Below are positions 1 to 64,000 of a stretch of DNA of 64,000 nt, piece by piece (the first letter of the stretch is position 1; every line of letters starts with the position of its first letter). The position numbers were made by a program, and so were the translations under genes. The DNA comes from Oikopleura dioica (Eukaryota > Animalia > Chordata), in assembly GCA_907165135.1 (NCBI GenBank), contig OU015567.1:7564001-7628000 (forward strand), in the 5' to 3' direction. Under the pieces are notes generated by a model. That model made no database searches. It was not told the DNA's origin and saw only the letters and a list, made by a program, of their open reading frames with translations.

Positions 1-159
1 AAACTCGGCGATTAGAAAAGCTCGTGCTAAGCAATTTTCAAGACATCTATTACAACGCCTGGATATATCATCAAGCCCTTATCCCAAGTGAATCTACTTT
101 TCTTTACATAATCAAACTATTAATGTTAAATTACTCCCTCTCACTAAAATCTCGAGTAC

Positions 160-927
160 CTGACGCCGCTGGTTTTCAAACACGATGAGTTATCACCGCG
201 CGGGTCCCATCCAGTGGTCGACCAGAAGAGATGATAGTCGGAATTGAAATGCACAAGTTGCTCGGGCATCTTTTTCGCGTAGTCGAGGTCGCACTCGCAT
301 AGATTTCTCTGGCAAGTGCCCGGCTTGTCCACGCAGATTACACCGCCGTTGGTTTTGCGCCATTTGTACTTGACGAGTTCGCCGATGCATTGCTCGCCAA
401 ACTCCATCTTTACGCATTTTTGGCAGTCTTTGTACTGCTTGCATACAACGTCTTTAGACTTGTTCAAGAATTGTTACATAAAGAATCGAATTGTCTATTT
501 GACGAAGCTAGCGTGTCTCGTGTACGTAATTGTTGATAAAAATCTTGAACAACATTCCTAAAGGATCAACCGGTCGTCCATAGCCAGGATCGCTCATTGG
601 GCGGTCGCCAAGGATCAAACAGTGGCATCCGTATGTCCAGTACTTAACACTTGATTGTCCAAAGAACAAAGAGAGTTTTTACCTTTCTTTCATCAAAAGA
701 AGGGTTGTAAAACTGCACGATCTTCAGCAAGTCCGAGTACCTTCTTCCCATCACCGAGATTCCCCCTAAAAAGAATCTTGATATTCCTAAATCATTACTT
801 TTTACCAACCTTGGGGTCGATTTCCATGTCGTCCTAGAATGCCCAACGAGTCGCTTTCATCCGCTTGCGCTTGTGTTCCGCTGAAAAAGGAAGCTCCGAA
901 AAGGGCAAAATTGAAAAACGATTTCAT
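160..927 (-). CDS. Secreted phospholipase A2-like protein, paralog 1 (3' part probably runs off the window start)
   Basis: Spliced reading: signal-like MKSFFNFALFGASFFSGTQAQ...YNPSFDERK|YWTYGCHCLILGDRPMSDPGYGRPVDPL|DVVCKQYKDCQKC...CQRNLCECDLDYAKK. It has the YGCxC loop and CECD of sPLA2; the catalytic HD is replaced by YK. Introns include a GA-AG intron at 452-557. Confidence 0.8.
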
Positions 928-1641
928 GATGTTGAAGTTCGCTGGTTGATAATTGCTTATTGCAATTAACTGGAAGTGAAATTTGTTTGATGAAATTTCC
1001 GGGCTGATGAGATTTTTTATATTGCTCGAGTTATATCAAATGGCGCCGTCTAGTGCACCGGCTGGTAGATATGATTTACGCCACGTGAGCGGATGGAACT
1101 GATTATCCCACAAGTTGGACAAACACGAAGCAGATTTTTAAAATATGAAATTCAGGATCCGGAAATTGCTGAAATCAGCTTCATGCGCTTTGATTTCCCA
1201 GATGGAAATTCTTCATGGGAACTCTCGATAACTACAGGAGGAACGAAGATGCACGTAACCGTAAAATCTCACCTCTACGGTGCCTATCTTGCCAAAATCC
1301 TAGACACGTTGCGAAGGCTAGAGAGGACATTTTCGAAAAAGTGTCCGTTGAAATTGTAAAAGCAAACATGCGATAATAATCATTATTCTCTTGATTTGAG
1401 GGTGAAACTATCAACCTAAAACTGAGAATCTTGCTGCTAAGACCTTTCGTTACATCATGCAGAAACTGGGTAAAATTGGTATACAATCTTTTGCTGTTTC
1501 ATAAGAATTTGGAGAGACGGAAAATCTTATCTTTCTGCAACTTTTAGACGCAAAACTCGTGCATAAACATGTTATCTTCTTTTTCGAAAATTTCCAGATT
1601 ACTCAGTCAGGAGTTTATTCAATCTTTTTCTTTTTCGACTT

Positions 1642-2656
1642 TCAAACATTCACAGTTTCAGTCTGTAGGCGTTTCTGAACAGCATCTTGGAAGAGGTTGA
1701 AAACCGGCTTCGCGGAATTGGCAGCTTTGTGGAGCGCGTCCATAAGATGACCCTGGAAATCGCCATCGGATTGAACCGCCAGCAGCTTTCCGGTTCGGGA
1801 GAATACTGCGTGAATTGAGCCTTTTATTGATGCTCAGAATTTAAATCGCCGACTCAGAATCGTTAATAGTTCGATTTTATAAGAAAAAGATCGAATATAT
1901 AATAATTTAGAGCACTTTCCTATCGAGTTATTAATATCTTCTAGCGTTGGGTTCCCTAAGATTTTAATGAGAAGACAAGTTCAAATTTGAATGTCATACC
2001 AATCAGATCAAGCGTCTTCTTCTCATCAACAGTTGAAGCTAGAAGAGCTACAGTTCCTCCAGCAGCAACGTGGTGCATTTGTATTCCAGCGTCTAACATG
2101 GCGAGAATCGCGCAATTTACTAAAATAACATTTTGTAAAACACTGTTTGCTTTCACCCTTGAGGTTTCTCTTTTACAAATGACAACTGTGTGCTGTCATA
2201 ATCAATAATTTTACCTAAGGGAGTCACGCAAAACTCTGTTTCGAGCGGTTGCAAAACAATCTGAATCTGACATCTAGGGTTGGCTTCTTTCTGGACGAGG
2301 GAGGAGAGAAGACCCGAGATGGTCCTTTCAATTTGTCGGTGAACAGGTCCAGCTTGCTGATTCGACGGGGGATGAAGAATCACATTGACTGTAACTCGCA
2401 TCGGATCCTGTTCTCGCTCCTTTGCTTCTACAGGGCCGTTGACTCCGCAAACGACTGTTCCAAGCTCGGAAACGAGCATCGCTGATCCATCGCAACGACT
2501 AAACAGTGAAATCACGGTTTTGCGGAAATTCAATTTCGATTGAAATTTGCAAAGTTACCGAACGAAAGGGAGTTTTTTCACTCCATTATAATCTTGGGCG
2601 GGGTTTGTTTTCCCTCGCCCGATAGATTTGATTTCCCTTGAACTAGGAAACAACAT
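1642..2656 (-). CDS. EXOSC5: Exosome complex component RRP46 (RNase PH-like)
   Basis: RCDGSAMLVSELGTVVCGVNGPVEAK...NPRCQIQIVLQ...LVNCAILAMLDAGIQM...IHAVFSRTGKLLAVQSDGDF matches the RRP46 pattern. Five exons traced; the start codon is tentative. Confidence 0.8.
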
Positions 2657-3227
2657 TTTTTCTTTCAAAGTAGCTTTGAAAGCAACTTTACTTCAGTCCA
2701 AAGAATAGAGCTGAACAAGCGCTGTTAGAAATTCTGTCTGCCAAGGGCAGGTTTATTAACCTCTGACTGATGATTGACAGAAGGTCAGAAAATTAATCGA
2801 TCGACAGGTACTCGACAAATCGATCGAAACATCACACGTTTACGGCCACTGTTTTGTAATTCTTACTTTCTCTGAAATTCTAGCGAGTCAATTCTTACCT
2901 CAAACATCCTAGTCTAACTTCGACTTCTTTCTGCTTCTGAATTTGTGATGGGTGCAGTTCTGCTTCTTTTCTTCCCATCGTTATCGCTCTCGAAGACTCT
3001 CAAACCTTCCTTCTCAAAACCTCGAAATTCTTTCTTTCTTTCTCCAGTGAGACTGGCCAATCAGCGAGCAAGAAGAACTCAGTCGGAATCGAAACGGGGC
3101 AAATTGTGTGAAGGCTTCACTGAAGCCACTACTATTCAAGAGATGTGCAGCAGAACTGCTGGTTTTCTCTCAACAACTTTTCTTAAAGTTATTTGTCAGT
3201 TATATCAATCACACGATGATTCATAAA

Positions 3228-3809
3228 TTGATGAATGAAAATGGCATTCTCGGGACCAAATCATGACCCCCTTCTTTCTAGTGCTTATCTGAAAGCCCAT
3301 GATCTTAGGAGTCGAATGGTATGTTACTTAGGGTCTGAGTCATAGAAAATGACGTCATTTTGCTCGAAATAAGGCCCTTATGGGGAAAACCTATGTAGTG
3401 CCATAACTTTTTATTGAACATATAAAAAGATATTGATCTTAGGCTCATTCGAAAGAGCAGCTCGAGATCTAGGTCGGGAGAGGAAAATCGCAGTCAACCA
3501 CCCGGTCAACCACGTGGTCAAAATTTTGAAACCGGCCGGTTCAACGTGGTTTATGGCTCCCGACCTAGATCTCAAGTTCCTCTTACGAATGAGCCCAAAA
3601 TCACTATACTTTTATGTGTTCAATAAAAAGTTATGGCACTACATAGGTTTTCCCCATAAGGCCCTCATTTCGACCAAAATGTCGTCATTATCTATGACTC
3701 AGTCCCTAAGTTACATACCATTCGACTCTTCAGATCATGGGCTTTCAGATAAGCTCTAGAAAGAAGGGGGTCATAATTTGGTCCCGAGAATGCTATTTTC
3801 ATTCATCAA
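3228..3809. mobile_element. Foldback/MITE-like element with about 245-bp imperfect inverted arms
   Basis: The left arm begins TTGATGAATGAAAATGGCATTCTCGGGACCAAAT; the right arm ends ATTTGGTCCCGAGAATGCTATTTTCATTCATCAA. Complementarity continues inward to about 3472/3560. No clear TSD. Confidence 0.8.
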
Positions 3810-6270
3810 ATAGAACAAATAGAATTTCAAACAGATGTCCCCTGTAAGAGGCATCTTGTAACAATGCTGTCGTGTGAAGCGTTTTCACTACTGTAACTAT
3901 TTCAAAATAGCGCATTACCCGTTTAGGGGCGATTCCGAAACCCGTTGCTCTTTTCGTATTTCCGGCGGGTTGTTTTCTCCCGCTGAGCAATTTGAATACA
4001 AAACGGAAAAAAGTTTTCGTAACAGTTAGAAAAACGTAGTGAAAGAGACAATGTGTCAGCTTGGTTTTTTTTCTATTGTAATTTGTCAAAGTTAGCGGGG
4101 GGTACTCTGATCTGCGAAAATGCAACGTGGTTTGTTCAGGGAATACTAGCTTCAATAATGTTTTTAGTTTATGATAGAAGGATGATGTTCTCCCGGGCTT
4201 CTGTCTCTCGCCCATCGTGGACGTTTTAAGGGTTATACCTTCGATTTCCCAAAAGTCTGAAAAAACCTTTTTTCTTGCTAGAAATGAGCTGTTTTATCTG
4301 ACAGTCAAGTCAACTGTAAAAAATCACACATTAGTTCACCGCAACTGTGCAACGCTTTAATTGCCACTTGTTAATTACCAGCCACGATGGCTTGTTGTTC
4401 CCGTTAATTTCTGGCAACACAGGAATCAGCCCAATTCCTGTATTTGTTTTGTTGGAGGAGGTTATATCATCACGCCACGCAAGTTTCCTGAAACTTAAAC
4501 GTTCAAGTCAGGTTCATCCAAATCGGATAGACGGAGATCATAAGATGATTGTGAGCCAAGACTAATCAGACAGAACCTGCAAATAAACGAGAAAGCTGTG
4601 AAAATCACATTTTCACAGAAATGCTTCTCGTTTTCTTTTTCGTTTTATAAATTATAATTCCTTCATGGTAAATTCTGGTAACAGGTCATTTTATTCATAA
4701 GTCTCATTTTATTAATTTCAATATCTCTAATGTTCGTTGCACAAAATTTTTACGATTGGGCCACATTTTGTCACTATAGTTTTCTTAATTCCATCTGCAT
4801 CATTTTATCTTTCTTTCAAAAAAATTACTTTTGAATTTTAGTTCATTTCATATTTTTTGCTTTTTACATCAGATGATATCTGTTCCGCTGCTCCAAAATC
4901 AATAATTCGATCAATCAATAACTGTCGTTTTTTCAAAAATTAATGATTCTCAAAGATAATTTTTGAGTACTTACAGAATAAATACCCCCTGTATCTTCAG
5001 TCGATTCGGGAGTCAGTAACTTTCGTGACTGTTCGACCCTTCTAAAGCGAATTCTGGAGCTTTTACTGAATAAGTGCTTGTATGTCAAAACTGGTCCACG
5101 TGATGGTTGACGTAAGCTGCTCGATGGTTTCATAAACGCAAGCAGCGATTTCGCTTTCAGCCTAAAAGGATTGCGCGACCGTCAAAAGAATACGCGTTCG
5201 AGCGCGTGCCAAACGGGCCCATAATTTACCACCTCACTCTATAAATATTCACCACTAAGGCTCACCATAATTGCACAAAGACTAATTGGCTAAGTTCCTG
5301 CCCGGCGGAAATCTTGTCTTTTTTCATGAACAAAAAAAAACGAAATTGAATCAATTTGTCACGTGATCAAAAGTAAAAAAAGGCTGTTTATCCTGACATA
5401 CTTGAAGTTCCATTTTTACCGTATTAGAGAAACGATTTTAGAAAAATTGAGGCGGGAAAATGATTGAATGCTAAGTGTCCCGATAGCGTCCGATAAGAAA
5501 ACCTTATGAACAGATTACGAATCGACACGTAATTATTACCCTACTTATTAGACCCTGATGGAGCTTCGCCCGATTTCCTCACCATCCTTCCTCTTTTTTT
5601 TTTCACTGGAAAAGCCGCACTTATGCACATTTGGGCACCACAAGCAGCTGAAAAGCAAGCCATTCTAAAAGTTGCCAACGTGTGTATTATGCCATATTTC
5701 TCGAAATTTTATTTGAATTTTAATTCAACTAGAGGCGTACCAGATAGTCAATGGCATGCAATGTCAGTTAAGTTTATAGCAGGGAAAAGGGCTACAGAGA
5801 AAGATGTCTTATTGGTAATATTGCACTTGGGCTCTTCCGTGAATGGAAATTTCTCCATCGATCTTTTTGCGGGTTAATCTCTTTGTCGCTTCGGATATAA
5901 TGGCGAGAGCTTCAAAATTAACCTTTCCTTGTTTCTATGAGAAAACGAGATCTTCTGTTCATCGGCAATAGCAATCTTTGCGCGGCAAATTTCCGTTCCT
6001 ACAAAATTGATTTTACAACAGTAAAAAACGGCGCGATCCCCTTAAATTCTCTAGCATCTAATCTGGCCAAAGAATATTTGGCGCTCTCGCTAAATGCTTG
6101 GTGGCTGCACTCATGATGCAACTCGACATTGCTTTTAAAATTGCGACTGTTTTGAATCTCTAAACTATCTCCAAATCACTCAACCAAAATACCGTGAAGT
6201 GAATTAGAAAGATGAACTAAAATTCCAGTTTCTCTGAAGCTGATTCTCTTCATGTTCCTGCTTTCGGTTT

Positions 6271-9200
6271 CAAACTTGGCTGCAAAGAACCCCGGGTTCA
6301 ATATTATTTCTCGCAAGATTACCGTCGTTTCCGTCTTCTTGAATAATCTTCACCACGAATTCGCCACTAATCTCCTCATCTGCGTCTTCACAAATCTGAA
6401 TTTTAATTTATCTCAGCCTTTCTGAGCCGGATGAAATTCTGTTTTGACTTGACGAACGCGGAAAAATATTCACCATCGTTTTAAATGGCCAGGTTACGTA
6501 GTGCCTCCTTTTTTAACCAAAAGAGTTCATCCTATCAAAATATTTTATATCTCTTCTTACAATTTAAAACCATCAATAGCCAGCTTACCATGAACTCAGC
6601 TCTATCAAAATGGACAAATCCAAAGTTATTTTCCGGGTCAATTTTTCCTCGTCCTAGTTCCAAGCTGGGCTCGGCAACCTGAGTAGAAAACCTGAGTCTG
6701 GCTCTGAAAGAGCTAAAATGAAAAGCAGCGTAGCGGCTTTTCAAAAAGAAGCCGCAAAGCGGCTTCGCCAGAAGTTTAAGGAAAATTTATGTGATTTATT
6801 TGCAAAGTCGCTTCGCGGCTTCGTTTGTATAAAAGCCGCTACGCGGCTTTTCATTTTAGCTCTCCAGAGTCTGAATCAGGTTTTCTACTCAGGTTGCTGA
6901 GCCCAGGTTCCAAGACCTTTCCATTCTCGAGCTCTAGAATCGCCAAATACACTTCCTCCCCACTTTCATAGCCAGCTGTGTCGGTAGGAATGCCACATAG
7001 ATCGCGAAGGTAAAACTGAAAAAACTCAGGTTCATAAGAGTTTCTTAGAAATTTACAAATTCTAGCGCGCGTAAAATCGATTCTAAAATATGCTTTATCA
7101 AATAAAATCAATGAAAAAGAAGTCTGCAAAAATACCGAAAGGAAAAGCTAAAAATCACTGCAGCGAAAAATAATTACGAAACTCTCGTTGTTGGAGCATG
7201 TGTTACAAGAATCACATCAAAAATTTAATGAAAAAAGAAGAAAGAAAACCTGAAAAACTTTCTTCTTTTCCTTTCCTTCCTCTAACTCTTCCACAGAAAC
7301 AGGTTTTTTGAGGTCGATAAGACAGTGAATTCGACCGCCTTCCGGAGCCTTCAAATCAAACCACTCGTCCGTAACACCCTTGTTCCACAATTTCTTCAGG
7401 TTGATTTTCACTTTCCCAAGAGGTTCTTCTGAATATTCCTGCAGTTTGTCTTCCAGTGGCTTCTTTAGAATATCAGGAATGAGGTCTGTTTTCTCTTTGA
7501 TTTCTTCAACTTTTTTGTTCAAAAAACCAAAGGAGCTTTTTTCCTGGGCTCAAGAAAAGTTGGCTCGAAAACATGAATAGAAAACTTCAGTCACTGCTCG
7601 AAAAATCTTTAACGAAAAGCCGCGTAGCGGCTTTTGAATAAGAAGCCGCAAAGTGGCTTCGGAAAATCTTATTTTCAATCAATTTGCAATTTGCTTTGCG
7701 GCTTCGTTTTCAAAAAAGCCGCGATGCGGCTTTTTGCTAGAGATTTTTCAGACCCTGACTCAGGTTTTCTAAACAGGTTGCCCACGAAAAGCCTCATTAT
7801 GAAGTGGTTGACTTAATTCTCGAGCCCAATTCCTGCCCATAAATCCGCCGAAGCCTTTGTTGATTTTCTTGCCAAGTCCAAAAGGAAGACTTTCTATTTG
7901 CTCGGTCGGCAATTGCTCAACGATTTCGGGAACAAGTTTCTCGAAATCGTCCGAGTCGATGACTTCAAGTAGGAGCTGTGCATTCTTCCGAAACACCGAG
8001 AACACCTGTCAAGATTGAAGAGATTATTGAGACGTACGAAAACGTGTTGAATTTCCGATAAGAATGACTTGGTATAAAATTTGCTTCTTTCAACAAGGGC
8101 GCTCTTTCCAAGTTCTGGTAGATAAGATAAAGAAACTAATGGTACAAAGATCAAATCCAAGAAAGAAAGAAATTTACTAATTTTGAGCTCGGCAACCTGT
8201 GTAGGAAACCTGAGCCAGGGTCTGAAAAAGCAAAGAAAAGCCGCGTAGCGGCTTTTTAAAACGAAGCCGCAAAGCGGCTTTGCCAAAATTTTAAGATTGA
8301 TTGAAGTTGTAACATTTGCTACACCGCTTTTCATTCAGACCCTGACTCAGGTTTTCTTCAAAAATTGCCGACCCTAGATCTTGGTTGTCTTACATATTTA
8401 GCCCAGGGACTCCCTGGCAGGGAGGACAATGCTAACCACTCCTCGGTTCTGGGAAAAGTGATAGAACTGATCATTTTAATTGCTACTTTGAGGACATATA
8501 TTATGATAATTACGCAAGATCAACTTAAATTTAGAATGCACGTGTCTAGCCATTGGAAAAACCCGCTACTCATAGTTCATCGATTATGGAAATGCAACGC
8601 AAATGACAAAGGCGAGAGGCGCAATTATGCTTACCGTCTTGAAGTCCCACGTTGGGTTCAGCTCGTTTTTGATCACTGGAGTTCTATTTTTTGGGATTGG
8701 CGGAAAGAAAAAATGAAGTATTTATCAAAATTTCACTTTGGATTTTAAAAGTCACTTTTGGTGAAAAAAATGCGGGCTTTTGGTCGTTTCCTATTTCGAA
8801 ATTACTACAGGAAGGGTTTATTAGATCATGTAAGTATCTCGAAAATTGCTCCCTTCGCCTAAACAATTGAAGGCTGCTTTAGAAGGTGTTTGATTGATCC
8901 GCGGCGCTCCTCAATGTCTTGAGTATGTTGTTTGACTCGGGTATTTTTAGCTGCTTGGAGGTGCACCTGTTACCCGGCCGCCTGTAAAAAATGTGTTCCG
9001 TTAATCCCTGCCTGGCTTGATTCCGCGGGTCTAAATAGACTTTCACAAAAGGGTCCGAAGCGCCTTGCCCAGGTGTCTGAAATATTTCTTGAAGAAAAAG
9101 TGAAGTCAGTCAAGAATTTCTCGATTTCAAAATTGATGAATTAACCCAGCTACAAATTAAGAATCGCATAAATTTTTGTTAGCGCTTTATCACCGATTCC

Positions 9201-11206
9201 GATCTCGCACCTAAAATGACCCCTTTCGTCTGGAAGCCACAAGGTCGGCAGAAATTTATGAATCGAATTTATACAACCGGAGCGGGTTGGTGCCCGAGCT
9301 CTAAGCAAAACTCAGCTTTGTTAGGACACGTGCACCTGCTCCCGGGCTGAGCATGAGCTGGAGCTGGATTCATTCAAAAGAGGATTGATAGACTCACGCT
9401 GTCCAGATCAGGCAAATCAGCTGCTTCCAGCACGTTAACGGCAACGATTCTAGCCGGCAACGGGAATTTGTAGACTAAACACGCACATTTCAAAATATAC
9501 CAGATATAGAATAAGCTCAAATAAATCTTTCAGCTGAATATTTTCTGACTAAAAAACTTACCGGAGGGATCTTTATTGGCTGATTTAGGGGTTAAAAAGC
9601 ATCATTATTTCCTGACCTCGGCAACGTGAGTAGAAAACCTGAGTCAGGGTTCTAAAAGAGTAAAATCAAAAGCCGCACAGCGGCTTTTAAACGAAGCCGC
9701 GAAGCGGCTTCGCCAAAGTTTCCAACTTAATGAACTATTTTAACCAGCGAAGCCGCTTCGCGGCTTCGTAAAAGCGCTACGCGGCTTTTCAGTTTACTCT
9801 TTAAGAACCCAGACTCAGGTTTTCTAGTCAGATTGCCGAGCCCAGATTTCTGCAATTAGTAAAAAATTCTTAATTTTAACCCATTTCTAGCGGAATAACC
9901 ATCCTTTCAGGCTCCAAGAGTTGCGTCGCTATCGCGTCTTTAAGTGCCTTCTTTACGTTTTTGTGAATAAAGGGTTGATTAGCGATCGCAGCCGACTGAA
10001 AAAGCGAAAAAGTGAAGTGACGTAAGCGGGGAAGGCTTTTAATACGGCGAGTACTAACCTTTGTCAATTTGAAATCCACGTCGGGCGCTTCTGTGAAGTA
10101 ACACACGATCGCAGAAATGAATGGAACTGTCGACGTGAGGTCTTTAAACTCGATCTTTTCGACCTGTTACGAACGCGGCTGCTTTTTAACCCGCCCACCT
10201 GCATTGGCCCTTTGAAGGTCAGATTTTTGACGCCAAAGGAAAGGTTCGCCATGGCTGTGCCGACTTCAATCGCGAATGTGGCATCTCCATCGTAGTCGAC
10301 GTCAACTTCTAGCGCGATGTTGTCTTTTCCGATTTCGATGATTCTAGCTTCAGATTTTCAAACATTCTTGAGTCTGGGCTCGGCAACTCGTATCGAAAAC
10401 CTGACTCAGGGTCGGAGAAATCTTAATGAAAAGCCGCGTAGCGGCTTTTAAACGAAGCCGCGGAGCGGCTTTGCAAAAATTATTTTCTAAGCTATTTGAA
10501 AAAGCCTATTTCTAAATTCTAGCGAAGCGGCTTTTCATTTAACATCTCTCAGCTCCTCAGGTTTTAGACACAGGTTGCTGAGCCCAGGCCCGATAATTGT
10601 CGTATATTTTGAAAATCTGATCCTTGGGTTGGTGATTTTCGGCACAGCTGATCCCATGGACGACTCAGTGAACCGGAAGAAGTTCATGAAGGAACTAGTG
10701 TTCTAGGGTCCGCTATCAGCTCTTCCGTTTTATCACTTATGTTCAAAAAGGCTTCTGTATTCGGAAGCAGATAACGTGAACAGCCACGTTGGATTTCGCA
10801 GCGGTAGAATTTTTAAAAAGCCAAAATTTCATAGAGTTAGGAAATTTGATTATTTTTGGAGAATTTAAATTAGCCCCCAAGAATGGCATGCGTATTAAAA
10901 TGAGCTCTCCAACTCAGCTCTTTTAAACTGCAGGTTGAATAAGAAATTTTTCTTTTACCAAAGTCTGAGAAAAAGCAATGACCGGAAAAGAATTTTTCGA
11001 CTACAGTAAACAAAGTAGTAATTAACGTTTTTCCTTAATTGCTGAAGAACAAAACGGACCCAAAGCCTGAAATCAAAGCTGCCACTAATTGAACTAGTGA
11101 TACAGCCCAACAGCTCACTCTGTATGTATTTTGCCGCGTGTGGCCAAATCGAGCTCATTATCCCACCCATCAGATCACCCGTGAAATCTCCGGCGAGCTC
11201 TTCCAT
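6271..11206 (-). CDS. Extended-synaptotagmin-like protein (SMP domain + C2 domain(s)); both ends approximate
   Basis: SMP-like exons: IMSSIWPHAAKYIQSELL, FFRFTESSMGSAVPKITNPR, IALEVDVDYDGD, GVKNLTFKGPMQ, VCYFTEAPDVDFKLT, DAIATQLLEPERMVIPL. C2 motifs: YKFPLPARIVAVNVLEAADL, ASDPFVKVYL, RTPVIKNELNPTWD, LLEVIDSDD, LGKVKINL...EWFDL...GRIH. Confidence 0.7.
6665..6906. mobile_element. hAT-type MITE, family A copy 1 (8-bp TSD GTTCCAAG)
   Basis: TIRs CTGGGCTCGGCAACCTGAG / CTCAGGTTGCTGAGCCCAG. GTTCCAAG lies at both 6657-6664 and 6907-6914. Internal AAGCCGC-N3-GCGGCTT hairpins. Confidence 0.9.
7560..7786. mobile_element. MITE family A copy 2 (degenerate)
   Basis: Same internal AAAAGCCGCGTAGCGGCTTTT units and GACCCTGACTCAGGTTTTCT subterminal motif; TIRs eroded. 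Confidence 0.75.
8183..8377. mobile_element. MITE family A copy 3 (internally shortened)
   Basis: GCTCGGCAACCTGTGTAGGAAACCTGAG...AAAAGCCGCGTAGCGGCTTTT...CTCAGGTTTTC...TTGCCGACCCTAG. Confidence 0.8.
9612..9845. mobile_element. MITE family A copy 4
   Basis: CTGACCTCGGCAACGTGAGTAGAAAACCTGAG...ATTGCCGAGCCCAG with the same internal hairpins; intronic. Confidence 0.85.
10374..10586. mobile_element. MITE family A copy 5
   Basis: CTGGGCTCGGCAAC...CAGGTTGCTGAGCCCAG; intronic. Confidence 0.85.
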
Positions 11207-12516
11207 CCTCAAATATCCTCCTCACGGTTTACTCTTAATTTGTTCTTTCAAATTTGATGACTAGATTTATTGTGAACTTGAGCCAGAAGGACTCAAAGAA
11301 CAGCTGACGGTGGTGGATTAGCATCTCTCTTTCTCTTTAGCATTTTAAAAGACTATTTTTTGGGAACAAAAAGTTACGAGAAAAAAGTTATAGCAGCTTC
11401 TTTTATTGATACTTTTATTGACTTTTTCTTGATAAAAACTCTGTCTTCTGAGTCATTAAAAGCACAATTTCACTATTTCAAATGAAAGCAGTTTCAGTTA
11501 ACGACCCGCAATTCGTTGAAAATTTGATTCATTTATTTTTTAACGAGAGTGCTCTTTTTGCCCGTTCATTTGAAAAGTTGTTGCATAACATACTACCGGT
11601 ATTTACTGCTATTTCCGGTAAATAAGAGTTGATGCAATCAATTTCAAAATTGAGTTTTGAAAATTGGGGAGCAGAGATTTTTGATAAAACCCACAAAGAG
11701 GTCTCTCAGCGGGTAATCACATCAGAGGCGAAATAATCCCAGCCCGATGGAATTTCCAAATTTGATAATTTCTCCGCCTTTTCGCAAAAAATGGAACAAC
11801 TTTGGAGAAGGTGGGGAGTTAGAGGCGCGTGTGACCGAATCCTGTTTGAATGTGACCACCAAATCAGGCGGGATCACCCGCTGAGCCCCCTTATACGGTC
11901 GTGATAAGCAGCAGGGCGAGAGAGCGCCTGATCAAATGAGTTTTCACGCACTTGAAAAGCGAGAAAACCATGTTCTCAGATAAACAAACGGAGTTTTTCT
12001 AACTTCGGTTTGATTTTCGAATATCACGATTTTGGAAATCACATCAAAAACCTTGTCTCTCTATTCCCTAGCTGTGATAAAGAGGTCCATTCGTGAGTGT
12101 CTGCAAATGGAAGTCTTATCAAATAGAACATAAAGAAACGCAACGTGTATACTTTCGAAGCCGCCAATTTTTGGCTGAACGAAATTCTGGCAAAAGTCAC
12201 CCCAGCTGGGGGATCAATCGTCGGGGAGTTAATAATTTCGCAAAATAAAAATGCTGCATGTAACTTACTAGTAGATGACACGTGATATAGAGCTTTAAAA
12301 ACGCCATTTTGTAATCATCGGCCATTTGAAATCGTCTATCACGTGTTTCTCGTAATCCTCTAAAAGTTCAACGCAAAAAACTTTCGCTCTCTTGAGTAAT
12401 TACTCGTCAGAAATCTCAATAGAATGTCTAATTGGCCTCGTCATGAGTAGTCATGAGCATCGTTTTTACAAGTTTCGGCAATCGACCCTCACTTTTTTTG
12501 GACAAAGAGAGATCGA

Positions 12517-12758
12517 CTGGGCTTGGCAACCTGTGTAGAAAACCTAAGTCAGCCTTTGGAGAGCTAAAATGAAAAGCCGCGTAGCGGCTTTCTAAAAACA
12601 AAGCCGCAAAGCGGCTTCGCAACACCATTACTCTTATCTATTTTGAAATATTAGCGAAGCCGCTTTGCGGCTTCGTTTTTTAAAAAGCCGCTGCGCGGCT
12701 TTTCATTTTAGCATTTCAAAACCTGACTCAGGTTTTCTACACAGTCAGCCGACCCCAG
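12517..12758. mobile_element. MITE family A copy 6 (8-bp TSD GAGATCGA)
   Basis: CTGGGCTTGGCAACCTGTG...CAGCCGACCCCAG, flanked by GAGATCGA at 12509-12516 and 12759-12766. Confidence 0.9.
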
Positions 12759-13793
12759 GAGATCGATAGTGCAGTTAGAGTTCTGCTCAAATTTTCGTCA
12801 TGAAATCGAAATCGAAAGGACGTCGCCGGCTGACCGGAAGATGATTTCATTATGAATAAAATTTGCGAATGAATGAGATGGCTAGACCGCAGCATTGGCA
12901 CCTTGACGGGGCCACATAAGGCTTTGCTCCAAAAATGTCGCTAAATGTGACGCCTGGCTTATTTTTTTCGCTCCTCCAGAATTTCAACTTGAGTTGAAAT
13001 TGGCGAGCAAGTATTGCTATTAGGTAGATAATGATGGGTCTATTTCGAAGTTCGATTGATTCGCTCGCTTCAAACGTGAGGAGCGGCTTACAAGGTTAGT
13101 TACAGTAGTTAGAATCGATTTGGACTGATTGCCGGTTCAATTGAGAGTGAGAGTTTTCAATATTTAGAAATTTTCGCACCACGTTTTTTGAAAGAAGCAG
13201 TTACAAAAATGCAAGAGTCTACGTGCCACTGTGTACAAATGTGCAAAAAGTGGATCCGCATATCCCGCCGCTTTCAACCACGGAAAAGGAAATACAGCAA
13301 GTGGCAACAGTAAACGCCGGCCATGGCTTTGTTTTTGAACTACGTGACACCGTTTTTATATATTTGATTTTTGAGACGATTGGCCTTGAACGAACCCGCC
13401 TGGAAATAGAATAAGATGGCAGACAAGTTCGACTAGACTAGTCAAAACTTATTTCCGACATTTGCTTAATCTACTGGGCGGCGTAAAATCTCGATTTACT
13501 TAGATTGAGCTCTCGGTCATTGCCAAGCCGAATCAAGTTATTTCTGAGGCTGGAGTGCGGTTATCGGAGCCGGAAATCCGACGTGTTTTGTTTGGTCGAG
13601 TTGTTCTCTGAGAACAGCGAGTTGTCGATGAAGATGTTTTAGATCCTCTCCGCTTACTTCCTGGCGAGAAGCTCTCTTGCGCAATTGCCAGATTTTCTAG
13701 TTCCTCCGATAGCTACATAATTCTACGTTTCCCCTCTTACTTGTTTGAACAATTGAGAAGCCTTTAATGCTGTAAGAGCCATTCTTTGCCCCG

Positions 13794-14023
13794 CTGGGCT
13801 CGGCAACCTGTGTAAAAACCTTAGTCAGGGTTCAAAGAGAAAATGAAAAGCCGCGAAGCGGCATTTTATATACGAAGCCGCAAAGCGGCTTCGCCAATAT
13901 TCTAAAATAGATAAGAGTGATTGTGTTGCGAAGCCGCTCTGCGGCTTCGTTTTAAAAGCCGCTTCGCGGCTTTTCATTTTAGCTCTTTGGACCCTGACTC
14001 AGGTTTTCTACACAGGTTCCCGA
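13794..14023. mobile_element. MITE family A copy 7
   Basis: CTGGGCTCGGCAACCTGTGT...CTCAGGTTTTCTACACAGGTTCCCGAG; right TIR eroded. Confidence 0.85.
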
Positions 14024-17000
14024 GTGGATATTTGGAGAAGGACTCGTTCTGAAGGAGATAGAAATTCAGAAGAAGAGTGAGTCAAAAATAAAAGCTGGAC
14101 TGGCATCTCATTTTTCCGGCGTCAAATTTCCATCTAAAGAGAACTTTTGCCATCTGATGCGCGGCTATTTGTGGTTTCTTGTTCTTGGCGAGAAAGAGGC
14201 GCAATTTGGATGGAGCGCTGCTAATTCTTCGCTAAATGATGATGAGGGACATCTAATGAGGTGAGAACTGCATCCCCTGCGCTTGATGACATCCTGGTAC
14301 CGGGATTAGAAACGTCATTTTCTGACGCGAAGAAAGTTATGCTCCATGACCAGTAAACACGTACTCATACATCTTGTTACTTTCGAGGCAGCTCTACTTT
14401 TAGAAATTTCAAAAAGTGTCGGACATTCGTTTCACACGATAGTCGTTTTACATCTTTCCGATTTCGTCGCACTTCTAACAAAATTTATCAAAAGACCATA
14501 TCTTGGTATATAAGTTCTGTGGATTCTGTAAAATAGTGGTGCATGTTCTTATGAAACAGTATCATCGTGATGTGCGGTGGAGAATTTCGAATGTGTTATC
14601 GACAAATGATCGCGTAATTGCACAGTTGGGGGAGAAGAAATAACACAGGTCGCGTTTTGTCTGTCGCTGACAAAATTTAATAACGACTTATTCAAACACT
14701 TTTCTCCAATATTGGATCATAATCTAATGAGACGCTTCCTTTATTCTTTGTCTTTTTCGACGAAGAAGGACCAAAACCTTTCATCTTTTAGGAATGATTA
14801 CATCAATGAACTTGATGATAGAATCTTGAACCCCTAGTTGCCTACTTCCTAAAGATCGTAATTAAGGAACTACCCTTCGATAAGGCGTTAAAAACGGTGT
14901 TAGAAAAAAAAGCGAAAATTTTCACGATTTCGTTACACAATCCTCTCGGACTTCAATGTACTTATAAAGAATCTCTCGGGAGCGTTATGCAAGAGTATAT
15001 TTTGGTAGAGAACGACGGATCCAATTCGCCACGGCGGATAACGAAACAATTGCACGTTGACGACGCTTCGCCCTTCCTATTACCTTTTTTAATGAAATGA
15101 AATAATAATTTTACGGGCAGCGGGACGATAATGCCCCGAAGTTGGAGGAAGTTTGTACTGATCCAAGAATCTGCTTCTTACTTCTGTTGGACAAAGCCAA
15201 TGTTTGATCCGGAGACTTCGATTTATCCGCGAATTTCTGCTGAATCTGAATTTGGTTGCAACGTGTTTACGCACTCGCTCAACAAATCCTGCTTAGCGGT
15301 ATAATAGATCATAACCCCTCTGCAGGTGAGCGCTGTCGACGGGAGAGCATGATTGAGAGATCTTTTTGCAGCTTCTTGCGTGCTAAGTTCCATTCCAAAA
15401 TATGATGATCAACTGCGGTTAATTCTGTATATCTCTCTTCATTTTCTTGCGTAACAGATAGAATCATTTTCAGGTTCATAATCGCAAAAGTCAAAGAGTC
15501 TCGACAGTTTTGACGAGACACTTCGAAAAGCCTCTTAGACTCGTAATTGGAAACAATTGGTTCGCTCTTTCATCTGGTTAGCTCTGATGCTCCTCTCATC
15601 TCCCTGCTTCCTTGAATTCATCCATCGAGTGTTATATCAATCCGTACGGTCCCTCTCTTTTAAACCAAGACTGGAATCGTTGAATCAAAAAAGCCGTCTA
15701 TTCGACCATTTTTAAGAGTCTCGTTTCACATTTCAAGTTCCCCAGATGATTTTTTCAACCCAAGTCCATCTAAAGGTTCTTTTTTAAAGAGCTTTTGGCC
15801 ACAAGAAATCTCAAATACAAAAATTAATTGAATGAAAATGTTGTCGTTTCGCACTTTATCGCACCTGTCCAGCGGCGCTAATTTAGAGCATTTATGCAAC
15901 AAAAACCAGCGGTCAGGGGAATCAGTATTTGTAGACGGCTTATCCGAACCCAATAGAGTCGGTGGAAATTCGTTGCGCAACGTGATTGGGATATCTTGGC
16001 GGAGATAAATTTAGGAGAGGGTTGTTATAAACGTCCCTTGGAATCAACCCTTTCAGTAATCCTAACTAACCCTAGCCTATCCCTCAAGCAAATATTTTAG
16101 CGGTAATGTTCACGAGAATTTGCTGCGTGAGTGATAAAACTTCTTTATAAACCAACTAAAGCTGCATTTTCTCTTTCTTCTTATCAGTATACAGTTATTA
16201 TTCCATCTGTGGTCATGTCCGTTCATTAATAAAATTCTATGTTTAATTTTATTTCGAGCACTGGAATTAAAAAACACTGTATTAAATTTTGTTTTTATTT
16301 TGCGTTTTTTGAATTGCTTTATTATGAAATAAATTTCTGCTTTTCGGAAAAAGCAAAAAGACCGCAAAAACAACGCCCCGTTTTTAGACGTAATGAGGCC
16401 CCGTACAAAACGAGTACAAAGGCTGTTGAGAGGCATGTGTGCGGAAGACGAGATTGGCATGTTCGTTTCCAGTGCAAGAAAAGAAAGAAAAATATAAGGG
16501 TTAAGTCAAATCGGAACACTTCGAAAAAGTTACGCGAATAAGAATTTTTTCAATCAAATGAGTGAAAAGCATACAGAAACTTTGAAATTCTAGGGCGACG
16601 TCTTCAATCAGACTATATTTATTCTAAAGCCTTCTTTCCTCTCACATATTTACAAACAGAGGGTACTGGATCGACCCAGGCGTACCTTCGTCCGAAATGA
16701 TTAAGGCCTCCCAAATCGTTATCACCGTCGCACTCTCCCGAGCCACTCATCAATCACTAGTTACTTTCCCAAATTTGACGCGCGCCGCGTGGATATTCCA
16801 TTTGGGCTGTCCAATTCAAGGAAAATCGCTACCTTCGCTTTGATCTTGGCTCAAATCGACAATAGCAAATTTCAATCAAAGACTTTTTCACTACTTTTTA
16901 CGATTTTTTAGAAAAAATATTTTCTTATCAATTCTATTTCAGATTCCTGCTTTTATGAAGCGTTTTTTCTTCAAAAAATAATTTCACGAGTTTTCTTAGG

Positions 17001-17669
17001 TTTTTCATAGTTTAAGAGATTTATTTATCGCTCAGATATTTACATACAGCGATTGAACTTTGGCAGATTCGTATTTTTGCGACGAAGAATAAAGAAGTGA
17101 TGGGTCCAAGCGAGTCCATTTTCTTCTCAGACAGTGCAATATCGAGCTCGCCTCTTGCCCAGTTAGACTGTAACTTTCCGAGTTTCCCTCTCGAGAAATT
17201 AAAGTACAGGTCGGGCAAGAGCAGCTGATATTCGAGGCAGAATTGATCCAACCTTTGTCACTCGGGAAAATGCAGCAGTCTTGAGGCCATCTGGGAAATC
17301 TTCTTTTGGAGCATCTTTCGTCATCGTTTTTATAGGACTTTTTCACCCCAAGTTTTGGGGCTGTTGGCAAATTGATTAAAATTACGAGCGCGCGAAAATA
17401 AGAAGAAAAATTTTCAAATAAATATTTACACACGAAAAGATTTTTACACGGAAGGATCGAAATTCCGTCTTACAATTTAAGACTAGAACTTTTTAATAGT
17501 GAAGTATTTGATATTGAGTAACCCGTGCTGTTTTTGGGTGCCTAGAAGAAGAATAAAGAATTTAGGTTTGAGTTGTGTTTCAACTATGGTGTCCTATGAA
17601 TCTAGTACGCTAATTCTAGTGCGCTTTCAGGTTACATCGGGGAAAATACTTGACCTCGTCGGTAAAAAA

Positions 17670-18569
17670 TTAGAATGTTTCACACATTCCAATTGGTCTG
17701 ACAGTTTTATCAGCGCAGCATTCTTTGTTCAGGGAGTTGAAAAGAACCCTAGAACAGTGATTAGCTTCTCCGTCTTCTCTTGAATCCATTTTGACTTACA
17801 TGGGTCCGTCATCGGCTCCACAGCACTCTGGCTCGGAAATTCCTGGGGATCGGACGCAGTTGTTAGGGTCTTGGTATTCCCATGGTCCCCAGAACGCATG
17901 GTATTTGTCATCGAAGACATCCCGGACGGCGGGGAGCTACAACTATCAAACAGCCCGCTCAGACTTAACCTGCTTTTACCTCAGAAGTGTACTTGTTGTC
18001 GCATTCGCAAAGGGCTCGCTCGCAAGTGTTGGGTTTGTTGGTGCAGACGATGTTTCCCTTTTGGTTTTTCTTCCACTTGTATCGGACAAGCTCGCCGATG
18101 CATTGTTCACCAAACTTCATCTGCACACATTTCTGGCAGTCCTAAGAAGAGGGTTACTTTAGGTACTTGTTTGGGAAATGGCTCGATGTGGGGAAGTTCA
18201 ATGCTTGCTAGTGATAACGAGGTGGTATTAAGGGAAACTGGTGTAGAGAAAAATAGGAAATTTCCGATGGGGAAGTTGAAAGTTTGAACTCCTTACTTTG
18301 TAAGCTTTGCAGACGCCGTCCAATTTGTCAACCGGTCTACCGAATCCAGGGTCACTCATCGGTCTATCGCCGAGAATGAGGCAGTTGCAGCCGTAAGTCC
18401 AATATTTTCGCTCGTCAAAGTCGGGCATGTAGTGAAGCGCAAGAAGCTTCAAGTCCTTGTATCGTCGTCCTTGAATCGATGATTCTTGAGTCTCTTCTCG
18501 TTGTCCTGCTCTTTGCGCAAGAGCGGAGCCGAAGAGAGCTGAGACGATTGACTTTGCAGAGAAAACCAT
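17670..18569 (-). CDS. Secreted phospholipase A2-like protein, paralog 2 (complete, 4 exons)
   Basis: MVFSAKSIVSALFGSALAQ...FDERKYWTYGCNCLILGDRPMSDPGFGRPVDKLDGVCKAYK|DCQKC...CERALCECDNKYTSE|LPAV...PECCGADDGPM|VLFNSLNKECCADKTVRPIGMCETF*. All introns are GT-AG. Confidence 0.85.
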
Positions 18570-20745
18570 TGTGACTTTTGATTTGTTTCTTTTCTGTTCG
18601 GAACAGGAGAAGATTTTACTTCGAGGAGTACTAAAAGGGCAGATGAGCAAAGGGAGGAATTGTTAGTTATCTATTCGAGTTTTTACTTAGGATTATTTTT
18701 AAGGATATCAACATAAGTTCGCCAGAGAGTCAAAGTACTCGATGATTAAATTTTAAGCTATGTTTTCAGTCTTATTCTAATTTTGAAAATTTTGCTGTAA
18801 CGATGTTGATACCCTTAATTTCTTGTCTGAATCTCTATCTCTTTAATCTTCGCTTTGCTGCTATTCTTCGTGTGCCTAAAACTTACCGGTAGAAAAGCCG
18901 GTGACGAGAGAAGCTTTTTAAAGCTTTTCCTAAATCGGAAAAAGAAGAAGATGACTTGAGTCGATGTGTTGACACCAAAACGATCGGCGAGTTTATATAT
19001 CTCCTCGGCGCGGGGCACCAGACGCGCCGCCAAACGCGCTCGAAACAGCTCGCGTGCGACATCGGAGCGATCCTGAGCGGGATGCGCGCTCCGCGGCGAG
19101 GCGCTGTTTTCACGCTTTCGCCGCGGCCATCTTTATCAGCGTTATTATCGGTAAATGGAATTATAAATTTCGTAATCATACCGAAATCTCTATAAAAATC
19201 AATAATCAATAATTTTTTGATATTTAGCAATGATTTATTATGCTCTTCAGTGCCTAAAATGTCATTTTGATTGTTCTAGCGATCGAATATATCATTTTCA
19301 TGAATGTAAACTGTGGTCTTTGGCGTCTGAGGAATCCAAGGAAAAGCCGAAGAAATCGTTTCAGAAAGTTTAAACAAACTTGTTAGGCCGAATAGAAGCC
19401 AAAAATTGAAGCGTCTTTAGAACTAAAGATTCTAAAGAAAATTCTCTTACCGCCATAATTGATATCTTGGGGTGAAAGTTGTTGCATGCGATCACTTATG
19501 GCAACATCGCTTTCAGTTAGGCTGGTTTAGATAACAAGCCGCTTTAACTAGCATGGTGTTTCTCACGAAGAGGCCCTAAAGAACAGTTTTGGTGGTTGAA
19601 ATTAATTGATAGATCTGAAGTTCAAATTTATTTTCATACACAAATGTGGTAAAACTGATCGTTTTTGACCATTGATCTCCTTTGAAGAAGGGTGTCTAAC
19701 CATAAAGTGAAACTACTGATAAGAATTGCCCATCCCCTTAACATTGATGGTAATCTTCGGCAATTTCATATTTCGTAGATCCAAATTGGAGCCACCCGAA
19801 ATGTGCCCAAAATCCTTGTGTGAAGATAAGATTCCCCTTAAAAATCTAAAAATCGTCGGAGCATTTGTCTAAGTCTAAATTTATTGCGAAGATAGCAAAA
19901 ATTATTTTACGAAAGTTGCGAAAAAAAGAAAATCTAGTCATTCGCCGGGCCAATTTAGAGTCATTTTGTCGCAATTAGGAATCGAATACGAACCTGAAAA
20001 TCCGACGTCGATTCAAGCACTCACCTGTTAACAAATCCGATTGTTTTCGATCCTTTCCTAGACTTTCAAAGTGTCTACATCGGCGAATATGTATTGCAAC
20101 ATGAAAAAGATGTCTACAAATTGTGAGAGAGAAGTAGAAAAACCTTATACGGAGTTCCCTTAATCAGCTGACGTCTAAATTGAGCGCCGCGTTCTCTTAT
20201 CGTTTCAATATTTTCGTGTGCACTTGTGAATCTCGGTCTTCACTAGAACTCTCAGGATTTTGTTGCAAAAGATAAACTGTCAAAGAAAAACTCATCTTTT
20301 CGTTGCCGCTAGAACTTGATTCTGTATTCATTTTTATGAATACTCCTTGATATAAAGAGCACCAATTTGATTATATGATGAGATGAGTCATCTCTATAAT
20401 TAACCGTTAATTCGAAGAAGATTTCTAAACGAGCTCACGGTTAAGCTCGATCTTACGCCTAAGCGGGTAGGCAGGCTCTAAAAGTTATCATAATTATTTG
20501 AGCGAACTCACACGCTTTCGCCGTCTATTATTAACGACTAAACGGTATCTTCATTTTACGAAATAGACATCTTGCATCTTATAGTAGAAGAAAACTGTTT
20601 GAACGTGAGTAGGACCCGAAGTAGAGCTTTCAAGGAAGCTTCGTTCCACCCAAGCCGCTAATGATAGCATCACTCCTCCTATCTGATTCAGGAGCATAAA
20701 TAAATCCCAGCCAGACGCAGAGGTTATCTCGGGGTGAGGTATAAA

Positions 20746-21821
20746 TAGGGTCGACGAGCAAAAATTCAACCCCAAGAACCCTTTGTGGTAAAGCCTTGAA
20801 ACTTTGGGACAATATGTATTTGGGCCCAACTAAAAAATTTGTTATTGAAAATTTTTTGGTCTGACCACGTGATCACGGGTTACAGACCCTCGAAAAGCTA
20901 GAAAAGCTTGCCGAGCTTGATCCCCTTATGGCATCATCTTCTTGTTTGCCCAAAAAGAAAGGTCTTGGTTTGTTCAAGTGGTTAAGTCAAAAAAATTCTT
21001 GGTGCCGCCTTTACAGGACACGCTAGAAGCTATATACAGTTAATTATGGAATTTTTGGACATTTTTTGTCCCAAGATTTTCGCGAAAATGTCCATAAATT
21101 TGATACACGCGGCCAAAAAAAATATCCCATCCAAATCGCTTAAAAAATTTTTTTTGAGAAAAATCTCCATCATTCTTTGTTTAATCCTTCTTCTAAAGAC
21201 AAAAAATGTTTTAGGGGTACGAGATCAACCTTCAATCTTATCTTTCTCAAAGAAAAAGTAAGATTTTAATATGAAAAAACTTCATATCTGGCAAAAATAA
21301 CAGAAAATTTAAAAATACGGCGCAGAAAATGTCCAAAAATTTGATACGGGCACTTTTGAAAAGTGTCCCAAGAAAACCCCATAAAATAGCAAAAATGTCC
21401 AAAAATTTGATGTCCAAAAATTCCATAAAAAACTGTAAGGACCCAAATCTAGCTAAAATTGAGGTAAAAATCCAGGTTTCACGGGTTACTCAGGCAAATA
21501 TACATTGCAAAAAGGGCCATTTTGGACGCTTCACTTCCCTCTAGCGACTCATGTGATCTCGCCACCAAAAATGTTTTGGATTCTATAGGAAGGACTTTTT
21601 GTGCTCTTTCATGTGAGCTACATTATGATCACCTGCGGTCAGGGGATCGAGGTTGGCAAGCTTTTCTAGCTTTTCGAGGGTCCATATCACGTGATCACGT
21701 GATCATACCAAAAAAATTTCGATTACAAATTTTTAAGATGGGCCAAAATACATATAGTCCCAAAGTTTCGGGCAGTTACCTGAAGGGGTTTTAGGGGTTG
21801 ATTTTTTGCTCGTCGACCCTA
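20746..21821. mobile_element. Non-autonomous hAT-type element with about 185-bp inverted arms (8-bp TSD GGTATAAA)
   Basis: Ends TAGGGTCGACGAGCAAAAA / TTTTTTGCTCGTCGACCCTA. GGTATAAA lies at 20738-20745 and 21822-21829. Arms run to about 20927 and 21640. Confidence 0.9.
21047..21425. mobile_element. Nested AT-rich MITE, probable TA TSD (Tc1/mariner-like)
   Basis: TA|TGGAATTTTTGGACA ... TGTCCAAAAATTCCA|TA, with internal repeats of AAAATGTCCAAAAATTTGAT. Confidence 0.6.
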
Positions 21822-23096
21822 GGTATAAATGCGTAATATGCATAAATTTTATGAAATTCAGGATCTCTACTTGAAAGTATTTGACTTAGTTTCAAAGGTA
21901 TGATCAGGTTCAATAAGAAAAAAAGCAGCACTTGATAAATTTGAAATGAAATTGATAGACATAACCGCAAAGAAAAATGTTCCACGCAGACTTTATTTTT
22001 ATTTTTTCACTTGATTTATTAAATTAAAGATCAGCGAATTTATGCTGTCAAGTTGGAATTTTCAATTCCATCATCCAATTAGTCTCAAAAATACCACACC
22101 GAAATTACACCGATCAGAACTGCCAAGTTTCTGAAAAAGGGCCTTTCTTTTATAAAAATGAAAAAAGTCTTCAAAAAAATCACGATCTAAGAAAACATCA
22201 CCAAGGTCATGTTGAGTTACAGAACCGCAACTTCACTTGCGTCAAGTTCTATTTCTTGAAAGTTGCAATATGTTTTAGCAAAAGAGATTACGGTGGTAGC
22301 AATTTCACTTTGATAATATTTGAGCGACCACCCTTTAGAACTTCGGGTCCGGGCGCCTTAGCTTGAAAATCGCAATAATTGTGGAAAAATTGAAATGAGC
22401 GATTTTTTAAATTAGAGAGTTTTTTGAAGACTGAAAATATTTTTTACGTGTAGTTTTTTTTTGACCCAGTTTTAACGGCTTAGGAACGTTTGTTTGTCTC
22501 AAGTTGGCAAACCTGCTGGAGGAACGTCACTAATAGCGAGTGCTACCAAAAGCCGGCTGGATAAACCCCGGGCTGGCTTAGCAGCATCACATAATACGAT
22601 TGTGGAGGGTGACAAATTTCTTCTTGTCTACATCTTATAGCACCAAATCGCGTCAACGATTCCGGCCGTTGTGGAACATTTTAGCAACAAGTCACAAGTC
22701 ACTCATTGGAATGCTTGTAGAGATGCAGTATTTTTGCTCTTGCATACTACGCGCTCAATCTAAAAACAGCCAGTCTAAAAAAAATTGTATTTTTTTTAAA
22801 CCAGTATTTTTTAAATGGATGAGAAATGTTTTCAATGAAATTTGATGAAATCAAGTTTTAAAAATTCTACCATCGTTAGGGGAAATCACTGAGATCCCCA
22901 ACTTCAAGAGCTCCTAGCTCCCCAGATACCCCACCCCCTCACTATTTTTCTTGAGCTCAAAATGACCGCCAGAGCCAGGGCTACAATCTAGGCTAGTGGG
23001 CAGCCTCTGAAAGGGTTAGTTAGGGCTTCAAAAATTACTATTTCCGAAGTTTGAATCGTTTATTGACATCAGAAGATAAATGAGTTCGTTTTTATT

Positions 23097-23145
23097 GCAG
23101 GCTTAACGTTTTCGGAACAGAAATTCCATCATCAGAGCCGGTTGC
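23097..23145 (-). ncRNA. Second hammerhead copy in the inverted pseudo-LTR
   Basis: Exact reverse complement of 24704-24752. Confidence 0.78.
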
Positions 23146-23312
23146 TTGAAAACTTGACGATCTTTTAGCAAAGGAGAAACTGACCTTTTCTTGTAGAAGA
23201 GTGAACTGATCAATATTCCGAATAATAACTTGATCCCTAGCCACATTCTAGAGAAAATAATGCAACCCGAACTATTTTTATAATCTCAGAGGCTCCAATT
23301 GCCTTCAAAATT

Positions 23313-24521
23313 TTGCCTAGATTCAGAAATGAAGAGAAAAAATTATTAAAACCAATACCAAAAACTGTTCTTCGACCTATTTTAGTTTCTGTGCTTACTC
23401 GTCTGACTTCTTTTCGTTGTTTCGACAAGTATTATAAGCAAATTTCGGGACTGAGTATGGGTGACAGTATAAGCCCTAAATTGGCGAATTTTTATCTCAA
23501 TATTCTTGAAAAAGACAAAATAAAAAAATTAATTGATCAAAAAATCATTTTCGGTTATCGGCGCTATCTCGATGATACCATCGTTTTCTTCAAACGCGGT
23601 TGTTTCGACGAAGTCAATAATATTTTCCAAAATCTTCATGAAACTCTTAAAATTACAGTCGAAAGATCTTGTCAAAGTGGTATAAAATTCCTTGATTTTA
23701 TTATCTATCCTTCAGAATCAAATATCCTTCAAATACGCAATAATCGTAAACACACAGTTCCGATGAATTTCGTAAAAGATACTGCTCCGGTCTCTTTGAA
23801 AAAGGGAATTCTTATATCAGAAATCAAAAGGGCACACTACAAGCACTCCTGTCAAAAAACTCTTGACGAGGAGTTGAAAGAGATAGAACAGAAATATCTC
23901 TCTCAAGAATTTCCCCTAGAAATTATACGTGATGCATTAAGAGTAGTTAAAGACGGTAAAACGGATAAAAAAGACTGGAAATTGGAAAAATCTGAAAATC
24001 CAGATCGAAATTTCACACTCTGTATTCCTTTCACAAGTCAGAGGGTGTCCCGAATAACCAGCGAGTTGCGCAGGTTAATATCCGTATTTTTGCCAGAATA
24101 TAACTTGCATACGGCATTGTCTACTGTAACGATGCGTAACACGATTATCTCCAGTCTACTGCCGAAGACGGAATTTGAAAAGGCCATTAATGTGGTGTAT
24201 TCATTTAAATGTCGGTGCGGCGAAGAGTATATTGGAGAGTCTGAATCCCTGAGCATGAGAATTCGAGATCATGGGCAACCATCAAAAGATACAGCTATAT
24301 TTTCTCATACAAAGGATTGTGAGGATTTTAAGACGGGTTTTAATGAGAAATATCAGCAAAATAATCCTCAATCTCGATTCAATTATCTAAGCTCACATTT
24401 TTCGATATTACATAAAAATCTTCCTTATGACAAAAGAAAACAAGTCGAGGGTCTCGAAATCGTGCTTAAAGATCCGCAGTTAAATAAACAGATTCACCAT
24501 CGAAAAATTTTCATTTTGTGA
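23313..24521 (+). CDS. Penelope-like RT (C-terminal part) + GIY-YIG endonuclease; N-terminally truncated
   Basis: YYKQISGLSMGDSISPKLANFYL and YRRYLDD (RT motifs); VVYSFKCRCGEEYIGES...RIRDH (GIY-YIG). No ATG start or N-terminal RT subdomains. Confidence 0.88.
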   Translation: MPRFRNEEKKLLKPIPKTVLRPILVSVLTRLTSFRCFDKYYKQISGLSMGDSISPKLANFYLNILEKDKIKKLIDQKIIFGYRRYLDDTIVFFKRGCFDEVNNIFQNLHETLKITVERSCQSGIKFLDFIIYPSESNILQIRNNRKHTVPMNFVKDTAPVSLKKGILISEIKRAHYKHSCQKTLDEELKEIEQKYLSQEFPLEIIRDALRVVKDGKTDKKDWKLEKSENPDRNFTLCIPFTSQRVSRITSELRRLISVFLPEYNLHTALSTVTMRNTIISSLLPKTEFEKAINVVYSFKCRCGEEYIGESESLSMRIRDHGQPSKDTAIFSHTKDCEDFKTGFNEKYQQNNPQSRFNYLSSHFSILHKNLPYDKRKQVEGLEIVLKDPQLNKQIHHRKIFIL

Positions 24522-24703
24522 TACCACTCAGAGGCAAGTTTTGAAGGCAATTGGAGCCTCTGAGATTATAAAAATAGTTCGGGTTGCATTATTTTCTCTA
24601 GAATGTGGCTAGGGATCAAGTTATTATTCGGAATATTGATCAGTTCACTCTTCTACAAGAAAAGGTCAGTTTCTCCTTTGCTAAAAGATCGTCAAGTTTT
24701 CAA

Positions 24704-24752
24704 GCAACCGGCTCTGATGATGGAATTTCTGTTCCGAAAACGTTAAGCCTGC
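24704..24752 (+). ncRNA. Minimal type I hammerhead ribozyme in the 3' pseudo-LTR
   Basis: GGCT-CTGATGA-T-GGAA(tttctg)TTCC-GAA-AACGTT-A-AGCC: conserved cores CUGAUGA and GAAA, stem II GGAA/TTCC, palindromic stem III AACGTT, UUA cleavage triplet (cut after 24745), stem I GGCT/AGCC. Confidence 0.8.
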
Positions 24753-24992
24753 AATAAAAACGAACTCATTTCCGAAGTTGGCCAGATTTTGGGACTTCGG
24801 AAGAATCTAAATGCCCTCGGGGTACGAGATCACCCCCCACTATCAATAGTCAAAATGATCCCCAGCTTCTGGGGATTCGAAAACTGTATTATACTCCCGC
24901 CCTACTAAGCTAGAAAAAAAGCTCAAATATTAGTGATTTCCCCTAACCATCGTAGATTAATTTATATTTAGATGGCTCTTGAAAGATTTCTA

Positions 24993-25332
24993 TGAGCTGA
25001 GCTGAGCTAAGCTGAGCTGGCCTTTTTAGAGGTCATTGAGCGGAGCTGAGCTGAGCGAACCCTTATTAGAGCTGAGCTGAGCTGCTTGAGCTGAGTTGAG
25101 CTGTTCTTAACTGTGTTTTTAGTAGTAAAATTGTAATAAAATCATTGAGCTGAGCTGAGCTAAGTGATAATTGCCCGAGCTGAGCAGAACAGATCCTGTT
25201 CGAAAATTATTGAGCTGAGCTGAGCTGAGTGAAAATTGTGTGAGCTGAGCTGAGCTGAGCAGATCAGATCATTTACAAAAATCATCGAGCTGAGCTGCTC
25301 AGCTCACTCAGTTCAGCAAATTTGCAACTCTG
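24993..25332. repeat. (GAGCT)n pentamer-rich array, probably a decayed DNA-transposon end
   Basis: Many TGAGC/GAGCT units in clusters; orientation flips near 25300; ends CAAATTTGCAACTCTG. Confidence 0.8.
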
Positions 25333-25765
25333 GACGCCATTCGTTCAGTTGTCAAGCATCGTGAGAGAGATAAGAATGAAAATCATCAATCGCAATAACC
25401 GAGACGTAATAACCCGTTGGACACTGAATTGGTACGTTTCTAAAAAATGTTGCATCAAATCGATTACGACTCTGATGTGAACGAAACTACTCTTGTTTCG
25501 TGTTTTCCGACTTGTTGTTTAGAACTTTTCTGAATCGATGTTCTGATTCGGATTAAAATTTTATTCACTCGTTTTTCTCACAGTCGCAATTACATGCAAT
25601 GAGAAGAGCTCGGTTATTCTGAGATGAGCCAAAAACATTCAAAATATGCTGCGACGTTCTTTAAGGAGGTAGATATCAAGAGTTGCCATTTTCTGTCAGA
25701 CTTTACTCCCAAAGTTTAAATAATAACAACCTTATTTTACTTTGGAAACAAAAAGTTTAAACCTT

Positions 25766-25946
25766 TCTCTATTTCCTATGGAAGCCGAAATTTCGAATTT
25801 CAAAAAAATGTTTAACAAAATTTTTCGTCAAAGATCGCTAACTTTCCTAAAATGGTCATTTTGGCGACAATCGGAGGTGCGCGATTTGCATTGTGGCACC
25901 TTGAAAGGTCAAGAAATCTAAATTTTTGGTTTCCATAGGAAAGAGA
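25766..25946. repeat. Small inverted-repeat element (about 35-bp arms)
   Basis: TCTCTATTTCCTATGGAAGCCGAAATTT...TTTC versus GAAATCTAAATTTTTGGTTTCCATAGGAAAGAGA. Confidence 0.45.
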
Positions 25947-28196
25947 TAATTGCCTAAAATAAATTTTGAGCCGAAAAAATAAGGGGTCACTATGTTAAAA
26001 ATTTGAGAAAACACTGACAGGAAATACGATTCTTGATATCTACCCCCTTAAAAAAGACGTTTTCAAGAGAGTGAGGAGAAGATTTAGAATCTTTTAAGAA
26101 TGATGTCATTTATTTGAGCATATTCTAGCGTGCCACTGCGTTGTTTTAGTCATTAGAAGAGTTTTTTCTCTTCATTTTTTTGCATAACTTTTACCGTAAT
26201 TTGGAGATTTTAGATGATCTATTTCATAAGATCCGTTGTTTACGATTTCCCTGGTAACATTTCCTGTAAAGATGGGAAATCCGGATTGAGCAGAAGGATG
26301 ATTCCGCAAAAACGAGACGCTTGAGCAACCCGGACATCCGGGGAAAAAAAGAGGAGCAGGTGCAGTTGGAGGATTTTGCAAACATGTGTGACTCGCAAAA
26401 AAAGGGAGAAGACGCGCGAAAACGTGCCACTGCTTGTTAGACAGATCGCGCTAAGCGTCAGTTCTCCCTGCTACAGATTTGGGGAAGAGTTTAGCGACAA
26501 GTTTACTCGGATTTTGACGGCTTATGAGTATGTTTGGCGAGGGAGAGAGGAAAATTTGTCGATTAGTTGAAAAAAAAAAATATTTTTTATAAGTTGAGGT
26601 TGGTACAGGCGGAGAAACCTACAATACTACCCGTAAACTCCCCGTTTTCGCCAAGGAGTTAAAATTCCATTAATCAACATCTTTCTTCTTCTGCGAAAAA
26701 GGAAATGTCAAACACACGCGTCTTAACAGTTCATCGCCTTCTCTTGAGAAAAATTTATGTCACTCTTTTATCCGTTCCAAGAACATGTGAATAGATCTCT
26801 TAAAACTTAAAAACTTAAAGAATGTATGGAATCTTATGACGAGGAAAGCATCCTCTTACAGTAACAAGGCAGCTGTCGAACATGGGTTTGCCTGTAACTG
26901 TGGCGGATCAAGAATTCTTGGCTTTTTAGTACTGTTTTTGCTTTTTGGAAAAGCCAGGAAGAAGTAAGGAAGAGATAGGAAATGAACGTTTTGTTTTACG
27001 AAAACGAGATTTACTCACAGCGCTCATTAATTAAATCAGCCTAGCTCTGAACTTTTGAACCTCTCTCCCTTTCCAATTATCAACGCGAAAAAAAAAACGC
27101 AGAAGAATTTTTTTTCTTCTTTTTTTCGAAGAATTGAATTTTTGTTACACGCAATTAACGAAGGTCTTTCTATTCAGAACAAAACTTTTGAAGAGTTTAT
27201 TATATTTTTGCGAGTTTATGAGTAAAAATAAGTTTCATTCAGTTCATTTTTCTGGCCTTTTCGTAAAATCAACATTTGTGGTCGGGCTGTTTTGACAGTC
27301 TAAATGGGTAATTTATACTTTTATTGAATGTAGCACCTTGAAACGGGCGCACCGCGCGGCACCGATGTTCTAAACCCGGGCACTAGAAAATGAGTATTTC
27401 ACAAAACGTTATCTTTCTTACGCTCGCGTCAGATACTGCACATCGTTTTTGCTGGTTGCGTTATCTGGTCGGCAGTGAACAAAATTGGCCATTTTACGTG
27501 CTCAAAAAATGCTCTAAAATTTCGCCTCACTTCGTCAGGCCTTGTTGAGCAGAGTTATGAAACATTTGTATGCACAAGTTCCTTCTTATCAACTAAGCTC
27601 ATTTGAAAAGTCCTTGAGCCCGGTATTTTCTAATCTGAGACAATATCCGAGGCTGGATCGAGACGATTTTCCCCCAATTTACCGGATAATGTCATAACAT
27701 TACCCACGACTCAGCATTTGTTTGCTCTGGCAGTGAGGGATTATTTTTTCTTTCTGATAAGATTCTATGGATCAAATTAGATATCATTCTTGTTGTCATT
27801 CGCTTATGAAGGGAGACGGATAGATTTGAAGGAGTTTCTTATTCAGGGAAATTCAGGATTAAGAAAAATCTGGCAGAAATGAAACTTTAGTTGTTGGCTT
27901 GAAAATATGTTGATTTATTGTCTTTCAATTGACCAGTCAATAAAATATAAAAACGCGCTGTGTTATGCGTCAGTTGCTTTTTTCAAGCGATTTGACACCT
28001 ACAGTGACAAGTCCTCTTCGCTACAGGGGAACAGTTGATCCTCCTCCCCAGATCCAAGTCACTTAGAAAAGTAGCTTCACTTTGCTAAGTCTTGAATCGT
28101 AAGTCAAAGCATAATCAATACAGAGAAAATTTCTACTACGAGATCACTCAAAGAAAGAGCATTAAATAATTCTTCATAGAAATTTTTAGTTCAAAA

Positions 28197-29597
28197 ATGG
28201 ACGACAGAAAGAAACATGAACTCTGGGGAAAGATCTTAAAATTCTGCCAAGGTAAAAATCCAACGCTAGTTTTTATGCTAAATCGTGTCTAAGAGGCTTT
28301 GAAAAAGGAAGTCGCCGATGCTGCAGAAAAGAAAAAGCAAGTTTTATCCGAGAGAATTGTTCCTCTTCCAAATCTCAGTGGAATGAGTAAGTCGTTTGTT
28401 TTTCGTTGGGGATTAAGTTGAGCAGTCGGAAATTACTGTACACGTACTATATTTGGTTAGCGACACTTTTCACGGTGACCTAATTCGCTAACTACAACTT
28501 TAGCTAATAGCGAGTTTGCACTAGCAGTTTTCTTTTCTGACGCTTGAAATGCCGAATTATTGCGTCCCCAGCACGCTAGAATCAAATCAATCCCGTAACC
28601 CATCACACAGATGATTAGTTGAACGATTCTCTCTCTTCGCCAAGTTGAAAATCTCCCCGGGCGCTAATCAGATTCGGGAAAATTACAGCTTATCGGAGAG
28701 CTCCCAGCAAAATAAGACAGCTCATAAAGTAAAGAAGTCCGCTATTTTGACGGCTCCGCAACATACTTTTTTTTCGAGCTCAATCCTTAAATTTAAATTG
28801 ACTTACGAAAAAATCTGTCTGAATATTACTGAATCTCAAGACTTTTCTTAGACAAGAAATTTCCGTAATTCATTATTCAAAAGTGCTTGCAATGTGGATT
28901 TTTGGAAAAAAAAAGTGTCGCGCTTTTCAAAATTTCAAATTGCTATTTGAGCGTCTTGATTGAAAACGCGGTTTCGCTCGTTCATTAGTTTCATCAAGTA
29001 CTCGACGGCGTGGACTTATTCCTGGCGTCATAATTTATGCCGCAATTGATATTGCTCATAACGCTACAAAACTCGTTCTGCAAAGTTGATCCTGGCCTAT
29101 TTGCTGAAAGCCAATTACAGCAGAAATTCGAGTTTAGAAAGATGATTTCCTTTTTAGGCGACGATGAACTCCGTCAGCTGTGCCGAGAAATTCACTCCAA
29201 ATGCGACAAAGTCGATGAAGAAAGATACGACCTCGAGATCAAAGTCAACAAGTTCGACTCTGAAGTTAAAGATCTCGAAATCAAAATTATGGATCTCCGA
29301 GGAAGTAAGTTGATTTTCTAGCTGTCAGAGAAAGCGATTCTAGGAGACTTGATTATTCAGATGACTCTTACGTAAATTTATAATCTAATTTGTACCCGCT
29401 CAAAATCAAAGCGGAACTATAAACACTAGCTTGAACTTTCTGACTTATCGTGCTCACGTCTCACCTTTTCAGGCAAATTCAAGAAGCCCCCACTTCGAAA
29501 GGTAAAGATGTCTACCGACCAGATGCTCTCCGCGCTCCTGGGCAAGCAGGGTGGCGGCAAGCAAGATCTCCGATCCGGCCTCAAAAAAGTCAAGTAA
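28197..29597 (+). CDS. TNNI: Troponin I, short C-terminally truncated form
   Basis: [18 protein letters not shown]|EALKKE...[15 protein letters not shown]|[30 protein letters not shown]...IMDLRG|[23 protein letters not shown]...[10 protein letters not shown]. The inhibitory peptide FKKPPLRKV is present. Confidence 0.92.
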
Positions 29598-29815
29598 ACA
29601 CCGAAATCAGCATTTTGTATTCTCACGCGGCATTTTACCCTTGTCTCTTTACTTGTAAATCGAAATAATACACTTGAACTGTCTTTTGAATCTACCTACT
29701 CTTCCTTGATTGCAATACGTAAGGAATAATCAGGCAAAATGTGTGATTGTTAATATATTATTTAGATAAATAGAAGTGGATTAAAATATTTAGCTTTTGA
29801 TTTCTTTCACGCTCA

Positions 29816-30870
29816 TTATTTGGAGAGGAGTTCAGTCGGAAGTGGGAAAACAATCGTGGAGTTTTTCTGAGCAGCGACTGTATTGAGAGTTTGGAGGTAT
29901 CTGAAGGAAACTTGCGGTTAGGGGTTGAATCTATAAATTACCGAAGTTGGAGGGCCTTGGGATTAGAAGCCATCATTCGCGCAGCATCAGCAATGTTTTT
30001 GGCTGCTTCCCGTTCGCCAACAGCCTGGGTCAGTTTGGCCTTTGCTTCTCGAGAAGCTTCAGCTTCTGCGGCCATGGCGCGTTGCATCTTTGAATTAACA
30101 ATTAAGACACTTATCTTGGTATAAAACTGACCGCAGGTGGAAGAATAATGTCTTTCACTTCGACGCTCTCTACTTTGATTCCCCAGTCGTCGGTGGCCTC
30201 ATCGAGGCTTCTTTGCAAAACCCGGGAGATTTCTTCTCGCTGATTCAAAATCTCCTGCAAGCTCTTTTGGCCAAGGATATTTCGCAAATGAGTTTGCGCA
30301 AGAAGACGCTTAAATAAAAAAACCGTGAGTGAATCAGATTTATGGGAAAACTTACGGTTGTGTGATTGTAATTCATGACAGAATCGATGGCTGCAAGAGG
30401 TTTGACAATTTTATACTGCGCAACTGCATCGACTCGGATAGTGACTGCGTCCTTGGATAAAACTTCTTGGCGGGGGATATCGAAGACTTGAGTACGGATA
30501 TCAACCTTGTGAAAATTTGAAATGAATGAACAATGCTTTAAATAAGATCTTTTTACCTTCTCAATGTGGTTGACAAAGAAATTGAGGCAGAACATACCCC
30601 TTTTCTCGCTGGAACCAGCTTGAAGTCGGCCAAGCTGGTAAATGACAGCTCTCTCGTAGTCCTCGAACGATTGTTGGAATCGCTCATTCTAGTAGCGGTA
30701 ATTACCTGGATCGTTTGAACCGCCTGACACCAGAAACACGGGAAGATTATGATCAGAATCCAGGTCAAAAATACCAAGATTCCGTCAAAAATACCAGGTG
30801 GTTTAGCTTCATCTTCATTCTTTCGTGGAATATACTCTTGATGCGCGATTTGCGTGTTGTTGAAAGTCAT
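29816..30870 (-). CDS. STOM: Stomatin/band-7 (SPFH) protein
   Basis: TM segment, then YERAVIYQLGRL, VDIRTQVFDIPRQEVLSKDAVTIRVDAV, WGIKVESVEVKDI, MQRAMAAEAEASREAKAK, ALQLRYLQTL...NSTIVFPLP. Confidence 0.92.
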
Positions 30871-31172
30871 GTTTGCGCGAATGTGCTTGTATTCAAAATA
30901 AACTAGGTTAGAAATTCGTGTCTAGAAACTTTTGGACACTTTTTTGACTACTAGTAACTTTACTAGTAAATGCATCTGCCAATTCCTGAATGCGTAAATT
31001 TCCTGAATTCTTGAAACAAATAAAGAACAAATTAGACACTTATCTTACAACTAACTCGAGTAAATAGAGTCTTGTCGCAGAGTATGATTTCAATTCAGAG
31101 TATCCTTTTATTGTTTTTCAATGAAGAAGAAAGATAAATGCATAGATTTCCGTGGCAATGATACTTGACAAT

Positions 31173-33887
31173 TTAGATGAAAATAATTCCTTCTGGGTGT
31201 TCATTAAAATGCTCTTTGAATTCATTCGCTTTGATGATGCCTTCTTCGAGGCGGTTGCAAATCTTTCGGGCCCAGATCATGGGCCAGAGTTCTGGCTTTC
31301 TCTTTCTTTGGATTGAATGTTGGGGAGGCGCTTGTAAATCGTATAGAATTGACTGAAGCAAGTAATGGGTCATCGTTGTTGAGCGGTTGATCAGATGGAC
31401 ACTTATATTGGGTTTTATTATGCATGCAATACTCTGAGCAGTTGATACTTCAATAAATACCCTTCCCTGATAGGACGAATATTGCTCACAGCCGCGCCTC
31501 TTGTGGCAAACTCTTTCATAGGAGCTATATGGATATGGTTGCCACTGATCTCTTTTCTTCGGTCCAATCGTCGGTCAATTCCCTCTATTTTAGCCATTGT
31601 GACTCTCAAATTTGCACCATCCAAGTACTTCATCAGATGACCATGATCTCTTTGATTGATCATTCCCTTTTCATTTGACCATTTTGCTTTATTTGCGTCT
31701 TCGAGCATTTGATTGAAAATGTGAACGTCGAACTGACCACCAGCAAGAAGTAAAATCTCATCCGGTTCATACTTGAGTTTGGTTAAGATTGTGTTGATAC
31801 TGTCGGCGATATCTGAATAGCTTGTTTGTATCATAGTCCGAACAAAATTACAAACCTTCCATGAAGGTTCTTTGACCGTCATCCATGTATTCATTTGTGA
31901 GTTTAACGACTGGGTGCCCGGCTTTGAGGATGTTGCATGTATTGTACTGATTTTGCTTTCGCTCTTGATGATTGTAAACAAAACTGAAGTAGCCATTCGA
32001 TTCATGAATTGCAATAATCAACAAGGTTTTATTCTTCGGATAGCCTGTTAAAGTCCAATTACGAGTTTGTTTTGGCGCTCCAAGTTTTGTGATGATATCA
32101 TTCACTCGATTTTTCGAGTACTTTTCTATCCAGCGATCCCTTTTGAAAGATTTAATCGGAGTAACGCTGGAGAAATGTACCTGTCGCTTTGAGGGAATCT
32201 TGATTCAGTTTGGACAAAGACGGGCAAGTGAATATTGATGCACCTCTTCTTGATCTCTCTGTAAAGATCCTCCCGGAAAAGTGGCAAGATGAGCCACAGC
32301 AACGAGCTCTTGTTCTGCTCCCATGTATTGGGTAACTTTGCTACCCATGATTTTGGATCATGTTTTTCCTCGTTTTCGATCATTATCTCGCTAGGAGCTT
32401 TCATTTTGATTCCATTATCGTTGCAAATTTGCATCATCTGCGACTTAACAGCTCCTACAGCTTCTAGCTCAGAGCAGCACATAATTGTCCAGTTCTTAAT
32501 CGCTACTTTCTTGAGCTTGAGGTTAACTCTGCCTCTCGGAATCAAATCAGGATCGCATTTGAGTGTGTTGCCAGCGGATGTGAACCAAAGTGGAAACATT
32601 AAATGCATGGAACCAGCTTTTTGAAACATAAATCGAATCGCTTTCTGTGCATGAGCAAGAATAGAATTTTCCATTCGATATCGATCAGTATTTGCGACAG
32701 CTAGGTACTGCTGTTTCTGTGGATCGACAGTTCCAGTCATTGTCCACAACTCTGGAACGATAATTCTTTTCTCAAGCCAGTCAACCCCTGTCATGTCTGG
32801 ACCGGAATCGAAAGCGACAGTCAAGTATCCATCCTTTTCGTGCTTGTTTTGAAAGCAAATAGGCTGTTCGGCGATAGTGATGTTCAACCCTTGCTTTTCG
32901 TACATGCTCTTGATCGTCAGCCGTTTATTGTACGTTCTTTTTCCACCAGGGTTGGCGGTAACTGTCATGCATGAGTTTGGGCGAGCGTCTTTGCGGATGC
33001 CATCGATAGACGCGAACACGTCGAGTTCCTCATTGTAGACAACCTGGAATTGAATGGCTTCATCTATAGCTTGATCAAGTGACTCTTGACGGTTATTGTC
33101 ATCGTTGTCAAAGGCCTCTCTTATAATGGCCATGTATTCCAAAAGCGTGTAGTCCTCTACAATGTTTTGAACGATGACTGCTAAGTGCACTTTTCCTAAA
33201 GAATTCTTTTAGAATCCATACAATGGATTTATTAAGAAACCCGTTGCTTCGTCTTCGAAGAAGTGACTGAGCCGATAACTGTCATATCTATACGTTCTCT
33301 CCCTCACTGGAATTTCGTTTTCATCCCCGTCTCTATCATGATCATCATCTTTCTCAGTAGCATCTATCGGCGCAAATGCTAACTCAGGGTCAAAGTCGGA
33401 GAAGATCATCTGCGCCATGAGCTGGGAAAAAGTGGCACCACCGACGTTTCTATCATCCGTCAGTTTACATGTATCTATAAGCTTCAGATTCCATGCGTCT
33501 CCATGTTCTTCCGGAAAAGGCTTGACTTTAAAGAGGGAGATAATTTGACAGCAGAAGTTCCCATCACCGGCATCCTTCAATATTATGAAGAAAGGGAAAA
33601 AGAATGAGCAAAAAAACCTCTAAGAAATCATCATAGCCTCCTCTGATATGGAAGCCTTCTTTGGTTTGCAGAACTTCTTCTCCACCGTTATCTTTTAACA
33701 GCAAGATCGGAGTCTTCGGAGTGATTCTCGCGGACTTACTCGCGAATAGAAAGTTGCGATACGCTCTTTCTACTTCTTCGTAGGTTAACTGTTCTTCACA
33801 CGGTGATTTGAAGACTATTTCGTACCAAAAATACTTTCTTATGTTTGGTATGTCCAAGTTGATGGAGTGAGTCCATTCGAGGGCCAT
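31173..33887 (-). CDS. Highly divergent PIWI-clade Argonaute (N-L1-PAZ-MID-PIWI), predicted slicer-inactive
   Basis: N: THSINLDIPNIRKYFWYEIVFKSP. L1: VHLAVIVQNIVEDYTLLEYM. PAZ: TIKSMYEKQGLNITIAEQPI...IIVPELWTMTG. MID: LYREIKKRC...DIITKLGA. PIWI: TLLIIAIHE, PDEILLLAGG, TTMTHYLL, PMIWARKICNR, C-terminal GIIFI*. Six exons are joined by short introns; the last junction is ambiguous. Confidence 0.75.
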
Positions 33888-34029
33888 TCTAAATAATCTG
33901 CGCTAAGACACAGCTTGTCAAAAAAAAAAGGTTTGATAAAGGCAGTGTAAACGGTAACATCAGAGAAAGATAGCTTTACATGTAAAATTTGGTCCTAAAA
34001 GCGTGCTGATTCCGCTAATTTACAATGAA

Positions 34030-34597
34030 TTACGATTCCATTTCGTCCTCATTGTTTTTCTGCTCGGCGTTTTCTTTATCGGCTTCAGTGTTCACTTCAC
34101 CGCCGGCTTCTTCTTCAGCCTCGTTTTCACCCTTTTCTTCTTCAGCTTTTTTTTCCTTCTTTTCTTTTGCCTAAATCTTGTTTTATCAAAAGCTACAGTG
34201 GAGAGCGAAAACCTTGTTAGCTTTCTTCACTTTTGCAGCTTCGAGCTCTGATTTCACAAGTGGAACCAAATCGTCAAATTCTGTCTCACTCAGAGCATCG
34301 ATGATGTCTGATTCTTTTAGCGTTTTTCGCTGATGATTCCTTTTATTATTTGATTGTTGCGGAAATGTACCTTGTTATTTGAAGCAACTTCTGTAGCAGT
34401 TTGACTGAGGTAAACGATGAAAAGTGATGTAGCTTTAGCAATCGCAAGTTTTGCGTCCTTTGATGAGAAAATGTTTCAATTTGAAAACTGGGAAAGTTCC
34501 AAACCTTGGCAACGATAGATCCTGGTGGAAGAGCCTCTTTGATAATTCGTGCTACGACAGCGTTTGGTAAAGAGAGATCTTCAACTTTATCGGACAT
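34030..34597 (-). CDS. POLE3: DNA polymerase epsilon subunit 3 / CHRAC17 histone-fold protein
   Basis: MSDKVEDLSLPNAVVARIIKEALP...AK|DAKLAIAKATSLFIVYL...KRKTLKESDIIDALSETEFDDLVP, followed by an acidic tail. Confidence 0.85.
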
Positions 34598-34758
34598 CTA
34601 GTAAATAAGAACTGGTACTTTAAATTTTTTAACTAATTTTTATCTATATTCGACTGATTTGACAATAATCGTAAAAGCAACTTTTAAAACACAGAACGAT
34701 AATAAAAATATAATGAACAGAGCGAGTGGTTGAATTTTATTTTCTTTTTGCTTATTTT

Positions 34759-35290
<532 letters not shown>

Positions 35291-35578
35291 TCTAAAACTA
35301 ACTTTGGCTCTCTGAATAAAAAGGGTCTCGAATAAAAAGTAATTTTGAAGACTTGAGGCGTGAAAGCTATTCAAAAACAGTCTGCATAGAATCGTTAAAA
35401 GGGAAAATAAAAATTAGTCACGATTCGTGACTCACGAATCATGAATAACAAGTAGTGGATTAAGGATATTGCAGCGAAATACTGAATTGATGGAAAGTAC
35501 AAGATATCTGTTAGTAATACGTAAGCTCGATGGCAAGATAATGAAAGAAGATTGAATTCGTAATTGAAACTTGAAAGA

Positions 35579-36439
35579 CTATTTTTTGAGCATCTTGTTC
35601 ATCTGCTTGTTCATACTCTGTGTTTTCAAGTTGTTTCTTTGAATCGCCAAATCAACATCGTCAATGAGCTCGTCTTGGGCGTCGATTTCAGTTTGAAGCG
35701 TCAAACCGAGGTTTTTCAGACGCGATAGACCAGATGACATATCGGTAAGATTTTGCTCAATCTAAGAAACTCCTTGTTGATTTCTCGGGAATTGATGATC
35801 TTGTAGTTACCTGTTGTTCTCTTGTACTTGGAGCCTTCTTGTTGGCCAATCTACTCATGTGATCGGCGCTAGAAGACGAAGACATGCCGCTTGACTGGCC
35901 AAGCGAGCTAGGGTTCGAGCTAGAAACTGAAGAGGCAGCCGTTGCCTTCGCTGGACTCGATGACTTCTTGGACGGAGAGCTGCTTGCATCACCTTTTGGT
36001 TTCTTTCCGAACCAGTTTTGCATCGTCTGACCCCAGAAAGACTTATAAAATCATAGTTTTTGGATGATGGTGAGTCTAGCCTTACTTTTATTGATTTGAG
36101 ATGACCTTCAGATTCGCGCAGGTGAGACTCGGACTCTTCTAGGCGCCCTTTCGTCCTGATTAAATTGATGAAATGTCTGTAACTTCTTACTCTTATGATT
36201 ACCTTTCCAAAACTTCTCTTTGTCTGTATAATTCACTCGCAGTTTGGGCTCCTATTTCTTCTGATTCAGCGATTTTTTGAAGGGCTCTCTTGGATTTTTC
36301 TTTACAACTTATATTCTCGAAAGAATTCGTTACTCACCTGAGTCGAGGAGAGTCCTCCGTCATTTTTCTGAACCTGAACGGAATAATCCTTGTTCGGATC
36401 GAACTCGGCATTGAACTCTGCGTCGTCCCAGTTGCTCAT
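35579..36439 (-). CDS. SNAP29: SNAP-29 (Qbc SNARE)
   Basis: SNARE1: AESEEIGAQTASELYRQREVLER...HLKSIKSFWG; Ser-rich linker; SNARE2: IEQNLTDMSSGLSRLKNLGLTLQTEIDAQDELIDDV. No TM segment or Cys cluster. Confidence 0.82.
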
Positions 36440-36484
36440 TCTATTGAAAAGAAAAATGAACATTTTTTACAATAAATAGTAAAT

Positions 36485-37239
36485 TTAATTCATGAGAATC
36501 TGTTTCTTCAAAAGTTCCAGCGTGGACTTTACTTCCTCAAGTTCTTTTCTCAATTTCTCGTTTTCTGCCGAAATCTCTGAGATCTTATTTGACAAAGTTT
36601 GACTTTCGATCGACGATTTATTCTTGTCCAAATGCATCAGTCTCATCTCTTGTCTGAAAAAGGACTGGATAGATAGTAGAAGGACGCTGTCTACCTGATA
36701 CTCATGATTTCTCTATTCAAGTCTAGCAATTCGTTACTGACCGCTGCACTGGCGTTTTTGGGGTCTAGGAAATCAACGCTTGAAAATGACTTTTTGAAAA
36801 GAAACTTACCGATATCAGGATTATAGTAAATAATATTGTAATAAATGTAGTGAAGAATTCCAGAAATAAGATTGTACGCGACGAGAAATGTCAAAAGCTG
36901 GCCAAAAAAGTTCGAGCCCTTTTCATTTGCTGATTTCTCGGTAAGATTGATCGACGAGTTCATGAACATTCTCCTCCGAGCTGGATCTTTCTCCAGCCTC
37001 GCCGAGATCTGGTGGTCCAAATTTGCAAGACCCTTTTTCATACATTTAATTCTGCGTTATTTCATACTGGAAATCCTTACATTTCCAACAGGAATGAAGA
37101 TATTCTTTCTGATAATCGGTGATTTTGTCGAAATATCCATACAAATGTCTGTCGCTGGCTTACAAATTGACAGCCAGCTTTTGTAAAGAGGCCCGTGATT
37201 TGGAAATGCGAGGTTCCTGACAAAAACGCGCGAAATCAT
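36485..37239 (-). CDS. Uncharacterised protein: basic mitochondrial-like N-terminus, one TM segment, C-terminal coiled coil
   Basis: MISRVFVRNLAFPNHG...; FFGQLLTFLVAYNLISGILHYIYY; ...ISEISAENEKLRKELEEVKSTLELLKKQILMN*. GT-AG introns; an AG acceptor lies shortly upstream of the ATG. Confidence 0.55.
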
Positions 37240-37613
37240 TGAGTTCAATTTCTAAGGTTCAAGATTGTTCACGTATATTTTTTATCCGATGTAATAACAG
37301 GCAATAAGATATCCTTTTGTTACATGTGAGTTTTTCTTTTTATGAATGGTGGGTACGAGCTCTCAACAAAGAAGGAAAAAATCTAGGAAAGAAACTATCG
37401 GAAAGTTGGATTTTAGGAATAAGCTTTACTAAAAACTAAATCGAGTTAAATAAAGAAACAAGCCGCAATGTGAAGATTAATTTTAAAATTTCAAGTGTAC
37501 AGAAACAAAAGTCTTTCGTGAGAAGTTGAAAAATAACATACAGGCTAACTTTATACTTTTATCTTTTTTATAACATTGTTACATGTATTGGCGTGAGTGT
37601 TTTTCTTCAGTGT

Positions 37614-39225
<1,612 letters not shown>

Positions 39226-39416
39226 CTGAAGATCGATTAGAAGTAAAAATACGCAATTGAAATCGAGCAAATTTGATGAAGAAAATAGAAGAGAAAGAAA
39301 GAAATAGGAAGAAAGGTATTTTGATGAGAACAGCGGATTTCGTGCCCAACTAGTGTGCTCCAATGCGCGCTTCATACAAGGTCAAAAGTGAAAGAAAAAG
39401 AGCTTGAGAAGATGGA

Positions 39417-39860
39417 CTAATTGATGATGTTCCTTTTATTATTTTTTACCTGGTTGAGTTGTTTGATGACCGCGGTGACTTCTTCTTGCTCCGCCTTTTC
39501 GGATGATTTGGGCGCTCGAAACTTCTTCGAACTGGGTTTCAGATATTTATCTCCTTCGTCAGACTTGCGTGTTCGTTTTTGGGGCATAAAGGCTGTTTCT
39601 GGGCTCGCAAAAGAAAAGAATAAAAACTAAGGGTCTGGAAACCACACCTCTATCTCTTCAAGAATGAAAATGAAGGCAACAAAATCATTCGACGCCGCTG
39701 ATCTAGAAAAGATTGAGCAGTCGGCTCATTCTTTTTTCTTTGATGCTCGTTACTTGAAGTTTGATAGAGTTGAGAAAATCTGATGTTTCAATAGTCTTAG
39801 TTTTTTCTTGAGCCCAATTCTTAAAACATAGACGCTGAAGGCTAAAATTTAATCGAAATC
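39417..39860 (-). CDS. Possible hypothetical gene immediately upstream of PSMC5 (boundaries uncertain)
   Basis: Exon-like frame PETAFMPQKRTRKSDEGDKYLKPSSKKFRAPKSSEKAEQEEVTAVIKQLNQ with plausible splice sites; no recognisable family. Confidence 0.3.
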
Positions 39861-40200
39861 AATCTAAACGGACGAAATTAAAATTTGGTCATGTTTAAAA
39901 CAAATGACTCATAGTCGAATTAAAATTCCTAGAACGACTATCTGATAAGAAGAAAAATGAAGCTTTGCCTGAAGCGATAAATGTCTATAAATTTTCCTAC
40001 AATCAAAGAGACCAGTGTCTCAAAAAAACCGGCAGTTTCTACAGCAAATACCGATAATGACTAAGGTGTAAATAAGACGAGTAAGTTAGTGTTGGTTTCT
40101 GGTGACATATGGTTGGTCTTCCAGGGTGTGCACGTAACTCGACAGGGGATCTTGTAACTCTCGAAAAAGGGCAAAAATCTTTCTCAGCAATACGTTATGG

Positions 40201-40208
40201 CCACGTCA
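40201..40208 (-). promoter_or_regulatory. UPRE-like element (TGACGTGG) upstream of GRP94
   Basis: CCACGTCA lies about 180 bp before the HSP90B1 ATG; an ERSE-like ATTGG-N8-CCACG is at 40236-40253. Confidence 0.5.
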
Positions 40209-40385
40209 TGCTGTCCCCCTGAATGGCGCTATTTGATTGGCCCGTCTCCCACGGCGACGCAGCACATTCAAGCGATGAAAGTTTCCTTGCACCCTCTTGG
40301 ACTCACACGGAATCTGGCTATTGAAGCTACTGTGTCTCCCTCTTCTCTTTTTCCGGGTCCGTAGGTGCAAGAGAAACTAAACTAA

Positions 40386-43300
40386 ATGAAGCTCTATTTG
40401 GCCTTGGCCACTCTGGCCCTCTTCGGCACTGTTACCGCCCAAGAGGAAGCTGTTGCTGACGACTCTGTCAACTTCCACGACGATGCCACCGACGATGACG
40501 TCGCTGCCAAAGAAGACGAAGCCATCACCCTTGATGGCTTCAGCGCTGAGGAGCAGGCCGCGCTCCGAGAGTCCTCCGAAACCATGGCCTTCCAGGAATG
40601 TGTTTAACAGCCGTTTTTAATGTAGGCAACTTTTCACTAGTTATTTTAAGCAAAAACAAATCAATTTTCAATAGGGTCATTGGTAAAAACAAAGAGATGG
40701 CAATCTAAAAATTTTGCATATTCTCTTTGTTGAATTCAGCTTTGTTAAACTCGCGAAAAGGCTGAAGTCTCCCGAATGATGAAGCTTATTATCAACTCGC
40801 TCTACAAGAACAAAGACATTTTCCTTCGAGAACTTATCTCCAACGCTTCCGATGCCCTTGACAAGATCCGACTTATGTCTCTCACTGATCACGATGCTCT
40901 CTCTGCCACTGACGAGCTCTCCATCAAGATCAAGGTCGAGAAGGACGCCAATGTTATCCACATCACTGATACTGGTATTGGTATGACCCAGGAGCACCTC
41001 AAGAAGAACCTCGGTACCATCGCTAAGTCTGGTACTTCTGAATTCTTCGAGAAGATGTCCAACTCCGGAAACGAAGACTCTGCTTCTGATCTTATCGGTC
41101 AGTTCGGTGTCGGCTTCTACTCCGCTTTCCTCGTTGCCGACAAGGTCGTCGTCACCTCTAAGCACAACGAAGATGACCAGTACGTCTGGGAATCCGACTC
41201 TCTTGAATTCTCCATCGCCAAGGATCCCCGAGGAAACACTCTTCCACGAGGTACCACTGTCTCGCTCTACTTGAAGGAAGAAGCTGGCGATTACCTTCAG
41301 CATCAGTCTGTCAAGGAACTCATCCAGAAATACTCTCAGTTCATCAACTTCCCAATCTACCTCTGGGGATCCAAGCAGGTCGAGGAAGAAGTCCCAGTCG
41401 AAGAAGAAGCCGATGAGGAAGTCAGCGCTGACGAAGATGAAGAAGGCAAGGTCGAGGAAGAATCCGACGAAGAAAAGCCAAAGACTCAGAAGGTTACCAA
41501 GACCGTCTACGACTGGGAACTCATCAACTCCACCAAACCCATCTGGCAGCGAAAGACCGCCGAGATCGATGAGGAGGAATACGAAAAATTCTACGCCGCT
41601 ATTGCCAAGGTAAGCGCGGTGATAAAAACGGCTAGGGATTAGATTTACCCTTTCAGGACAACACCAAGCCAATGACTTACACTCACTTCTCCGCCGAAGG
41701 TGAAGTCTCCTTTAAAGCCATCCTCTTTGTTCCCAAGCAAGCCGAACGAGACATGTTCAACGACTACGGCCAGAAGAAGGGCGATAACATCAAGGTTATT
41801 CACGTTTACGCTTTAGGATCAAAATGCCAAATCGATTGCCAGAGCCCATTTTCACGCCGAAGGAGAAGTTTCCTTCAAAGCGATGCTTTTCATTCCTGAA
41901 ATAAGCATTTATGAACACAACGCTCGAAAATACCAAGATAAAATCAAGGTTCCAGCTAGTTTGATTGTAAATTAGACCTTTGCGCCGGTATTAGCATAGA
42001 AAATTTTTATGGCATTGCAAATGGCACCTTAGTGTTTAATTTAATGTTAAATATTGACTCACGTTTGCTTCGTTAGATGTACGTCCGACGTGTCTTTATC
42101 ACCGATGACTTCACTGACATGATGCCAAAATACCTCCAGTTCATCCGAGGTGTTGTTGATTCCGATGATCTTCCATTGAACGTTTCTCGTGAAACCCTCC
42201 AGCAGCACAAGCTCCTCAAGGTCATCAAGAAGAAGCTTGTCCGAAAGGCTCTTGATATGATCAAGAAGATCGATGTCGATGAATACACCGAAACCTTCTG
42301 GAAGCAATACTCCACCAAGTATGAATAATTCATAATTTCATAACCTTATTCATTTTCCCAGCGTCAAACTCGGTGTCATCGAAGATAACTCCAACCGAAC
42401 CCGACTCGCCAAGCTCCTCCGATTCCGAACTTCTAAGGACGACGGTGCAGGATGGCACTCACTTGAAGAATATGTTGAGCGAATGAAGGAGAACCAGGAG
42501 AAAATCTTCTTCTGTGCCGGTACCTCTTTGAAGGATGTCCAGGTATAACTCTCAATTAAATTATCACTCGCTAAACCATTCATTCCAGAGCTCCATCTTC
42601 ACCGAGCGACTCATCAAGAAGGGTTACGAAATCATCTACCTCGTCGAGCCCGTCGATGAGTACACTATCCAAGCTCTTCCAGAATTCGACGGCAAGCGAT
42701 TCCAGAACGTGGCCAAGGAAGGTGTCGACATCGATGTCAACAAGAGCTTCCTCGAGCGAATGGAGAAGAAGTACGAGCCACTCCTTGACTGGCTCAAGTC
42801 AAAGGCCCTCTTCAACAAGATCGAGAAGGTGATACTCAACAATTTGTAAACATAGATAACAAGGTTGCTTTAGGCTATTATCTCCCCCTCTCTCGAATCT
42901 TCGCCAGCTGCCCTCGTCGCTTCCCAGTACGGCTGGTCCGGAAACATGGAGCGAATCATGAAGGCTCAGGCTTACCAGACTGGCAACGACGCTTCCTCCG
43001 AGTTCTACGCCAACCAGAAGAAAATCTTCGCCATCAACCCCCGACATCCTCTTTCCAACGTAATATTCATTCAATCTTTTTGTGTTCTAACTTTCAATAT
43101 TTAGACTCTTCTCGAGCGAGTTGAAGCTGATGATCAAGACGCCGCGGCAGAGGAGATCGCCAAGCTTCTCTTCGACCAGGCCGCTCTCCGATCTGGCTAC
43201 ACTCTCAAGGACCCAACTGACTTCGCTGACCGAATCATGAACATCATGTACGCCAACTTGGACATCGACCCTGAGACTCCAGTAAGTTTATTTCGAGATA

Positions 43301-43474
43301 ATCATGAAATATGATGAAAATTGACCCAGCAACTTTTTTAAAAAATAATTTCAGGTCGAGGAAGAACCCACCGCTGGCGACTGGGATGATGAAGAAGACG
43401 AAGAGGAACTCGAGGCCGAGGAAGAGGTCGATGCCTCGTACGAAGCTGATGAGGAGGTCCATGAAGAGCTCTAA
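40386..43474 (+). CDS. HSP90B1: Endoplasmin / GRP94 (ER Hsp90)
   Basis: Signal peptide [14 protein letters not shown]; FQ|[37 protein letters not shown]; [10 protein letters not shown]; LYVRRVFI-like [11 protein letters not shown]; C-terminal ER-retention variant HEEL*. Confidence 0.97.
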
Positions 43475-43840
43475 ACAGCGAAATGTGCAATAATTCTCGT
43501 CTAGAACCTTAAACCTTACGTTATTAGAGACATTACTATCAGTTACAGCCTAACCATCCTATAGCTTCACAGTTCACCTTCCCATGCTTTATTTAATATT
43601 ATTTTCTTATGTTTAATTCTGCTACTTCCGAGGCTAGGGATGGTGCAAGACTTATTTGTTCCAAAGTGCAATCCTGAACACGACTAAAGCTACTACCTTT
43701 AGTGAAAACAATTTGTAAAACTTGATCTTCAAAATCTTTGTTATTTTTTCTTTATCTGACATTTACTTTACTTTATCGAATTGAGAATAAATAACAAAAA
43801 CGCCGAATGTCTTTGGATTGTTTTGAATTCTTGCAGGGAT

Positions 43841-46800
43841 ATGCAGGATGAAAGATTGTTAAAAACTCCGCGTATAATTTCTAAATGAGCTTAGATTGTG
43901 AGCTTTCCAAAAAAGGGAAATGTCTTGATGGTGGTAACCGAAATCGAAGAAAAATGCGTCCGTGGGGGCGAAATCCAGCTCCCATGGAAGCGTTTAGAAA
44001 AAGTAGCAAAGGGAAATCCCCTGCTCTCGAAAATGGGATGGACAAAAGAAAACAGAAAGGAAATTCGTAAGGTTCTTCAAAAGCTGCCTTTGCCCAAACT
44101 TGTCCGCCTCTTTTCTTCTCAATGTAAGACAGTCCAAGAAAATTTAAATGAATTCATCTCTGTATTATCATCCTAATGCATATAACTCTAGGTGCCATTA
44201 CCTCGCTGCTGAAAGTTGATGCCTTCCAATTGGCAATAGAGTGTTTCCGCCAAGGCCTGCCTTACAACCTAGAAATCGAGTTCAGTCCCTCTCGAAATTT
44301 GAATCCGCCTTCCAGTAAGAAACAGAAGCTCTCCTCAAACGCTGACCTTGACTTTCTCTTTCTCCTTCGCGAGCTATATCTCCGCCACTCTCCCCTATGG
44401 GCGGAACTGCTCGATTCTTACTCTGGCGAGCTGAATGAATCGCTCATTCGCTGGATCTTTGGACTGCGCTGCGGAAAAATCACTTTGGACTATACTCAAC
44501 CCTTTTTTCACGCCGCAAAACGTGCACTCAATCCTTCCTCTGAAAGTTCCACATTTCTTCTGCCAGAGCCCGAAAGAAAGAATTTGACGAAAAAGACTCT
44601 TTTGGCTTCCGAATTTCAATCCGAAACCGGCTTCGTTTCTATCTGTGGTATCCCCATCCGTTCTGGCTCTTTTCATTCTCCTGAGCAGCCATTGAGCAAA
44701 TCGCCTTTGATAATCGAAAAGTTGCGAGAAGTTTCAATTGGAATCTACCACAAGTTACCCGTCTTGCTTGTAGGAGGAGTTGGAACTGGAAAGACACATT
44801 TGGTAAATACGATCGCGCAGCAGACACAAAAAGAGCTACTTTCTTATCAGCTGAGTCCGGAAACTGATGCCGCCTCGCTTATCGGCGGGTACATTCAAGC
44901 CAGCGACGGGCAGTTCAAGTGGCGCCCGGGCCCTCTCGCTCTCGCCGCCTCTGAAGGGAAATGGATACTTTTGGAAGACGTGGACCAGGCGGGTGGCGAC
45001 TGTTTCACGTTGATAGCCCAGCTGATTGAGCGCAACGTCCTCGCAGTTGCTGGCCACGGTCGGCCGATCGTGCCCCACGGCGAGTTCTGTCTCTTTTTGA
45101 CCCAACGCGCTAGCTCGCTAAACTCCTCTGGCCCGTGCAGTTCCTTGTACGTCAAGTGCCATCTCGTCTCTCTTCCAGAACACACGAAACAGTCCCTCGA
45201 GCAAATTGTCAAAGCACACTTTCCAGAACTGTTGCCCCAAATCCTCTCCCTTCCTGTTCAAATCCTCAATGCTGTCGAAGCTGCTTCAAATGGACAAATT
45301 CTAAACAGGCGACTTGGAGTCCGCGATTGTCTTTCCTTCGCCAGGCGACTGTCAAAAGCTCGTTCTAGTGCTGCTTCTGGTAGCACTCAAGTTGCTCACG
45401 CGCTACTCGACGCGATCGACATTTTCGCCGCACATCTTCATAAAAGAGAAGAAAAAACGCTTTTCTATCGGCGAATTTCGGATGTTCTTTCGGCGAACAA
45501 AGAAACCCTTCGCGCTCTTCAAAATGATACCCTTTCGCATGATCCGGTGGAATTTCTGCTTGATAAATATAGACCAGAATTAGCGGAAGAAAATGGATTA
45601 ATCGCTGGAAGGGCGAAAATAGGTGAGAAACAGTGGGATATTTACGAATGAAAATGAATAAAAAATATTAAGGCGTGAGCGGAGAACTTGACCAGAAACA
45701 ACTAAAGCGCTCTGGGATGGTTCCAACGATGATCCACTCTCGGATTATCGAGCAAGCAGTCTTGGCAATCAACAATCGAGAGCCAGTTCTTCTGGTCGGC
45801 GAAACAGGAACCGGCAAAACAAGTTGCATACAGTACATCGCTGCGCGAACAGGCAACAATCTCCGAGTAGTGAACATGTCTCGTCAATCGCAAGCTTCGG
45901 ACCTTATCGGCTCTTTCCGCCCAGTAGACGCTTCCGCAATCATGCGACCCGTATTCGCTCGTTTCCATCAACTGATGAGTAACACCTATCCACAGAACGA
46001 AGCTGTTCTTTCTCAACTGGGCGTCGCCTTCAAAAGAAACCAGTTCGAAGACGTGCTTCTTCCAATGATGAAACATGTTTCTACCAAAGCCGCTGGGGAA
46101 GATACTCAACTGAGCGCGGCGGCGAGAAGCGACTGGAGCAAATTCGCAGCATTGTTAGAAGATGCCGATGTGCGGATACGAAACAAGCAAATTTCCTTCG
46201 CTTTTGTCGAGGGCGAACTCGTTCAAGCCGTCAGAAACGGCGACTGGCTTCTTTTCGATGAAATCAATCTCGCCCCAGCCGAGCTGCTCGAGTCAATCTC
46301 TGGACTGCTTGATTCAGGCTCTCTTTCAATTGCGGATATTTCTGAGCCCGTGATAACTCATCCAAACTTCCGAATCTTTGGGTCAATGAATCCAGCTAAC
46401 GATTACGCAAAAAAAGACCTGCCGGACTCACTGCGAAACCGATTCACTGAACTGTACGTTCCAGAAGCAAACAGCGAGCAGGACATCTCCCAAATCGTCG
46501 TTCACTATCTCCCTGGTCTACGCGACAAAGCAGCCATTCGAAACAACCTCGTTAAGTTCTATTTAAAAATACGCAACGAAAAGAGCATCCGGGACATGAG
46601 CGGCAAGGCAACAACGTTTTCTCTACGAACCCTTTCCCGCTGCTTGCAATGCGCGAGGGACGCTTTCGGAGCAACTCCAAGTGGCATTTTTCAAGCGTTA
46701 CAGTTGGCCTTCGTCTCGGGCCTGGACGACTCCTCCACGAAGCTGGTAGAAGCAATGATTGAAAAATACAAATTCAAAAGTTCAAAATCGAGATTAGTTC

Positions 46801-49800
46801 AACCGGACCCAGGCGTACCTCACGTCACAATCAAAAACTATCACATCTACCGAGGGGACGAAGCAGAGCTTTTCGTGGATAAGAAATTCATCATTACAGA
46901 GACTGTCGATCAAAATTTGAGAAACTTGAGTCGCGCCATTTCAGCGCGCAATTATCCAATTCTGATTCAAGGTGAAACCTCAACAGGCAAAACCTCGCTG
47001 ATCAGCTACTTGGCAAAAGCTTCCGGCAACAAACTGATTCGAATTAATAATCATGAACACACTGACTTACAGGAATATGTTGGCTCTTACTTACCTAAGT
47101 CCGACGGTTCACTCGTCTTCTCTCACGGGGCTCTAGTCAAAGCGATGCGAAATGGGTGGTGGCTCTTGCTCGATGAGCTCAACCTGGCGCCGGCAGATGT
47201 TCTCGAAGCTCTGAACCGAGTTCTGGATGACAACCGCGAGCTCTTCATTCCCGAAACAGGAGAAGTAATCAAAGCACATCCTCGCTTCCAACTCTTCGGA
47301 GCCCAGAATCCAGCGGGCGTCTATGGTGGAAGAAAACAACTTTCGCGCGCATTCACAAACAGATTCGTTCAAATGGAATTCTCTGAACTGCCCAACAACG
47401 AACTCGAAGTCATCGTCGCCGAAAAGTGCGACCTTCCGCTCTCAAAGTCCAAATTACTGGTCGAAGCTGTTTCTGAGCTTCGAAAGTTGAGAAGAGATTC
47501 TGATGTTTTTGGCGGCAAGAATTCGTATGCAACGTTGCGAGATCTCTTCCGATGGGCGGACAGGTACTCGAAAGAGAAAGAAATGGAATATAACGACTGG
47601 GATCTGCACTTGGCTCTTGACGGTTACTTTCTCCTCGGAGGACGTTGCAGAAGCAAAATTGAATCAGAAAAAGTAAAGGAGGTTTTGGAACGCGTCTTCC
47701 GCCGAAAATTAGGAACGGACGATGAAATTTTCTCACAAAATCGACTTGAAGGGGATGGAATCATCGAACGAACGAGACAAAACGCGGCCCAAGAAAAAGT
47801 TCTAAAACGATTTTACTGGGGCGAGAAGTCGCGACGGATGGCTATTTTGCTTGAGAGATGTCTCAAATTCAATGAGCCTATTCTGCTCGTCGGGCCAACC
47901 GGTTGTGGAAAAACAACGATTGTCCAGTTGCTCTCACCACAAGGGTTAAGCATTATGAACTGTCACCAGCAAACTGAAGCTAGCGATTTTCTTGGCGGGT
48001 TGAGACCCGTTCGTGAAAAAGATTTCACCGACACAGCCTCGAAAGCGCTTTTCAAGTGGAGCGATGGACCGCTCGTTGAATCGATGAAAAATGGAAGCGT
48101 TCTCCTCGTTGACGAGATTTCACTGGCGGACGACTCAGTTCTCGAACGATTGAACTCAGTATTGGAGAGAGAAAGGACTCTCGTTTTGGCAGAAAAAGGG
48201 ATTGTCGACGTTGCCGACAAGGATTCTGCCTTGGATGTCTTAACAGCAAGTGCGGGTTTCCAGTTCGTTGGGACGATGAATCCAGGCGGTGATTATGGAA
48301 AGAAAGAACTTTCGCCCGCGTTGAGAAATCGAATGACAGAGATCTGGTGCGAACCACCGGATACGGAAGAAGAGTTTGCTCGAATCATCCAAAACGCGCT
48401 AAAAAGAAAAGCAACGGCGAAGAAGATCTCAGCCGCGATTTGGGAATTTGTCCAAATTCTCAAACAAGATTCGACGGTCGGACAACAAGTGGTCTTCTCT
48501 GTTCGAGATGCGTTGGCCTACGCGGAGTTTATCAATGCGATGGTGGAACGGGTCGATAACGAGCGGCATTCTTTTGGAGAAATCTTCTTCGACGCTTGCA
48601 GAGCTGTGCACTTGGACTCGATCGGATGTTCCGGCTTCGATCTTGCTGTTGATCAAGTCGAAAGTGTGAAAATGAGGCTGGAAAGAAAACTTTCCGAAAT
48701 CATAGGGAAGTATTTTGAAGACGGAACTTCAAGCGAATCAGTTTTAGTTTTCAACGAGCCGCAATGTCTTCGCGGCTTGATTCCAGTGGCGCCGGGCCCA
48801 ATTGAACCCAAACATCCCAATTTCATTCGAACTTCGTCCGTTGCTGCGTCGACAACCAGAATCGGCCGCGCTCTTCTCCTTCCTCGCCCGATTCTCCTTG
48901 AAGGATCGCCAGGCGTCGGAAAAACATCAATTGTTGCGAGTTTAGCTTCAATGTGCGGCTATCAAGTGACCCGTATTAATTTGTCGGAGCAAACGGATGT
49001 ATCCGACCTTTTTGGCGCTGATTTGCCGGTCGAAGGTGGTCAGGGAGGTCAGTTTGAATGGAAAGATGGGCCGCTGCTGATTGCTCTCAAGTACGGACAC
49101 TGGGTGATCTTGGACGAGTTGAATCTCGCTTCTCAACCGGTCTTGGAGGGTCTGAACTCGGTTTTTGATCATCGAGGGGAACTATTTGTGCCTGAACTCA
49201 ACAAAACTTTCCAAATATCTGGTAAAGGTTGTCGCTTCTTCGCCTGTCAAAATCCCCGAGTACAAGGCGGAGGACGAAAAGGACTACCAAAATCATTTGT
49301 GAATCGCTTCACAAGAGTTTACTGCAACGAGCTCACTTGGCTGGACTTAGTAAACATCGTCTATGCCACTGGTCCAGATGTTTGCCCTGCTGGTATGAAG
49401 CTCGACCATTTCGACAAAGAATTTCTCGACAAATTCCGTGAAGAAATTGAAGCTGTTGAGTTATCTCGCACACTCGCTTTGAATCCGGTTCAAAATGCTC
49501 CAACTTACCGAGATGCAAAAGCCACGAGAGCAATGCTTATCGCCATCGTCCACGCTAATAACGAAGCTTGCAAGTATTTGGAATACACTTCGCTCCGTGC
49601 AGAGCTCAATCTCCGAGACATAAGAAGATTCGTCGAATTACTCGGCTCTGGAATAAGTTTGGAAAGAGCGTTTAATCTCATTTACATTTCGAGGCTTAGA
49701 AATAAAGCAGACGCAAAAATGTTAGAAGATATCTTTGAAAAATGGCTGTCTTTACCTGAACTTGAGAGTCAAGATCGTCTCTCCCCATCTACCGTTACTA

Positions 49801-52800
49801 AAGACATAAAAGAATATGAAGAAACGAGCGCAGATTCTGTCCGATTCGGAGTCTCGGAAAATCATGTTCGATACGCGCGCCGTCAAGTTACGTCTCTTCC
49901 ACCGCCGGTGCTGAATTTAACCGAACGAAAAGTGCTGGAAGACATTTTACTGGCGACTCAACATGGGTGGATGGTCCAGCTCGTCGGAGAAGCTGGAAGC
50001 GGAAAAAGTACCTTGGTCCAACTAGCAGCCGATCTAACTCGTCAGCGACTGCGACTAATGTCTCTTTCACCGGCGACGGATGTGACTGATTTACTTGGCG
50101 CTTTTGAACAATATAATTTCGAAGAAACATACGAAAGTGCATTTGATATCTTCCGCGGAAAAGTCCGAGACTTGCTCAACATCAACGAAAATTCGAATTC
50201 AATTCATGAAGAGTCAATCCTCGAATTGATGAAGCTCCTTGATGAAAAAACGGAAAACGCAGCAAATGTTCTTTCAAGAATCGAGTCAATACTGAAACGC
50301 AGCATTTCCAAAAACGAGCAACTTCGAACATCAATCGAAAGATTAAGAAGTCTACTGAAAGATCAGCGCCATTCCGATCGAGGTAGTTTCCGATGGGTGG
50401 ACTCTGACCTTGTCAAAGCGGTCGAACAAGGCGACTGGCTGGTGCTTGACAACGCGAACCAGGCTTCAGACGCGCTGCTGGACAGACTGAACTCCCTTCT
50501 AGAACCCGACGGTACTTTATCGATCATCGAGCGAGGAAACGTCAATGGCAAAATCGTGACTATCCGTCCTCATCCCGAGTTCCGACTCTTCATACTTGTC
50601 GACCCATTTTACGGCGAACTCTCTCGTCCGCTACGAAACCGGGGTGTCGAAATTTTCATGCACGAGCGCCAACCTTTCGAGCACCTTTCTATCGGAGCCA
50701 CTCACTGCCGAGATCAAGAAATTGCCAAGTCACTTTATCAATCACTTTCAAGTGATAGTCGAACTCACAAAAAATTCGCCGGCATCTTTTTCAGCGGTTG
50801 TCGTCGCTATTCCATCGAGCGCGCTTGCGCAAGCTCAGAAAAAAATGCCTTCAACTCAGCTCTTCAACATTGCCTTCTTCTTCTCAAACGCTCGAGCGAA
50901 ACTTCCAGTGTCGAAGCTGTTTCAGTAAATCTTCCGATTGTTGCTCCCGCGGCGCCTGCTTCCCTACTCGAATCGATTCCTTCGCTCTTCAAAGCTCTAG
51001 AATGGCACATTGTCACGGAGATCGCACCACAATTCGAGCAGCAACTTGAAATTCCTCGATACAAGGAGCGCTTCAGTTTTAAACAAATCGTCTCTCGTGA
51101 GCTAATGCAACTGATGAGGAAGGAAGAGATCTTCAGCGCGTTTATTGGGTCCAGCGAGTTCTCGAACCGGGAAGAGAAAAGAGCAGAAATACTGGAAAAA
51201 GCGAGTAGTTGGACATTCTGCAGTGATCTTCAAGGTTTTATAACTACCCGTTTCGCGGACTGGATGAACAACGACCCCGTGGAAATCGACAGAAAACATA
51301 ATTTCAAGAGCGGAACTTTACTGGGAGCACTGCGGGAACGAGGCGACAAAGCACGAATAGGATTGATGAGTCCAGTAATCGGAACTGTTCTTGGACTGTT
51401 TACCAAGCAGTTTCTCTTTGAGAATGAGACGAAACTGATAACTCTCTACTACTTTATTTATTTAATTCGAAGAGTAACACCTGAGGATCTTTCGCTTGCG
51501 CCTTTCTTCGCAAGATGGCTCCTCCAACTTTTAGAACAGTATGATGCAGAGTTGGACAGCGAAGAATTCAAGCTTATTCGAACAGAGATTGTCACGTTGA
51601 AAGCCTTTATTTCCAGCGACCGTTTCATAACAAGCGATGTTTTGGAGTCTCCCACTTTGAATTCGGTCTCTCCTTTCAAAAGCCAACTAGAATTCGACGA
51701 ATTAGTCAAGTTATCCAGCATCGTTGAAGCTCTCAACGACGAACCAAGTAAATTTGTCGCATCAAGAAGCCTGATACAACTTTTATCCATTCTCGAACAT
51801 GGGATTCCTGGAGAAATGATCAGCGACATCGGGAAAATTGCCATCGAAGAGCCCGAAAATGTCGATAATTGTTCTATTCATCCCTTTTTGTTTTATCTTC
51901 ACGTTTTTCATTTGGAGAAAAAATTAATCGCAAGGATTCGAATGCGCGAATACCCGGCCAACTTCTCGCCAACCTTGCTTACATTTCACAGTCGATCGAG
52001 TCTTCCTACATCCCTTCGGATGTGTCTATCATGGCCTACATTTGTTCAAATCCGGAGATGTTGAACTACCAGGCAAAAGGCCAGCTGGGATTCAAATGTT
52101 TCGCAGACAGTATTTTCGGTAACGAAGTTGAATGGAAGTCAAACCGATTTGGGCTGCTGACTCTCGTTCCTATCGGCCATTACGAACAATTCAGGGAACG
52201 ATTCAAGCTCACTTCCGCCCGTGCTTGGCGAAACATGACATTCGCTGAGCCAAAATCATCTAGCGAATTAACTGGTGAGCTGAACTCGATTTTGAATGCG
52301 CTTGCGCCTCTACGAGCAATGCCCACGATTGATCCAGTCATAGAAGCTAATTTCAAACACTCGTCAAGTCAAGCAATGGCTGCCTATCTCGAAGATCTGA
52401 AGCAGGCGCTCACATTCATCAAACACAATACTGGTCTTGTCTTCGAAAGCAGAACACTCCAAATTCAGAAACAGAGCGACGATCTGAACGAAAACCAACT
52501 TAAAGTACTCGCGTCCAAAGTGGGTATCAGAGCTGCCCACGATGAGTATCTCCAACTGCGGCAAGTGGTTGTCGACTTCATCGACCACACTGTGATTCCA
52601 ACTATGGAGGATAATTCAGGCAACAGCGTCAATGAAAATTTAATCTTGTCTTGTTCCGGCTTCTTGAGCATTTTGCATCGATTTGTTTGGTATCCAGACA
52701 TTGTTGTTCCCATTTCGAATCTAGTCACCAGCTTGGTTTATGTAGCAAAGCAAATCATCGCGAAACAGCTTGCAACTGTATCCTCGTCTGAGGAAAAAGA

Positions 52801-55800
52801 GGATCATGTTTCTTCGATAGAACCTTCTCTTGAAGCGTCTCTTGTACGATTTGACGAAGCAGAAGTGTTCGAACAGCAGAATTTGTGTTCAGCAATAAAC
52901 GATTTTGTCAATCAGTGGCTAGCAAAGAAAGAAGAAATCGAAGCGCGAAAAGCAGAGGAAGAGTCTCAATTCAAATTCAAAAACATCGACCTCGGTCAAA
53001 GTGTAGAGGAACAAATGGAAGAGGAAGAACAGGAGTATCACGAGTTCTTCCAAAGCGACAATGAGTTCAAATCAGAAGCGGAAGGACCAAAAGCAGCCAA
53101 GGAATGCGAGCTTGAGAATTTCGCAAAAATTGTAGAGCTGTTTTTGAAAACTGATTTGAACGTCAACAGCGCGGTCAAATCGGCGAACAAGTTCCAGCTC
53201 ATTCGAATTTTCAACGATCCAGAAAGCATGATCGAATGTGATCACGTGATAGTTCCGCCTCTGATCAAGGACAAACACCACTTCGACGAGATCGACGCTT
53301 TTGTGGACTCCGATTCCGACGTTTACCGGCGCGCAAATCCAAAAGAAGCTGCTTCAGTGTGTGCCCCCTTGAGAGCACTGGACGAGCGCGTTTCAGAGCT
53401 TCAAGTTCAGTTTGACGACCATCCCACACTAGTTTCCATTCGCAAAATGACGGCGAAAGTTTTGGAGTTGCCGCTTTTTGCGCCAGTAATTTCGCTTTGC
53501 ACAGGCATTGAGATGGTGCTTTCCCGAGTCAATGACTGGCATCAAAACGCGCCCAAACGCCTATCTCTGCAAACAGAAACAGATGCTCTTTGGAACATGG
53601 TCGTCGAATGGCGAAAACGTGAGCTTCATCAGTGGAAGGCGATCCTGGAGACGTCGATCAATCTCGAAGCACAGAAGTCAAACCACCTCTTTCCTGAAAT
53701 CTGGAGAGTGGCGACAGCGGAGGACTCAAGCGAGGAAAATATCCGACTCATGTGCACTTCGTTTTTGAGCAGCGCCAACTGCGCCAACTTCGCAAGGCGC
53801 ATCAGTCTACTTCGCCGCGTCGCCAAAATCGTGGAAAAACCGTTCACGAAACTGCTCATCGAAAATATCTGCTCATTTTACCAACAGTTCATGCCCAACA
53901 TTTTGAAACAGACAAATGCAGTCAAAAACTCAATCGAGAAAGAACTCAAAGAATTTGTCGCCATTCAGCGCTGGAAAGACATCAACTTCTACGCGAGAAA
54001 AGAAGCCGCCACGAAGATCAGACGACAACTCTTCAAATTCGTCAAAAAACTAAAAGAAAGTTTGGTCGACAGGACGGCCGTTGAGCTCTTCAAAGTCGAC
54101 CATGAATCTATCAGACTTCCACAAGTTCAAAATGTGGAGATTTTCATTCCGCTTGAGAAAAACGAACCTGTGGAATTTTCAGTTGAAGGAGACGTTCTCT
54201 CCCAGCATCCGCGAATTATACCCAAAATGAACAACTACTCCAAAGCTGCAACAGCTCGATTCGAGAAGTTCAACGCCCAATTCACTGCCGAAATCTTAGA
54301 AACAACTCAAGACATAAAAGAGCGCTTTGATGAGCTCGCTTGCGAAACTCAGAAAATCCCTAGCGATGGCGACCGAGAAAAAAGAATCAAAATGGTCAAG
54401 TCTTTGCTTACAAAGAAGCGACGAGCCCTCTTCGATTTATTCTCACTCACGAAAGAGGCCGGTCTCAGCTTCAAACGCGGCCTCAATCGCTCCAGAGAAG
54501 AGACAATAATTTCCGACTGGTTTTACATTGAAAGCGAAACTCTTTCCAAAAACCGCCTTGTTCAAAAGTTACTCGATGTGAATGAGGCTAAAAAGCATCC
54601 AGACAAAGCGGTTAGCAAAAATGAGTCTGATCGGCTCATCGGCTACACCTTCCACCTTGCAGCAGTTTCCAAGACTATTGCCCAAAACCGAAATTCTCTC
54701 GAAAGACAAGTCAGCAAATTAGAACAAATTTACAAAGTCGCAGAAACAGGAACGTTTTTGGATCTGGAAGCTGAATATGGTGTGCTCTCGGGAAGATTAT
54801 CGAATATGATCTTTGCAATCGCGAATGTATTGTTGTATCTTGATTCTGCCCCCGAAGAGATTTCCACCTCAAGATTGGACATCAACGACGCTCCATCTAT
54901 CGGAAAACTTACGCTTCCGCAGCTTCGACAAATTCATGATTTCCTTTCTCAAATGAGAAGAAAATGCGAGGAACTGAAAGGAGCGCTTGGCACGAGCGAG
55001 ACTGACAATCACATCGACCGAGCTAACCGAGTCCGACAGCTGATCCAAAATTATTTCCGACCATTGTACAACAAAGAACTTCCGATACTAGAGGAAGTGC
55101 GGCAAATCCACCAAACCTCCAATCGTAGCATAGAAGATCTCAATTTGTTCTTTGCTGCCATTCGAAAACTCGAAGGAAGCGTCTTGATGACAGAGCAAGT
55201 GATCAACGAACAGAGCTCGTCCGAGACACGACTTACCGACTGCAGCCAAAAGCTGAACAAGTTCTTTGCCGAAATCACATTTGCTTTCCAGAAACTCGTT
55301 AAAATCCAGTCAGAAGGAGGGGCGCCAGAGAAGTTATTTCAGCAGCAAGGACTTTTGGCAAATATGCTCGAGTCCTTCACCCTCTCAAATGACGTGTTTT
55401 CTAACTTTTGCGAGTTTTTCAGAAGCGTTAACGGAAATTGCCCCGAGTTGTCAGTTTTTATCACAAGCCTTGTTCATCCTTGGATTCAACTTTCCAAGTC
55501 GATGCTTTCCTATTTCAAGCAAATGGAACAGTTTAACTTTGCCTTGCTAGATCAGCTTACAACTATCTCTTTTCTCGTGCTCAGCCGCGGTTTTTGTCTC
55601 CCCGAAGACATTGCCGACGATGTTTTGGAGCAAGAAGGCGAGGAGATCGGCGGAGGCGGCGCTGGCGGAGGGGAAGCCGGTACAAACGATGTCACTGAAG
55701 AATTCGACGAAGAAGACCTTGACGATCCTCTTCCAGGCGATTCTAAAGCCGAGAGAAATGAGAAAGACCAAGATCGAGGTGAAGGAATCGACATGGAGAA

Positions 55801-58800
55801 CGGAATGGACGATGCCGACGATGTAGAGGATGTCGAAGATCAAGACGAGAATGAAGCTCAAGAAGAAGAAGAGGAACCCCTTGAAGATGAAATGGGCGAC
55901 CTCGGAGACGAAAATCTGGCTGATAAAATGGACGAAAAGGTTTGGGGTGACGAAGACGATCGAGACGAGATCGAGGAAAACAAAGAAAATAGAGAAGAAG
56001 ACGGAAAGGGCGACGAGCGAGAGCAAACTCAGGTAACTATTATTTTTGAAAGAATCCAGTCTTGTTAACTTTTTTAATCTTAAGGAGCTTCAAGCGAAAG
56101 ATGATGGCCTAGCGGATGGAGCTGACAACGAAAAAGATGAAACGCTTCCTGAAGCTGAACCAGAAGAAAACGGCCCGGAAGAAGGCCCATCCGATGAAGA
56201 ATTGGACGATCAGGGGGATGAAGGGATCCTAGCTTCTGCTGAATCTCCCACTTCTAGCGTAGTTTGCCTGCTCTCTATATCTGGACGAGTGAAGAAAACG
56301 AGTAAAGTATCTTTGACGTCTGTATTTCGAGCTGGAGTAAAATAGAGGTTAATTCACGAACTGCGTGAATTACCGAATGGAGAGAAATACACGGCGGCGA
56401 CCGAGCAAAGCTCGATCTAGATAAGCAAGTGACCTTAGGGGACGAGGGAGTCTAACGAATCTAAGATCCCAATACCCCCATGAGACTGAAACGTCCTCTA
56501 AGGCCAAAGTGTGTGATTTTTGCAGGAGTATAAGCGTAAGATGAGTAACATGGCAGGTTCGAAACGTCGAGGCAGTCTGATTCGCGTTAAAAACCCTTTT
56601 TGGGAAAAAGCTTGAATCAGATGCGAAGTTTTCGTGATGTCCGAGCGGTGATGACATGAAGGAGTAGCTGCACATGTAGAAGAACTCAAAATACGTCGGC
56701 GACGGTAAACTGTGATAATTTCCGTACCTTTTCAGGCCCCGGTCGATGAATAGGGGACCTGAGTGGGGCAGTACTTGCGCTTAGTCGTATGACTGACCCG
56801 AGTTTGTGCCGATGTTTAGAGGTTCGACGGGCCTCGTTTCACGGTGTGCTCGTTTTGTATGTTTCGGGAGATGAGCTGCTCCAACTTCGGTTAAAGTCGC
56901 ATTCGGATCGGCGCCGGCTGAGTATTGACGATCTGGTGAAGACTTTGGACGGGTTCTTTTCTTGCTGTTTTCAGTTGCTGAGCCCTCAACTACTGTTGAA
57001 TTTTGTTTATCGACTGACATATGGCTATTGTCGGGCGCAGCAACCTCCGAAATCACTGTAGCATCAGCTGACATGTCCTCGGCAGTTTCATAAAGAGTAC
57101 CACCAGAGTACCAGCGATCTGACGGCTCGGCTGGAGCTACCGACGAGTCCAAAATAGATGTAGCGGTTGTATCTCCCAGATTTTCCATGTCCAATCGGCG
57201 TCTACTTTCCAAAATAGGTGATAGAGATGATCTTGGCGGTTTTTCCATAGCAACCATCGGAGTCGACGCGACCTGAGAAGATTTCCTCCCCCATGCGACT
57301 TCGACCCGGACTTTTCCATCGGTTTGGAAGTAGGAACAGGCGATTTTGTGGGACTTTCGACTTAACGATTTCGGTTAAATGTGGGAATACGTACTCGGCC
57401 TCGTAGTAATCAATCCAGCGTAAGTCGTGATTTCGTTCTGCGGCGTGAACCACGTGTTCTCGATGGATGAAATCACGTTGTCCTTTTTATCTTCGACCAT
57501 GACGACCCAGTCGTTGCTCGAAACGGCTTTCAGGGGACCTACCCAGCGTTCCTTCTTGCTTTTAGCGTCGGTCAGGTTTTCTCGCTTAATGTACACGACA
57601 GCGCCAGCGGGATTGGTCTCGGCTTAGGCTCGTTTTTCAGCCTGTGCTCCATGGCTCGGTCAGCAGCTTCCATCGCAGTTTTCACAATGGCTTCCGCCGA
57701 TTTCGCTAAAGCTCCAACATTGAGACCAAACACCTGAGGTGTTTCCGCTGTCATTTCTGCGCCAGTAGAGTGGGTGAAAGTACTTTTTCGGCCAAACCAA
57801 ACTTCTCGCGGTGAAATTTTCGTGCTTTTGTTTTTCACACTATTGAGCGCGCGCATCACGTGGGGAACGCAGTCGGCCCAAGTTTTTCGACCGGAAGATG
57901 AGTTGACCATGCAGAATAGACTGTTTTTGATAGTCCGATTCGCTCTTTCTGCGAAAGCGTTTGATTGAGGGTGAAATGCGGTACTTATTGTATGTTTTAT
58001 CTGGTTAAGCTTACACATTTCGTCAATCACGCTTGCGCAGAAGTGGGTACCTCTGTCACTGTGTAGATGTTTCGGCAAGAAATCCATGGGAAGGAAGACC
58101 TTGTAGATGAGCGCTTTTGCAGCGCGGATAGCAGTGTCGGACCGCGTCGGAATGCACCAAGTGTAGCGAGAGAAAGTGTCCGCCACCACCAAATAATACT
58201 TGAATCCGCCAGCGGGAGGCATACAAGCGAAATCGATCTGAATCGATTCGCCAGCTGTTTTTCCACGACGAAGGGTTCCAAGTGGCGGTTTGGTACGAGT
58301 TCCAGCAGATCCTTTTCTGCGTAGGCAAGGGACGCAGCTGTGGACGTAGTTAGAAACATCGTCTTGAAATGAAGGCCACCAAACGTCCTCTAATCGCTCT
58401 AAAGTCCGCGGCTCGCCCAGATGACCGGACAAGTCGTGAGCTAGAAAGAGAAAGTGACTTTTTACCGCTTCCGGTACCACCGCCCGCGCGCCAGATTTGA
58501 ATTGACACATCAAGCACCCGGTAGTGTTATCCAGGAACAGAGCTTTTTCCATCTTGAGTAGAGACGATTGTCGGTGGTCGGAGTCCTTCACCAGCGATTT
58601 TATGTCCAGTGGCTCCTTACCAGATTCCAGAAAAGTGATGATTGCACTCAGAGCAGAGTCCTCCCTTTGATAGTCCAGAATGTTATTATAATTCGCTGAC
58701 ACCAACGGAATCTCCATTGGCGCCGCGATAGCCTTGACGTTTACCTTATGTATCTTCACCTCTGATAAAGTGATTTTCTCCGGAAACTGATTTTCGTTCC

Positions 58801-61800
58801 AGAAAGGGACGAAGACACGTACTGGTGAATTCTTGTCGATTTCGTACTCGCGACCAACGGGAAACTCAGAGTCGTATCCAAGTGATTTGTCGTCCTCGCC
58901 AGGTCTGCGGCTCATAAAATCGGCGAATTGATTTTCTGATCCCTTGATGTAGACAATGTGAAAATCGAATTCTTCCAATCGGCTTTGCCATCGGCTTATT
59001 TTAGAATTCTTGAACTTCTTTTTGTGTAGGAAGATCAAAGATCTGTGGTCTGTGTGAATCTGAAAGAATCTACCTTTCAGGAGCTTTTCCAGTCGCTCGC
59101 AGCACCAGACAATGCTAAACATTTCCTTTTCTGAAGTGTTCCATTTTCTTTCAGCTTTGTTGAAGGTGTGGGAAATCGCGCTTACTAGGTGCACTCTCCC
59201 GCCATACTCTTGTAGCAGAACACCACCCGCTGCGTACAGGCTCGCGTCTGTGTAGAGGTGAAAAGACTCGTCAAAGTTAGGAAAGCTTATGACAGGAGTC
59301 TCGGAGAGTCGTCGTTGAATTTCCTTGAGCGCCAAATCCGCTTCTTTGGTCCACTTGAAACAATTTGTTTCGTTCGCCGAATTTCGAACATCGTTTATGG
59401 GTTTCATTCTGCTCGAGAAGCAACCGGATGAAATAGCTTCGCCCATTTTTGTTTCTAGAAAACCTCGGATCCAATTCAATGACCCGATTAATGAAGCTAA
59501 CTCCTTTTGGGAGCGTGGGGGTTTCATCTGACGAAGGGCGGAGACTTGCGCAGGGTCCGGTTTGATTCCTTCTTCGTTGATGATTCGGCCCAAAAGTGAG
59601 CTTCTGATTGTAGGAAAGAGCACTTTTCGCCCTTGAGTTTAGCGTTAAACTTGCGGAGCGCGATGAATAGGTTTCGGAGAGTGTTGTAATAGCAGCTGAA
59701 AGACTTCCCAAAACATACTATGTCATCGATATAAGAAAGCATCTTCTTCCTGGTGGGGCTTGAGTCGAGAATCGTGTTTACGACGCGCGAGAATATATTC
59801 CCCGAGCATCGATAACCGAAAGGTAATCTGCAGAAGGCGTAAGATTTCCCACCCCACTGGAAGGAAGTCTTATACCTATCGCTTTTCTTAATAGGGCACT
59901 GCCAATATCCGCTCCGCAAATCAACTGTGGCGAAATACTTGTTGCCCGGTCCAATGTTCGCGATCGTATCCTCCATGCTCGGAAGATGATATGGGTCGGA
60001 TTTGTCGGAGAGGCATTTGTTCAAGCTGTTCTTGTAGTTGATGCAGAAGCGCATTTCCCCAGATTTCTTAGGGATTGGCAGAACGGGGCTATTAAACCCT
60101 TTCTGGTCCTTGATCTCTTCTATTATTTTCGTATCGAGCAGTTCGGAGATGTGATCAGTGACCTGGCCATGAAAAGCTTGCGGAATAGGGTGTTGACTGA
60201 TGTTTCGACTCGTACCATCAGTCGGGATTTCGATCTCGAATGGGAATTCACCCATTTTTGACCGTCGCAGCCGAATCTGTCGTCGAAATCCAAACACAGC
60301 TCGGCGACCACCTTCTTTTGCCCCGGGTCGGCGTTTGCTGGTAGGGTAATTCCGAGTTTTTGCTTCGCTAGCTGAATGGGGCACCTGGCTGCGTTCTTGT
60401 TAGGTGCGTCCAGCTTTGGGACTTTTGGTGGCGGTTGAGTGCGGGATCGATCGCTATCCTTGACCGCTGATCTAGTAGTCAAGTATTTCTTGATTTTGGT
60501 CCGCTTCACTCCGTCCAGCTTCACCACTTGAGTCTCAGTTTGTGTGAAGGCTTCGTTGTAGCAAAATGAGAGAGTACGATTCTTATTGTCGACTGTGAAG
60601 CTGTCCGTCATCGCATTCTCTAGTATATCGCGGCCCAGTAGACTTGGGTATTTACTGCCTGGCATAATGGTGAGATTCAGGGAGAATGCAGGGCCACCAT
60701 TGAATGATAAGCGGCAGGGAAGGATACCCATCGGCTGCTCGGCGGGAATATTTGGGCTGAAACCGGTGACCTTGAAGGGACAGGGCTTCAGCATCTGGAG
60801 AAATTCGTCGGGAACGTAAGCAGCGGACAGACAGGAGGACTCGGCTCCGCTGTCGACTTCCATCGATACGTCAAAACTTTTAGAGCCCGTAATGATGGTA
60901 GCCGAAGCGAAATAAGCCTTTCCTGGTCGCTTCTTCTTCACTGTGTAAAAGTGAACGTCGAATGGTTGGAAATCTTCAACGTTCTTAGTCGTATTTATCT
61001 TCTTGGATTCTGGTTGTTTATCGTCTTTCCCATCCTTAGAATCGTTGCTGGCGCGCTTAGCATTCTTCTTCTTTTTGTTCTTATTTCTGTTGAAGTGCTG
61101 GGAGACGGTCGCGCTGTCAACTCGATTCTGTCTTGTGGATTGGGCGAGACGGCAGAGTTCGTTGATATCGTAAACTTTTGATAGGCTTGGAAGGATTGCG
61201 TTGAAAACGTCTGGTTCTTCTTTCCTAAGATTCAAGTACAGCATCATCGTCGAGAATATGTCAAATATTTCATCGACCCCGGCGTCGGCTGACTTCTCTT
61301 GTCGGTAAGAGTTCAAAGTCGCTTGCTTCGCCTCGTTCATCTTTTGCAAGACGTTGGCGGTGTAGTGTGCAAACGGCTTCGAATGGTCGTATTCGACGTC
61401 GAAAACTTCGCTTAGCTTCAGTAAGTAGTGACTCTTCGCGGCGAATGATTTCTCTAGCAGCGCCTTGGCCGATTTCCAGTCTTGACAATTCAGAAATTCG
61501 GTTCCAAGTGAGCGTTCGATGTTCAAGTCGAAGTGGCTGTACACTGCTGCGATGAAAGGCTGTTCACGTGAAGGTCTGTCGCGGACGTAGGCGCGGTGAT
61601 AAATGTCGGCTCTGCCCAAGAAGGTGTTGAAAGATGTGTTGCATGCGGCGTCCAGCTTCGGCAAGTCTTGGACGTGACGAGACCAGGTAGTGGCCACCCA
61701 TGCTTCTTCTCTCATTGTCGCATTCGTAGAGTCTTTTCCTTGATCGAGCTCGCAGGTAAGAAGCGTTGTACTGAGCTGTTCTAATTTTACTCTGCTTTCT

Positions 61801-64000
61801 GTGATCAAGGGCTCTAGGCTTGGCTTTAGTGATTCGTCATTTCGCACTTGTTCTTCGAGGTAGTTTACTCGATCGTTTATGCTTCTTATTTCGGTGACGG
61901 TTTCTAGCAGTGATTTGTTCGCCGCCATAGCTCGAAATATATCGGCAGTAAGGGTTTATGGGCCTTGGATTACCTTTCAGGCCCTCAGAAAATACTGCGA
62001 CTAAAAGTCGCAATATGATGAGCTGAGGTGCCTTTTGCGCAAACGCCCGACGATTTCTCTGTCCAGCGATTGTCGAAATTTCAAGGTCTGGTCCAAGGGT
62101 CGATTCTTCGTAAACTTCTCTCGATTTTTGGTGAAAAGTGGCGAAAGAATTATGTTTTTCTCAGTATTTTAGGTTTTCCCCGGCGTGCGTGCGTGGTTGC
62201 GTGGGCGCGACTTTCGGCGCGTGGGTCGTGGTGGCGCTCGTGCGGTGGCGCTCGCTCGGGGTGGTGTTGGTGTGGTGCGGAAAATTCTCTGAGTGGAGTT
62301 TCTCCGGCGGCGCGGTGGCGGTTGGTGATTCGGTTCCCCTCGACTCCGCTGACGGCCAATCAGCGTCCAAGTTGCGAAACTTCGGTTGTCGATGGCGGAA
62401 AAATTTATCTTTTCTCCAACGGGACTACTCTGATACCACTGAAGGGATCCTAGCTTCTGCTGAATCTCCCACTTCTAGCGTAGTTTGCCTGCTCTCTATA
62501 TCTGGACGAGTGAAGAAAACGAGTAAAGTATCTTTGACGTCTGTATTTCGAGCTGGAGTAAAATAGAGGTTAATTCACGAACTGCGTGAATTACCGAATG
62601 GAGAGAAATACACGGCGGCGACCGAGCAAAGCTCGATCTAGATAAGCAAGTGACCTTAGGGGACGAGGGAGTCTAACGAATCTAAGATCCCAATAGGGAT
62701 CAGCAAGACGAGTCAGAATTCAACGCGGACGAACAAGCGCAGCCGCCCCCTGAGAACTTCGAAACAGAAGCACCAGAAGTCGACGATGTTGATTTCGAAG
62801 AAAAAGATGACGGTGAGAATCAAGACGAAGAATCAAAGCAGGATGATGATGATGGGATCGAACTTGACGATGCTCCGCCTGAAGGTGAGTTTTTAATTTG
62901 ATTTTCATTGCTGAAGATTTTTTTAGGAATGAGTGATGCAGAGGGCGAAGAAGAAAACACTGATAACAACGAAAATAGCAAAGAAAATGAAGATCAAGAA
63001 GAGGAAGAAGATGCGGATGAAGGCGGAGACAAAACAGAAAACGCTGATGATGATCAGGAAAAGATTTTAGATTTACCCATTTTTGATATTCATTATTTTG
63101 AGTCATGGTTTCAAATCTCATGAAAAGACAACTGAAGATGATTTGAACAAAGATATTTCTGCTCCTCGTAAAGGCGAAACACCAATGGCCGAAAATCAGC
63201 AGAACCACGAGAGAGCAGCGGAAACTTGCGAAGCAACTGATATGGAGCAGGACAATGGAGATAACACTGGAGGCGAAGAGGCTTCTGGAGATCAGACTGG
63301 CGCATCGGAGGACAAATCTGATGGAACCAAAGGCAATCAGCAGACACAGGGTAACCTTTTTCTCCTTATCTTTGTTAATAATTCAAATTTTATGTTTAGT
63401 TGAGCGGCCAAAACCAAAAAGAGGCGATGAAAAATCATCAGATTCAGCTGAGCTGGAAAAACACGAAACAAAGGAAAAAGAGTCCCAAGTGGAAAATAAC
63501 GAAGAGGAGCCAGAAACTGGAGTTGAATTCGAGCGTGACAACGCTGCGAAAAAAGAAGTTCTTGACGAAGCAGAAGAAGGAACTCGGGAACAAATCGAAC
63601 GGATGGAAATCGAAGATGGGGAAAAAGAGCAAAAAGAGGAGCCGATGGAGGTGGAGCACGAGCCAAACTCGAAGCTTGAATCGAAGTCCGGTGAGAAAGT
63701 TGATGAGGAAAAGGTCAAACATTCGGAAAATGACGAAGACGAGAGCAATGAAACGGGAAATGAGGATGTCGAAATGCAGGAAGACAAGGAAGAGAGGGAG
63801 AATGTTATTATGACGAATCATTTGCAGAAAAGCTCGTTGGAGAAAAAGATGCGCGACTTGGAGAGCATCGAGCGTCACATCCCCGAATTGATCGGAATGA
63901 AGCCAGCTGGTGAAGAGGCGCAAATGGCGTGGAGAGGAATCAACATGCTCCAAGCGTCCCAAGCGCAGAGACTGGCGGAACAGCTACGCCTCATTCTTGA
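43841..64000 (+). CDS. MDN1: Midasin (Rea1): six AAA domains, linker and D/E-rich region; interrupted by an LTR element; continues past the window end; start approximate
   Basis: Walker A motifs GVGTGKT, GETGTGKT, GETSTGKT, GPTGCGKT, GSPGVGKT, GEAGSGKS; repeated FxWxDGxL and LLDELNLA motifs; SRGFCLP and GGGEAG before the acidic region; LAEQLRLIL at the window end. Confidence 0.95.
56219..56474 (-). repeat. 3' LTR
   Basis: Direct repeat of 62440-62695; element-sense ends TATTGGGATC...GATCCCTTCA. Confidence 0.95.
56781..61928 (-). CDS. Gag-protease-RT-RNaseH-integrase polyprotein, broken by six apparent -1 frameshifts in this sequence
   Basis: PR: VDSGAESSC. RT: GEMRFCINYK, ATVDLRSGYWQ, RLPFG, YIDD. 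RH: LYTDAS, TDHRSL. IN: HDLSGH...CVPC, QIDF, HSDRGTHF, AERANRTIK, then an S/T/P-rich tail. Confidence 0.9.
62427..62438 (-). other. Primer binding site TGGTATCAGAGT (initiator-Met-like)
   Basis: One base inside the 5' LTR boundary; begins TGG, complementary to tRNA CCA. Confidence 0.8.
62440..62695 (-). repeat. 5' LTR
   Basis: Direct repeat of 56219-56474; followed in element sense by the PBS. Confidence 0.95.

Follow-up and report, generated by a model that had tools for sequence, protein, structure and literature searches.

A divergent Oikopleura dioica gene with PIWI-type PAZ and MID domains and a probably remodelled PIWI domain

In Argonautes, the PAZ domain binds the 3′ end of the guide and the MID domain holds its 5′-phosphate; slicer-competent members also carry a DEDH or DEDD catalytic tetrad. 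Slicer-independent Piwi proteins include Drosophila Piwi and mouse MIWI2, and catalytically dead Argonautes are represented by human AGO1/4 and the nematode WAGOs. Oikopleura dioica controls its retroelements, and the DNA-triggered silencing seen in this animal is unexplained. Its described repertoire comprises one Piwi and several Ago genes, assigned to standard subfamilies by reciprocal BLAST (Henriet et al, 2015; PMC4402516), together with a strongly diminished complement of Tudor and piRNA-pathway genes (PMC4402516, PMC12147562). The window analysed here, a stretch of 64,000 nt of O. dioica DNA, contains on its minus strand a gene that would be a PIWI-derived addition to the single annotated Piwi.

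Gene structure, transcription and selection

The gene extends from position 33887 to 31173 of the window on the minus strand and consists of six exons and five GT-AG introns of 41–59 nt, which join into 827 codons. Its features are listed below, with amino acid identities given for orthologous loci (L001, L014 and L015).

33618–33887, minus strand: exon 1, a 90-codon open reading frame with its ATG at 33885–33887; start and sequence kept in L001 and L014 (51% identity)
33575–33617, minus strand: intron 1, 43 nt, GT-AG, exactly skipped in metatranscriptome contig X2 record 3
33241–33574, minus strand: exon 2, 334 nt, occupying the expected N/L1 position, without a recognisable domain (65–69% identity in L001 and L014)
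33196–33240, minus strand: intron 2, 45 nt, GT-AG, of fitting phase, missing from L001 and L014
32181–33195, minus strand: exon 3, 1015 nt, encoding PAZ, linker and MID, on the basis of Pfam, language-model, profile and AF2 results
32723–33154, minus strand: PAZ domain, exon 3 residues ~14–157, containing IIVPELWTMTGTVD, placed by VIA and HMM alignment
32183–32527, minus strand: MID domain, exon 3 residues ~223–337, containing REDLYREIKK, placed by VIA and profile A9
32140–32180, minus strand: intron 3, 41 nt, the sole GT-AG pair that restores the frame
31856–32139, minus strand: exon 4, 284 nt, with the ITKLG motif and LLIIAIHES, where a degenerate PIWI domain presumably begins (69–77% identity in orthologs)
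31813–31855, minus strand: intron 4, 43 nt, GT-AG, exactly skipped in metatranscriptome contig X1 record 1
31461–31812, minus strand: exon 5, 352 nt, with EILLLAGGQF and LRVTMAKIEGIDRRL, the presumed PIWI core (52% identity in orthologs)
31402–31460, minus strand: intron 5, 59 nt, GT-AG, missing with the frame kept from L001, L014 and L015
31173–31401, minus strand: exon 6, 75 codons and TAA, with THYLL, RKRKPELWPMIWARK and the C-terminal IIFI
31107–31112, minus strand: candidate polyadenylation signal AATAAA, some 60 nt past the stop, read from the sequence

The exons total 2484 nt, that is, 827 amino acids and a stop, in agreement with an earlier sequence-only reading, which had joined the ORF fragments through short introns into a protein of about 830 residues. 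All motifs quoted in that reading (IIVPELWTMTG, YREIKK, DIITKLG, IAIH, LAGG, THYLL, PMIWARKICNR and the terminal IIFI) are present on the minus strand. Two lines of evidence support the splice junctions: introns 1 and 4 are exactly skipped in spliced marine metatranscriptome contigs from two studies, and introns 2, 3 and 5 are supported by comparison with orthologs and homologs. Introns 2 and 5 are missing, with the frame kept, from the orthologous loci; in L001 and L014, exons 2 and 3 read through as a single open frame in which one codon marks the join. The intron 3 junction corresponds to uninterrupted sequence in two distant homologs, P0003 and P0008, whose …PTEDKDRWMQKY…ITKIG runs collinearly with …PQSD-R-DRWIEKY…ITKLG as read across the join. 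Exon 5 is 100% identical in the population variant P0015, and the intron-derived flanks of P0015 differ. The six-exon gene is real, spliced and transcribed.

L001, L014 and L015 preserve all six exons as open, collinear sequences, and the upstream synteny is conserved. Comparison with L014 gave a pN of 0.18 and a pS of 0.76; because synonymous sites are saturated at this distance, JC-corrected dN/dS was not computable for three exons or for the six summed, and the closer variants L016, L017 and L018 were used in its place. Against population variants, pN/pS ranges from 0.03 to 0.13 in the end of exon 3 and in exons 4–6 alike. Synonymous changes in population variants outnumber non-synonymous ones by 26 to 3. 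Introns differ from these variants at 12–23% of positions and exons at 2–9%, introns changing about five times faster, and all four of the four indels that separate the window from L016 fall inside intron 5. Purifying selection on the gene is strong and extends to its last three exons. The neutral dN/dS expected of a pseudogene was not seen, and the locus is a live gene.

PIWI-type PAZ and MID domains

The divergence of the protein exceeds that of ordinary paralogs, as had been proposed from the sequence. Pfam gave no threshold-level match for any exon of the window gene: exon 3 has an ArgoMid match below threshold (E 0.02), the other exons are blank, and exon 1 holds no recognisable domain. 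A HMMER search with exon 3 as the single query sequence returned no conventional Argonaute from 1.84 billion representatives. The 7 relatives that it did return are all exon-sized ORFs from marine metagenome contigs, with no full-length annotated or cDNA-derived family protein among these representative matches, and an alignment-led search in the 300–954 aa range retrieved P0003 and P0008 only. Single-sequence phmmer with exon 3 found no match in the PDB. Two laboratory RNA-seq runs labelled with the species name contributed 0 reads and are uninformative as a test.

Family profiles and predicted structures relate the centre of the protein to Piwi. The 16 significant PDB sequence matches obtained with family profiles all fall on Piwi proteins; AGO-clade chains are absent from the profile matches even up to E 10. 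Profile A1 reached Piwi-A at E 3.5e-10, its matches all being Piwi except for two rows of one unrelated protein (E >0.1), and profile A10 reached Piwi-A at E 4.4e-12. Language-model features of exon 3 point to PAZ/Argonaute clusters (0.96; 10 of the 10 best). Foldseek searches with an AF2 model of exon 3 recovered MILI, Siwi, Hili, EfPiwi, Piwi and MIWI at E 5e-11 to 7e-7, whereas animal AGO-clade chains scored E 6e-6 or worse, about 10^5 weaker than the PIWI clade. PIWI-clade entries make up 19 of the top 20 matches, rank 15 being the Asgard archaeal HrAgo1, and PAZ-only entries show a TMt of 0.76–0.78.

The two domains can also be matched individually. For the PAZ domain of the exon 3 model, VIA gave a Z of 13.8 against the Hiwi1 PAZ (rmsd 2.6 Å, 105 of 107 residues), and HMM alignment pairs the PAZ motif IIVPELWTMTGTVD with LVPELCAMTGLTD of EfPiwi. 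The MID domain of the same model has a VIA Z of 11.9 against the MIWI MID and of 11.3 against EfPiwi (rmsd 3.0 Å), and profile A9 matches the MIWI MID domain at E 3.3e-6. At the level of predicted structure, the central 340 residues are shown to fold as a PIWI-type PAZ followed by a MID. Judged by the PDB profile and Foldseek matches, the protein is nearer to the PIWI clade than to the AGO clade, and its Argonaute identity is shown only in the middle part of the sequence. Ahead of the PAZ lie about 200 residues, as in Argonautes; exons 1 and 2 show no N or L1 similarity by PDB profile or Pfam, and the PDB profile alignment begins only past exon 2, at the L1/PAZ border. The assignment to PIWI-clade Argonautes made from sequence is supported for PAZ–MID by PDB profiles, Foldseek and VIA. 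The proposed domain order holds for PAZ and then MID, by profile and structure, and the PIWI label of exons 4–6 is presumptive.

The 5′-phosphate pocket of the MID domain had been described as keeping its Y/K/K residues, with phenylalanine in place of the glutamine. The tyrosine and the first lysine do align with their counterparts in MIWI and EfPiwi (the MIWI stretch reads RKDKYDAIKK in profile A9), and the position of the Piwi PSQ glutamine is F in the window protein and L in its relatives, so that this residue is hydrophobic in every family lineage. The putative second pocket lysine belongs to an ITK(L/I)G motif that is invariant in the family and lies outside any significant alignment. Because the pocket glutamine is lost, normal 5′-phosphate binding is not assured.

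The rear third and the presumed catalytic positions

The last ~290 residues can be read as a PIWI (RNase H-like) domain that has been extensively remodelled: they retain the lysine of KLG, carry a …PxIxARK… helix where …PxxYAHKLA… would be expected, and end in a hydrophobic tail with the customary spacing. Three lineages share RKRxPELWPxIxARK without change, and likewise the hydrophobic C-terminus. The two family branches differ strongly in the rear third (~15–25% identity), and most contigs of other family members are too short to include it.

Exons 4–6 have no Pfam match, and five C-terminal family profiles (A2, A5, A6, A7 and A11) gave noise only against the PDB; in A2 and A4, MAFFT had misplaced the rows of exons 4 and 5, and the alignment was rebuilt as A7 and A8. 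Language-model features of a 239-aa rear piece from a distant relative carry no Piwi signal, and AF2 gave no confident model of the contiguous exon 5 and 6 sequence of an ortholog (pLDDT 33). One ortholog ORF, P0012, has a sub-threshold Pfam Piwi match (E 0.14), in which residues 42–125 align collinearly with profile positions 215–298 of 302. This match is no stronger than that of the same ORF to the unrelated E3_UFM1_ligase (E 0.05), and copies that are 95% identical do not give it.

A less likely reading is a PAZ–MID protein whose rear third is not PIWI-derived, the original PIWI domain having given way to, or degenerated into, an unrelated one; such a protein would be an RNA-end binder or a scaffold, not an Argonaute-type effector. 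Both the lack of PIWI recognition in exons 4–6 by Pfam, PDB profiles, language model and AF2 and the low identity between the family branches agree with this alternative. However, a segment of ~290 residues after the MID has the length and position found in a Piwi, and ITKLG at the MID/PIWI border, …PxIxARK… and the hydrophobic C-terminus ~25–29 residues further on all occupy Piwi-like places. Moreover, the weak P0012 match is exactly collinear, and PIWI-clade proteins with an exchanged PIWI domain are not known. On balance, we regard a rear third of other origin as unlikely.

Placed by motif, I in LLIIAIHES, G in LLLAGGQF and R in IWARK fall at the catalytic Asp, Asp and His sites. The ortholog has LIIAIWES, LLLAGG and IYARK at these places, and the corresponding stretches in the distant branch are LALYF, LLKSNG and IYARK. 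At this motif level, none of the lineages keeps an acidic residue or a histidine at the three positions, for which reason it is plausible that the tetrad is lost and the protein slicer-dead. Since a PIWI domain is not recognised in exons 4–6, this conclusion depends on the motif-level alignment: the strings IAIH, LAGG and WARKI, from which a slicer-dead protein had been proposed, are indeed there, and they make loss of the tetrad plausible by resemblance without proving it. It is quite improbable that the protein is still a nuclease, either with a relocated active site or with an intact tetrad obscured by a wrong motif alignment. Such an activity would be compatible with an alignment made at motif level and with a rear third as constrained as the rest of the protein (pN/pS 0.03–0.13), but not readily with I, G and R at the motif positions and the family-wide lack of a conserved acidic residue or histidine there.

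Interpretation and comparison with known Argonautes

There is only a slim chance that the gene is the single Oikopleura 'piwi' of Henriet et al (2015; PMC4402516) and so already known. That study does report one divergent Piwi, obtained by reciprocal BLAST, but exon 3 retrieves no conventional Argonaute from 1.84 billion representatives and no single-sequence match from the PDB, so that the present gene would scarcely have come up in a reciprocal BLAST search. A decaying pseudogene or a set of mis-joined ORF fragments, as the fragmented ORFs of the raw sequence and the absence of a Pfam match at threshold might suggest, is scarcely credible and was rejected in view of the spliced contigs, the six open exons in orthologs, and the low pN/pS, with saturated synonymous but low non-synonymous change, 26 against 3 changes in population variants, and indels confined to an intron.

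We consider it probable that the gene encodes a functional, lineage-restricted paralog of the PIWI-clade Argonautes, with a remodelled PIWI domain and without cleavage activity. The protein would hold a small guide RNA by both ends, in its PAZ and MID domains, and would act without cleavage, partners being recruited or blocked. Target cutting would be impossible for a protein that has I, G and R where the catalytic Asp, Asp and His are expected.

A more far-reaching and distinctly doubtful proposal is that of an appendicularian-restricted, PIWI-derived branch that loads a non-canonical guide (DNA, or RNA with an odd 5′ end) and is a candidate effector of DNAi in O. dioica; the remodelled PIWI domain and the change of the pocket Gln to Phe/Leu would, on that proposal, lead to non-canonical guide loading. 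The link to DNAi or small-DNA guides drawn in the sequence-only reading is unsupported: the sequence is silent on guide chemistry, the words 'Argonaute', 'mechanism' and 'Dicer' are absent from an O. dioica DNAi paper (PMC5345011), and the analysis yielded nothing for or against a role in DNAi.

A second PIWI-derived gene that is expressed, constrained and missed by standard domain searches would change the small-RNA parts list of O. dioica, a chordate model and a laboratory-tractable animal. Such a gene would also be a natural case of Argonaute drift in which the guide-end modules PAZ and MID are kept, and could help to show which portions of the PIWI domain non-slicing functions can do without.

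With the animal PIWI-clade Argonautes (EfPiwi, Siwi, MILI/MIWI/Hili and Drosophila Piwi), the window protein shares the PAZ and MID folds in the same order, the PAZ motif (I/L)VPEL-x-x-MTG(T/L)(V/T)D, the Y…K of the MID pocket, a length of ~830 residues, the …KLG… lysine after the MID, and a hydrophobic C-terminus. It differs from them in having only 12–22% identity in the recognisable part, with no Pfam model at threshold; in a PIWI domain that is unrecognisable by the methods tried; in the replacement of the pocket Gln by Phe/Leu; in lacking the catalytic Asp, Asp and His at the motif positions; and in lacking an N-terminal RG/RA cluster, a single RGG near residue 81 being present. Its inferred mode of action, guide binding without target cleavage, would resemble that of Drosophila Piwi, MIWI2, AGO1/4 and the WAGOs; in those proteins, however, the PIWI domain is readily recognisable and several retain most or all of the tetrad, whereas the domain encoded in the window would be wholly remodelled. 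The annotated O. dioica Piwi and Ago genes (PMC4402516) belong to the same superfamily and, unlike the window gene, were found by BLAST.

Gene structure and constraint

Reading the window DNA directly, we found all six ORF fragments on the minus strand between positions 33887 and 31173. They are joined by five GT-AG introns of 43, 45, 41, 43 and 59 nt that restore a single frame, with four split codons (G, R, D and G), and the summed exons amount to 2484 nt, that is, 827 codons plus TAA. The fragments and every motif quoted in the sequence-only reading are present in the exon translations, and its observation is confirmed.

Exons placed by ORFs and GT-AG boundaries, with intron 3
33887-33618, minus strand, exon 1
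33574-33241, minus strand, exon 2
33195-32181, minus strand, exon 3 (337 codons)
32180-32140, minus strand, intron 3, canonical, 41 nt, giving …PQSD-R-DRWIEKYSKNRVNDIITKLG…
32139-31856, minus strand, exon 4
31812-31461, minus strand, exon 5
31401-31173, minus strand, exon 6

Splicing of introns 1 (33575-33617) and 4 (31813-31855) is borne out by transcripts: two marine metatranscriptome studies provide Logan contigs that skip both introns exactly, and the contig gaps read CT..AC on the plus strand, equivalent to GT..AG on the gene strand. All exons occur in order in three orthologous marine-metagenome loci, L001 (Tara Oceans), L014 and L015 (both JGI). There, introns 2 and 5 are missing, and exons 2+3 and 5+6 form single open frames with exactly the junctions predicted for the window. 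The canonical intron 3 was placed because two distant homologs, P0003 and P0008, run uninterrupted across its site as …PTEDKDRWMQKYARKRYEEIITKIG….

Intron 2 (33196-33240) and intron 5 (31402-31460) are found in the window lineage only, as compared with the sister lineage of L001, L014 and L015, so that a single gene has gained or lost introns between closely related lineages. Exon 4 of L014 (L014:4324-4632) carries nine extra residues (…LGWAPTGQK…) relative to the near-identical L015, L001 and the window, which could be explained by a short insertion that keeps the frame or by a mini-intron that went unrecognised. Two oligo-dT RNA-seq runs labelled O. dioica (X6 and X7) gave zero reads at 90% likeness over 31100-34000, which counts as no test, whereas spliced fragments of the gene are present in wild metatranscriptomes; either the cultured animals are of a different cryptic lineage or the stage sampled does not express the gene.

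The genes on either side are of ordinary kinds (Pfam E-values of 3e-11 and 3e-10). A further 83-aa ORF has no Pfam match at E 0.01; we take it to resemble a histone-fold protein of the NC2-beta/Dr1 type.

Neighbouring features
29891-30870, minus strand, SPFH/Band-7 (stomatin-like) gene, downstream neighbour
34346-34597, minus strand, 83-aa ORF beginning MSDKVEDLSLPNAVVARIIKEALP
34759-35019, minus strand, ubiquitin-conjugating enzyme exons, upstream neighbour

On the upstream side the neighbouring genes of the window and of L014 are collinear, which supports orthology of the two genes; synteny ends downstream, past the stop of the gene. All six exons are open in this comparison, with a non-synonymous difference of 0.18 per site and a saturated synonymous difference of 0.76. 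Closer variants, namely L016 (89% nucleotide identity) and L017 and L018 (97%), span the end of exon 3 to exon 6. L017 differs from the window by 2.3% in exons and 11.9% in introns, with 26 synonymous and 3 amino-acid-changing exon differences, and L016 differs by 8.9% and 22.8%, with all four indels lying within intron 5. Across the three close-variant comparisons, exons 4-6 show pN/pS values of 0.13, 0.03 and 0.05, the same as the MID part of exon 3. The comparison across populations proposed earlier gives low rather than neutral pN/pS ratios. A pseudogene is excluded by the open exons relative to L014, the low pN/pS, the synonymous excess and the confinement of the L016 indels to intron 5. 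The gene is live and under tight constraint, which is as strong in its unrecognisable rear third as elsewhere.

Exon 3 and the PIWI clade

Similarity searches used single exons or naturally contiguous relatives. Exon 3 alone gives a Pfam ArgoMid match below threshold (E 0.02) and, as a single sequence, nothing in the PDB. Searched exhaustively with HMMER, 1.84 billion representatives yielded only seven matches, a fragment of the ortholog (77% identity) and six further fragments (26-43%), with no conventional Argonaute among them; one of the seven has a weak Pfam PAZ match (E 4e-4). Language-model features place exon 3 in PAZ/Argonaute clusters (best score 0.96; all ten best in that family). 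A profile of exon 3 and its seven relatives (A1) matched Ephydatia Piwi-A best in the PDB (E 3.5e-10), followed by MILI, MIWI and Hili, with isolated PAZ and MID domains among the matches, and no AGO-clade chain appeared at E up to 10. With a broader alignment (A10), the best PDB match improved to E 4.4e-12.

Modelled by AlphaFold2 from A1, exon 3 reaches a pLDDT of 67 on average; its two domains lie near 80, and the linker is disordered. The top 20 Foldseek matches comprise 19 PIWI-clade chains and the Asgard archaeal HrAgo1 (E 5e-11 to 7e-7), and animal AGO-clade chains follow at E 6e-6 or worse. A second aligner superposed model residues 14-157 on the Hiwi1 PAZ domain (Z 13.8, rmsd 2.6 Å, 105 of 107 residues) and residues 223-337 on the MID domains of MIWI (Z 11.9) and EfPiwi (Z 11.3, rmsd 3.0 Å). 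Sequence statistics and predicted structure agree, and together they establish that exon 3 encodes the PAZ, linker and MID part of a PIWI-clade Argonaute. The PIWI/Argonaute identity first proposed therefore stands for PAZ-MID, on profile, Foldseek and Z scores, and is not demonstrated for exons 4-6 as a PIWI domain.

Using reciprocal BLAST, an earlier study reported a single Piwi alongside several Ago genes in O. dioica (Henriet et al, 2015; PMC4402516), and a 2025 survey reported reduced numbers of Piwi-like and Tudor genes in the species (PMC12147562). No such gene is described in the titles or abstracts of 12 papers naming both Oikopleura and Argonaute. The gene is a new, very divergent PIWI-clade Argonaute, its clade identity coming from PAZ-MID. 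The suggested relation to DNA-triggered silencing (DNAi) finds no support: the words 'Argonaute', 'mechanism' and 'Dicer' do not occur in one O. dioica DNAi paper (PMC5345011).

The rear third and slicing

Exons 4-6 encode about 290 residues, for which the case for a PIWI domain is weak. Pfam found nothing on these exons of the window or on a 250-aa contiguous piece of a distant relative, five family profiles of the region gave only noise against the PDB, and language-model features of a 239-aa relative (P0009) gave no pointer to Piwi. For exons 5+6 of L014, the longest contiguous ortholog piece (180 residues, 10 alignment rows), AlphaFold2 gave no usable model (pLDDT 33). The sole positive sign is a Pfam Piwi match in the ortholog ORF P0012 (E 0.14), which scores 11.8 bits where the cut-off is 28.9. 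Its residues 42-125 are exactly collinear with positions 215-298 of the 302 in the profile; an unrelated match on the same ORF is at least as strong, and 95%-identical copies lack the Piwi match.

Context favours a degenerate PIWI domain. The rear third directly follows a PIWI-clade MID domain, has a length that fits a PIWI domain and opens on the lysine motif …ITKLG…. Further along lies LRVTMAKIEGIDRRL, at a position where we take Piwi sequences to have a strand-plus-KR-x-x-TR motif, a lead, and the region ends in RKRxPELWPxIxARK, invariant in three lineages, followed after 25-29 residues by a hydrophobic C-terminus (IIFI, IVFI or LVYI). A PIWI origin of the rear third is quite likely.

Putative catalytic positions, assigned by motif placement only
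Window: first Asp, I (LLIIAIHES); second Asp, G (LLLAGGQF); His, R (IWARK)
Ortholog: first Asp, LIIAIWES; second Asp, LLLAGG; His, IYARK
Distant branch: first Asp, LILALYF; second Asp, LLKSNG; His, IYARK

By this placement, no lineage conserves an acidic residue or histidine at the three positions, and where the window has a glutamate close to the boundary of exons 4 and 5, the ortholog has glutamine. Because of this absence, slicing would very probably have been lost, given a PIWI-derived domain. We infer that the rear third is most plausibly a slicer-dead PIWI domain.

The family and its 5'-phosphate pocket

We found three lineages of the family. The window lineage includes variants at 89-97% nucleotide identity from Tara and other marine metagenomes (L016-L018); the sister lineage (loci L001, L014 and L015 and proteins P0012-P0014) shows approximately 52-79% amino-acid identity per exon; and the distant branch (P0003 and P0008-P0011; contigs L002-L004, which carry compact eukaryotic genes) shows approximately 27% in exon 3. 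Further fragments (P0002, P0004-P0007) indicate that more lineages exist, and the window holds no second gene copy. In the distant branch (L002:5001-7901), the N-terminus to MID is one intronless 545-codon open frame and an intron of approximately 400 nt and a second, short one interrupt the rear third; the branches therefore have very different exon structures.

HMM alignments set the family motif REDxYxxIK against RKDKYDAIKK in MIWI and RDDRYSAVKK in EfPiwi, so that the pocket tyrosine and first lysine are kept. EfPiwi PIPSQVL pairs with HLPVFVQ, which places phenylalanine at the pocket glutamine position in the window, as had been guessed from the sequence; the position is leucine in L014 and the distant branch. 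The ITKLG lysine is invariant in the family and lies beyond any significant alignment.
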